From assembly GCF_004010195.1 (NCBI RefSeq), contig NC_057752.1, forward strand, positions 5,323,223-5,387,222: DNA of 64,000 bases, given 5' to 3'. The position numbers were made by a program, and so were the translations under genes. This DNA comes from Chiloscyllium plagiosum (Eukaryota). Positions 1 through 64,000 of this stretch are shown here, piece by piece. Position 1 is the first letter of the stretch; each line of letters starts with the position of its first letter. The notes beneath the pieces were generated by a model. It worked only from the letters and a program-made list of their open reading frames with translations, was not told where the DNA came from and made no database searches.

Positions 1-372
1 CCTGACTCCAGTGACTTTTGAAAGATCTCAACCAACGCCTCTGCTATTTCCTCCGCCACCTCTCTCAGAACTCTAGGGTGTATCCCATCGGGGCCAGGAG
101 ATTTATGAATTTTAAGACTTTTTAACTTTTCTAGCACTATCTCTTTCGTAATGGCAACCCTCAACTCAGCCCCGTGACACCCTTTAATTTTTGGGATATT
201 ACTCATGTCTTCCACTGTGAAGACTGACGCAAAGTACTTGTTAAGTTCTCCTGCTATTTCCTTATCTCCCATCACTAGGCTTCCTGCATCAGTTTGAAGT
301 GGCCCAATGTCTACTTTTGCCTGTCGTTTGTTTCTTCTGTACTGAAAGAAACTTTTACTATTATTTCTAATA
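1..372 (-). mobile_element. CR1 LINE ORF2 fragment
   Basis: Minus strand reads as the CR1 linker region (LNKYFASVFTVED...KSPGPDGIHPRVLREVAEEIA). Confidence 0.8.
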
Positions 373-929
373 TGACCCAGGTAACTGAATGTATTTTTGA
401 AAGGTGCTTTGGTTTGGCTCTTGTTGCATGGCTTTGGTTTCCATCTACTTTGCTGCCACAAAGCTACATTCAGTTTCCAGATTGGCTCACTCCATAAACG
501 GCATACCACTCAAAAAATTAGTTTGTGTGAGAACAGTGTCTCATTTGGCATGAAATTTGAATATGGGGGGGGGGGGGGTGGGTTGGTGATTAGTTTAATA
601 AACACACAGCTTTACAAATTGTTACATTATTCCTGAACTCTTGTACATCACACAGGTGAGTATAAATTTTGAGAATTTTTTTCAAGGATAGATGAAACTA
701 AGCAAATCCCCTTTATTGTCTTGTTATAGTTACATAATGTGAAATTTTGGTCAAAAACTACGACCACGTTAAGGCACCAAATCTGGTTATTTGCCATTTC
801 CTTTACTTTTGAATAATTTCGGGATGTTTGAACATCTCCAAATACGAATGTTGAATTAGCGCTCTATGGTTGCATAGTGGTCTATTTTCTGCTTAATACT
901 ATGGAAGATGTTGTATTTAACCTAGGTTT

Positions 930-1156
930 ACCCCGACTAACATATCTAACACTATGGGCAATTTAACATGGCCAATTCACCTGACCTGCACATCTTTGGA
1001 TTGTGGGAGGACGCTGGAGTACCTGGAGGAAACCCATGCAGACACTGGGGGCAAGTGTTCAAACTCCACACAGACAGTCGCCCGAGGTGGGACTTGAACC
1101 CGGGTCCTTGGTGCTGTGAGGCAGCAGTGCTGGCCACTGAGCCACCGTGTTGCCCC
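930..1156 (-). mobile_element. HE1-like V-SINE, partial and diverged
   Basis: Reverse complement matches the tRNA-like head and core of the copies at 7328, 11420 and 24243. Confidence 0.85.
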
Positions 1157-1378
1157 TAAGATATAAAAGAGACCTAAGGGGCAACCTTTTCACACAGAGG
1201 GTGGTACGTGTATGGTTTTCTGAGGAAGTGGTGGAGGCTAGTACAATTACAACATTTTAAAAGGCATCTGGATGGGGATATGAATAGGAAGGTTTTGGAG
1301 GGATATGGGCCGGGTGCTGGCAGGTTGGACCAAAGGGTCTGTTTCCATGCTGTACATCTCTATGACTATGACTCTATG
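1157..1378 (+). mobile_element. CR1 LINE 3' end
   Basis: Ends in gggtctgtttccatgctgtacatctctatgactatgactcta, the tail seen on other CR1 copies in this window. Confidence 0.85.
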
Positions 1379-2276
1379 GAAGATTGGCAGGAAACTTGAA
1401 TAGTGATCTGCTTGGGAAGTGTTGAGGGACTTTATATGGACTAAAGTGTTGAGGTTCCACACCCACAAGTGCAAGCACATGGAATTTTGGCAATCTATTG
1501 ACATGCGTGAGGACTTGGTTGCACATACTTTGTCATGCATTCATTTGTATATAGGAGGTTAAATGTGATTTGATTTGAGGTGTTCAGGGTGATGAAAGCA
1601 TTTGATAATGTACATAACAATTTCCTCTGGTTAGGAGTGTCAGGAATGGGTTTGTAGGATGGATGGAAGAGCCTTTAAAATCGGAGCTAATCTGTTCAGT
1701 AAGTGCTACATCACACACAAGGTGAGTGGAACTTTGGACCTATTTGCCCAAAAAAGATTGAGGTTTGATTATTCGAATATTGCAAAACTGATAATTTTGT
1801 TAGGTAAAGGTATTAAAGGATATAGAACCATGGAGTTAAAATACAGGTCAATTGTATCACATTTGGCAGTATTTCTGGGAGGTAGGAATGGTCCATGGCT
1901 TTAAGATCATTGGCATTCCTTTCTCTGGTTCCATTTTTTTTGTACTTTCTCTTGCCTAGTGGAGTTCTCCAAAGAATTGTGTCCCTTCGTATGGGAGTTT
2001 CCTTCAAGTCGATTTCTTCTGAACGAGGGTCTACCATGCATTGATGCCTTGCATTTCTTGAGAGAGAAGCCATCCTTGTGATTTTGAAATGCTTCCTTTA
2101 TTGTCCTCTCGTTCAAGACCCTTCCTTGAGCCGAGCACAAAAGATTTGCTTTTGTAGTTCAAACTTGGGCATCCTAAGTACATGGCCAACCCAGTGCTAT
2201 TGGTCTCGGATGATTGTGGTTTTGATGCTGGTTCTGTTAGCTACTTCTAGGGCACTGATATTGTTAATGCTTGTCA

Positions 2277-3941
2277 AAGAGATGTAAAACATGGAAACAG
2301 ACCCTTTGGTCCAACTCATCCATGCTGACCAGATATCCTAACCTAATCTAGTCCCATTTGCCAGCACTTGGCCCATATTCCTATAAACCCTTCTTATTCA
2401 TGTGGAGAAAGTGAGGTCTGCAGATGCTGGAGATCAGAGCTGAAAATGTGTTGCTGGAAAAGCGCAGCAGGTCAGGCAGCATCCAGGGAACAGGAGAATC
2501 GACGTTTCGGGCATAAGCCCTTCTTATTCATGTACCCATCCAGGTACCTTTTAAATGTTGTAATCGTACTAGCCTCCATCACTTCCTCTGGTAGCTCATT
2601 CCGTACATGCACCACCCTCTGCGTAAAAATGTTGTCCCTTAGGTCCTTTTAAGTTTTTCTGCTCTCACCCTAAACCTATGCCCTCTAGTTCTGGACTTCC
2701 CCACCCCAGGGAAAATACTTGTCTATTTACCCTATCCGTGATTTTATAAACTTCTATAAGATAACCTGTCAGCCTCCAATGCTCCAGGGAAAACAGCACC
2801 CGCCTATTCAGTCTCCCCTATAGCTCAAATCCTCCAACCATGGCAACATCCTTGTAAATCTGAACCCTTTTAAAGTTTCACAACATCTGTCCTATAGGAG
2901 GGAGACCAGAATTATGCACAATATTCCAAAACTGGTCTAATCAATGTCCTGTACAGTCACAGCATGATCTCCCAACTCCTATACTCGATACTCTGACCAA
3001 TAAAGGCAAGCATACTAAACACTGCCTTCACAATCCTATCGATCTGCGCCTCTACTTTCAAGGAGCTATGAACCTGCACTCCAAGGTCTCTTTGTTCAGC
3101 AACACTCCCCAGGACTTTACCATTAAGTGTATAAGTCCTGCTAAGATTTGCTTTCCCAAAATGCAGCACCTCACATTTATCTAAATTAAACTTCATCTGC
3201 CAGTCCTCAGCCCATTGGCCCATCTGATCAAATCCCATTGTACTCTAAGATAACCTTCACTGTCCATTACACCTCCAATTTTGGTGTCATCTACAAACTT
3301 ACTATACCTCCTATGTTCACTTCCAATCATTTTACATAAATGATGAAAAACAGTGGACCCAGCACCAATCCTTGTGGGACACCACTGTTCACAGGCTTTT
3401 AGTCTGAAAGGCAACCCTCCACCACCACCCTCTGACTTCTACCTTCTACCCAGTTCTGTATCCAAAAAGATAGTTCTCCTTGTATTCCATGAGATTTAAC
3501 CTTGCAAGCCAGTCTCCCATTGGGAACCTTGTCAAATGTCTTACTGAAGTCCGTGTAGATCACATCCGCTGCTCTGCCCTCATCAATCCTCTTTGTTACT
3601 TCAAAAAACACAATCAAGTTTGTGAGACATGATTTCCCACGCACAAAGCTATGTTGACTATCCTTAATCAGTCCTTGCCTTTCCAAATACATGTAAGTCA
3701 TCAGGCTTCTCTCTAACAACCTGCCCACCAACGATGTCAGGCTCACTGATGTGTGGTTCCCTATCTTTTCCTTACCACCTTTCTTAAATAGTGGAACCAT
3801 GTTAGCTAAACTCCAGTCTTCCAGCACCTCACATGCCCTTTCCTAACTTCCCACAGAGTTCTAGGGTACACCTGATCAGGTCCTGGGGATTTATCCACCT
3901 TGTATGCATTTTAGGACATCCAGCGCCACTACCTCTCTAAT
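2277..3941 (-). mobile_element. CR1 LINE, 5'-truncated (RT region to 3' tail), frameshifted
   Basis: ORF fragments with VPLFKKG, SQHSFVRGKSCLTNL, DFSKTFDKVP, KFVDDTKIGG, WQMKFNLDKC; tail near 2280. Confidence 0.92.
2404..2517 (-). mobile_element. Penelope-like element terminal fragment with partial hammerhead motif, flanked by a 16-bp duplication
   Basis: cccttcttattcatgt occurs at 2388-2403 and 2518-2533. Minus strand reads aagaagggc-ttat-gccc-gaaa-cgtc. Confidence 0.7.
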
Positions 3942-4914
3942 ATCATCTCAGCTGATGTGGAGAATCTTCTTAAGCAACATTGGTACTTCTCAAGGGTCTT
4001 GAGATGGCATTAGGTTCTCGTTTCCGAGATCTATACAAGAGTTGGAAGGATTTATACACAAGGATTTTCGTCTCAGAACAGATGTCACAGTTATCAAAGA
4101 CCCTAACCCTTGGGGTGTCTGAAGGTGATGCTCACAAGTTGGGTGCAATGTTGAATCTCTGCACTGATGTCAGCCTTAATTTGAGATGTAGCTGGTAAGG
4201 GAAATGTTCTGCATTTGGGAGGATTTCTTTATTGATCTTAATGGGTTTTAAGTTGGGATGGGTCATGTTGAGGTTGATGCCTCGGCCATTTCTTTGGTAT
4301 GCTCCTGTGTAGGCATTAAGTGGGGCTTGAAGACTCTCTTCCGAGAGAGCACAGTTGACCTTGTCATCCACATGCTAAAGTTCAGCAAGTGAGGTTAGTG
4401 TAATTTTCTTGGTTGCAAGTGCTTGAGGTCGAAAGTGTCTATGGATGGAAAAATGTCCACACTGCTGGGAAGTGATAAAAGGATGGAGAATGGTGGTAAT
4501 GAAGATGGAGAAAAGGATGGGAGTGACGACGGATTCCTGCCTGACCTCTATCTTGACCTCAAGGATTCTGTCATTTTTACTGCTGGGAAGGACTATCGTC
4601 AACATTTTGTGTTGGGGACTGAGAATGTTGATGAATTTCACTGGAAAGCTGACCTTTGACAGGGCATTCCATGGCGCATCCTGATTGAGTCAAAAGCCTT
4701 GGTCAGATTGATGAAGGGCATGTAGAGATGTTGCTTTTCCTGGAAATTCTCTGGGAGTTGCTGAGCTGCAAAAAGCATACCCATAGTTCCATGGTTTAGT
4801 TGGAAGCCACGGTGACTTTCAAGATGGATCCCCTCGGGCCGGGAGAAGGCGCCTGAAAGGATTTGGATGGTGATCCTCCTGCTGGCAGAGAGCAGAGAGT
4901 TTGATGGAGTCAAT

Positions 4915-6093
4915 TATAAAGGATGTAATAACTGAGTATTTAGAAAGCGGTGACAGAATCACTCCAAGTCAGCATGGATTCACTAAAAGGAAATCATACT
5001 TGACAAATCTCATTCTTTGAGGATGTGACTAGTAGAGTTGTCAAGGGTGAATCAGTGAATGTGTATCTGGACTTTTGAAAGGCTTTTGACAAGATCCCAC
5101 ATGAGATTAGTAAGCAAAATTAAAGCTCATGGTTTTGAAGGTCATGTATTTATGTGGATACAGAACTGTTTACCAAACAGGAAACAGAGTTGGAATAAAT
5201 GGGTCCTTTTCACAGTGGCAAGCAGTGACAACTAGGGTACTGCCGGGTTTGGTGTCGGGACTCGAGCTGTTCACAATATGCATTAATGATTTGGCCAAAG
5301 GAATTGAATGTAATATCTCAATTTGCAGAAGACACTAAGTGGCAGTGTCTACTGTGAGGAGGATGCTAAGAGGCTGCAGGGTGAATTGAACATGCTGGCG
5401 GAGTGGGCAAATATTTGGTAAATGCAATATAATGTGGATTAGTGTGGGATTATCTTTTTTGGCAAACACAGGAAGGCAGATTATTATTTGAATGGTGAGG
5501 TGCAGCGCGACCTGGGTGTCATAGTGAAACAGTTATGAAGGTTGGTATGCAGCTGGAGCAGGCGGTGAGGAAAGCTAATGGCATGCTGGCCTTCATTGCA
5601 AGAGGATTTGAGTATAGGAGTAGGGATGTCTAGCCACAATTATACAGGGCCTTGGTGAGGCCACTCCTTGAGTATTGTGTGCAGTTTTGGCCGCCTAATC
5701 TTGTTGTTGAGGGAGTCCAGTGAAGGTTTACCAGACTGATTCCCAGGATGGCAGGACTGACATATGAGGATAAACTGGATTGACTGGACCTGTACTCACT
5801 TGAAGTCCAGAACTAGGGGTCACAGTCTGAGAATAAGGGTAAGCCATTCAGGACCGCGATGAGGAAGAATTTTTTCACTCCGTTGTAAACCTGTGGAATT
5901 CTCTTCCATAGTAAGTTGTTGGGGCTAGTTGGTTAGATGTATTCAAGACCGAGCTGGATGTGGCCCTTGCGGCTAAAGGGATCAAGGGTATGGAGAGAAA
6001 GTAGGAGTGGGGTACTGATATTGCATGGTCATCTATGATATTGAATGGTGGTGCAGGGTTGAATGGCCTACTCCACCTATTTTCTATGTTTCC
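4915..6093 (+). mobile_element. CR1 LINE (RT to 3' tail), degenerate
   Basis: SQHGFTKRKS.LTNL, YLDF.KAFDKIPH and LEYCVQFW remnants; tail tgaatggcctactcc...ctattttctatgtttc. Confidence 0.9.
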
Positions 6094-6863
6094 TTGTTAG
6101 TTGCCACTGATAAGCTACGATCTAGTTAAATGATGGAATGGGTTGATTTTCTTCCTTTTTAAAAAGATATAATTTGCAAACCCTCCACCTAGTTTGGGCA
6201 AGTTCCCTTCTTGAACTGACCAGGTGAGAAACAAAGCATCTTGCTGATTTGTGTTAGCAATATTTGTAATATTAGCATGTAATGTAATATTAGTGGGCTT
6301 CTCCAATTTGAATCCATTACCTTTTCTTTTACTTTTAATTCTCACAGCGGATTTATGAAACTTGTAGCGACTCTTAACATTTAACTGCATAGTAATACAA
6401 TCTCTTCCTCCTAACTTGTAAGTAGCTACCCAGGACTGGTTGGTGGAGTTAAGTTATGGATCAACCATGACAGGCTTGAAGGCTGAATTACCTAATCCTG
6501 TTGTGCAATGTATCGAAAACAAATAAAAAGAATTTGTTTTTTTGGTAGAATAGTTATTAGATTCTGGTATTTGGCTATTTCCAGGGATCTTTGATAAACA
6601 TTGCTCAATGTGAAGTACATTTGATTGGTAAAGGTTGGTATGAGAATTGTACATCAAGGGTATGAAGCCCTGGACATGTTCATTTGTGAGGGAAGCACAG
6701 TGTGGTTCATCCCCCTCCACCCCACCCCAATTTAAAGCACAATGCCAGCATAGTACTTTTTGTTTTTTTTAAGCATGCACCTTCTGTTTCTATGCAAAAA
6801 CACTCTCCTAATTTATTTTTCAGGTGCTTCAGTAAGGGGTGTGGATTCTGGAAAAAGTGCAGC

Positions 6864-6912
6864 ATGGATGGAATGGAATCAAGCAATGAAGATAATTGCA
6901 CAAATGCCACAG
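6864..6912 (+). CDS. KMT2D: KMT2D coding exon 1 (start; MDGMESSNEDNCTNAT), exon begins at 6824 with 5'UTR
   Basis: Acceptor ttatttttcag|6824, ATG in agcATGg context, donor acag|gtctgg. 49 coding nt ending in phase 1, the same size and phase as I recall for human (MDSQKLAGEDKDSEPA), and it joins exon 2 in frame. Confidence 0.72.
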
Positions 6913-7327
6913 GTCTGGTTTACTGTTGGTGTTAGGTGTTTGTGTGTGTTCATTCTGTACTAGCCCTAGTGTGCTTTGTTTGTCAGTGAAAACCTGACCA
7001 CTTAGCAGCACTAGTATTGAAATACTGTGTTTCAGTTTATCTGATAGCATTCGTATGTGCGCTGATTACTCTGCCTTTTTCACCATTACCTCTCACTTTC
7101 CTTCTTGTTTTAATGCTCTGACATTCAGTTGTGTATTCTCCCATATTCCCTCCCTTTCAATCTATTTCCTGCTCCCCTTGCTTTTGGGCCCTCCCCCATG
7201 TGTGCTTGCAAAAAAAAAACGTAATTGTGTGATTTTACTTGCCCAAAATAATTGTATTTCAGCCTCTTTTGAATAGCCAAAGGCCTTTCACACTAATGTT
7301 AATATCATGAAATGTGGTTCACTTTGT

Positions 7328-7646
7328 GGGCGGCATGGTGGCACAGTGGTTAGCACTGTTGCCTCACAGCGCCAGAGACCCGGGTTCAATTCCCGCCTCA
7401 GGTGACTGACTGTGTGGAGTTTGCACATTCTCCCCGTGTCTGCGTGGGTTTCCTCCGGGTGCTCCGGTTTCCTCCCACAGTCCAAAAATGTGCAGGTCAG
7501 GTGAATTGGCCATGCTAAATTGCCCGTAGTGTTAGGTGCAGGGGTAAATGTAGGGGAATGGGTCTGGGTGAGTTGCGCTTCGGCGGGTTGGTGTGGACTT
7601 GTTGGGCCGAAGGGCCTGTTTCCACACTGTAAGTAATCTAATCTAA
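7328..7646 (+). mobile_element. HE1-like V-SINE, full length
   Basis: Pol III A box (tggcacagtgg) and B box (ggttcaattcc), V-SINE core, LINE-like tail ending in (aatct)n. Confidence 0.92.
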
Positions 7647-8244
7647 TTTGTTTTGTATGACTTTGAGTGGCTTTTCTATCCTGTCCAATTAGAATGGCTC
7701 CTGACTGGAGGAAAGTCGGAGTCACGTGTGAATTTTGTATCCTTTTGAAGGTGCACCGAAATTAGCCATTAAAACATCTCATAACTATATTGTGGTCAGT
7801 CATTTCTGTAGTTCAAAATTGTTTGCTGACCTGCATAGAACTGCTAATGAACAGCTTCAAAGACATTTCTCTGCCAGCCTATATTCAACTGATCAACAGC
7901 TAAGCAGATCTAGGTTCAGGAAATCCTTCTTTTGAAGTGACATTTTATCTACAGGATCTGTGTTCTCTGCAGCTTTAGAAAGTCTGTGTTACCTTAAGCT
8001 AAGCACTGGAAAGATTGAAATTATCATTTTGGGCTCCTCCTGTTGAAATACCATCACATGGATGCTTTTGTACTGTGAAAGTTGTACTGCACAGTAATCT
8101 ATAGTGGCAAATGCTGAACATTTTAATAAATGCATACTAAGCTGTAATTTGTAGTAATTGCAAGCTGTTACCTTTAGGATTCTGAATTCTTTCTTTTGTA
8201 AACCTTCCTGTGATGCATTAGGAAGGCAAATAGGATGCTGTTTA

Positions 8245-8580
8245 TTATAAGGAGAGTGGAATATAAAAGTAGGGAAATTTGACTGCAACTGTACAAGGCC
8301 TCAGTGAGACCACATCTGGAGTACTGTGTAGTGTTTTGGTCTCCTTATTCAAAAAGGATATGATTGTGTTTGCAGTTCAAAGAAGGTTCACTTGACTCAT
8401 TCCTGGGATAGAGGACTTAAGAAAGGTTGAACAGTTGGGCCTGTACCCATTGCAGTTTAGAACAATGAGATTATCATACTGAAACATGTAAGATCCTGAG
8501 GGGACTTGACAGATTGGCTTCTGAGAGGATGTTTCCACTTTGGAATTAGGGGACACAATTTAAGAATGAGGAACTTCAGA
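8245..8580 (+). mobile_element. CR1 LINE fragment
   Basis: LYKASVRPHLEYCV.FWSP remnant. Confidence 0.75.
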
Positions 8581-9461
8581 CCACAAACTCAGTTCACCAT
8601 TTTTTCTGGTTTTCTTGGTTTAGCTTTCAACAGAGCTGAGTGATATTCTGGCGTTAATACACTTTGGACTGATCTCTCTTTTCCACAATCATCACCAACT
8701 GTTTTGCTATTTGTTCACAGGTGATCTCAAATGTCCCTCATCCTGTTGCATTCCCTGTCCTTCCATTCTGTTCAGCTTGCTTCTCCCACTTGACTTTGAA
8801 CAGTGTATCTCTGGCTCTCATTTGCCTTGTATTCAAGGCTCAGTTAAACAGATTTGTAATAGACAGGGGCATCCAGGATTATGGGGTGCAAACAAGAAAG
8901 TGGAGCTAAGACCACAATCCGATCAGCCACAATCGTAATCGGTGCCAGAGCAGTCTTGGAGGGCTGAACAGTAACCGTGCATCTAAGTCCTATCTTACAT
9001 TGCCACTTATAAAATTAGAACATAGTATCTAAACCAATTACTCACATTGTTCAACTTCAATCAGCGAACAGAACACTGAGACTTTAATTCACCCAATGTA
9101 CTTATGATTTCTGTCTGCTTTCAACTGTAGGTGAACCTTTGTATTCAAGAAGATGTTTTCACTTACTAAGCTATCTCAGGAAACACAAGGATAAATCATT
9201 TTTAAGCTTGCTTCTGTTATTCATTTTATCAATGCTCGCACACGATTGTTCTCTTCAGAAGGTGGCTCAATATCGCTGTGTTAGTGTTCACAAAGTTTTA
9301 ATTGCTAAACCTGTTCGCTAAAGTGTTTTCAAATAAAGCACAAATGCTAGTGTCGACTCCGAAAGCCATTGTAGCACCAAAGGGGACCAGTCAGCCAATT
9401 TTTTTTATCACTGACTCTTGAAGAGCTGGCTATTTCGTTGATTTATCTCCTGTGCCTACTG

Positions 9462-12400
9462 TCATAGAGTCAGAGCCATACAGTATGGAAGCAGACCCTT
9501 CAGTCCAACTCATTCATGCCGACCAAGTTTCCTAAACTAAACTAGTCCCATTTACCTGTGTTTTGGCCCTTATCCCTCTAAACCTTTCCTATTCATGTAT
9601 CTGTCCAAATGGCTTTAAAATATTGCAATTGTACTCTCCTCTGCCACTTCCTCTGGCAGCTCATTTTATATATGAACCACCCTCTGTGTGAAAGAGTTGC
9701 CCCTCAGGACCCTTTTAAATCGTTCTCCTGTCACTGTAAAAATATGTCCTCTAGTTTGGAACTGTCCTAACCTCGGAAAAAGACTTTCTGCTTTTCACCT
9801 TTATCTATGCCCCTCATGATTTTATAGCTCTCTATAAGGTCACCCCTCAACCTCCCACATCCCAGGGGAGAAAAAGGTCCCACCCTGTCCAGCCTCTCCC
9901 TAGAACACAAACCCTCCAGTCCCAGTAACATCCTGGTAAATCTTTTCTGCACCCTGTCCAATTTAATAATATCCTTCCTATAGCAGGGCGACCAGAACTG
10001 TACACAGTACTCCAGAAGAGGCCTCGCGAACCTCCTGTACAGCTGTAGCATGATGTCCCACATCTTATAGGCCCTGGTGTGAGTAATGAAGACTTGTGTG
10101 CCAAACACCGCTTTAACCTGTCTATCTGTGGCGCAACCTTCAATGAACTATGTACCTGAACCCCTAGGTGTCTCTGTTAGACTACACTACCCAGGGCCCT
10201 ACCATTAACTGTGTAAATCCTGCCCTTGTTCGTTTTACCAAAATGCAACATCTTGCATTTATCCAAATTAAACTCCATCTGCTACTCTTCAGCCCATTGG
10301 CCCAACTAATCAAAATCCCTTTGTAATCTTAGATAACCACCTTCACTGTCGACTATACCACCCATTTTGGTGTCATCCCCAAACTTATTAACTATGTCTC
10401 CTATATTCTCTTCTAAATCGTTTATATAAATGACAACAGCAGTGGACCCAGTACAAATCCCTGCGGAGCACTGCAGGTCACAGGCCTCCAGTCCCAAAAT
10501 CAACCCTCCATCACCATCCCCTGTCTCCTTCCATCAAGCCAATTTTGTATCGAATTGTCAAGCTCTCCTTGAATCCCATGTGATCTAACTTTACTAACCA
10601 GTCTACCACGCGGAACCGTGTTGAAGGCTTTACTAAAGTCCACGTTGACAACGACTACCACTTTGTCATCATCTACCTTCTTGGTCATGCCCTGAAAAAA
10701 AACTCAGTCAAGTTAGTGATTCCCCACGCACCAAGCCATACTGACTATCCCTAATCAGTCCTTGCCTCTCCAAGGGCATGTAAATACTATCTCTCAAAAT
10801 CCCCTCCAACAACTTAACCACCACAGATGTCAGACTCACCGTTCTATTGTTCCAAGGCTTGTCCTGGAAGCCCAACATCAGCCATCCTTCCCGGCACCTC
10901 ACCTGTGGCTGTAGGTGATACAAATATCTTTGTTAGTGGCCCAGCAATTTCTTCCCTTGCCTCCTACAACATCCTGGCATACGCCTGATTGGGTCCTGGA
11001 GCTTTATCCACCTTTGTGTTTTAAGACCTCCAGCACCACCTCTTCTGTAATGTGGACTGTTTTTAAGACATCAGTATTTATTTCCCTGAATTCCCTAGCC
11101 TCCATGTCTGTCTCTGCAGTAAATACTGACATGAAATATTCGTTTAGTATCTCTTCCATTTCCTGTGGTTCCACAATCACTTTAAGCAGCCCTATTTTCT
11201 ACCTAGTTGCTCTTTTACTCTTAACGTACTTGTGGAATCTCATTGCATTATCCTTTTTCTTATCTGCCAAGGCTATCTCATTTCCCCTTTTTGCCCTCCT
11301 AATTTTCCTATTAGGATTGCCCTTACCCCTCTTTATACCCTTCAAGATCCTACTTGATCCCAGTTGGCTACACCTGACACGTGCCTCCTCCTTATTTTTA
11401 ACGAGAGCCTCACTATTGTGGGCGGCACGGTGGCACAGTGGTTAGCACTGCTGCCTCTCAGCGCCAGAGACCCGGGTTCAATTCCTGCCTCAGGTAACTG
11501 ACTGTGTGGAGTTTGCACATTCTCCCCGTGTCTGCATGGGTTTCCTCCGGGTGCTCCGGTTTCCTTCCACAGTCCAAAGATGTGCAGGTTAGGTGAATTG
11601 GCCATGCTAAAAATTGCCCGTAGTGTTAGGTGCAGCGGTAAATGTAGGGGAATGGGTCTGGGTGGGTGCGCTTCGGCGGGTCAGTGTGGACTTGTTTGGC
11701 CGAAGGGCCTGTTTCCACACTGTAAATAATCTAATCTAATCTATCTTTATTCATCCATTGCTCCCTACTCCTACCATCCTTAATATTCACTAATGGGAAC
11801 ATACTGCCTCTGAACTTGTTATCCCACATTTCCAAATCTCTGACTTGCCAGTCATCCCTGCGATCAGTCTTCCCCCAGTCAACTTTTGAAAGTTCCTATC
11901 TTATACTGTCAAAATTGGCCTTCCTCCAATTTAGAACTTTAACTTTTAAAACTAATCAACTTATGATCACTAGTCCTAAAGTGCTCCTCCACTTACTGAC
12001 CTGCCTTATTTCTCAGGGGAAGGTTAGGTTTTGCTCTTGCTCTGGTAGGTACATCTACATATTGATTAAAAATTTCTTCAACATGTAACAAATTTATCCC
12101 CATCCAAGCCCTTAACACTATGGTAGTCCAAGTCTTATGTTTGGAAAAGTAAAATGCCCTGCTACTATCACCCTATTACACATGCAAATATCTGAGATCT
12201 CTCCACATATTTGCTCCTCAGTTTTCTGCTGATTGTTGGGGGGGGTGGGGAGGGCTATTGTACAATCCCATGAAGGTGATCATCCCCTCCTTATTTCGGA
12301 GTTCCACCCATATAGCTTCACTGGATGATCCCTCGCAAATATCTTTGTAAGTACAGCAGTGATGTTTCCCCTAAGCAAAAACACCACTCCCCTTCCTGTT

Positions 12401-12690
12401 TTGCCTCCTTTTCTATCCTTTCTATGGCATCTAAACCTCGGAACATCGAGCTGCCAGTCCTGTCCATCTCTGAGCCACGTCTCCGTAGTAGCTGTGATAT
12501 CCCGGTCTCATGTTCCCAGCCATGCCCTAAGCTCGTCTGCCTTGCATTTGAGACCCCTTGCATTGAAATAAATGCAGTTTAATTCTTCAAAGTTACTGTG
12601 TTCTCTGACTTGCTCTTGCCTGCCTTGTCTAAATAACTTGCTTTTTTTAACTTCTGAACCACCCTCATCTATGTCTCTATACTCACTGCT
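9462..12690 (-). mobile_element. CR1 LINE, long degenerate copy (endonuclease to tail), interrupted by a SINE
   Basis: ORF fragments LLEYCVQFWSP, KFGDDTKMGG and DFSKAFNTVP; endonuclease-like remnants near 12300-12560. Confidence 0.9.
11420..11743 (+). mobile_element. HE1-like V-SINE, full length, inserted in CR1
   Basis: Near-identical to 7328-7646. Confidence 0.92.
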
Positions 12691-13099
12691 GCTTAGGAAA
12701 GCTCTTGTTTTTGCTCTCTAAGGGCTCCCAAGTAAGCACTAGCAAATTTTGGTTTGTCCAGATCGTGATATATGACTCCAGTTGGAGTTTCACATGGCCC
12801 ATTTAACACACCAAAAATTAGGTATTGTATCCTGCCATTTGAACTGTCTAATTTGGAAGGCCCTTCTCGGTGTTGCATTTCAGGAAGAATGTAATCAATC
12901 ATTAGGAACAGAGAAAATTTGGGTATAGCTTTTGGTGTCAAATCATTTCAAGCCTGTGCTGTTTGAGTGCTCTGCTTTTTCTTCTCTACTGTGCTCCACA
13001 GTCAAAATTTGAGCTAACTGCTCTGTGTATCGTTTAAGTTGATGGTAATAACAGTACTGTTCACAGACCACCTTGCTACAAAATCTCATGGCGAATGTG

Positions 13100-14110
13100 T
13101 TTGTGTCCTAAAAAGATAGGGATGCATCAAAAGTATCCTCCCTCTGCTCTGTCTATATCTGTTCAACCTCTCTTCTGTGATTTCACTGCTGCCTTGTCTT
13201 CCTGTGAACTCTCCTTAATTATATGCATAACCCTCACTTGACTGTTACCTCTTAGCCTCAACTCTCACATTCTTGATCTTGGAGGAGACTGTTTTGACTA
13301 AGTTTGGTATTCTTCCTCACCACTTACTGTCGTCCTGTCTCCATGTCTTCCCACCCCCCACCCCCGCAGTGTGACATCTGTCGTATGCTGTCAGCAGTGC
13401 AAACTCAAACGTATCTACAGTTCAACACTGCATCTTGCTGGACTACACCAAGTACCCCCCTCCTTCCCTGTCTTGCTGTTTATTAAAACTCATTTATTCC
13501 AGAATCATTCTGCATTACTAACTGCTTCTTGATCTCCTGTCCTGTCCATTTTCGCTAACCATAAGTTTGAGTATCTCATTAATTTAAGATGGACACTCGC
13601 CATTCATCTGCCTCTACTTCCTGTCCTACCCTTTGCTCATCAAGTCAAACCTTCTCTCACCCTATTTCTGAATTTTCAGTTTCCTCCAGTTTCTGTCATT
13701 TCCCTAAATGTATTTTATCCATGAGACACAAAGTGGTAACTCTTCAGTTTTCATTCCTGGGTTTCATGCTAACTGACTTTGTGAATAGTTCTCTCTCAAT
13801 GACTGTCAAAACTGTCATTATCACCCCACTCTGAAAAGGTTCCATCCTTGACTTCTCTATCTTTGCTACTATTGTCACATTGCTGGTGTTCCTTTCTTCA
13901 CCTCCAACCAGGACTAAATTTCCAGAAATTTCCTGTTTGGTTTTCTGATCGGGTTTCTACCCTCTAAACCTCAATCAAAGTCACATCTTTATGATTTAAG
14001 ATCATGGTGCACTCTCTCCTTCACCCAACACCTGCCACCACTTTTTGATATGCTGCACTCCATCATTGAGTTCAATAGGATTGTCTTCATTTGAGTTTAC
14101 TATCTCATAC
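13100..14110 (+). mobile_element. Old L2-like LINE fragment
   Basis: C/T-rich; degenerate VN.SLS...KT.IITPL.K...LD.S..A motif typical of L2 ORF2. Confidence 0.5.
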
Positions 14111-14979
14111 ATTTCCAAGAGATGTAATCTTTTCTTAGTTATTCATTCCTGTACTGATTGGCCATTTGTGTTGCTGTGACCAGAATTGTATACAGTACCC
14201 TAAACGTGGCCTAACCAAAGCATTGATAGGCTCAGCATGACCTCTAAGGTTGGGCTCCAAATTGGCTTCTAATAAATGCTTCAACATCCTAACATTTTTC
14301 TGTGCCAATTTGATATCATGCAGATTTGTTTTCGACCCTCACCTAAGAAGTGACTTTTAGACGAGATTCAATAGAAGCTGATGACCCCTTGTATTCATAC
14401 GTCCCTTAAGTGACCATTCTCCTTGTTTGAACTGAGTCAGTGAACATTGATAAGCTACTTAACGAGTCATGTACTCATGTAGTATCTATACATATGCAGT
14501 CCAGCACATACGCATACTAAGTAGTTGTTATAAGTGAGAACCTTGGCTGATTTTCTCCTCTCCTCTCCTCTTTTCTCCCCCCCCCCCCCCCCCCCGGCCA
14601 ATTTTTATTTTATTTTGATCCAGGGTTTTGAGGTCATATGGAACATCTGCACTGCTGCAGTTGAGAAGATTGTGTAACTTGGACCAGAGACTGAAATTTT
14701 ATTAAGTTACTTTTTAAGAATCAAAATGACATTTGTTAGAGCTCAGTAATATGCACAGACATTGCATTGAAAGGAACAAGTGTCTGGTCTGATATTGAGC
14801 TATTTGGTTACCAAGAGCAATGCGCTTTTAATAACATGTCATGTTTCAAGTGATCCCAAGTAAGATTGCCTCGGAGACCTTTATACCCACCAGTCAGTTT
14901 CTCTGCTACGGCAATGAGATGGTGAGCATGTCTCTTAAAGATACACTGGCTGTGGGACATAACCAAAGTGAATGAACAT

Positions 14980-15795
14980 GGGCAACTGTATGGAGTTCAA
15001 CCTGGTAAAGTGTGAAGTGATTCACTTTGGAAGGTCAAATTTGAATGCAGAATACAGAGTTAAAGACAGGATTCGGCAGTGTGGAGAAAGAGGGATCTTG
15101 AGGTCCATGTCCATAGATCCCTCAAACTTCCCACCCAAGTTGATAAGGTTGTTAAGGAAGCGTACGGTGTGTTGGCATTCATGAGCAGGGGGATTGAGTT
15201 TAAGAGCTGCAAGGTTATGCTGCAGGTCTATTGAGCCCTGGTTAGACCACACTTGGAATATTGTGTTCAGTTCTGGTTGCCTCATGATAGGGAGGAGGTG
15301 GAAACTATAGAGAGGATGCAGAAGAGATTTACCAGGGATGCTGCCTGGACTGGAGGACTTGTCTTATGAAGAAAAGTTGAAGGAGTTAAGGCTCTTCTCA
15401 TGGGAGTGAAGAAGGATGAGAGGTGACTTGATAGAGGTGTACAAGATGTTGAGAGGCTGCCAGAGTGGATAGCCAGAGACATTTTCCCATGACGGAAATG
15501 TCTATCAAGAGGGGGCATAATTTTAAGGTGATTGGAGGAAGGTTTAGGGGAGATGTCGGAGGAAGGTTTAGGGGAGATGTCAGAGGTAGGTTTTTTACAC
15601 AGAGTGTGGTGGGTGCATGGAATGCACTGCCAGCAGTGGTGGTAGAGTCAGATACATTAGGAAAGTTTAAGGAACTCTTGAATAGGCACAAGGAAGACAG
15701 TACAATGAAAGGTATGTAGGTTAGTCTGATCTTAGAATAGGATAAAAGGTCAGTACAACGTTGAAGGCTGAAGGGCCTGTGCTGTGTTATGTTCT
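14980..15795 (+). mobile_element. CR1 LINE 3' portion with internal 24-bp tandem duplication (15534-15581)
   Basis: MEFNLVKCEVIHFG, LEYCVQFW and FFTQSVVGAWNALP remnants; ggaggaaggtttaggggagatgtc occurs twice. Confidence 0.9.
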
Positions 15796-16309
15796 CAAGC
15801 ACTTCCTCAATAATGAATGGTGCTTTTGTTTTCGACAGCTATTATATCTTGCTTGCGATTTGCTCATTTGAGTTGTTTGGTTAGCAGGTTACAGTTAATT
15901 TTGAGTGTAGAACATGAGTAACTGCTTAGATATGCTGTTTGAATTGAATTCAGTTTCTACATGTAAATCCCATTCCTGCATTTTTGTTCTCAATTTGACT
16001 TGGTATGGATTTTTAGACTTTGTTTCTGAGCAGAAACTTAGATTTCTTATTCTAAACTTATTGTTAATTTGGTAAAGTTTGCTATTGGTGTTTAAAATAA
16101 ATAAGTGATTCCAGTATGTACATTCCTGGTGTTGATGGCAACTGCACTCTCTTGGACGACACATTCACTGACAGTGTGTCCTAAGGTTGTAAGTCCAAAG
16201 GTAACGAAAAGGTAGATAATGACTTGTGCAATAAGTATCTCTGAAAGCGTGTTGAAGATAATTTATAATGCATTCAGGGTTAATAGCACAATTTCATTTT
16301 CTGTTGCAG

Positions 16310-16445
16310 CTATGAACATTGACTCTGCTGAAAATAGTTCTTTAGCAGAAGATGAAGAAGCTGATCCGTCTGCATCTCATGGTTGCACAAAACGAGAAGA
16401 AACGTCTGAGCATGTTTTGAAAGAGCAGCACGAGGAGCAGTGCAG
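16310..16445 (+). CDS. KMT2D: KMT2D coding exon 2 (AMNIDSAENSS...EEQC)
   Basis: ttttctgttgcag acceptor, cag|gtaag donor, 136 nt, phase 1 to 2, acidic open frame joining exon 3. Confidence 0.8.
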
Positions 16446-17749
16446 GTAAGAGGGGAAATATGCAAGAGATGTCTTGGAATCTGAGGGTATTGCTCCAAGT
16501 TTTTGAGGGAGAAAAATCCACAATTCATCTTTGGCTCATTCAGTAGGGACTAATTATTTATGATAAGTGGCAGTATTTCATCATTTTATTTGGGACAGGG
16601 TGAAGGATATTCTGTAGCGTTATGAAAGTTTGTCCTTTCCTTTCTTAGAGATGTCTATATCTGCTTTTAATATATTTTGTAGGCAAAGTACTTTTGTTAT
16701 ACTTTTATTGCAATATATGTTCTTTGACTCAACCTTTGGTACATTTCAGGTGGTCCTGTTTGTGTGTCTTGGTTGTGTTTGTATTGTTTTTAGTGAGTTG
16801 GCTCACTTCTGTTTTATCATTCTCTTCTGCCACCCAAAAAAACAAGGTATTGAGAAAGCTTTTGGCTCTGTTCATACTCTGCCCTCGAGCACAGATGAAA
16901 TCTAGAACTTGGCATGAATTTGAGTCCCACTGGTGTGTTGTAGCAAGTTTAAATTCCAATATTTGCCAGTGAAATACTGCAACTGAAGTGGGAAAGTAAT
17001 TTTCTGTGGTTTCCCTTAATTTAAAAAGATTTGAGTTTGTGATGAAAAGGTAAGCTTGGAGGAAACAGGAGCCAGCATCTGTGAATAATGGAGGTAGAAA
17101 GGAAATAGATAGTAGCAATAAACTCTAGCAGTGAGAATAAAACATAAATTTCATAATTTCAAGGTGTTTAATCCTTACACTGTGTATAGTGGAAAAATGA
17201 GCACATTCTGAATTCGACTAAGGTAGAGATTTATAATGAACTTAATACACTAAAAATACACCTGCATCGAGTGAAGTAACTGTTTTAGTTCCGATTTGTA
17301 CCCAGCATTACTTTTTCATGATGCAGATTTTGCTGCATACTTGTGATTTTGTTTGAGTGGCAGATGATTTGACTTATGGAGCAATGGTTGAAAAGGAATC
17401 AAAATTTTTATGAACTTGTGGCCAATACACTGTATTACTCTGAGCAGTTGTATTTTAAAGATGAGTATAACTTGGCTAATGTAAGCAGTGAAAATAATAA
17501 AGATAACAGCTGTTGGTAGCGTGATTCAAAGATCAGTTATGAAGATAATTGAATCATAACCATAGTGCACAAAGGCAAACTGTTTGGCCCATCATGTCGT
17601 TGCTGGCTATCCACTGAGCAATCTTCTCAGTTCCATTCCCTGCCGCAGCCTTACAAGTTTGTTTCCTTTGAGTGCCTGTTCTTTTTTGAAATTATTGATT
17701 GTTGCTAATGTTTTGAATTAATTAAATGTTAAACCATCTTTCTATCTAG

Positions 17750-18000
17750 CTTGGAGCAAAGGCTGTGCGTGTTCTGTAATTGTGGAGAGCAGAGCCTACA
17801 TGGACAAAGAGAGCTGAAGCAGTTTGATCCATCGGTTGTGTTGGATGAATTTGGAAATGGAGGGGCAAACAGAACTACAAAGGAAGCCAGTCCAACATCA
17901 AGGCACACGAGTGTTTCAGGGACGGAGGGGCTCTCCGATGAGCTTGTACAAGTTGGCTTTGAAAGAAGTACAACAACAGTGGCTCTCTTTGAGTCAACAG
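17750..18000 (+). CDS. KMT2D: KMT2D coding exon 3 (pre-PHD Zn knuckle, LCVFCNCGEQSLHGQRELKQF)
   Basis: tctag acceptor, cag|gtgaaa donor, 251 nt, KMT2D-type motif. Confidence 0.93.
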
Positions 18001-19061
18001 GTGAAAAAAACTGTTTTCTTTATTGTTTAGAGTCCAAAATTTCTCAAAACAATTCTAAAACTTGATTTGAATATTATTGTTTCTTATATTGTTATATAAC
18101 TATTTTTATAAAATTGTTCCTCATAATTCTTCTCTCAATAAATTTGTTGAAAAGATTACAGTTTGGATTCCTTAACATTTTAGTTTTTTTAGTCCTGTTA
18201 AGTCTTTTATCTTTTAATAATTTTAATGATGGAATCTCCAAGTAGTCCAAAATAATTCAGCAGTAATGACAATGCGAGTATATGGTACCCTTTTACTGCT
18301 GCCTTAACTTCAGTCTCAAGAATTGTATATGCCTATGGAGTCTTTTACAAATCATAATCATGTTCTTGTGCAGAATTAAGTTTTGTGTTTTTAAAAAAGA
18401 AGCTTCATGCCAGTGTATTGAAATGAAACAAATTTTTGTTAACTCAACAAAAAGCAGAAGAAAATAAACTGCAGATAAAAGAGATGCTCTCTCGGACCTC
18501 AAACTGCTTTCCACTGCACCATTATTGTCGTTTTCTCAAATTCTGTGCTTAAATAAAGTCACATTGAGCTGCAGCATTGAACTAACACTTGAGTTACTCT
18601 GTGAACTTAAATTAGTTTGTGACAAGGGTCTGAGTTGCGCTAGTAGCTGACCAAGGTCCTGTCATTATTTTGCATCTGCAGGTGCATTTTTCATTTGGTT
18701 ATCTGGTGATCAGGACCACAATTTCTCCATCATTCCAGCTGCTGCCTCCACCACCAGCTCCACCCTCCTCCCCTCTTCCTCTCTTCCTCCCCCAGCAAAG
18801 ACCCCAAGTTGAGTATCTAGTTCTTCTCTCTTCCACCCCCCCCCCCCCAACCCCCCTCCAATCTTTGTTATATCTTTTCTTCTTTATGTTTGGTTACATT
18901 GGTGTAACTTCCTGTACACTAGATTAAAAAGTCTCCAACTTCATTAGTCTCTGGCTCTGCACCATACCGTTGTGTTATATTTGACCCACTTGGGCATCAT
19001 ATTATTTACTTTCTGGTATGCGATGATTCAACAGAAAACTACTTCGCTGTATGCAATGATT

Positions 19062-19500
19062 TGTCAGCTTGGCTCACTTGGTAAAATTCACTCGTTCCTG
19101 AATCAGCACTGTTGTTTCAAAGCTCATTCTAGCACTTGAGTTGATAATCCTGAGTGAAGCTGTAGCACACTGCTGAGGGAGTGTTCCGTCGACATTTATT
19201 TGAGATATCATCTGGAGACTTTGTCTACCACTTCCAATGGTTCAGGTTACTTTTGAAGGTTACGTGGCATTATTTGAGGAGCAATCAATTCTTCCTGATG
19301 TTTGGCTAGCATTCTTCCCTCAGCCAGCACCAAAAGTTATAATTAACCAGCTGGTAGTCCCGTTGCTATTTTGAGGAACTTACTGTGCGCAAAATAACTG
19401 ACGCATTTTTGACATAAGTTTGCTGCACTTCAAAGTAATGAATTCTAATTGAAATGCTATGTGATGTTTTGAGATCAGGCGCTAAATGCAAGGGAATTTT
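19062..19500 (+). mobile_element. DeuSINE (SacSINE1/AmnSINE1-like), near full length, old
   Basis: tRNA-like head, then Deu-domain-like tggcattatttgaggagca...cttactgtgcgcaaaat...cacttcaaagta, tail gcgctaaatgcaag. Confidence 0.65.
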
Positions 19501-21120
19501 TTCCTATTTACGTGGAGGATAGGTGCTGTGCAGCTGCCAAAACTAGTAATGACATTGCAAACATATTTCAGCCTTATTTATTTTTGTATATAGTTGAGTT
19601 CTATGGTGTTACTTTTGATCAATGCTAGGAATTCTGGTTCAGTTGGCGTTTTTGATGCTAAAACATTACTGTAATCATACAGATTGTGTTGGGACAAAAC
19701 CATGGTAAAAATATATCTGCAAATTGTGCCCACTCATGAATGTATTTGGAGATAGTATGCAAAACCATCACGCTGCCTTTTATGCCCAGGACGTGGGTTT
19801 CAAGTTAGCTCAGACACAAAAGGTCTTCTTTCCAAAGAGTCCCAGTATGTGGCTCAAATGCAAGTCTTCAAGAAAAATGATTCATTATTCAGAACACTGT
19901 GGCAAAAATTAAATGTCATGCCAGTAGAAGAATCTTCCTTGGTGAAATTTGGATTGAGGTACATTGTTGTATCATGACCATTGCCCCTGCATCAAACCTG
20001 TTAATTGCCTAATCAGATGTGTATCTGACCCTGACATGTAAAATGCAGAAAACAAAATCTAACATCGATGACCTTGGCTCCAACATTATTTTGCTGTCAT
20101 CTGTGCCTTTTACAGAATTCATTAGTGCTCCCAAAAAACACTGATAATAAATTTTGAACAGAATTCTGTTTAGTTGTTGAGAGGTTAATTTGCTGTACCA
20201 AATGAAACTACTACTTTCAACGTTACTCAGTCCAGCCTGAACACTGCAATCATCTAAAATAATTCACTGGTGATCTGAGATGGCTGACATTTGATTTATT
20301 TCTCTAACCAGTACTAGGTATTGTCAGATCCTCCATTGGAGTGAAAAAAAAGCTTTTCTATTCTCTCTTATGTAAATGTTAATTTAAAACTAGATCAACA
20401 AATAAATACTTTAGTCTTAAAGCAACTGAAATGAATTCCATTGTTAGAAATAAATTACCTTGAAGAAAGCTGCCGACAAAAATTGATTTTCTGTATGGTA
20501 AATTGTACCTTCACGGTCATAAACCTGATGCCAGAATCAAATTAAGGGGACCTTTTATTGTGATGTCATCAAGTCGGTCAAGTAGCCAATCACAGAGTCT
20601 TCATAGCAAGCCAGAAAGTAAAATGCAGTGTTTATCCTTGACGTTTTATTCATTTTATGAAAAGTTGAATAGATTGGGACATGCACATAGGAATAAAGTG
20701 GAAACTCAAATATTACAAACACTTTTAAAAAGGTTTTATAGGAAACCCATTATTTTTTTTCTCTCCATGGAGAATTTTGACATTCCATTAATATAAAGTT
20801 AGTTCAAATCCAGAAACTTTGTACCAGGTTCATAATTACTATTCAACATGGTTTAAATATCCATTTACATCTTATTCAGTAATGTGTACTTCTTTTCAAT
20901 GCTTTTTTTGATGAGATCAATTTAGATGATTTCAACTTCCCTATGGGGGAGTGGGGAATTAATGATAGCTGAATCTAGATTCCTGTGCTTGAGTGTGCAT
21001 GAGCAGACACCAGACATTGCAATAATTGTGATGATTATGCTATCACTAAAAGCGTGAAATTTAAACCATGCTGTTACATGAACAGTTTTTATTTCTGATC
21101 CTTAATATTTTTCTCCGCAG

Positions 21121-21230
21121 GGCATTTCTGGGCTCATCATTGGTGTGCAGCCTGGTCGAATGGTGTTGAACAGGGTGAGGGACAAAAACTGGTCAATGTG
21201 GACAAAGCTGTAATCTCAGGTATCTCACAG
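21121..21230 (+). CDS. KMT2D: KMT2D coding exon 4 (ePHD1; HFWAHHWCAAWSNGV...SGISQ)
   Basis: ttctccgcag acceptor, cag|gtaaga donor, 110 nt. Missed by the ORF track. Confidence 0.96.
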
Positions 21231-21939
21231 GTAAGAGGCAAAATTTTATCACTTTGGGTTCTTTGAACTTTTAGAATCTTGGAGAGCATTGATTGACAAA
21301 ACATTAATTGTCCTTTAAAAGTTTGCTGAATTTTTAAGGACCACATTCCCAACTGATAACTTAAGGGACACTCACTAATGTTGAGTGTTACAGCTTGGAG
21401 TATTGGAGCACAAATTTGTTTTTGCTATTTTAACACCGTTTTGGTGCTGACCATTGTAGTGGTATTTTCTGGAAGGACCAACTCTCATACTAACTGTCAT
21501 GTTTTAATATTTGTGGCAATGAGGATGTTCCTGTGTCTTAAAAGCAGCAAGCCTATACTTTTGCTGGAGTCTCCAAGAAAGCAGAGCAGTGTTAAATTCC
21601 AATTCCGTCAACGTCCACCTTCCCAGATTATCATGGAAGGCCCGAAGGCAGTTGGAATAATTTTGAGTGTATCTCTTATTCCATAAGATACAAATACAGA
21701 GCCGCAAACGATTTTGTTTTTCTTTCATGCTGCTTCTAAGTATTCATTTTGAGAGTAGTTTACTTTTGTGGATGAGTAAACTGATTGAAGCTACCACTTC
21801 AACTGCCTCTTTACTGTAATGGCACCCAGAGATTGAAGAAGGACTCTACTTACTTTAACCTCATTTCCAAAATGTAGATTGTACTTTCATCACTGCTTGA
21901 CTGTGCAATTGATTCATTGTGTGACCGATGTGGGGAAAG

Positions 21940-22185
21940 TGGTGACATGGTGATAATCCACAAGCTCAAGCTAGCATCTGGGGAGACCGTTCGAATCCCA
22001 CCATGACCGGTGTGGAATTTAAATTTGATTGCTAAATCTGGAATTAAAAGCTAGATTCCTGAAAATCCATCTGGTTTACTCATTTCCATTAGAATGATAT
22101 AGCAAACAGTTTAGTTCCCAGGTACTTATGGATGGATAACACATATTGGCCTTGCCAACGAAGCCCACATCCTATGAGAGAATAA
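21940..22185 (+). mobile_element. tRNA-derived SINE (second family)
   Basis: B box gttcgaatccc; tail gcccacatcctatgagagaataa; related copies at 33480 and 44956. Confidence 0.7.
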
Positions 22186-22398
22186 TGAAACTACAGCAAG
22201 CTGGCATGATAGCACATTAAATGTGTCGTAATTGCATTTTTCCAGCAACCTACAGAGTTTTTTTTTCTCCTTGCAATCTGTAGTTATGCAGTCCTCCAAT
22301 CTTAACATAGTTCACTGTTCTGAACGCCTGTCTGATTTTTGATTTGCTAATCGTTAAGTTAAAGGTAATTTATAATATTATTTATATTTATTTCACAG

Positions 22399-22561
22399 AA
22401 ATGTGAGTATTGTAAACGGTTGGGAGCTACCATCCAGTGCCAGATGGAGGGATGTTTAAGATCGTACCACTTTCCCTGCGCAGCAGCATCTGGATCCTTT
22501 CAGTCAATGAAATCATTGACCCTTCTGTGTTCAGAACACATTGATAAAGCAGTGGAAATAG
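22399..22561 (+). CDS. KMT2D: KMT2D coding exon 5 (ePHD1; KCEYCKRLGATIQC...YHFPCAAASGSFQSMKSLTLLCSEH)
   Basis: tttcacag acceptor, g|gtactg donor, 163 nt. Confidence 0.96.
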
Positions 22562-23229
22562 GTACTGTTACATGCTTTAAATAAACTTGTGTTAAATGTA
22601 TTATTCTTGATAGGTGCAAATTCTTAAATCTGGTGTAAGGCAAAAAACAGTATAAGGGAGTGTCTTTTTTTAAAAAATGTAATCTGGGGATCTCTGGCTT
22701 TTCAATATCTGTGGGTGAATTCTGGATCTGTTTGTGTACTAAGGTGGACAAAAGGTCCCAGGTTTAATTGCTGGCATTGTTTGCCTGGTCTTGAAGAAAA
22801 TACTGACAAAGACCTGTAATTGGTCTAAGTAATCTTGGGTGAGGGAAGGTGAAAGTCGACCAAGTTTCACTGGTGCTGCTCATTGACTCCAATTAGTGAG
22901 TGCATGCATACAGGTGCTGGATGAGAGAGTTGGGTTTAGCTAGGTTATCTTTTTTCCCCTTGAAGCTTTCTTGGTGATTGTTTGGGCATATCTGAAAAAT
23001 GGATAGCAGAGATGGAACCATATTTCAACAGCTGGAGAAATTTCTTTGAAGATTGGGGGGTTGGTAGTTGGAGGAGGTAAGAACACTTGTTTAAAAAAAG
23101 ATGGATTCAAAATTGATTTTATCCTGTAACCAGTTTCAGTTTTGTAGGTCTAAATATTTTATAACATTGAAATGGCTTTACATTCTTGACCACATTTTAA
23201 TGCTTGTCTGTCCCTTGTGCCTTTCTGCA

Positions 23230-24660
23230 CTGGCAGTCAAGATCAATTGTGGGAAGTAACTGAAACAATGTGAAATTGGAAAAAGGGGTGGTTGATAAAT
23301 ATGATTTGGAAGCCATTACAGAGTCATGGCTTCATAATGCCATGTATTGAGACCTGAATCTTTAAGGGTATAGGACATTTGAGGAATACCAGAAACTAGG
23401 AAAATATTTGGTGGTGATGTGTGTGTTTAGTGGGGGGGTGGGATGGGAACCATGATGTGGAAACAATTTGGCTTGGAATGAGAAACAATACAGGCAAGAA
23501 GTCACTTGAGAGTTGTGTATGGGCCCCCCAACAGTAACTACATGGTAGGTTGGAATATAAAGGAAGAAAAAATGCGAGCTTGTGGAGAGGCATGGCAATA
23601 ATCTTGGGAGATTCTAATCTGCATAAAGACTGGAAATTTCAGAGAGGTAAAAATAACCATTGAATTTTTTTTGGATAGAGCAGCATGTTATGGAGGCCCC
23701 ATTGAGCAGACTAATCAAAACCTGATATTATACAATGAGATAGAATTTATTGGTTAATCTCCTCATTGTGAAGGCATCCTGAGGTAATGAGCCATAATAT
23801 GATTTGAATTTTCCCTTTTTGTAAGGGAGAGAGGAGTGGATCCAAGACTATTCACAAAAAAATGAATAAGGGGAATTATGAGGGCACAAAAGCAAAGCTA
23901 GCAAAAGTTAATTGGCAAACTAGAGTGAATGATAGGTCAATAGCGATGAAGTGGCAGATCTTTATGGGATATTTTCGAATGTACGGATTAGATGCATTCC
24001 AAAGAATAATTAGAATTCCAAATAACAGATCCACCATCCCTGGTTAACTGGAAATGTTAATGTTGGTATCAAACAAAAAGGGGAAAAACCCACAATTGTG
24101 CCAAGACAGCTGGCAAAGCAGAAGATTGGACAGCATATTAAAAAAAAATAAAGAATGACCAAAAAATTAATGGGGGACAATTAGACAGAAAGCACTAAGA
24201 TTTTGTATTAATATTTAGAAAAGGAACAAGTTAACAAATTGTGGGCGGCACGGTGGCACAGTGGTTAGCACTGCTGCCTCGCAGCGCCAGAGACCCGGGT
24301 TCAATTCCCGACTCAGGCGACTGACTGTGTGGAGTTTGCACGTTCTCCCCGTGTCTGCGTGGGTTTCCTCCGGGTGCTCCGGTTTCCTCCCACAGTCCAA
24401 AGATGTGCAGGTCAGTTGAATTGGCCATGCTAAATTGCCCGTAGTGTTAGGTATAGGGGTAAATGTCGGGGTATGGGTGGGTTGCTCTTCGGCGGGTCGG
24501 TGTGGACTTGTTGGGCCGAAGGGCCTGTTTCCATACTGTAATGTAATCTAATCTAATCTAATCTAAAATCTAATCAAAGTGAGCTTTGCCAGAAATTAAA
24601 TCTGAAGAATTGAAAATTGAAATTTAAAAAATGACACATTTAGTTGAACAAGATTTTTTT
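23230..24660 (+). mobile_element. Degenerate CR1 endonuclease region, interrupted by a SINE
   Basis: YDL.AITESWL and IILGDSNLHKDW remnants. Confidence 0.75.
24243..24575 (+). mobile_element. HE1-like V-SINE, full length, CpG-rich (young)
   Basis: Near-identical to the other copies; longest (aatct)n tail. Confidence 0.92.
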
Positions 24661-24664
24661 TGTT

Positions 24665-25620
24665 AACGGGCTGTGGACCAGCATTTATTGCCCATCCCTA
24701 ATTTCCCTGGACTGAGTGGTGGTGAGCTGTCTTCTTGAACTGATGCAGTCCTTTTGGTGTAGTTAAATTGACATTGCCATTAGAGAGGAAGCTCCAGGCT
24801 CTTGGCCTAGGAACATTTAAAAGAACTGCAATATAATTCCAATTCAGGATGGTCAGTGGCTTAGAGGAGAACTTCCAGGTGCTGTTGTTCTTATCTATTT
24901 GCTGCCTTTGTCATTCTAGAATATATTAAAAATCATACAATACCAGGTTATAGTCCTCACAGGTTTATTTGGACTTCCAAATAAACCTGTTGGGTCATAA
25001 TCTGGTTTGTGTGATTTTTAACTTTGTCCAACATCATTCTAGATTGTAGTCATTGTGGGTTTCAGAAGTGCTGTTCAAAGAGCCTTTGTGAATTTGTACA
25101 GTGTATCTTGTACATGGTACACAATCCTGCTACTGATCATCAGTAGTGGAGGGAGTGAATGTTTGTGGATGTGGTGCAATCAAGCAGGCTGCTTTGATCT
25201 AGAAAGTGTCAAGCTTCTTGTTGGAGCTGCTCTCATTCAGGCAAGTGGGGAGTATTCCATCACACGCCTGACTTGTGCTTTGTAGATATTGGACAGACTT
25301 TGGGAAGTCATAGAGATGTACAGCATGGAAACAGACCCTTCGGTCCAACCCAAGTCAGGAGGACACTTGCTGCAGGGCTCCTTTTCCCTGACTGTCTCTT
25401 GCAGCCCCATTCTTCTATGACTAGTCCAATTAAATTTCTAATCCTTGATAACCCCGAGGATGTTGATATTGGGGGATTTGGAGATCGTAATGCCATCATA
25501 TGTCATGAGGCAATGGTTGGATTCTCTCGTTGGAGATGGTCATTGCCTGGCACTTGTGTGACACTAATGTTGCTACTTGTCAGACGAAATCTGGACATTC
25601 TCCAGGTCCTGTTGCATTTG
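24665..25620 (-). mobile_element. LINE 3' fragment sharing its tail with SINE family 2
   Basis: ccagcatttattgcccatccctaat is shared with the 33480-33800 SINE; a related fragment lies at about 52485-52770. Confidence 0.6.
24921..25033. mobile_element. Palindromic (foldback) Penelope-like terminal insertion with 10-bp TSD
   Basis: tcattctaga at 24911-24920 and 25034-25043; inverted arms at 24926-24973 and 24976-25021. Confidence 0.75.
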
Positions 25621-27360
25621 AACAGTACAATACAGGCCCTTTGGCCCTCACCGTTGTGCCAACCTTTTATCTTACTCTAAGATCAAATTATCATAAATAT
25701 CCTTCATTTTACTATCATCCAAGTGTCGCTTAAATGTCCCTAATGATTCTGACTACTACCACTGCTGGCAGTGCATTCCATGTAACCACCACACTGTGTA
25801 AAGAACCTATCTCTGACATCTCCCTGAAACTTTCCTCCAGTCACCTTAAAATTAAGCCCCCTTGTGATAGCCATTTCTGCCCTGGGAAAATGTCTCTGGC
25901 TATCCACTCTATCTATGCCTCTCCTCATCTTGTATACCTCTACAAGTCACCTATCATCCTTCTTCACTCCAACATGAAAATCCCTGTCGCCTTCAACTTT
26001 TCTTCATGAGGCATACCCTCTGGTCCAGGCAGCATCCTGGTAAATCTCCTCTGCACCCTCTCTAAAGCTTCCACATCCTTTCTATAATGAGGCGACCAGA
26101 ACTGAACGCAATATTCCAAGAGTGGTTGAACCAGGGCTTTATAGAGCTGCAGCATAACCTCACAGCTTTTAAATTCAATCCCCCTGCTAATGAAAACCAG
26201 GTTGAACTCCATCTGCCAATTCTCAGCCCAGCTTTGCATTCTGTCAATGTCCCGTTGCAACCTCCAACAGCCCTCCACACTATCCAACACTCCTCCAACT
26301 TTTGTGTCATGGGCAAACTTACTATTCCACCCTTCCACTTCCTCATCCAAGTCATTTATTAAAATCACAAGAAAGGTCCCAGAATCGATCTCTGTGGCGC
26401 AACACTGGTCATGGAGCTCCAGGCTGAAAACTTTCCATCTACCACTACCCTGTCTTTTATAGGCCAGCCAGTTCTGCATCCTGACAGCAAACTTTCCCTG
26501 TATCCATGCCTCCTTAGTTTCTGAATGAGCCTACCACTTTGCTAAAATCCATGTAAACCACATCTACTGCTCTACCTTCATCAGCGTGTTTTGTCACATC
26601 CTCAAAGAATTCAATAAGGTTTGTAAGGCATGACCTGCCCCTCTCAAAGCCATGCTGACTATTTCTAATCAAGCTATGCTTTTCCAAATAATCATAAATT
26701 ATGTCTCTCAATCCTCTCCAATAATTTGCCCACCACTGACATAAGACTGGTCTATAATTCCCAGGGTTATCCCTATTCCCTTTCTTGAACAAAGAAATAA
26801 CAGTTGTTACCCTCCAATCATCTGGTACGACTCCAGTGGGCAATGAGGGGACACTATCAGCGTCAAACGTGTAGCATCTCTTCCCGTAGAAACCTTGGCT
26901 ATATCCCGTTTGGCCCAGATGACTTATCTATCTTTGTTTTTCAAAATTTCCAGCACATCCTCCTCCTCAACATCAACCTGTCCGAGCATATCAGCCTGTT
27001 TCACACTGACCTCACAAACGTCAAGGTCCCACTCAGTAGTGAATACTGAAGCAAAATATTCATTAAGGACCTCCTCTGACTCCTGCACAAGTTCCCTCCG
27101 TTATCCCTGATCGGCTCTACCCTCACTCTGGCCATCCTCTTGTTCCTCAAGTGTAGAATGCCTTGGGGTTTCATTAATCCTGCCCGTCAAGGTGTTTTCG
27201 TGGCCCCTACTAGCTATTCTTAAGTCCATTCGTTAGTTCCTTCCTGGCTACCTTGTAACCCTCCAGAGCACTGTCTGTTCCTTGCTTCCTCAACCTTAAG
27301 CTTCCTTCATCTTGACTAAATATTTCACTTCTCTTGTCATCCAAGGGTCCTCGGACATAA
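25621..27360 (-). mobile_element. CR1 LINE, same subfamily as 14980-15795
   Basis: ORFs 25964-26479 and 26514-26843 carry CR1 RT motifs (SQHGFERGRSCLTNLIEFF, KFAHDTKVGG). Confidence 0.92.
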
Positions 27361-27610
27361 ACTTAACTCCCTGAGGTGTCTTTTGGGTTGGACTAATTCA
27401 GGGTGTGTTTAAAATCAATGACAGTCAACACTTAACTCTTGCACCATTACCCAGCTGAACTTCATACTGAACTACTTAGAATGTACAACACAGATGCAGG
27501 CCATGTAGCCCAGCAAGTTATTTATGTTTCACTTGAGTCTCCTCCCACCTTTCTTCTTTTAAGTATTAATATAACCATCCATTCTCTCTTCATGCTTATT
27601 TAGCTTCCCT

Positions 27611-28860
27611 TTAAGAACATAAGAACTAGGAGCAGGAGTAGGCCGTCTGGCCCTTCGAGCCTGCTCCGCCACTGAAGATCATGGCTAATCGTCTTGTGGA
27701 CTCAACTCTACTTATCCGCGTTTACACCATAACCCTTAATTCCTTTATTTTTCAAAAAAGTATCTACCTTAGCTTTAAAAGTGATTACTGAAGTAGCGTC
27801 AACTACTTCCCTGGGCAAGGAATTCCATAGGCTAAACAACCCTCTGGGTGAGGAAGTTCCTTCTCAGTTCAGTTCTAAACCTGTTTCCTCTAATCTTGAG
27901 GCCATGCCTCCTTGTCAGTTTCTTCTTAAATGCCTCATGTGAGTTAATGAATGAGGTATACCTACAAACCTATGAGAACTCTTCATAAGCAACTGAGTAC
28001 TTGCTAAAAGGGAATTTGTATGTGAAAGATTGTGGTCTGCAAAAAGAGTCATGGTCATACAGCACAGAAAATAGACTCTTCGGTCCAACTCGTCCGTGCC
28101 AACCCAATGTCCCAATCTGACCTCGTCCCATTTGCTGGCATTTGGCCCATATCCCTCTAAATCCTTCCTATTCATATCCTATCCAGATGCCTTTTTAAAT
28201 GTTGTAGTTGTACCCGCCACCTCCTGCACCTCTGGCATCTTGTTCCATACACGTACCACCCTTCGTGCAAAAAAGTTACCATTCAGATCCTTTTTAAATA
28301 TTTCCCCACTCACCTTAAGCCTATGCCCTCTAGTTTTGGACTCTCCCACCCTAAGAAAAAGACCATGGTTATTCACCCTATTCATATTCCTCATGATTTT
28401 ACAAACCTCTATTAGGTCACCCCTCAGCCTCCAACGCTCCACGAGGAAAAAAAACTCAACCTATTCAGCCTTTCCCTGTAGCTCCCAGTCCTGGCAACGT
28501 CCTTGTCAATCTTTTCTGCACCCTCTCAAGTTTAACGACATAATTCCTATTGAAGGATGACCAGAATTTTATGCAGTGTTCTAAAGATAGCCTCACCATT
28601 GTCCTGTACAGGTACAACATGATGTCCCAACTCCCTATACTCTATGTTTTGACCATTGAAGGCAAGCTACCAAATGCCATCTTAACCACCCTGTCGACTT
28701 GCAACTCCACTTTCAAGGAACTGTGTACCTACACCCCGTGGTCTCTTTGTCTGTAAAAGTCGTGTCCTGGTTTGCTTTGCCAACACCTTATATTTATGTA
28801 AATTAAAACTCCATCTATCACCCCTCGGCCCATTGTTCAGATATAGCACAATCCCAACAA
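27611..28860 (-). mobile_element. Two adjacent CR1 3' fragments (27611-27915; 28046-28860)
   Basis: Two distinct CR1 tails; RLRGDLIEV.KIM and FF..RVVRVWN motifs. Confidence 0.85.
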
Positions 28861-28907
28861 GGTGATCATCCCTTTTCACTTTTAGTCCATCCTCCTCCAT
28901 ATAACTT

Positions 28908-31100
28908 TACATAGAGTCATAGAGATGTACAACACGGAAACTGACCCTTCAGTCCAACTTGCCCATGCCAACTAGATATCTTAAACTAATCTAGTCCCAT
29001 TTGCCAGCACTTGGCCCATATCCCTCGAAACCCTTCCTATTCAGATACCCGTCTGGATGCCTTTTAAATGCTGTAATTGTACCAGCTTCCACCACTTTTC
29101 TCTGGCAGCTCATTCCATACATGCAACACTGTCTGTGTGAAAAGTTGCCCCTCTAGTCCCTTATCAATCCTTTCCCCTCTCACCTGAAACCCATACCCTC
29201 TAGTTTTGGACCCCGCACCCTAGGGAAATGACCTTGTCTGCATATGCTATCCATGCTCCTAATGATTTTATAAATCTCTATAAGGTCACTGCTCAACCTC
29301 CAATGCTCCAGGGAAAATAACCCCAGCCTATTCAGCCTCTCCCTACAGCTCTAACCCTGGCAATATCCTTGTATATCTTTTCTGAACCCTTTCAGTTTCA
29401 CAGCATCCTTCCTATAGCAGGGAAACCAGAGTTGCAGGCAGTATTCCAAAAGTGACTGAAACAATGTCCTATACAGTTGCAACATTTCCTCCCAACTCAT
29501 ACACTCAAATGCACTGAGCAATAAAGGTTGGCACACCAAATGCAGCCTTCACTATCCTATCTACTTGCAACTCTACTTTCAAAGAACAATGAACCTGCAC
29601 TCCAAGGTTTCTTTATTTGCCAACACTCCCTGGGACCTTACCATTAAGTGTAGAAATCCTGCCCTGATTTGCCTTTCCACAATGCAGCACCTCACATTTA
29701 TCTAAATCAAACTCCCTCTGCTGCTACTCAGCCCATTGGTCCATCTGATCTAGATCCCATTGCACTCTGAGGTAACCTTTTTCACTGTCCACGAAACCTC
29801 CAATTTTGGTGTCATCTGCAAACTTACTAACCATACCTCCTATGTTCGCATCCAAATTATTTATATAAATGATGAAAAGCAGTGGACCCAGCACCAATCC
29901 TTGTTGCACACTGCTGTTCGCAGGCCTCGTAGGAATGTCCTCTAAGTACAGCGGTAATGTTATCTCTAACTGAAAATGCCACTCGTCCTTTCTATCCTTC
30001 CTATAGCACCTATACCCAGGAACATTAAACTGCCAGTCCTGTCTGTCCCTAAGCCATGTTTCTATAATAGGTGTTATATCCCTGTCCCATGTTCCAAAAC
30101 ATGCCCTAAGTTCATCTGCCTCATCTGTCAGGCCTTGAAGTAAATGCAGTTTAATTTGATCACTCTTACCTCATTTTCTGCCAAGCTCTTGTTTGCATTG
30201 ACTGTTTGACTAGCTTCCCTCATCTACTGTACCAGCCTCAGCCTTTTCTCTTTTCTCGCTATTGCTTTGAACCCAAACCCATTCCTCTTACACAGGCCAT
30301 TTCTCCCTAAGGAGATTCCAGTTGTCCAAAAATGTGAATCCTTGTCTCCTGGAGCAGCTCCTCAGCCATGCATTTGTCTGCTCCTAATTCTACTCTTGCA
30401 AGCACATGGCAAGAGTAGTAGTCAAGACATTACTACCCTTGAGGACCTACATTTTAACTTCCTGCCTAGTTTTCTCCATTCTGTCTGTAGAATCTCACCC
30501 CTTTCCCCACTTGTGTCATTGGCGCCAATGTCCACAGTGACCACCACTGGGCACACTCCTGAACATTCTGCACCCTCTCTGAGACATCCGCACCAAGGGA
30601 GCAACACACCAGCCTAATGGTGGCAGCAACATCTGTCTCTGCCCCAGACTATAGAGAGTGCACTATTCTAATCGATTTGCTTGAAACCTGATGTACACCT
30701 CATTACAGTAGATCCAGTGACGGTAGCAAAAACCTGGCTGTCAGTGCTATGCACTTCTGAGAGGCTAGCACCCTCCACCCCAATATCTGAAATGGCATAC
30801 TTGTTTGAGATGGGGATTGCTCCAAGAAATGCCTACACAACTTGGCTATCTCTCTTACCATTCTAAGCAGTTAGCCATCTACCTGACAGTATTTGTAGTG
30901 TCTCCATCTTCCTAAACTGCCATTCTTCTCACATCCCCTTGCTCTTGTAAACACCTGATTGCCTCTGACTGCTGTTCTAACCAATCCATGTGATCTGATA
31001 GGATTCGCAACCAAACACTTCCTGCAGACATAGTTTCCAGAAACATTCAAATTCTCCTTGATCTCCCGCATCTGACAGGAAGAGCTTATCACCCTACTAA
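28908..31100 (-). mobile_element. CR1 LINE with large internal deletion, retaining ORF1 (zinc finger plus SGNH esterase) remnants
   Basis: RT motifs QGLVLGPLLF.IYINNL and KFADDTK; ORF1-like SCQM.E...YVCRKC and V.IGAND...LGRKLK.RSSRVV.S. Confidence 0.85.
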
Positions 31101-32655
31101 AAGTTATTTCTACTCTTTTAATAGTCTACAGATCCAGAAATTACCTAAAAACGAACACAACACGACTTGCTTAAAAACGTTGCATTAGCACAGTCTTACT
31201 GCTCTGTGAACTTAATACTGATCCTTAATATTAAAGGTCAATCAAGAGACAGATTGCAATGTAAATAAGAAAAAAAATGCCCTCCGCTCACTATTATGGA
31301 TTTCCAGAAAAAAACAATTTAGAAGTTTTCTAAGTCTTAAAATCAAACACTTGGACAACTTCTTGTTGGAGTGATTGCAGAGTGAGTCTGACACTGAGAA
31401 GGTGAGGCTTGGCCACTGTCACTGCAGTGACCGCAACAACACAATGCTTCTGTGGACATCCCAAATCTGGTGTACAAATCTTTGCAAAGGTCTGGCTCTT
31501 TGTACGGTGTCCATTTCTAATATGCAGTGTTTCAGTGTGTTTTCAATTTCTTCTCCAAAATCTCTGATTTCCATCTCCTGCCTTCAGGTCTTCTTATTCA
31601 GTGCTGCCCATCTTGACTTGTTCAGAAGTTAAATATTTCTTTTATTCTTAACTGTGCACTTCAACTTTGTTGAAAAGAGCAACTGGTTAGAATGCAACTT
31701 GAGAAATAGTCAATTCCTCCAATCCAGAATAGGATAATTTTATTGTCAATGTAGTTAAGCCACTGTATGCTGTTAATGAAGCTCTACTATATTTATCTCT
31801 CAAAATAACCCTAAATACTGCTCGATGGCTCAGTAGTATTTGATTGTCACCATTGCATTATCATGTATTCATTTTTCATTCCCAGTGCATGGGAAGTGAA
31901 GAATGGTCAGTATTTAATTCACAAAGGGCTAGAGGATGAAGTGATGGTTAAACCAATGTGAGGGTACGAGAGTAGCAAGAGGGCTGTTTCAAGCACTGCA
32001 TTTTTGTGCAAGGGTTGGGTGTTCCTGTTTTGCCACATATAACTAATTGTCTTTTAAGATATTTTAGCTACAACCTGGCGTAGCTCACTTATTGTAACAG
32101 GCAATTAATTTTTTGTGGTGCAAGTTGGGCAATTTGAGTCAGTGCGAATGGAATGCTTTTGCAGTAGTATTCTGATGCCTTGAGGTGAAACAAGTGCACA
32201 AAATCGACAAGGATATTGGTGTTTAGATGTAACTGTTTAGTTGAGTACTTGTGCTAATTGTTCTAATTTCCATATCAGTTGTTTTGCTTTTAATTTAAAA
32301 ACTAATTTTAAATTGGGCTGATGATTTTGATTGTGTAATATGTATCTTAAAATGTATAAGTTGAGTCTCATTCAGTAAACTGTTTATGACTGGAGTAGTG
32401 ATTAATGGAACTCAGTTTTTCTAATATGAAGTCCTAGCTCTGCACTTAACCCAGGTTTTAGTGCCTGTTCTTGCAATCAGAAAGATATCCCTGTAAAGTG
32501 ATGCTGGGATACTTTAAAAAGATGACTAAATCAAATGTGTTTTAAAAAATCATTCACCTTTATAAATTTTCAGTCTCTGATTTGAATTTCATCAATGAAG
32601 TGAAGTAAATAGCATAAGTTTTAATATAGTACTTTTTTTTTAAATTCCATTTTAG

Positions 32656-32827
32656 CAAAGGATGAGGCAAATTGTGGCGTATGTGATGCACCAGGGGATC
32701 TCCTGGACCTTCTCTTCTGTACCAGCTGTGGATTGCATTATCATGGTGCATGTCTGGAAATTGCCGTAACACCAGTTAAACGTGCTGGTTGGCAGTGCCC
32801 TGAGTGCAAAGTATGCCAGACTTGCAG
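32656..32827 (+). CDS. KMT2D: KMT2D coding exon 6 (PHD2; CGVCDAPGDLLDLLFCTSCGLHYHGACL...WQCPECKVCQTC)
   Basis: ttttag acceptor, ag|gtttgt donor, 172 nt. Confidence 0.96.
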
Positions 32828-33233
32828 GTTTGTATCTCATTTAGACACTGCATGAAATGTGCATTATTGTCAAGGAATGTGAAATCTGTGTAACCTGTTT
32901 TCCTGTTAGAATTTTAATAGTTATAGGAAAATGAAAGTATGAGTCCAGGTGGTGCATATTCTCTTTCTAAATATTTTGTGGTACCTTTGTGCTGTAATTT
33001 GTATTGGTTTGCCAACTTTTGTCTTGATACGTTCATGGAATGTTGGCAGAAAGGAAATTGAACACATATTTGAAGACGCAAAAAAAAATTGCAGGCATAA
33101 AGGGAAAGAACAGGGAATGGGGTTAACTGGATTGCTCATTGGAAGAGCTGGTACAGTGGCCCAAATGTCCTTGTTTTCCAGTGTGTTGGATTATTTTACT
33201 AAATTGTAATGTCGTCTATTAAATTCTATGCAG

Positions 33234-33348
33234 ACAGCCTGGTGCCGACACAATGATGCTTGTGTGTGATGCATGTGACAAGGGCTATCACACATTTTGT
33301 TTAAAACCAGCAATGGAATCACTGCCTACTGATAGCTGGAAATGCAAG
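33234..33348 (+). CDS. KMT2D: KMT2D coding exon 7 (PHD3; MLVCDACDKGYHTFCLKPAMESLPTDSWKCK)
   Basis: ctatgcag acceptor, aag|gtgggt donor, 115 nt. Confidence 0.96.
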
Positions 33349-33479
33349 GTGGGTGCTTTGCGTCTTTATGTACGTACGCTTGTGTGTTCTATTGATGTCA
33401 TTCAGTGTCAGGCAGGCAGACAGTACATGATGGCTTTAGTCTCTTATGTTTGGAACACCAGTTTTAATGTTTTTCTGCT

Positions 33480-33800
33480 TATTTGTTCATGGGGTGTGGG
33501 TATCGCTGACTTGTGTCAGGATTTATTGCCCATCCCTAATTAACTAGAGGGCAGTTAAAAAGCAACTACCTTTTTGTAAGAATGGCAGATTTCCTTCCCG
33601 AAAGTGATGATGAGTGAATGAACTGATGGAGGTTTTACACAAATCAACAGTGGTCACCATTAGACTAGCTTTTTATCCCAGATTTTTATTGAAATCAAGT
33701 TTCACTATCTGCCATGTTGGGATTCAATCCCAAGTCCCCATAATGTTAGCCTAGGATTCTGGGTTACTAGACCATTACAATTACACTGCTGACTCCCCAG
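33480..33800 (-). mobile_element. tRNA-derived SINE (second family)
   Basis: Reverse complement is similar to 21940-22185. Confidence 0.7.
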
Positions 33801-34975
33801 GAATGATACTTGAAAGTCTTGCATACTGTTTTTTCCTGAATTCCACGGAGTTGTTTTGGGAGTTTGCAGATCTTATTATAGTAGATTCACTTGCTTTTTA
33901 ACTATCAAGAAGTTTGGAATGTGTCTAGTTGCTTTCTCAACTGATGGTTAAAATTTGTCACTGAATTTATTATAGTAATATGGTTGATATCCATTTCTTT
34001 GATCACTTTTTCTATATTTTTAAGATGTTCTTGCCGATCATCAACAGAAATGTCACTGTCCATATTTAGATGGGTGGGAGAAAAGAAGACCAACCATATT
34101 GACTCTTTCCTCTTGTATAAAACATTTGCTGCCATCTAACAACTCCTAGATGATTAATGTTTTGTTTCTGCTGATCTCCAAGTGGATCTCTGCATTCACC
34201 TGGGTTATTCATATAATTTTTGTACTTTTTTGATCTTTTATTTGTAAGGATTGAATGAGCAGAAAGTTGGATTACTCTACTAGGGCTTAGCTTTCCTTCT
34301 GGTTTTGACTGTTGCACAACACTGTTATAAATTTCCTCCCTCCTTAACTGCCTGTTGGTACCTTTTGTTGGTTAACCTGACCCAGTACAGGCTAGTTTAT
34401 TCCTATATGCATTTGAGTTTTGTTGCCATCTTCTGTAATCAGTCATAAGGATTATGACATTTTCTTTTATTGCTCATGCCTTGTGAAATGTTCTGAGTGA
34501 GGAAAGGAAAAAGCTTCTGTTTGGGTAGCAGCCTGCTTTTTTTGCGTCTTTGTTAACAAATGAGAAGTAGTGTGGGAAACTCTAAGGGAAAGAACGGAAA
34601 AGAAAAATGATTATTTTATATCTTCTCTGTTTAAGAATTCAGTTCTCTTGCTTTCTAAGATAAGAATGTGTGCGTAGTGACTTGCTGCCATGTGTGCATG
34701 ATGGGATGTGGAGGGAAGAGGAGATCAACTCTGGTTGAGATGATTTGTGGTTTCCTTTTTGGTCTAACGTTCGAGGCACAATCGTGCAACAGCTAAGAGT
34801 CCCATACTAGGCTTAATTTTCGGTGCAACTTCGTGAAAATGCTCCTTTTTATCGTTTATTTTCTAATAATCATGAAGCTGCACTATCAGATGTTGAGTCA
34901 ATTGAATCAAAAGACCCAATTTGATATCTCTAATGTGCTTTTTATGGTAGCTTCTCTTCTAATTTCTTTGTGCAG

Positions 34976-35163
34976 AACTGCCGGGTGTGCAGTGATTGTG
35001 GTTCAAGGTCTGCAGGGAGGCATCCAAATTCACAGTGGCATCACAACTATTCAGTGTGTGAGAAATGTTACTGGCAAAGGAACAGGGATACTGCAGTGTG
35101 CACACTATGTGGTAAAACAAATGAACAAACAGATGACACGCTAAACTGCCATATCTGCCAAAG
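34976..35163 (+). CDS. KMT2D: KMT2D coding exon 8 (NCRVCSDCG...CEKC...CTLC...CHICQ)
   Basis: ctttgtgcag acceptor, ag|gtaagt donor, 188 nt. Confidence 0.95.
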
Positions 35164-35894
35164 GTAAGTGATTTATGCACTTATTATTTGTCAGGCCAAG
35201 AAAAGGTGTTTCTGTTAGCAACAGTCATCATGATCAATTGCATCTGTAGGAAATCTCATCGCAGTATGTATGCAGAGGTTGATTGGAGCCAAATTGTATT
35301 AGAAGACTAAAATTAGTGCCCCTTCAGTTGTCTCCATATAAGTTGTTTCTAACAATGCATGTAGAACCTAAACTAGTGTGGGTGAAATTTAATGCTTTTC
35401 AAGCGTATAGACTGTGAACTCTTGAGTAACTTACACAGCAAGGAAACTGGTAATTTAGCCCAATTGGTCTATGCCAATATATAAGGTGTAGATTAGGCTC
35501 CTTCCACTCCACTTCATCTAATTCTACCAAGTCAACATTTTTTACACCCTTGCTTCCCAAAGGCTTTTAGTAAATGAACTTATCCTATTTAAACATTTTC
35601 CACTTAGAATTTTATTGTGCTGCTAAGCATGCACACCAGTTGATTAACAATAGGTAACCTTACCCCCTCACCTTTTTCAGTACAGTCTTGTGTGACCACC
35701 TCTGCTTAGTGCTTCATTTCCTTCAGGAAAGAACCAGATTTCATTCCATATTATGTTACTAAAAATTTTAGGTGTTTGAAGGAAATAACGCATTACAATT
35801 TACTATATTTCGTGTACATGCCAACTTCGTCTTGTCAATTTTAAGGTTTAGAAACAGTAACTTTTCATTTGCTTCTTGCATGATTTATTCTCAG

Positions 35895-36046
35895 GTGGAT
35901 CCATGCAGACTGTGGCCCTTCATCTCTTCTTTTATCAGGGCAACAGTACACGTGTACAATGTGTAAAAACCCATCACAAAACTCAGGCCTTTCACTTTCT
36001 GAGCATGTTGTTGAGAGGCGACTGAAGCTTGGGTCAGTGGAATCAG
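35895..36046 (+). CDS. KMT2D: KMT2D coding exon 9 (RWIHADC...YTCTMCK; second half of the extra PHD)
   Basis: ttctcag acceptor, cag|gtatgt donor, 152 nt, phase 2 to 1, completes a C4-H-C3 pattern. Confidence 0.9.
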
Positions 36047-36202
36047 GTATGTCTGAATAGATTTATTTGATTCTTTCTGGAAAGTGTTTAGCCCTAACTT
36101 AGACCAATGAAAATGTTTTTGTAATTTAAATCGCTATGTTTTCTCTGCACGTTTAATTTGATTATTGGAATTTTGATACACTGTGATGTCAGTTCAGTTA
36201 CC

Positions 36203-37410
36203 GAGTCATAGAGCTGTACAGCATGGAAACAGACCCTTTGGTCAACTCATTCATGCCAACCAGACATCCTAAGTTAATCTAGTCCCATTTGCTAGCATTT
36301 GGGTCTATAATCCCTCGAAATCCCTTTCCATTCATGTGTCCGTCCAGATGCCTTTTAAATGCTGAAATGGAACAAACCTCCACCATTCCTTTGGTAGATC
36401 ATTCTATACACGTGCCACACTCTGTGTGGAAAAACTTGCCCCATAAGTCCCATTTATATCTTTCCCCTCTATTTGAAAATTATGCCGTCTAGTTGTGGAC
36501 TCCCCGACCCTGAGAAAAAGATCTTGGTTATTCACCCTATCCTTGCCCCTCATAATTTTATAAACCTCCGCAGGTCGTTCTGTTATGATGCTCATTTCGT
36601 CAATGCAAATTCACTGTAACGTGATTGATGAATTGGGGAAGTTGTTTCTACAGAGTAAACTCTTAGAACGTGTTAGCTGTAACGTGACTACAGTACCGAC
36701 ACTTTAAGCACTGTTTCTAAAGTGTAATTTTTCTATAACGCAGGGTTGTATAAGAACGCAACCATCATGTTAAAGAAGAAGTGACTGTATAAGGTCACCC
36801 ATCAGCCTCCGACACTCCAGGAAAACAGCCTATTCAGCCTCTCCCTGTAGCTCGAAACCTCCAACACTGGCAACATCCTTGTAGATCTTTGCTGAACCCT
36901 TTCAAGTTTCACAACATCTTTCCTACAGCAGGGAAATCAGAATTGAGCGCAGTATTCCAAAAGTAGCCTAACCAATGTCCTGTGCAGCCGCAACATGTCC
37001 TCCCAACTCCTATACTCAATGCACTGACCAATAAAGGCAAGCGTACCAAACGCTGCCTTCACTATTCTGTCTACCTGTGAGTTCACCTTTAAGTAACTAT
37101 AAACCTGCAACCCTCGGTGATTCTGTTCAGCAACACTCCGCAGGGCCCTACCATAAAGTGTACAAGTCCTGCCCTGATTTGCCGTACCAAACTGTAACAC
37201 CTATTTACCTACATTCAACTCCGCCTGCCCCTCGGCACATCTAATCAAGGTCCAGTTGCATTCTCACTGTCAACTACGCCACCACTTTTGGAGTCATCTG
37301 CAAACTTATTAACCATTCCTCCTATATTTGCATCCAAATCATTTATATAAATGACAAAAAGCTGTCACAGGCCTCCAGTCTGAAAAACAACCCTCCACCA
37401 CCACCACCCT
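36203..37410 (-). mobile_element. CR1 LINE 3' portion, interrupted by a MITE
   Basis: Tail at 36203; ORF 36937-37200 is CR1-like. Confidence 0.9.
36571..36787. mobile_element. MITE, probably Tc1/mariner/pogo (Tigger)-type
   Basis: Interrupts the CR1 sequence aaacctc-ta-taagg at a TA site; begins CAG and ends CTG with imperfect ~20-bp TIRs. Confidence 0.6.
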
Positions 37411-38262
37411 TGAAGAAAATTTCATAGTGAAAATGTTATGCACGCCTTTCTTTCCTTTTTAATTTCACTTTTATTTCAGTAAGCTAATGTATTAAGTCTT
37501 GAGTATGGTGTGCTGTATCCTCCTATGTTGTAACTTGGAGTAACATTTTTGACTCTCCATCTAGAAAACACACATTTTTCATAATTTTATGTGAAAATAT
37601 TTCATATCATGTGGGACACTTACTACTCTGAACTGTGGCACAGTAAGAGTTTGTCATGATTGCAGTTACTAACCCTGGTTATTTGGTCTGCTCCTTTTCT
37701 TATAGCCCTTTGCAGGTTTGCCAAAGTAATTCTATGGATTATTTGTGACTTTGCATCCCACTTGACCTGCCGACAGGTCGAGCTCCGAAACACAATTATT
37801 AAGCAACAAAATAAAGCTTTGTTTTGATCTTTTTGTGCTCCTATCTAGTTATTTCTCATGATCACTTCAAATTTACTATTGCATGGGAGACAATGAATTA
37901 TTTAAATATGTACTGGAGTCTTTGCAAGATTGCTTCATTTTTGTGATGGAAGAATTTCTCCATCTTTATTCTATGCATCATGCAGAAGAGTGGATGTTAG
38001 ATAGCTTTTTGGGTCATTCAAAGTTAGTAAATGTGAGTCATGCATCAGAGGCCGTAAGGTGATTTTGGCCATGGATTCTTCAGTAATGTCACTGATCAGG
38101 AAATCCATAATGTGAGGATTGAACTTGTATCTGTAAATAATTATCGCATGCACATTCATGCTTTAATGCACCATTGTCTAAATAGAGCTCATTTTGATTA
38201 ATTTTCAAGATTTCAAAAAAAACTGCTTAAGCAGCCTGAAAATGTTGCTTTTTGTTGTGTAG

Positions 38263-38367
38263 AGAAAGTAAAAGAAACTGAATGGTCTGAAAAGCAAAAG
38301 AAGAATGTTGAACCAGAAAAACAATTGAATGAGAGTGTCGCTGGAAACCCATTTCAGAAACAGGAGG
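38263..38367 (+). CDS. KMT2D: KMT2D probable coding exon 10 (EKVKETEWSEKQKK...FQKQE)
   Basis: tttttgttgtgtag acceptor, g|gtgaga donor, 105 nt, symmetric phase 1-1, purine-rich open frame. No recognisable homology. Confidence 0.6.
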
Positions 38368-39711
38368 GTGAGAAACTTGCTTTTAAACTGGGGCTGTTTG
38401 TCAATTTTGAAACTTGTCTTGGATCTGCTGTACTCTGAATTTTTGATGTCTCATTTTTCTGATAAATAGCAACATCATCTGTACAGATTTATTTCCATGA
38501 GGAAAAATAATTAGTTCAAACATTTTGCTGGTCAAAACATCCATTCGACCTTTTGTTGTAAACTGCTGCAATCTTGATGGTGATTTGCACTTTTATAGTG
38601 TTGGGTAAGAAATTGATATTGACCCAGAGACAATGAAAGAACAAAATGGAACATGACTTGGAGAGAACTTGCTTGTCATGTCCATACCACTGTTGACAAC
38701 ATGCTGATATTTGCTGTTCTGGCTGTCTGTGGATCACCAGCACTGTGGAAACCACAGCCCAGGAAAATGTAACTCTTTCAGATGACCAGGTGAGAGGGAA
38801 GATTAATCCAGATAAAATTGGGTTGGAAAGAAATTATAATCAGCTGAGTCAACAAAATATGTAACTTTATTTTTGTGTAGTATTAGCATCTATAAATTTA
38901 ATCGAAAAGTGTCAACTGGATGTGACCTTTCTGCTCCCAAGAAGAATGAATGCTATCTGGGTGACCAAAGGAAATGCAATAGAAATGTACAGATAAGGCA
39001 AGCTTATGATTAACACTAGGCTCATAGTACAATAGAGCATCAAGCAGAAAAGAAATGTAGAGATGTTTTGAGGGGAAAATTGAAAATAAATTAACTGATA
39101 ACGTAATAGAGAATATTAAAGACTTTTTGAAATATGCGCAGACTGATAAAGGGTAGGCAGATTGGTAAATGGAAACCTAGCGCAGACAGAGTACATAGTT
39201 GGCAAGTGTACTTTTAATCTTTCTTCACAAAAGATAATGTCGAAGTCACAGTAAAGTGAATGAATAAAAATAGGCACTTAACAGTTGAACCGTACAGTAT
39301 TTAAGTCACCTGATCTAAATTAGGTTGTTGAGGCAAGTGGGGTGGGAATATTAAAATGCTGTGTGTGCTGCACTGAAAACAATGCACTCAATGTAAGTAT
39401 CCACATTTGTGTTTCCTTTCCATGTAACTGAAAGGATTTACAGGATATATGTTGTGCCTTATCTGTCACAGTTAAATTTTTGGGTGGTGCAGTTATCTCT
39501 GCTGTTGTGTGGCATTTGTAGGTATATTTTAAAGTTACAACCTCCACAGTTTGGAGACTCACTGCTTCCTCTCTTGGGAATATGCTCTGCTGGCAGGCCC
39601 ACTATTCACCAAGCTCGGTGCTTTGCAGTGTTAATATCTTGGTGCCTGTCAGTGTTCCCATTTTGACTTTGGGCCACTGACTACTTGCTAGTCATGCTGT
39701 AGGAGATCCTT

Positions 39712-39800
39712 TGAATTCTGAAGAAGGGCCACTGGGCTTGAAACTTTTTTTCTCAACAGATTGGCTGTGTTGTTCCAGCACACACTGTTTTTGTTTCAGG
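39712..39800 (+). mobile_element. Penelope-like terminal fragment with hammerhead core
   Basis: CTGAAGA(39718)-a-gggcc-actg-ggctt-GAAAC(39740); cleavage-site region deleted. Confidence 0.55.
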
Positions 39801-39809
39801 AAATCCTCT

Positions 39810-40185
39810 AGTTGCCTCAATGCTTCACAACAAAGTGTTCTCTGGAGTTACTGTAATGTAGCTGAATGGATTGTAGCAGCTATTCTACACTAGCAATGCC
39901 CTATAAAAAGAAAGAAGGTGACTGCAATGGCCTATGTTTGCTAATTGGATTGATTTAAAGGAGGAATGTTGACCAGGGCATCAAGAGCATATCCCCAGCT
40001 TTTTAATATTGCCTTCTGATCTTTAATATTTATCTGAAACGCAAGAGGGGCCTCAGTTTAAACTTTTATCGAAAGCACTGCATCTAATAATGTACAATTG
40101 AGGCCAGCTTAGGCTGCGAGCACAAATCTTAGAGTGGAGCATGAACCCACAGTTCTTTGCCTCTGAGACTGATGTGGGTGAGTCA
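39810..40185 (-). mobile_element. DeuSINE-like copy, old
   Basis: Reverse complement resembles 19062-19500. Confidence 0.55.
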
Positions 40186-40590
40186 GACAAAAGATTTTTG
40201 GCTTTTAAAAACGATGAATGGAGACCAAAAATTGTCTTAAATTCACAACTCTGCCTTCACTGAAATTACAAGTGAAGTCTTTGAATACTGTGAAATGTTT
40301 TTTGTGCACTCGGCCACCTTGCACTTTTTGTAATCTAACCCCTGGAGTCTGTTATTTATTCATTAAACTAGAAAAGTAATTATTTTACAGTACGTTCGGC
40401 ATGATTTCAATAATTGTTTTGTCACCTTTACTTCTCAATCTTAGTTTGATATTTGTTTTGGAAATTTACCATAGCTAATTTTCCTAAATATCTGGTGGGA
40501 AAAATAAAATATTAACAAAATTGGTGTTGTGGGTAGATGATAGAGGGCTAATGGTGGAGTGGTAATTTTTAAACATTTTTGTTTTGACAG

Positions 40591-41717
40591 GTTCCATTGA
40601 AGCTACTAGTAGTAGTGTGGAAACAGCAATTCAAAGACGACAAACGTCTGATGTTGGCACCAAGGAGCAGGTGGAATCTCAATCTCTTATTTCTTCAGAG
40701 GAAGGTGGGGTTGAAGACTTAACTACAGTGAAAGAGTTTGAACATGAGAAACCTGATGAAGGATTCCATTCTTCTCCAAATAGAGATGTTTGTCAGACTT
40801 CTGAAACTGGAGGAGGTGCACAACCTTCTGAGAGCATTAAAAGTGGAGTAATCACTTCAGTGGAACCTTTGTCTGCAGGAAAAGAATTGCCAGAACATTT
40901 CAGTTTGGATCCAGCAGACCAGTTGGAAGATTTTATACAGGAGAAGGAAGTAAAAATGGAGAGCTCGGTTTCTCTGTTAGACCAGGTAGAGCCAGGTCTT
41001 CCTGCAGAGATGGGTGTCAGTCCCACTGGTTCCATCCCAGAAGAATTGAAACCCCACCGCCTTATCTCACACCCTGACCTGATGGACTCTGCTAGTAACT
41101 CTGCCGAAGCACAATTAGACTCTGCCACCTCTGTTTCGATCAAGCAGGAGACTAACCAAATCCAAACAGACAAAACTGAGCTCTGTGACATTCCTGCTGA
41201 TTCAAGCTGTAGCTTCGTGGAGAGGGGTGAAGTTTCTGATATAGTCTCGGATGGAATGGAGACCAGGGATAATCCTGTTGAAATGGAAGTTAATGATATT
41301 GTGACCCCTATGGAGGTTGTACCTGCAGTAAATAAGCTAAAGACTGAGCAAGATGCTCAAATGGAGGTGCAGGATATTGGGAGCACAGACCCTGTCAGTA
41401 ACATGTTCATTAAATCCGAGATAGTAGAGGAAATATCGAATCAAAGTCAAACGGACTCGAACAGCACCTGCTTGGAACCAGATTATCCAGTTACTTTGGA
41501 CCGTGATCCCAGTCTGGCTACTATGGATGTTTGCATGACCGTAGCAGATGATGTTTCTCCAAGGGTGGAAGAAGAAGCTGAAAAGTCCAATTCAGACCTC
41601 CGGTTAACAGAAACTGAAGATTCCCTCCCAGCTGACTCTGGAATGATGAAGAGTGAATCTGGCAAGCCTGCTATAATGAAGAGGCGCTTTTCACCAGGTC
41701 GCCCTCGAGTCAAGCAG
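40591..41717 (+). CDS. KMT2D: KMT2D coding exon 11 (large acidic linker ending FIKSEIVEEISNQSQ...KRRFSPGRPRVKQ)
   Basis: Lies within the 408-aa ORF 40584-41810. ttttgacag acceptor, cag|gtaaac donor, 1127 nt. The IKSEIV.EISN.SQ block resembles KMT2D IKSDIVNEISNLSQ. Confidence 0.93.
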
Positions 41718-42079
41718 GTAAACGAGGAAGAAAGGGCTTTATTATTTCAAAAATATGTCTTTTATAATCAACCTCTACAGCAATGTTATTACACATCTCT
41801 ATCCAGGTAGGACTTGAACCCAAGCTGCCTGGCTCACTCTTAAGGAAACTACCACTGCATATCAACATCCCTGGTTTTTGAATTTTAGCTGTGATTGAAA
41901 TAGAAGATTGTCCACTTAATGAAACAACTTTGAATGGATATTTTGAAGGTTCTGTGCAAGAGTGCACAGACATGCACACTTTTTCCTCCTTCCTTCCATA
42001 CCATAAGCTTTTGAAGCTTGTGTGGATCAGTTAACAGCATAGACTGGGAATCGGACAAATGGCTATGCAAATGCACGAA

Positions 42080-44295
42080 GTTTATGGTACTGAAGGAAAG
42101 CTATTCAGCATATTGTCTCTTTGTTCTTGCAATCCAAAACTAATCCTATTGGCCTGTTGTCCCCCTCTGCTTCAAATAACTTATTTCATTTCCCTTGACC
42201 AATTTTAAGGTGTCAAGTCTCAATCACTTTATGGTGATTTATATTACCCTCACATGAATCGCCATGGTCTCCATCAAACCTTTTGGGAATTTTCCAAATG
42301 TGTGAACTAAATTTCATTGTTGTTTCTGATATGGTGCAAATACTATTGGCTTTTACTCATGCTCATAGTTTCCCATCTCTGGCGTAGTTTTGCTGTACAC
42401 TTTCTATAGAGTAGACATGACTTGCAAACTGTGGCCTAACTAGTATATTGTGAAATTCATCCCTATTTTTAGGTGCCTACTTGTATTTCTACTGATTTTC
42501 TTTAAAAACAAACTTTTTAATAACTATTTATATTTTGAACCTTCAGCAAATCATATATTTGAATATCCAGGTTTCGTATTTCTTTTTACCCCTTGATCAA
42601 CTACCTCATCGACAGCCTGTCATACATTCTGCTAACCTGCCTGTCACCCTGAAGTATTTTACAGAGCTTCTCTCTCTGTTTAATTATTCACTTCCTATTG
42701 TACCAGCAACAAGAATAGGCTATTCAGACCCTTGAGCCTGATTTGGCATTCACATGGCTTGTGATTGATCTGATTTTTAACTTCAAATCTGTATTCCCAC
42801 CTGTCCCTTATCATCTTTCACTTCCTTGTTTAACCAGAATCTATCCACTTCTGCCTTTTTTAAAAAAAAATTCAAGGACCCCCCTTCCTGAAAAGGTTGT
42901 GGAAACAGAATGCCAAAGAGAGACAACCTTCAGAGTAAAAAGATTTCCCATATTTATGCTGTATTTGCACATCTTTACTGTCTCATTTTAACCTTTTCTG
43001 TAACCTCCTCACGTCACCTTTGCAACTTATTTTCTTATCTATCTTTGCGTCATCAGCAATTTTGGCAGTCATACCTTCCACTCATCGCAGCTCGTCAATT
43101 CTCTGCTTAGTCAATCTTCAATTCATACCGATATGTTACCTGCATACCACGAGCAGTAACCTTTAAGGCAGTTTATCAAATGTCGTCTTTGGTCACCCTT
43201 AATCCACAGCACAAATTGAACTCCAATGGATCGGTCAAAAATGACTTCCTTTTCACAAAACCTTATTGACTTGGCCTGATTCGCCTGAATTCATCTTGGT
43301 GTCCTGGTACAACTACTTTCTTAATAGCATTTGATATTTGCCCTATGGCAAGTGTTAAGTCAACAGGCCTATAGTTCTGTCTTTCTTTTTGAATAAAGGA
43401 GGAACATTCGCTGTCCTCCATTCCAGAATCAAGAGAACTTTGGAAATTTAAAACTGATGCATCTCACTAGTTACATCTTTTAAGACTACATGATAAAATC
43501 CATCATGATGTAGGTGCTTGTCAGTCTCTGATTTGTGATTTTCTGTCTGTCCCTCTCTTTCATTTCCAAATTTATCAATGCTTCTGTGTTGTTTGGTTCA
43601 TTCTGACAGTTTCTTATTTTCCATTGTCAATTCTTCAGGCTCACTTTGTTAACTCTTTTTTTCTAAATATTTATAGGAACTCCTTGCCATCCGTTTTAAT
43701 ACTTTTATTGTACTCTAATTTTTGACTCAGTTTAGTGGGTCTGCCTTACTGCTTAACCTATTAGATTTTAAGTAGAGCAGTTCTACCTGTTTCTCATCTT
43801 TACTCTGCACTATCATATAGGAAGTAGGAGCAGGAGTAGGCCATTCTGTCCTTGTTGTAATCTACCATTTGGCATGATCATCCAGTTCAGTATCCTGTTC
43901 CTCCTCTTTCTCCACTTACCTTTTAATACCTTTGGTCCTAAGAACTGTATCTAATTCCTTCTTGAAATCATTGAATTGTCTTGCCCTCTTGTATGCCCTC
44001 CTTTCATACATCAGTCCTACCATCCCAGAAGTCATTCTGCAAACCCTTATTTCATGAAATCAGGAGACCAAAACTGCATGCAGCATTCCATTAAGGTCTC
44101 ACCACAGCTCTGTACAATTGCAGCAAAGCATCCTTGTTGTATCCAAATTCTCTCGCCATGAAAACCAATATACTGTTTGCTGCCTGCTGCACCTGCATGC
44201 TTGCTTTGATTGCCTTGGTACACCAGCCAAGCAACTCTTGTTGCATCTCCAGCTTTCTCAATCTGTTGCCGTTCAGATAATCTGGCCCATGTTTA
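42080..44295 (-). mobile_element. Several highly degraded CR1 fragments
   Basis: Tails at about 42710 and 43815; LLQLYRAVVRP remnant. Confidence 0.65.
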
Positions 44296-44309
44296 TTCAC
44301 ATCCATGTC

Positions 44310-44770
44310 TAGGTGTATGGAAGGATCCCACTGCACTGATCAAAGAAGCGCAGGGAAGTTCTCCCATTCTTTGGCTAACAATGAAAAACTAATTATTTGG
44401 TAATCTACAACAAGGACAGAAGTTGCTGGAGGGGCTTAGCAAGTCCAGCGGCGTCTGTGAGGGGAGGTCAGAGTTGACGTTTTGGGTCTGGTGACCCTTC
44501 CTCAGGACTGAGGAGGTTCTGGAGAGGGGTCACCAGACCCGGGGCATTGGCTCTGGCTTCTCTTCGCAGATGCTGCCAGACTTCTGTTTTTGTATCTGAT
44601 TTGCAGTATCTGCAGGTCTTTCTGTTTTTATCCAGTCATCTGTCATTGCTGTCTCTGAGACTTTCTATGCACAGTGGCTGCAGTATTTCCTACACTGCAG
44701 CAGTGAATATTTTATAAAGCGCTGCATTGCCTATAGAACATTTTAGATCATTCTGATGTCATGGATGCAA
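44310..44770 (+). mobile_element. DeuSINE 3' half, interrupted by a palindromic Penelope-derived insert
   Basis: ggatcccactgcact...gcagggaagttctccc, and after the insert gtcattgctgt...tggctgcagtatttcctacac. Confidence 0.6.
44407..44630. mobile_element. Palindromic Penelope-like terminal element (two inverted hammerhead-derived arms), A-to-G hypermutated
   Basis: Arms 44454-44509 and 44515-44570 are inverted. Minus strand of the left arm reads CTGAGGA-a-gggtc-acca-gaccc-aAAA-CGTC. Confidence 0.75.
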
Positions 44771-44955
44771 CATTGCTATGTTTGAGAAGGTCACAGCCTC
44801 CTTGTTTAAGCTTCTTCTTTGTTCTTTCTCTGCCAAGTGTACCACTTTATATGTCTTTTGCATTGAACTGCAGCTGCCACCTGATTGCCAACTCCTCAAA
44901 CCCAGCAATTTCTTCGAATCTCCTGGTTTTAAAGAGTAAATTAATTTTCTTTATA

Positions 44956-45222
44956 TATTCATGAGATGTGGATGTCACTGACTAAGCCAGTGTCTATAGT
45001 CCAGAGGGCAGCAAACAGTTAACCACATATAGACCAAACCAGGTAAGGATGGCAGGTTTGATCCCTAAGTGGACCAGATAGGCTTTCCCAACAGTTAACA
45101 GTGGTCATCATTCCAGATGTTCTTTTTATTAAATTCAAATTCCGCCACCTACCGAATCAGAATTTGAACCTGGGTTCCTGGGCCTCTGAATTAATAGTCT
45201 CATAGATGATACCACCGCCCCC
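44956..45222 (-). mobile_element. tRNA-derived SINE (second family)
   Basis: Similar to 33480-33800. Confidence 0.65.
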
Positions 45223-45869
45223 TATCTACACTCTACCTCATACTTATCGAATAGAAGTACTTGTCATGGGCTGGGAAGTGAGAAATATGTTTTTGTTTTG
45301 ATTCAGAATTGAGGAATGGGAAGAGAGAAAAAAAACTATAAATAAATAGGAAGGACTTAAAGTGATATGGGCTAAATGCTAGCAAATGGGACTAGATTAA
45401 TTTAGGATATGTAGCCGGCATGGACAAGTTGGGTCTGTTTCCGTGTTGTACAATTCATATGACTATTATACTTCGTTTGCTATGCATTAACCACTCACTC
45501 CGCTTGTCCAAATCACCTTACTTCTGAAAGCCCTGCTCATCTGTATAATGTCCAACAGCATCACCTGCAGGCAGAGGATTATCTTCACATGCATACTGGC
45601 AAAACATCAACAGAGACTGTGGAGGAGGTGGGAAGAAGTGCTTATCAGACATGCAGTGTTGGATGAACCACTGGCCATTCATCTTGTTGCTACCTGTAGA
45701 ATTTGTCAGTGTTCAAATTTCATGTCACCTCATCAAAGTCAATGCATTTCAAAGTCAGTAAATGAACTACACTGGTGTGTATCTTCGACACTTGATTATA
45801 TGCTGCATAAGTTCAAGTCCATTTCTCTTCAAACATATTTGGTTATTGTGTACACTTACATCTCACTGC

Positions 45870-46769
45870 AGTAAGACACAGGAAATCGAGCACCACTATT
45901 CCCAGGGTTGTCACAAAGCAGACTTTATAAAAGTACTTAAAGTTCCCCAATTTGCCTGTCTTTTAGACCCAGGTTGACAGAGAGCATGGACCAGATTTCT
46001 GTACTTAACAATTACTATTTATTACAAATAAATAGTCTAGCTGTAACTAAACAAATGAACTGTCAACATATAACTATATAAAACTCTAACCTGCTTATAA
46101 AACCTCCTCTCTCCAAACACTCAATATCTATGACTTTATTTCTTTGAGTGCAAGGAAATACTAGGAAGGCAGTTCAATGGGCACTATCCACAAAGTTCTC
46201 TGTGATGATCCTTTTGTCTCATCAGGACTTGCTGCTCCTCAATCTTCTTTTCCCAGGTCCTTTCGCTTGCTTGTAGGTGGCACTGAGTGACTGGTTCCCA
46301 TTTAAAGTCTTTGACTTATTGGTTAAGAGCCATGGCTTACAGCAACTTATGAGGTGAAATGAACTGACTTCTGTCAGGCTTGAGACTTTTTTTTTTCTGT
46401 AGACAAAAGGACACCACCTGCCTTTTTAGATGTCCAGTTAGCTTCTGTTCATCTACCTGGGAACAAATCACAATTGTTGGCAGCCAAAATAATCTTTGTC
46501 ATTGACAACTTGTCACCATCCACTGACCAATCCGCTCCTTGTTCCTGGCTGCATTTCCCTTCATGCACACCCCTGGTTCCAGATAATCTGTAGTAAACCT
46601 GCCATTCTGCTTGCACAGACCGTAGTTTAAACAGCACTTTCAACCAATGGCTAGTAACTTGTTTTTGAAAAGTGCTGTAACCTTTGCTTGGTTTTTAAAG
46701 CAGTCCTTTTCCTATTTCAGTCCACGACCAAAAATACACACAATTTAAAAAAAAAGGGTCTTTGTAACA
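45870..46769 (-). mobile_element. Candidate solo LTR
   Basis: Starts (a)gtaagac and ends gtaaca; flanks actgc/attgt could be a decayed 5-bp TSD; AATAAA on the minus strand near 46020. Confidence 0.35.
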
Positions 46770-47065
46770 ATTGTCATGCTTTGACTTGAGCAAAGCAATA
46801 TTGAGTGAAGAGCAGTTGCTGCTGTTGTCAGTTATAGAAGTTCTGGATGTGAGGTTGGGGGGAGTGGCGGCTGGTGGGTAGAGGTGGGTGATCATGTGGT
46901 TTAAGATATTGTGAGGATGATGGTTCTATTGGGACTTGCCCGATGATTCCTTTTTATCCCTCCCCTCTGAGTTTACATGACACTGTCACATGTATTCAGA
47001 ATTTCGCAGCTAAAGGTAATTTTTTTAAAAATGTGGAATTTAAAACATTCATTATTTTGCTTCAG

Positions 47066-47179
47066 GGTCGTTGCAACAGTTTTCCAGGCAAAAAACGACC
47101 CCGTGGTGGCGGGCATGTTGGGCGAGGACGAGGGCGATCACGTTTGAAGTCTGTGTCTGGAATCTTGGAGTCTCTAGGG
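47066..47179 (+). CDS. KMT2D: KMT2D coding exon 12 (GRCNSFPGKKRPRGGGHVGRGRGRSRLK)
   Basis: ttttgcttcag acceptor, ggg|gtaaga donor, 114 nt. Confidence 0.95.
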
Positions 47180-48472
47180 GTAAGAATTAAATGGTTTGGG
47201 TATCAGAAGTTGGATTATTTTGGGGAATAGTTGCAACCTAATTAATCCATTGCAGATTTATTTATGATTGCATTGGACCAAAAGCATGAAATACACATTT
47301 GTGGCACAATTTTACACACACATTGTGTAAAATTTTACACACAAGTTTGTGACCACACTTTGCCAATGTAGTGTTCTTGTTTTTCAAAACATATTTGGGC
47401 CGTTATGGGGATGTCATTAATAAGAGTGAAGCACTTCTCTGTTGGCATACTGGGGGAAAATCTGAGATCCAGTCAATCTTCTCTTCTGTGCATTTAACAA
47501 GTGGTAGCAGAAGCCCACTCTTCAGGTGGGGATATGTTCTATGAAGTGAACAGAATTCAGAATGGTAAAAGGTAACCAAACGTGTTCACTCACTATCAAA
47601 ATCTCTGTCCATATTTAAGCTTCATTATAGCCAATTTGTATTGTTTAATTTGATTATTTTTGTTTCTCAAGTTTTATATACAGCATTTAAAAATGAAATC
47701 ATTTTAGATTTAAAAACTGGATCAAGTTCTTTTTGACGTCTTAAATTTAATACAAACTAAAGTTTTTATTTTAAAAAGTAACAATAGAGTAAAATGCTAA
47801 TCTAGAATTACTTTTTATAATTCTCAGGCACCAATTTTGAGACCCAGCATTAGACTCTTCGACCGAATAGGGCATAGGTTTATTTGCCTTTAGCCACTTG
47901 CCTGCTGCAGTGACTTTACAGCAATAAAAATTGTTGCTTATGCATAAGGGAATAGTTGTGATCCTTCTCTCACTAATCAATACTTTGTGTCTCTGAAGCC
48001 ATGTTTCAAAGGTTTAACGGTATTGTAACTGTACCAATGCACTGTTTTGCTTTCTCCATTTCAAATTTGACATGAAAAGCTCAGGTTTCCTACAATGTAA
48101 CAAATGTAGTACCCAAATGTAGTACCTCATTGTAGTACCCAAAAATGAACCAGGTCTCTCCAAATGAAACACACTATATTTAATTACTTTTCATGATGAA
48201 AACTGAACCAGCATGTGCGTGCATCGCTTTCATTGCAATAGCATCGCAATTGCAGGTGCATCATTGATGTGCACAGGCCGCTGGACCTGATATTTCAAGA
48301 TAAAACAGTGGGCATTTTTATGGTCAAATTTAAAGAATTTATTTTTTTCTAAGTCATCACTGCCTGAAAAAAAAGTCCAGGCATTTAAATAGAATTAATT
48401 GCAAGGAAACTGACTTGAATGTCTAGTGCTGAACTGATTTTCTAGTGCTGAACTATCTATATCTTGTCTCAG

Positions 48473-48580
48473 TCTACAGGAGTGGATACATCTCCAAGTA
48501 AAGAGGAAGATGACGATGATGATACAATGCACAACACAGTGGTTCTCTTCTCCACTGAAGACAAATTTATTCTCCTACAG
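48473..48580 (+). CDS. KMT2D: KMT2D coding exon 13 (SPSKEEDDDDDTMHNTVVLFSTEDKFILLQ)
   Basis: tcttgtctcag acceptor, cag|gtaggc donor, 108 nt. Confidence 0.94.
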
Positions 48581-49501
48581 GTAGGCTATCTTAATCCCAA
48601 ATGATTCAATCAGTTCATAAACATTTAATAGATACAGTAGACCCCTGTCTTGGTTATTGGCATTTGTACACCCTTGAAGTTATGCACAATAATTTACTTG
48701 GAAGTTGGACTTTAGTTTTGAATAAACATCTAAAATGCAGCTGATAAGTTTTCACAGACTTTGGTTTCTAAATTCAACAGGGCAAATTGTCAGCTGGATG
48801 TTTGGTATCTGATTTATTGTCCATATAGCTGATAGGTTAGTTTTGGTAAAGTAAGGCTTCAGGTTGTGTGGTTGGTTGATTGATTTTTCCTGGGGTTCTT
48901 AGATATTCAACTCTAAATTTTGAATAATGGGCTAACTAGTATCATGGTAGTAGTGGGTGTTCCTGAAGGCTACAATGTTTTCAGTTCCCAATGGTAGTGT
49001 AACTCCAATGCAGATTAAATTTGTGACCCAGGTGCTTGTAGCTAGGATCCTCTGAAAGGTCTAGTTAAATAATTGATGGCATGTGGCATTTGACTTGACC
49101 ATTTAGAACACTGAAGAAGTTGACACACAGCAACTTGTCCTGAGTACCTTGATTAGTTTGATGAAGGGTGAGCAGTTGGTCTTTAAGCTGGTCTGCAACT
49201 CAACTTATTAAAATACATTTCCTGTACTTATGATTGGCTCCTTTATATTGACCGGTGTTGTGTACTCAAGTCAGAACAAATCGCCTTACAAACAGATTGG
49301 AACCCGTTTGCCCAGGGGCTGCCTGTATGTGAATCCAATGCAAATAGTTTGGGAACATTGCTATTTGAAAATATTTTTCATCAAGTACAAACGGGGCATC
49401 TTGATTCAAAAAGTGTATTTACAAAACTATAAACTAGTGTACATGTTAACAGATGATATTCAAGAATGACTTGTAATATTGCTTTTCTTTTTATCTTTCA
49501 G

Positions 49502-49606
49502 GATATGTGTGTGGTGTGTGGGAGTTTTGGACGAGGGGTAGAGGGACAGCTTTTGGCCTGTTCACAGTGTGGGCAGTGCTATCACCCATACTGTGTCAAT
49601 AGTAAG
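49502..49606 (+). CDS. KMT2D: KMT2D coding exon 14 (DMCVVCGSFGRGVEGQLLACSQCGQCYHPYCVNSK)
   Basis: tctttcag acceptor, aag|gtatgg donor, 105 nt. Confidence 0.97.
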
Positions 49607-50357
49607 GTATGGAGATAAGAAAGGGAGATGAGAGTTAAATTTATAAAGATCCTAGTGTTAAACAATGATTAATAAATGCTGACTTTGCACAATAGAAAAG
49701 AAAGGAGAATCAACAGCAAGTCAGAGGTTGTAACTAAGTACTTCCTGTTGACTTGTAACAGACCAATGGAGCAACATTGGCAAATGTCTGTGAAAGAGCA
49801 CCCATTTGCCTACATGGCCAGAGTGCTTTATGTTGTTACTAAAGTCCTAAAATAAACAGGCAATAAAGGCAAAAATAAACCTTCAGCAGCTGCAGAACAT
49901 ATGAGCATACTGTGAAACAAGCTGTGCCTTTTTTTTTGTCCAAGAGCTTTTTTGGAGTGTACTGTGCAGTGCATGTTTACTTTATATTACTTATATAACA
50001 CTGATTTGATTGAATTTATCCAAAGTGAGGGAATTTTGTCCTTATTTCCGCATCCAACAATTCCTAGTACAGTAACACAAAGCAGGGTTCTGTATGTACG
50101 TTCACTTATAAAAGCAAGAGGATTCCCTCTGTCATGCAACCATAAGAATTCTATGCAGAGTGTATGTACAGTTTTACTACTAATATTGTTGTAAGGAAAA
50201 TCTTCCCCCAATGGCTAAAAGGTGCAGTACCTCTATCTAAATTTTAAACCCTCAGTCATGCCTCCTCAAAGTAATATAACAATTTAGATCTAAATCTGAA
50301 CTCTTACTGGAATATTATCAAATCTTTAGGTTTTTGAATATGTTCTTTGTCTTGCAG

Positions 50358-50539
50358 ATTACAAAAGTTATGTTGAGCAAAGGGTGGCGTTGCTTGGAAT
50401 GTATCGTATGTGAAGCATGTGGAAAAGCTTCTGATCCTGCTCGTTTATTGTTATGTGATGACTGTGATATAAGTTACCACACGTATTGCCTGGATCCACC
50501 ATTGCAAACTGTTCCAAAGGGTGGGTGGAAATGCAAGTG
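50358..50539 (+). CDS. KMT2D: KMT2D coding exon 15 ([18 protein letters not shown]...GGWKCK)
   Basis: cttgcag acceptor, tg|gtgagt donor, 182 nt. Confidence 0.97.
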
Positions 50540-51339
50540 GTGAGTGCAAAATTCAATTGTGTATGACCTGACACCAGGATTGGGAAATTTTGTTTTTATT
50601 TGTTTTTTTTTTGCTTTTAGCAATGATCTTTTTCTTCTTCCCCCAGAACCAAGGTGCCTTTGTTCAGTAAGGTTTTAGTGATATCAAGTTATTGTCCATT
50701 TTCTCACTCTAGTGATCGTTTTTTGCGCTTGCCCCTCTTTTTGAGTTTTCGTGCAGTCAGGCAGCTTGCCATCCAATTAGTTAGTCTTCAAACTTGATGT
50801 ATGAACACCGATATGGTTAGTTGAGCAATATTTGTGTTATTCCCCCGTCCCTGTACTGATCAAAAGATCAGAGTGTTGTCATTGTTTTTTTCACCTTTGT
50901 TGTTTTGTTGACTAACTCAGCATTTGACTGTTGGATGTAACCGAGTATCATCTTGTCTGTGACTTGGTTTGCTTTCTTGGTGAATGTTTTTGAATCATTG
51001 GAGGAACTATACAATTTTTACATTCACAGTTTGCTTTCCTTTTCATTTCATTGCTAGTCTTTTTAACTTATTAAAAAGTAATATTCACTTTTTAATATAT
51101 ATCTTCTCTTTTTAAGCCTTTATCATTTTACCACCTCCTTGCTCTTGTGAAACATTTTATAAGTAGGACTAACTTCTGTTAAATTGGCTGGATTGGCTAA
51201 AAATGGCTTGAAGGGCCAATTGAAAACATTGTAATGAAGAGCATGCATATTGTTGGAAGGATTTAGATCTGAAACAAAGTGTTCTATCCATGTTGCAGGT
51301 ATTTTTTTAAAAAAAAGGTTGCAGTTCTTCCAATTGTTT

Positions 51340-52310
51340 CTAAAGCAGTTTTCTTCAGAAAATGCTTGAAATTATGAGATGGTGCACTTTGAAAAGAATG
51401 TGGCGAGAGAATTCATGCTAATTTTTAAAGGGGGTGCAAGCCGAGGGTGACTTGGGGATGCTTGTACATGTTTATTGTGATAAGGACAGGCTAACAAAAC
51501 ACCATGTGGGATTATAGATTTCATAAATAGAAGCATAAAAGGTAAAAGCTAAAGTTCTGCTGGGCCTATTTTAAGCTAAAATGATGTGGCCCAGCTGGAA
51601 TGTTGTATTTGATTTTGAACACCATACTTTTTAGAACAGATATAAAGGCTTTGGACAGAGTACAGCAAAGATCTAAGAGAGTGGTTACAGTGATGATGCA
51701 TTATAGTTACATAAGGACTGGATCAGCTGGTGTTGCTGTCCTTAGAGCAGACAAGGCTAAAGGAAAGCAAAAGACTGCAGATGCTTCAAATCTGAAGCAA
51801 ACACAGATTTCTGGCAGCATCTGTGGAGAGAGAAACAGAATTAACATTGAGAGTCTAGTATGGCTTATGGCTATACCAGACTCGAAACATTAAATCTGTT
51901 TCTCTGCTCAAATGATGCCAGATCTTCTGAGTTTCTCTATTTTCTGCATTCATTTTAAGACAAGGGAAGACTTGTTAGAGGCTTAAAATCAAAGTATTCT
52001 GAGAGTTAATAAAGAGCGCCTGTTTCCAGTGTTGTTCCGTCTGTTGCACAGCTTTAAGACAATTGGCAAAAGAACCAGAGGCAATGTTAGGAAAATCTTT
52101 TACAAATCAAGTGGATTTGGGTTGAACTGTTTGGGTGGTGATACACATTCAATAATGGCCTTCAGAGGGGTATTGGTGAAAAGATGAGAGGAAAGAAAAC
52201 ATGCAGGTGAATGGAGGAAGAGCAGTAGAGTGGACATAACTGGATTGTATTTTAAAAGAGCTGGCACAGGCTCAGTGGACTGAATGTGTTCCTATACTGT
52301 ATTATTCTTC
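51340..52310 (+). mobile_element. Old CR1 3' portion with a palindromic Penelope-like insert at about 51767-51955
   Basis: DIKALDRVQQR remnant; insert arms ggcagcatctgtggagagagaaacagaattaac and ttaaatctgtttctctgctcaaatgatgcc. Confidence 0.7.
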
Positions 52311-52833
52311 GATTGTATCACTTTGCAAGTAAGTTAAGGGTTCTCTTGTTTAAAGTCAATCTTGTGATGTACAGAGGATTTTTATCCAACTAGGGGCGTG
52401 GGAAAGGAAAAAACCCTTCTATTTTATATTATAACAATGAGAGAAAAAAAGTGTTTCTGTTTTTTTAATTTCTAAATTTTGTTCATCCATCAGATGTAGG
52501 TGCCGTTGGCTGTGTGATGGCAAGCTGCTGCCTGGCACCTGCAGTCCATTCAGTGTAGATAGACTCTCAATATTATTAGGGAGGGAGCTCCAGGGGTTTG
52601 AGCCTCTAACACTGAAGGAACAGTGTGTTTCCAAGTCAGTATGATGAGTGGCTTGGAGGGGAACTTGCAGTGGTTGTTTGCCCATGCATCTGCTGCTGCT
52701 GTTTTTCGAGATGGTAGTGATCAGGGGTTTGAAGATGCTGTCATAGGAATCTTGGTGAATTTGATATCATAAATGAAGTATCTATAAAACTTTCTGTATG
52801 CTGCAATAACATAAAGCCAAACTTGTCTTTCAG

Positions 52834-52998
52834 GTGTGTTTGCTGTACACAGTGTGGTGCCACAACACCTGGTTTTCACTGTGAGTGGCAGAATAACTAC
52901 ACTCACTGTGCACCTTGTGGCAGCCTTGTTACTTGTCCTAGCTGCAATGAAGACTATGAAGAAGAAGATCTTCTCATACAGTGTCACCACTGTGATCG
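52834..52998 (+). CDS. KMT2D: KMT2D coding exon 16 (WCVCCTQCGATTPGFHCEWQNNYTHC...LLIQCHHCD)
   Basis: tctttcag acceptor, cg|gtaggg donor, 165 nt. Confidence 0.97.
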
Positions 52999-53585
52999 GT
53001 AGGGTAGAGCTCTATCAGTGGTTTTACAAAGTGTTTTGTGATGTTCTCAACTAAATAATTTCATTCTTTCAAGTCCCTAACTTGTTTTATGTTGAATCCT
53101 GTGAAATGTATTTTGCATGAAAGTAATGGCTTTGATCCATCTTTTTACATGAAAAAACAAATTTTTGTAGTTTTCCTTGGATTGTGCTCACATTGCTAAT
53201 TTAGATGCACACTCTAAAGCATTCAGAGCTTAAGTTTTCTGTGACATATCATTATGATAACTGGCTGTTGTGCTTGTAATAAAAGTTTCCATGTAATGCA
53301 GTGACAAATGATTGTCATCCTTTCAGTCCACTTGTGTAAAAGGCCCCTGATCGAGTGCTGGTGGTAACAACAATGCATGTTATTGTTGGTGTGAAAGTCT
53401 ACTTGGGGACTTCTGATCAAAGCTATTCCCAATACCTGTCTGTATCATTGAGCTCAGAGCACAGAATTTATTTGGACTTCAGATTCTTTAAACCTGTTAG
53501 TACTTACACTGATTAAGTAATAAACTTGTGCATCTGTTGTCTGAGTGATGTTTTCATGAATAAAATTAGATGTTGGTTCTTGCAG

Positions 53586-53695
53586 GTGGGTCCATGCCAT
53601 CTGTGAAAATCTCTTCACAGAAGATGAAGTGGAACAAGCAGCAGATGAGGGCTTTGATTGTACTGCATGTGAGCCCTTTGTTGTTCGTCCAATTG
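53586..53695 (+). CDS. KMT2D: KMT2D coding exon 17 (RWVHAICENLFTEDEVEQAADEGFDCTACEP)
   Basis: ttcttgcag acceptor, g|gtgagt donor, 110 nt. Confidence 0.97.
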
Positions 53696-54067
53696 GTGAG
53701 TGATAGCCCACAATCATACGTTAAGGAATGTAGCAATAATCTTCTAGTTAATTTAGAAATAACACTAATTGTACTTTATAAGTAGTGAGATACTATTTTA
53801 TTAATTTGTACCTTAATTTTATTTATGCTTGCAACTGCTACTCTCTTGAACCTCAGCAAGATAGTCAGGCTTCTTTCTTTGAGACCTGCATTAGAGTTTG
53901 TAATATTCAGTGTATAGGACATTATAGTGACAATGTTCTTGCCTTTTGAACAGCTAAGTCTCCAAATTAATCGATTATTTAATGTGTCAGGATTGCATAC
54001 ATTAATGTATCTTAAAATTTAGTTATTTCTGGTACTTGAAATAAAGATTCACAATTCTTATTTGTAG

Positions 54068-54118
54068 TTCGAAGTGAATCCCCCGTCATTGCACCTATCA
54101 TCAAAGTCAAGGATCCAG
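54068..54118 (+). CDS. KMT2D: KMT2D coding exon 18 (VRSESPVIAPIIKVKDP)
   Basis: tttgtag acceptor, cag|gtgagt donor, 51 nt, phase 1-1. KVKDP resembles human KVKEP. Confidence 0.9.
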
Positions 54119-54220
54119 GTGAGTTCTTTGAAAAACTGATTTGATATTATTATATTCTCCCCCTTTTTTTGTTTGTGGAGTATGCTAAATTTATTTTAGA
54201 TTTGATTTATTCGTATGTAG

Positions 54221-54433
54221 AGCCACGGTTTTATAATCACGACGGCGTATGGCTGACAGAGTCGGGCATGTCACAGTTCCGAAGTCTTATACTTTCTCCG
54301 CCGCACAAAAAAGGACCAAAGCCCAAACTAAAGAACAAACCTCCGACACCATGCAGTGAGCCAATGATGGTTAGTGTAGATGGCTCATCTATAGAAATAA
54401 AGAAAGAAGAAGGTGAAGGGGAGGAGGAAAAAG
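54221..54433 (+). CDS. KMT2D: KMT2D coding exon 19 (EPRFYNHDGVWLTESGM...)
   Basis: atgtag acceptor, aag|gtgagg donor (an in-frame alternative donor follows 54412), GVWLTE.GM motif. Confidence 0.9.
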
Positions 54434-56096
54434 GTGAGGAACAGAGGTTGTAAAGCCATAAAGAAAGGCATGCTGCTTTTCCATCTTATTGAAATCTAAT
54501 TTTATGTTGATCAAGTTGTACCGCAGTAAAATTATATACACCTTATTAAAAAACCTGGAAGATTAAATCATATTGTACTTTAATGCTGTGCAGTTCATCT
54601 TTCAAAGCAACTTTTCTTTTGGAATGTGAAGTAACATTACATGAGAGATGTTCTATTTTGCCCTACCATTTATGGAACTTGGTGCGAAGGTTACAACTAA
54701 CCTTCTCTGTACCATTTTTCTTTTGAGAAACTAAATTTTCTTACCTTTTTTGACATTTGTCCTTTTCCAAAAGTTTTGAATTTTATTTTGAGCAACAGCT
54801 GTTGGAAGCTGTTTCAAGTATTGCTTAAAAAAAAACAATGCGGTTGAAACTTTTCCATCTTGCACTTATCAGAACAGACACCAGCACTAATTTCAAAGAG
54901 GACAAAAATTTTATTGTGCATGAAGAAAAAGTGTGTTTGGCTGGTGAGTTGAATCTGACTGGTCAAAGCACTAACATGGAGAATGATTGAGGGAACTACT
55001 GTCTCCCAGTCTTATGTTTAAAATGAAAAAGGCACAATGTCTGAACATGTTTCTTTGCCTGTATGGGGACTGATCCCTGTATATGAGTGTGTAGTTTCTA
55101 GCAAGCCTGACTGATCTTAAATTGGTGCTAATATAATGGACAGTTTTTGTTGAATAATCCAATGGGGATCTCAACTATTAGACATTAGATTGACTTTTCA
55201 AACACTGGCTGGTTGAGTACAGTCAATGGTCTGTCTGTTCTGAGCAGCGAAGGGCATGTGCTGTTTGATACTATCCACCAGTCTCCTTCCATATATTCTG
55301 AAGAGCAATGCCTCAACCAAAACGCGTCAGCTTGCCACTCCATCAGCATCCTTTTCTCATGCTCCTGTTTGAAATATGGCATTCTTGAGTCTGTTCTGGT
55401 AAGTGCAATGGAGAAAATAAGTAATAGCGTGTTCTCTTTTTATAACCATAATCAGGTTCTGTATTACCAAATGACTAGTTAGAAGATAATTGTTGCATAG
55501 TATAGCTCAACAGTACTATTGGGCCCAATTAAATCAGATCTGTTGCATGTTGTTACGCTACGCAATCTAAGTTCAGCTGATAATATCGTACTTGTGGCCA
55601 AGAACATTAACTCTATTGCCTAAGCTTTTGCAAGAAACTGACACTTCAAGTAAAAACATAGCAAAAATAAATGCAATGAACAAATTTAATTAGGCTATTG
55701 AGAAATATCTAATTTTTAAATTTGCTTTCGTTAAATAGTTGCTTTTAATATTAAATTGCATTACTGAAGGAAAAATGGCAAATTCAGTGACTGCATTTTG
55801 TAATGATGCAGTTATAAATGTATTTTCCATTACAAATATGCAGATGCCAATTTGTGATGAAAAGGTGACACTTTGATACCCATGAAATACGCATGGACAT
55901 AAGATTTCAAATGTTTTTTGATATTGATAACTCTGCCTTTATGTGAAATCTGTAAATTGAATATGTTTTCCTTGGAAACATGGAGGAAGAAAGGACACTT
56001 GCAAAGTATTTCAGTGCTGTTTTTTGTTGTAGGTTTAATGGCTTTTGAATTGGACTGAATATAATCATCTGTAATTGGGTTATGATTGTTTTAAAG

Positions 56097-56240
56097 TTGC
56101 CATGGAACCAGGGGAGTGTGATGTAAAATTTGATGCACCTGTCAGCCAGGAGCGAGAGGTGTGCCCAGTGAATGATCCTGTAAAAGCAAGTGAAGAAACT
56201 GAGGAAGGGAAGAAGAGGAAGAGGAAGCCATACAGACCTG
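56097..56240 (+). CDS. KMT2D: KMT2D coding exon 20 (ECDVKFDAPVS...EETEEGKKRKRKPYRP)
   Basis: AAG acceptor (ttttaaag), ctg|gtaggg donor, 144 nt, conserved KKRKRKPYRPG. The 5' boundary is less certain. Confidence 0.9.
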
Positions 56241-56464
56241 GTAGGGAATTTAACAAGTTGCTGAAAGGTCTTTGTCAAAAAATAACACACTTTTGTATGT
56301 TTGGGTTGAAAAGATTGTACTGTATTTTTGGTTTATGGCATTTAACTTCTGCTGTTGAAAGTTCGATTAATTACTCTGGATGGTCCAGTCTATCTTCCAT
56401 TAAACCTTTTTTTCTTCAACTTACAAAACACACTGTATGTAACTGCACTTCTCATGTTTTACAG

Positions 56465-56584
56465 GAATTGGTGGATTTATGGTCCGTCAGAGGCAATCCC
56501 GGACAAAAAATATGAGTAAAACCTCTGGACCACAGCCTGGAGTGTCCACTGAATGTCCAAACACTGAAGGTACCAAAGAAGAAG
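56465..56584 (+). CDS. KMT2D: KMT2D coding exon 21 (GIGGFMVRQRQSRTK...)
   Basis: ttttacag acceptor; donor after 56584 (gtgaat) or the in-frame donor after 56569 (gtacca). Confidence 0.92.
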
Positions 56585-57263
56585 GTGAATTTGCATTTAT
56601 TTGCCATAAAGTTTTAAGTTGCTTGTAAAATTATGAACAACCAAGAATGTAAAAACATTTCTCCAAGTGAACAATCTGTCTCCAAAAGTACTTGGCGCTC
56701 TTTCTAAAATACAAGTTCTTATTAAATCATGTTGATTTCAAAGGTTAACTTTGTGTATTTCGTCAATGTGCAGTTTCCAAGACTGGTGTAAACCTACAAT
56801 GTTAAATATACGATTTACTATTTCAGGGTATTAGTTCTTCTAAACTGACACTACCATTCATTTTTCCTGATCTGGCAGAAACACTTCTGCCTCTTCTCTG
56901 CTCCAAATTGGCTTTTTCTTCCCCTGTTCCTAACTTTTATGTCTCCCAGCCTTTGCTCTGTTTCCCCTGACATTCCTATTGCTCTAAGAGCCCCATCCTC
57001 CATTTGACTTCTTTCTCTTGCAAATTCATGACAACGGAGAGAAAACTTAAAATGTCATAATTCAAAAATTATTTAAGTTCCTTTCATCTGCTAACTGCTA
57101 CACCCTTCCATGACCCATAATCTCTGATAAGAATTGATCACTTTTTTTTAAACAAACTTTATTCTGAACTAAATGTTCCATCCAAGTCTTGTGAAATACA
57201 TTCAGGAGAATTTTCTTGTCTAGTATGTTCATGGGCCAAAGTAAAAGGAGGCACAGCTGGATT

Positions 57264-57507
57264 TGATTAGATTACATTACAGTGTGGAAACTGGCCCTTC
57301 GACCCAACAAGTCCACACTGACCCGCCGAAGCGCAACCCACCCATATCCCTACCCCTACATTTACCTTTACCCCTTACCGAACACTACAGGCAATTTAGT
57401 ATGGCCAATTCACCTGACCTGCACATCTTTGGACTGTGGGAGGAAACCAGAGCACCCGGAGGAAACCCACGCAGACACAGGGAGAACGCGCAAACTCCAC
57501 ACAGTCA
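57264..57507 (-). mobile_element. HE1-like V-SINE, 5'-truncated
   Basis: Reverse complement matches the core and tail of the 24243 copy; tRNA head missing. Confidence 0.9.
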
Positions 57508-58485
57508 TTTGATTCTGGCGAATGATATGAATCAAGTGTCAATGAGGAAACATTAAGGAAACAGTGATCATAGTGTTCCAAAGTTGAGGTCAGCTATGGT
57601 AAAATGACCAGTAGCAATCTAAAATAAATATGAGCACCGTTTACAGTGTGGGTAAGAACAGACCTGTCCCAGGTAAATCTGCACGTGAGTAATTTTGCAA
57701 ACATGGAAGAAAACATTCTGATGCAGAGAATGTTGAAGCTTCATTCTTGGTTGTATTTACTGCCAAGGTTGTGGAATATTTCTGTGTCATAGCACTATTG
57801 TCCTGTCTTAGAACCTTGCCCGAGCTTCTGCAAATAAAATCCATGAGGCCATCCTTTTGATCTTTTTCTGTAGGGTCATGGATTATTCACAAAAAGAAAT
57901 ACTTTAAGTCTTTGTCTGGAGACTATATTATCCATTCCTCCAGTACTGCACTGAAGTGTCAGCTCAGATTAATCTGCCCAAACCCTTGAACCTATCACTT
58001 GAATGAAAGTGCTGCCAATTGAATAGGTTTCTACCGCAACTAGTAAAGTCATTAAAAGTCTGCCCTGGGCTTCCAGAGTCCATGTCCAGCAGCAACATGC
58101 ACCGTGGGAAGTTGGCAGGTCAATTGCAGACCTGCGTGTGTGCACAGTCATGCAGCTTAAAATGGGAATGATCATTATGAATACACTTGCTTTGTTTTCC
58201 ATTGCTGGTTTGCAATATTAACATATCCTCCCCCCTGGCGCCTCTTCTTTGCCCCCCCCCCCCCCTCCCCCCACACTGCTTCTCTCTCTTTTCCCGCCCC
58301 GCTTTTCTCTTTTTTCCCCATTCTTCAATCCTTCCCACCCCAGTGCTTCAACAATGAACCAACATCTGCAATCTTGTGGGCATATCCTCAAAATATTAAA
58401 GTGAAAGCATGTTCATAACAATAACACATTGTTTTCAATTCATACAGTCACTTGTAGGATTTCAACTTTTTTTTTATTCTTGTAG

Positions 58486-58619
58486 GTACTCAGATGGACC
58501 TTTCAGCCGAAGGTGCTGCTGATACGCCTGTAATAGGTGCCGATGTATGCGAAAAGGCAAAGAAACGGCAACGTCGAAAGAAAAGCAAGTTGGAGGATTC
58601 TTTTCCAGCATATCTACAG
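58486..58619 (+). CDS. KMT2D: KMT2D coding exon 22 (...KKRQRRKKSKLEDSFPAYLQ)
   Basis: Long polypyrimidine tract plus tgtag acceptor, cag|gtactg donor, 134 nt. The next expected exon (EAFFGK...) was not found before 64000. Confidence 0.95.
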
Positions 58620-60130
58620 GTACTGGCATTCTGCTTTGCTCATGTATTGGTAGTGCAATTCTGATAACAATTTTTTTTTTACTGACAAGGGTTAACTATT
58701 GTCTTGCTTGAATGCCAAGTTTGTTGCTTAATTTATTTCTACAGAAGTTGTGAATGTGTTTGGTCCCTCAGTCCATTGAGTGTCACATTAGTATTTTATC
58801 ATCGAAAGAAAACCAAGTTTTCTGATCTTATTGAGCAGAAAATACTGTTCAATACTCTTTTGTTTTCTGGATCATAATCATTGATTTTCAGGTGCTTGGG
58901 TGAAAACATATAGGATGCAAACCTCGGGCTGAATGTTTTAATTGCTCAGTGTTTAAAATAGCATTTTTAAAATCATTTCAAAATATAATGTTGCTACTTC
59001 TCCACAAACTGTTGATATTGTTTTTCCAAAGCTCCAGAACAATAGGTATGTTTTGGTGTGTCTCATCCATGGAGTCTAGCTATAATCTTAGACAACTTCA
59101 AGTGGAGGTGTGCAAGCCCAAGACAGACTTTCCCATTTATTCTTCATCTCTGTGCCAATGCACCCAACCTTTGATCAATGCTTTATTGTAATACTGCAGT
59201 TTTGATTCAAGACATGCTATTTGAGTGGTCTGTTCTCCCATTTTATAGTATTGCATTGCATTGCAGTTTTTAAAAGTGACATTTATTTAAATGCAGCTTG
59301 CTGTATAAGTTCAAATTAGGTGATTTGCAAGAATTGGTTTTAAAATACTCAAATGGTAGAGTATGTTCCCATTGCTGCAGATTATTCTTTTGTTTTGGAA
59401 CACTTAAAATTGAGGGAGCAGTCGTTATTTCAAGTGCTGAACTGTTCTCTCACATGTAGAAAAATGATGCTGAAATGAGCACTCAACAATTAATCTTATG
59501 ATTATATGTTTAAATAGTGGAAACAATTGATCACCAGTATTGAGTAATAGATCTGGACATTATTTGAAGGCTGGTTTGGAGCATCTTAGTATAATATGTA
59601 TGATTTTGATTTTACTTTGACCCTTTTACCTTGTTGGGTAATACTAAGGCTGGAAGCAAATGTGTTTGCATTGTGTGTTCATGATGCGTTATGGACACCC
59701 AAGAAGGTGACTGCTTTCTGATTGATGCGAAGGAGCCTGCAATTGTTTCTTGTCCAGTCAGTTTTTCCAAATCCTTTACTGAAACAAGAGTGTTACTGTG
59801 GTCCATGTAAAAAGCCGAATACTTGGTTAACACGTTAATTTCTGTTTTCGACTTTTACTCCTGTATCTTTTGATCTATTTGAGGGGCCAAGTTTGCTTCA
59901 ATTTTGGTTCAATTTAGCTTCAACATTGTAATGTTATGTGATTAATGAGATGTCAAGTTTTGTGAATGTGAGTCAGTTTTCTTCATTTAAGCTTGTCTAC
60001 ATTTTCTTCCTTACTGCTAAGTACTGAAAGTAGAAAGTAACTAATTGCACTTCATAAGGCCTTTCTCCTTCAACAATTCTAGCCACTCATACAGCAGCCA
60101 AAAATCTAACTGTCACAAAAGAGGCCTTGG

Positions 60131-60565
60131 CCAGTTACAATACAGCAGAAGTGATGTATGCTGGGTTGCAAAGCAGCAGAAGGGGGCATTTTCCGGTTGG
60201 CAAAGTGGTGGGAAGTGGCATTTCCAGTTCGCAAAGCGGCAGGCGGCGGCATTTTCTGGGTTGCAAAGCAGTCAGAGACTGCGGTTGCTGATTTGCAAAG
60301 CGGCAGGAGGTAGCGTTTACCAGTTCGCAAAGCAGCAGGAGGTTGCGTTTGCTGGTTTGCAAGATGGCTGCAGAGCTCATGTGCTAGGCTGCAAAGCAGC
60401 GGGGAGGGAGGGGGGTGGGGGGAGATTTGCTGGTTCGCAAAGCAATGGAAGGGGCCTCTTTGCCCAGTCGCAAAGCAATGGAAGGGGCCTCTTGCCAGGT
60501 CGCAAAGCAGCAGAAGCATCTGTTTGCCAGGTTGCAAAGTACCAAGGAGGAGGAGATTGCTAGTC
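60131..60565. repeat. 32-bp minisatellite, about 12-13 diverged units
   Basis: GCAA(AG) anchors at 60168, 60200, 60231, 60263, 60295, 60327, 60359, 60391, 60437, 60470, 60502 and 60534. Confidence 0.9.
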
Positions 60566-63224
60566 ACATTGCAGCAAAACGGCAATTGCCAGTCTGGTTA
60601 CAAGTGTTGTTTAACCAGTCACATGCAGAAATAAAGAGACCCTGCAAAAATAAGGTCAGGCATGTAGTACCAAAGAAAATTGAGTTGCATCGCATTGCAT
60701 TCAGACTCTGCTTTTTGTCTAAATATTATTTTAAACCTTACAGTTTCTGAAGTGAGTGGGGATTACTTTGTGCTCTTGGAATAAAATGGCAAAGTTAAGC
60801 TATTAACATTTAGAAATCGGTGCAAGTTTTATACCACCTTTTTCGAGTCAAATGCTGGTGGTTTTGTGTGTATGTGTGTGTGTTGGTGAGTGCTCTTGAG
60901 ATGGTGGCATTTGGATACCATGTTTAACTATAGTACTGGTAAAGCTATGTTCCTTGCTATAGTCCCTACAGGATCCATGGAATGTACTCTGTTTCAGCAA
61001 AAGGACATTGCCATGACCATGCCAGACTCTGCAGTTCTGTCAACTCAGTCTATTTGTCACTAGCATTAGGAATGTGTTAATTGCACCAGCAAATGATTTA
61101 TCACAATGGTTACCTTTGTCCCAATTGGATAAAACCCAGCATTTACATAACTGCATTCATTCTTGTCTAATATCATAACTGATTGTAGCCTGTGTAATTT
61201 TCAAAGCTTGCTTTCTCATTCCCCGAATTTAAAGTACCTTCATTTTTTGTGCATCTGCATAGTTATGTTATCATGTGTATCAAATGTCTCAAAGCACTTC
61301 ATACGTAATGAATAACTAAAATGTTATTGCTATTGTGTTGCCAAATGCAGTTGTTCTTTTCTGTGATGCAAGATCCTGCAGACAGCATTGAAAAAAAATT
61401 GTTGTGGCTTATTGGACAATTGAGACATATTTGATGTTTACTCAACATTGAGAGTTTTAATTAGTGCTCCATTTATTACAACATTTTAATCGTGTACTTG
61501 CGTGTTATAGTACAAATTCATATTGAAATTTTGCAGTCTTCAGGAAAATTTTCATTTTTAGAGTCATACAGCATGGAAACAGACTTTTTGGTCCAATGTG
61601 TTTAGCCATTTGTTTATATGCTGGATTGTACTTCGTTATAGATATGAAGTTTGAGTGAAATTTGTTTATTTTGTCAGCACAATTAATCATATGATCTTGC
61701 TAAGTTTTGTTTGGTTTCAAATTGGTCAAATCTCTTGAATTAACATGAACTTGACTTTATGTTGCAGCAGACATAAATTTAGCCATTAGATTACAATTGA
61801 CGGTGTATTAATTTGATCAGGTGATAATGAAGTTGGATTCCACTCTAATCTCTCTTTTTTGACAATGGGTCAGATAATTAATTGGCTGAAGTTGCTAGTA
61901 AACTGTAATTCAAAAGCACCATTTCTTCCTTAAATTTTTCTTTTACTCTTTGCAACTAAAAATATGAAAAGACATCTCCAACTTCTATCTATGTATTTCT
62001 GTTCATGGTTGAATTCAGTATTTATTGGGAAGGAGGGTGGCAGTTACGCTAATCTGTTGGGTTTAGCACACCATTTTGCTTTAAGTTTTTGAAATGGCTG
62101 TAGAGGTTAGTATGAAACTCTCCAGACAGCTTGATTTGGAGAGATGCAAATGAAGTTATTTTTATGAATGAAGAAGCAGCAACGATGAGGGCAAAAATGG
62201 GTGGGACCGAGTAACAGGGTAGGTTAGAGAATGATGACTTCATCTCTGGATCCTTCATCTCAAACTAGAATGATGAAGCTTGTTACTCTAGTGTAAAATA
62301 CTCTGCACCATTTGGTCAATCATTGGATAATTGCTTGATGAAAATTAAGGAAAGATTTCTAAATAGAAGCAGTGTTTCTGTTTTCTCTTGGGTTTTGGGC
62401 AATGATGACGTGAAGTGAATTTAACGATGGTGCTGTTGTACGGGAACAGGGCGCATCAATTTTTCATGAGTTCAACCTCATCCAGGTTTTCACCCCAACC
62501 AAAAACCACTGGGACAGAATACTTTTGAATATTGGTGCGACTATATCCTGGAGTGGGAATGATGTTTAGAAGAGGTGATGCAATGTGCAAGCTGTATTCT
62601 GGAAGTGTTTCTCAGTTTGTATCGCAGTTGGTTGTAGCACATTATATAACTCAAAAATATTAGCTTGAATTTTTTTTGTTAAAAGTTCTTTTGTGTGCTA
62701 CTGCATGTTCTGGTTGTGACTTTTTGTTTTTGGAAAGGCTGTGTGCAGTTTTATTGCATGCTTATTGTGGGAAAATGCACTGGCACAAATTTTATGACTT
62801 TTCTCTCAACCTTTTCTTAATGTGAAGCCTTAAATTTTGAAATTCACTGGAAAAGTAGTCAAATCAGCATTTGCCTTTCATTCTGAAACATGCTCCATAA
62901 TGTTTGACGTATTTTGTCAGTCAGGGTCTCTAACACTGGATTGATATTTGATTCATCCTCTAAATTTAGCCCTGTTCTTTCTTCCCTCTTGCATGTGCTG
63001 TTTCTACATGCACTCCCTTTGACCCTTCCTTTTCCACACATGCTCAAAATTGCCTTTACTGTCTATTCAACAGCAAACCTAATTGGGAGAGTACATTTCA
63101 CTGAAAGGAAATTCTTTTAAGTCCATATAGTTTTCCATGAAACGTTAGAAAGAGCCCTTGAGTTTCAGCTTTTCTCAGCACAGCTCCAAGTCAGGTAATC
63201 AAACATACAAATTGTTCACACAAA

Positions 63225-63322
63225 CCTTCAGAAGAATCACTGGACTCAAACGTTAACTGTGTTTCTCTCTCCACAGATGCTGGCAGACCTGCTGAGTTTC
63301 TCTAGTAGCATTTGTTTGTTTT
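63225..63322 (+). mobile_element. Penelope-like terminal fragment (degenerate hammerhead region)
   Basis: gaagaatcactggactcaaacgttaactgtgtttctctctccacagatgctggcagacctgctgag is the same family as 44515-44630. Confidence 0.65.
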
Positions 63323-64000
63323 TGGCTCCAAATTAGAGTTAATGTATAATTTTCTGCTGGAACTGGCAATGCTAATATTAACCAACAATATCTTGCATCA
63401 ATGTTCAGCTTTCAATAGTAGAGCTATCACTTCAAAAATATTCTTAAACCACCTTCCCCTAGTGATACACTGATGAGCTAAATAATGCAGTTCAGGGAGG
63501 TTCCAGGTTTGATCCCTGGTTTATGTTGAGTAGAATCTAGGTCTTGGCATTTTTTTGTACTGTATTTGGCCTCATTACCATGTGTTTATAGAGAAGCAAT
63601 TCGCCTCTTGTCAGTGCAGCTCCTGGATGCACTGTTTAGATAAGCTGAGGTTCTCTTCTGTTTTTCGTTGGCATTGAGTATGGGAGCATTTACCATTTTG
63701 GCTAGGTGTGAAGAACGTCACCTTGTGTAAGATAGAGGAAATTGGCATTTATGGAACTGTACCAGAACAAACCAGTAATACCTTCAGGGTAGGAGGCAAT
63801 TCATAAAATGAAATTTTCATGAGCAATCCTTTAGTTCCATTTCTTGGCCGGGCAGGCAGGGCATTAGGCACAATTTCAGGGGTGTGCCCAGGTGTACAGA
63901 GATCAGTTCCTTGTACAGACCTCCAGATCAATTCTGTCTACAGAAGAAGTTGAAAGCACTTTTAATTCGTGTTAACAAACGTTCCTGAGTTATGCACTGC

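Follow-up and report, generated by a model that had tools for sequence, protein, structure and literature searches.

Likely ADAR-type A-to-G hypermutation in palindromic Penelope-like insertions of a shark genome

Editing fossils and Penelope-like insertions

ADARs hyper-edit inverted repeats in pre-mRNA, and the changes normally remain in RNA. Fixation of such hypermutation in DNA has been described for avian retroviruses, namely Rous-associated virus (Felder 1994) and avian leukosis virus (Hajjar and Linial 1995), in which, according to the available parts of the accounts (PMC12925331, PMC8586724), nearly half of the adenosines in an inverted-repeat region were converted to G and fixed by reverse transcription. 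The shark insertions described here resemble these cases, but the element is non-viral and Penelope-like, stands in the germline, is common to several organisms and was once amplified as a subfamily. A second parallel is offered by the fossils of APOBEC DNA editing in LTR retrotransposons (PMC4866542, PMC2873906): as far as the accessible portions of those papers go, both systems show strand-biased clusters of a single substitution type fossilised in genomic retroelement copies, whereas the LTR elements carry G>A because cytidines in their single-stranded cDNA were deaminated and the shark copies carry A>G, restricted to a fold-back stem and found in either polarity. With hyper-edited pre-mRNA the shark element has in common the long intronic hairpin and the preference for 5' U or A over 5' G that is given as the ADAR neighbour rule in the accessible part of PMC8586724; unlike in pre-mRNA, the changes stand in DNA, and the depletion at 5' G is weaker.

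Endonuclease-bearing Penelope-like elements are described as leaving inverted-pLTR-plus-tail insertions and as carrying minimal hammerheads (PMC3846280, PMC4209133, PMC11167929). In the parts of these sources that are available, the layout consists of a head-to-head inverted pLTR, an optional tail of 30-40 nt and target duplications of 8-15 bp (PMC3846280, PMC11167929), the pLTR ribozyme is a minimal hammerhead whose position 9 is followed by an extra base (PMC4209133), and antisense templates have been proposed for the insertions (PMC3846280). The copy studied here shares this layout; it differs in having no ORF between its arms, and editing goes unmentioned in the same parts of the three descriptions. 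Among the papers listed in a literature search there was no report of ADAR-edited copies of Penelope or of other non-viral retroelements in genomic DNA.

The intronic palindrome and its substitutions

The window, the whole 64,000-nucleotide stretch of Chiloscyllium plagiosum DNA that was analysed, contains a fold-back element within an intron, 41718-47062, whose host gene lies on the + strand, encodes PHD fingers and is closest to KMT2D/KMT2C. The relevant features are as follows.

40593..41717, + strand: upstream exon of the KMT2C/KMT2D-like host gene (exon prediction, homology)
44399..44406, + strand: candidate decayed target-site duplication, left copy; 6/8 match to 44634-44641, weak
44410..44509, + strand: left arm, a Penelope-like pLTR in inverted orientation; against the family majority, 13 A>G and 1 T>C
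44510..44514, + strand: inter-arm junction, copy-specific in the family; the present form recurs in unedited copies
44515..44592, + strand: right arm, direct pLTR; 10 A>G and 1 T>C
44519..44545, + strand: predicted minimal hammerhead core (CUGAGGA, extra A, stem II, GAAAC); CUGANGA and GAAA positions altered
44593..44630, + strand: unpaired 3' tail; 1/6 adenosines altered
44634..44641, + strand: candidate decayed target-site duplication, right copy; 6/8 match to 44399-44406, weak
47063..47179, + strand: downstream exon of the host gene (exon prediction, homology)

The host gene is read as about 20 exons over 16300-60654 (+), and its non-repeat intron sequence has a T-over-A skew of +0.084. Elsewhere in the window, reverse-transcriptase fragments of intronic retroelements (Pfam RVT_1) lie on the - strand at 3402-3842, 26517-26927 and 29727-30170. 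A 24-nt inverted match (43844-43867 against 44398-44421, 88% complementary, 530 nt apart) overlaps the edited left end of the element and is probably due to chance.

With its inverted pLTR, direct pLTR and 3' tail the element has the layout of a Penelope-like insertion, and on this layout it is assigned to the inverted-pLTR-plus-tail class with a minimal hammerhead, in agreement with a preliminary description of the locus, which had placed it among the Penelope elements. The ribozyme itself is a prediction: the core, including the extra base after position 9, is present in the family majority by pattern match, while the Rfam search of the window returned no family at gathering score, and one unedited family copy gave generic hairpin matches below gathering only and no hammerhead model. 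On the + strand the GAAA at 44541-44544 is destroyed, as first noted, and so is CUGAGGA; two older pLTR relatives in the window, at 51770-51910 (-) and 63230-63320 (+), retain unedited adenosines at the hammerhead positions, also in agreement with that account. A single long stem is predicted for the + strand, with a folding energy of -139.9 kcal/mol (z -11.6); the - strand reaches no more than -85.6.

A recount of the 56-bp arms 44454-44509 and 44515-44570 gave the same figures as the preliminary description: 18/56 positions are mismatched, transitions without exception, comprising 16 G.T appositions (the G lying on the left in 5 and on the right in 11) and 2 C.A. A G.T apposition can arise from A>G or from C>T, and the fold alone gives no direction; the preliminary description had overlooked C>T as a source of G.T, an ambiguity that is removed by polarising the sites with family copies. 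For this purpose the window copy was aligned with 22 further palindromic copies, whose majority state served as the reference. They come from a DNA search of the shark's own genome (3.56 Gb; 1654 candidates, of which the best 40 were scored and 30 loci fetched), after removal of three duplicate loci and of four whose tail gave no orientation. In all 22 an inverted arm is joined through a variable junction to a direct arm, which is followed by a tail of about 38 nt, and an unedited 18-mer of the family has 14,214 exact matches in the genome.

Against this majority the window copy shows A>G at 24/56 positions and T>C at 2/64; its remaining substitutions are 3 C>T, 3 G>A and 3 transversions. Pooled, the 22 other copies show A>G at 59/1305 (4.5%) and T>C at 56/1522 (3.7%). 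The A>G changes occupy both arms on one strand only, as had been claimed, and when A-T pairs altered on one side only (unmirrored) are counted, 18 G.T stand against 1 A.C (one-sided binomial p 3.8e-5); in 51 two-arm copies chosen without regard to A>G, no more than 5 unmirrored changes of either kind occurred. The proposal that A is ancestral is supported, and the outer-arm positions 44414 and 44415 are A>G by family majority, as reported. It fails at 44483/44541, where the G is the family state and the T sits at a CpG-type site. Position 44515, one of the 16 G.T, lies at the variable junction, and the G at 44467 is mirrored by a C at 44557 and is probably an inherited variant. An APOBEC-type signature was looked for and the window copy had only the 3 G>A and 3 C>T, with no G>A clusters. 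The right arm carries a 21-nt deletion between 44579 and 44580; editing likely preceded it, since the partner positions in the left arm, 44431-44433, carry edits. An attempt to polarise the flanks of the element, labelled a DeuSINE in the preliminary description, in the same way found 1 and 0 related copies.

The Gs are inherited DNA and not a base-calling or assembly artefact, an outcome that the preliminary description had left dependent on further samples. The comparisons were made at the level of assembled contigs. In another individual, a contig (X5) runs across 44150-44787 and differs at a single position, which lies outside the element. Two related organisms carry most of the Gs: in organism B the element is covered by three overlapping pieces (X9), and in organism C a contig covering 44431-44583 (X19) has 9 other letters against the 22 A>G sites in its span, a count that is a bound because differences under deep family contigs are hidden. 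Of these 22 sites, 44542 reads A in organism C. By depth, the flanks of the window element are single-copy.

Further edited palindromes and an amplified subfamily

At least eight further strongly hypermutated palindromes, in both polarities, were found on other contigs by searching with patterns in which two or three sites had to be A>G, so that the following unmirrored ratios (G.T to A.C) include 2-3 forced sites.

A>G on the tail-last strand: L031 16:0, L032 10:0, L035 16:2, L057 12:1
Opposite strand altered: L038 1:14, L054 1:12, L055 0:11, L103 0:12

L059, L061 and L119 were left out of this strict count as weak (Fisher p 0.07-0.30), L050, L051, L053 and L060 as partial or mirrored, and most matches of the two-site patterns were background or other subfamilies. 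Of the control patterns, triple C>T had 0 matches and triple G>A had 21, with no comparable clusters; 11 two-arm copies from the G>A control had at most 8 unmirrored changes of G-C pairs, forced sites included. L032 and the window copy have 12 edits in common while their flanks are not in common, and L057 is an edited palindrome lying inside another pLTR of a related family. Hypermutated arms may make up on the order of 0.5% of the family, a rough estimate based on 8 non-window matches of one triple pattern against the 14,214 unedited matches.

The pooled copies define the signature more closely. Over 12 copies, with forced sites removed, 164/509 stem adenosines (32%) were altered against 8/94 in the tail (9%; p 7e-7). 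Under strict scoring of 9 copies, the rates by 5' neighbour were U 8/11, A 46/98, C 26/98 and G 23/87, which for U/A against G gives p 0.0012 over a background that is flat at 5-7%. The ADAR neighbour preference predicted for the locus is therefore found in the pooled copies and not in the window copy alone, where 5/13 adenosines after a 5' G are edited and the depletion is not significant (p 0.27). Even in the pool the depletion is modest, as 26% of adenosines with 5' G are still edited, the same as with 5' C, and in the four opposite-strand copies it is not significant (p 0.24). A 3' G preference was absent from the pool (3' G 34/110, A 43/95, C 16/63, U 10/28). The pooled 5' order U>A>C~G follows that of ADAR, and ADAR is the likely editing enzyme, as judged from the signature only.

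One of the edited palindromes was re-amplified. L103 and L115, on different contigs, have their edits, a centre deletion and their flanks in common, and a search with L115 gave 40 matching places, these being the best 40 of 4008 candidates; it favoured copies resembling the query, so that an unedited parent could have been missed. The carrier alignment comprises 31 loci, 30 fetched (L233-L262, e.g. G000:C30:39207338-39207708) and L103. All 31 have one and the same nested palindrome, with a 15-bp target duplication and the centre deletion, in the 3' part of another Penelope-like element, the carrier; on this sequence evidence one edited hairpin spread to at least 31 loci. Founder-state changes in the subfamily are T>C at 17/55 against A>G at 2/52, and both of the latter are at family-variable sites. 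The carrier element encodes an RT and may end in a GIY-YIG-like domain, a lead at present. Among the 26 loci with an ORF match, 23 have the carrier ORF immediately past the palindrome and on the edited strand, and 3 have it inverted, the other 5/31 loci having no match; the carrier-sense strand has the better predicted fold in 31/31. At least some of the opposite-polarity copies are accounted for by this subfamily. CpGs newly created by the edits have decayed in many of its copies, as is expected since germline DNA is methylated. The suggestion that the window copy records a restriction of Penelope elements by ADAR finds no support in these data, given that edited copies are rare and that one edited palindrome amplified to this extent.

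Among the carrier loci, the sister copies L238 and L242 show additional T>C in the stem, and the carrier flank just 3' of their palindrome has three A>G, perhaps from a later editing round on the other strand. In the wider family, a similar lead to a GIY-YIG domain comes from an upstream sense ORF piece in longer copies, for which GIY-YIG-bearing look-alikes were found in the 1 tested of 20 such copies (score 0.95, the family being on 33% of members); tblastn of the 20 longer copies against a homologue of the carrier element gave no match.

Routes of the edits into the germ line

We consider it probable that the window copy is a Penelope-like hairpin insertion whose one-strand A>G changes were made by ADAR on folded RNA and fixed in the germline by reverse transcription, most likely at a new insertion. 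The first step is seen in the family, which makes insertions of inverted pLTR, direct pLTR and tail with copy-specific junctions and, in most copies, target duplications of 9-15 bp. A genomic palindrome of this kind would then be transcribed through both arms to give an RNA stem of about 100 bp. ADAR would deaminate about 40% of the stem adenosines, as suggested by polarity, stem restriction and neighbour preference, and a Penelope-type reverse transcriptase would read inosine as G and integrate the copy. The resulting Gs were inherited, being common to another individual and the two related organisms, and in other copies the new CpGs later decayed. Palindromes probably form anew at insertion, because junctions vary and unedited copies with no relation to this one can have a similar junction. 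Since changes would be mirrored if the edited template had one arm only, edits of the same strand in both arms would require RNA from an existing palindrome that was edited as a hairpin.

The carrier subfamily is the best evidence for reverse transcription of edited RNA. Against the reading as a new insertion count the weak target duplication of the window copy (6/8), the A at 44542 in organism C and the lack of an unedited parent: a junction search gave 35 matches, the window copy included, and no parent was found among 29 fetched of the 34 other similar-junction loci, 0 of which were hypermutated and none of which had more than 2 changes in common with the window copy, those being common and non-A>G. 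Nor was a sibling found among the best 40 of the 1654 candidates. Among L143-L172, many copies that are otherwise unrelated have a recurrent junction which forms a short palindrome of its own and resembles snap-back synthesis. The copies L018 (a 1-nt insertion) and L003 (two substitutions) have private changes mirrored in both arms, which suggests either one common template for the two arms or later homogenisation.

A rather unlikely alternative is that the palindrome was inserted unedited, transcribed within the KMT2C/D-like pre-mRNA and rewritten in place, the edited intron RNA or its cDNA having templated repair of its own locus. The edited strand of the window copy is at once the pLTR sense strand and the host pre-mRNA strand, and this sense intronic position fits such a rewriting as it fits a new insertion; the want of a parent, and the occurrence of both polarities with standard ends and target duplications (L054 15/15; L057 12/13, a 13-bp duplication), also speak for it. 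Host orientation was examined at ten other edited loci (T-A skew, exon prediction and Pfam, 96 candidates): concordant one-sided exons were found at L038 and L119, a weak discordant one at L061, L057 was uninformative and six had no match. A new insertion is favoured because the carrier subfamily shows that an ordinary retro-insertion route exists and because organisms B and C already have most of the edits in common.

It is improbable that one DNA strand was itself deaminated at adenines, by ADAR acting on an RNA:DNA hybrid, present in an R-loop or formed as the RNA was reverse-transcribed, or by an unknown activity on a DNA hairpin. ADARs do edit DNA in RNA:DNA hybrids in vitro, according to the available part of PMC12925331, and both polarities occur; however, a hybrid would not spare the tail in the way recorded above, separately primed cDNA arms would give opposite polarities per arm instead of the same polarity, and the carrier subfamily is edited on the carrier's RNA-sense strand. 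Ordinary mutation, subfamily variation, arm-to-arm conversion or a hairpin sequencing or assembly artefact is scarcely credible, for although so large a family will have outliers and a few apparent A>G such as 44467 are inherited variants, the A>G count against a 6% rate has a binomial p of 1e-14, subfamily variants and conversion would give mirrored changes, and the same Gs in other samples and organisms refute an artefact.

Returning to reverse transcription of edited RNA, A-to-I editing is usually treated as an RNA-only process, and the shark copies show its signature in inherited DNA; they are the ADAR counterpart of APOBEC-edited retroelements and keep a datable trace of ADAR activity, and of its site preference, in the germline of cartilaginous fish. 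Edits of the same strand in both arms imply that a palindromic RNA, whatever its polarity, can be copied into DNA over its full length, which bears on an open question of Penelope biology, and the amplified subfamily indicates that a hyper-edited RNA was still able to retrotranspose. A bolder proposal, offered tentatively and on balance doubtful, would make ADAR a heritable mutagen of Penelope-like elements: hairpins would be re-transcribed from either strand, hyper-edited and written back to the shark germ line, an edited RNA could found a subfamily, and intronic copies might be rewritten in place from the edited pre-mRNA of their host.

In practical terms, edited copies would mimic RNA editing when RNA reads map to unedited paralogues. 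No RNA source was listed for the element's stretch of the window. On the copy L003, X22 gave zero reads and the RNA run X21 gave 1253, which mix many copies and related families and have all change types raised; places with A>G or T>C against those with C>T or G>A numbered 27 against 45 in the RNA (X21) and 12 against 29 in DNA contigs (X1).
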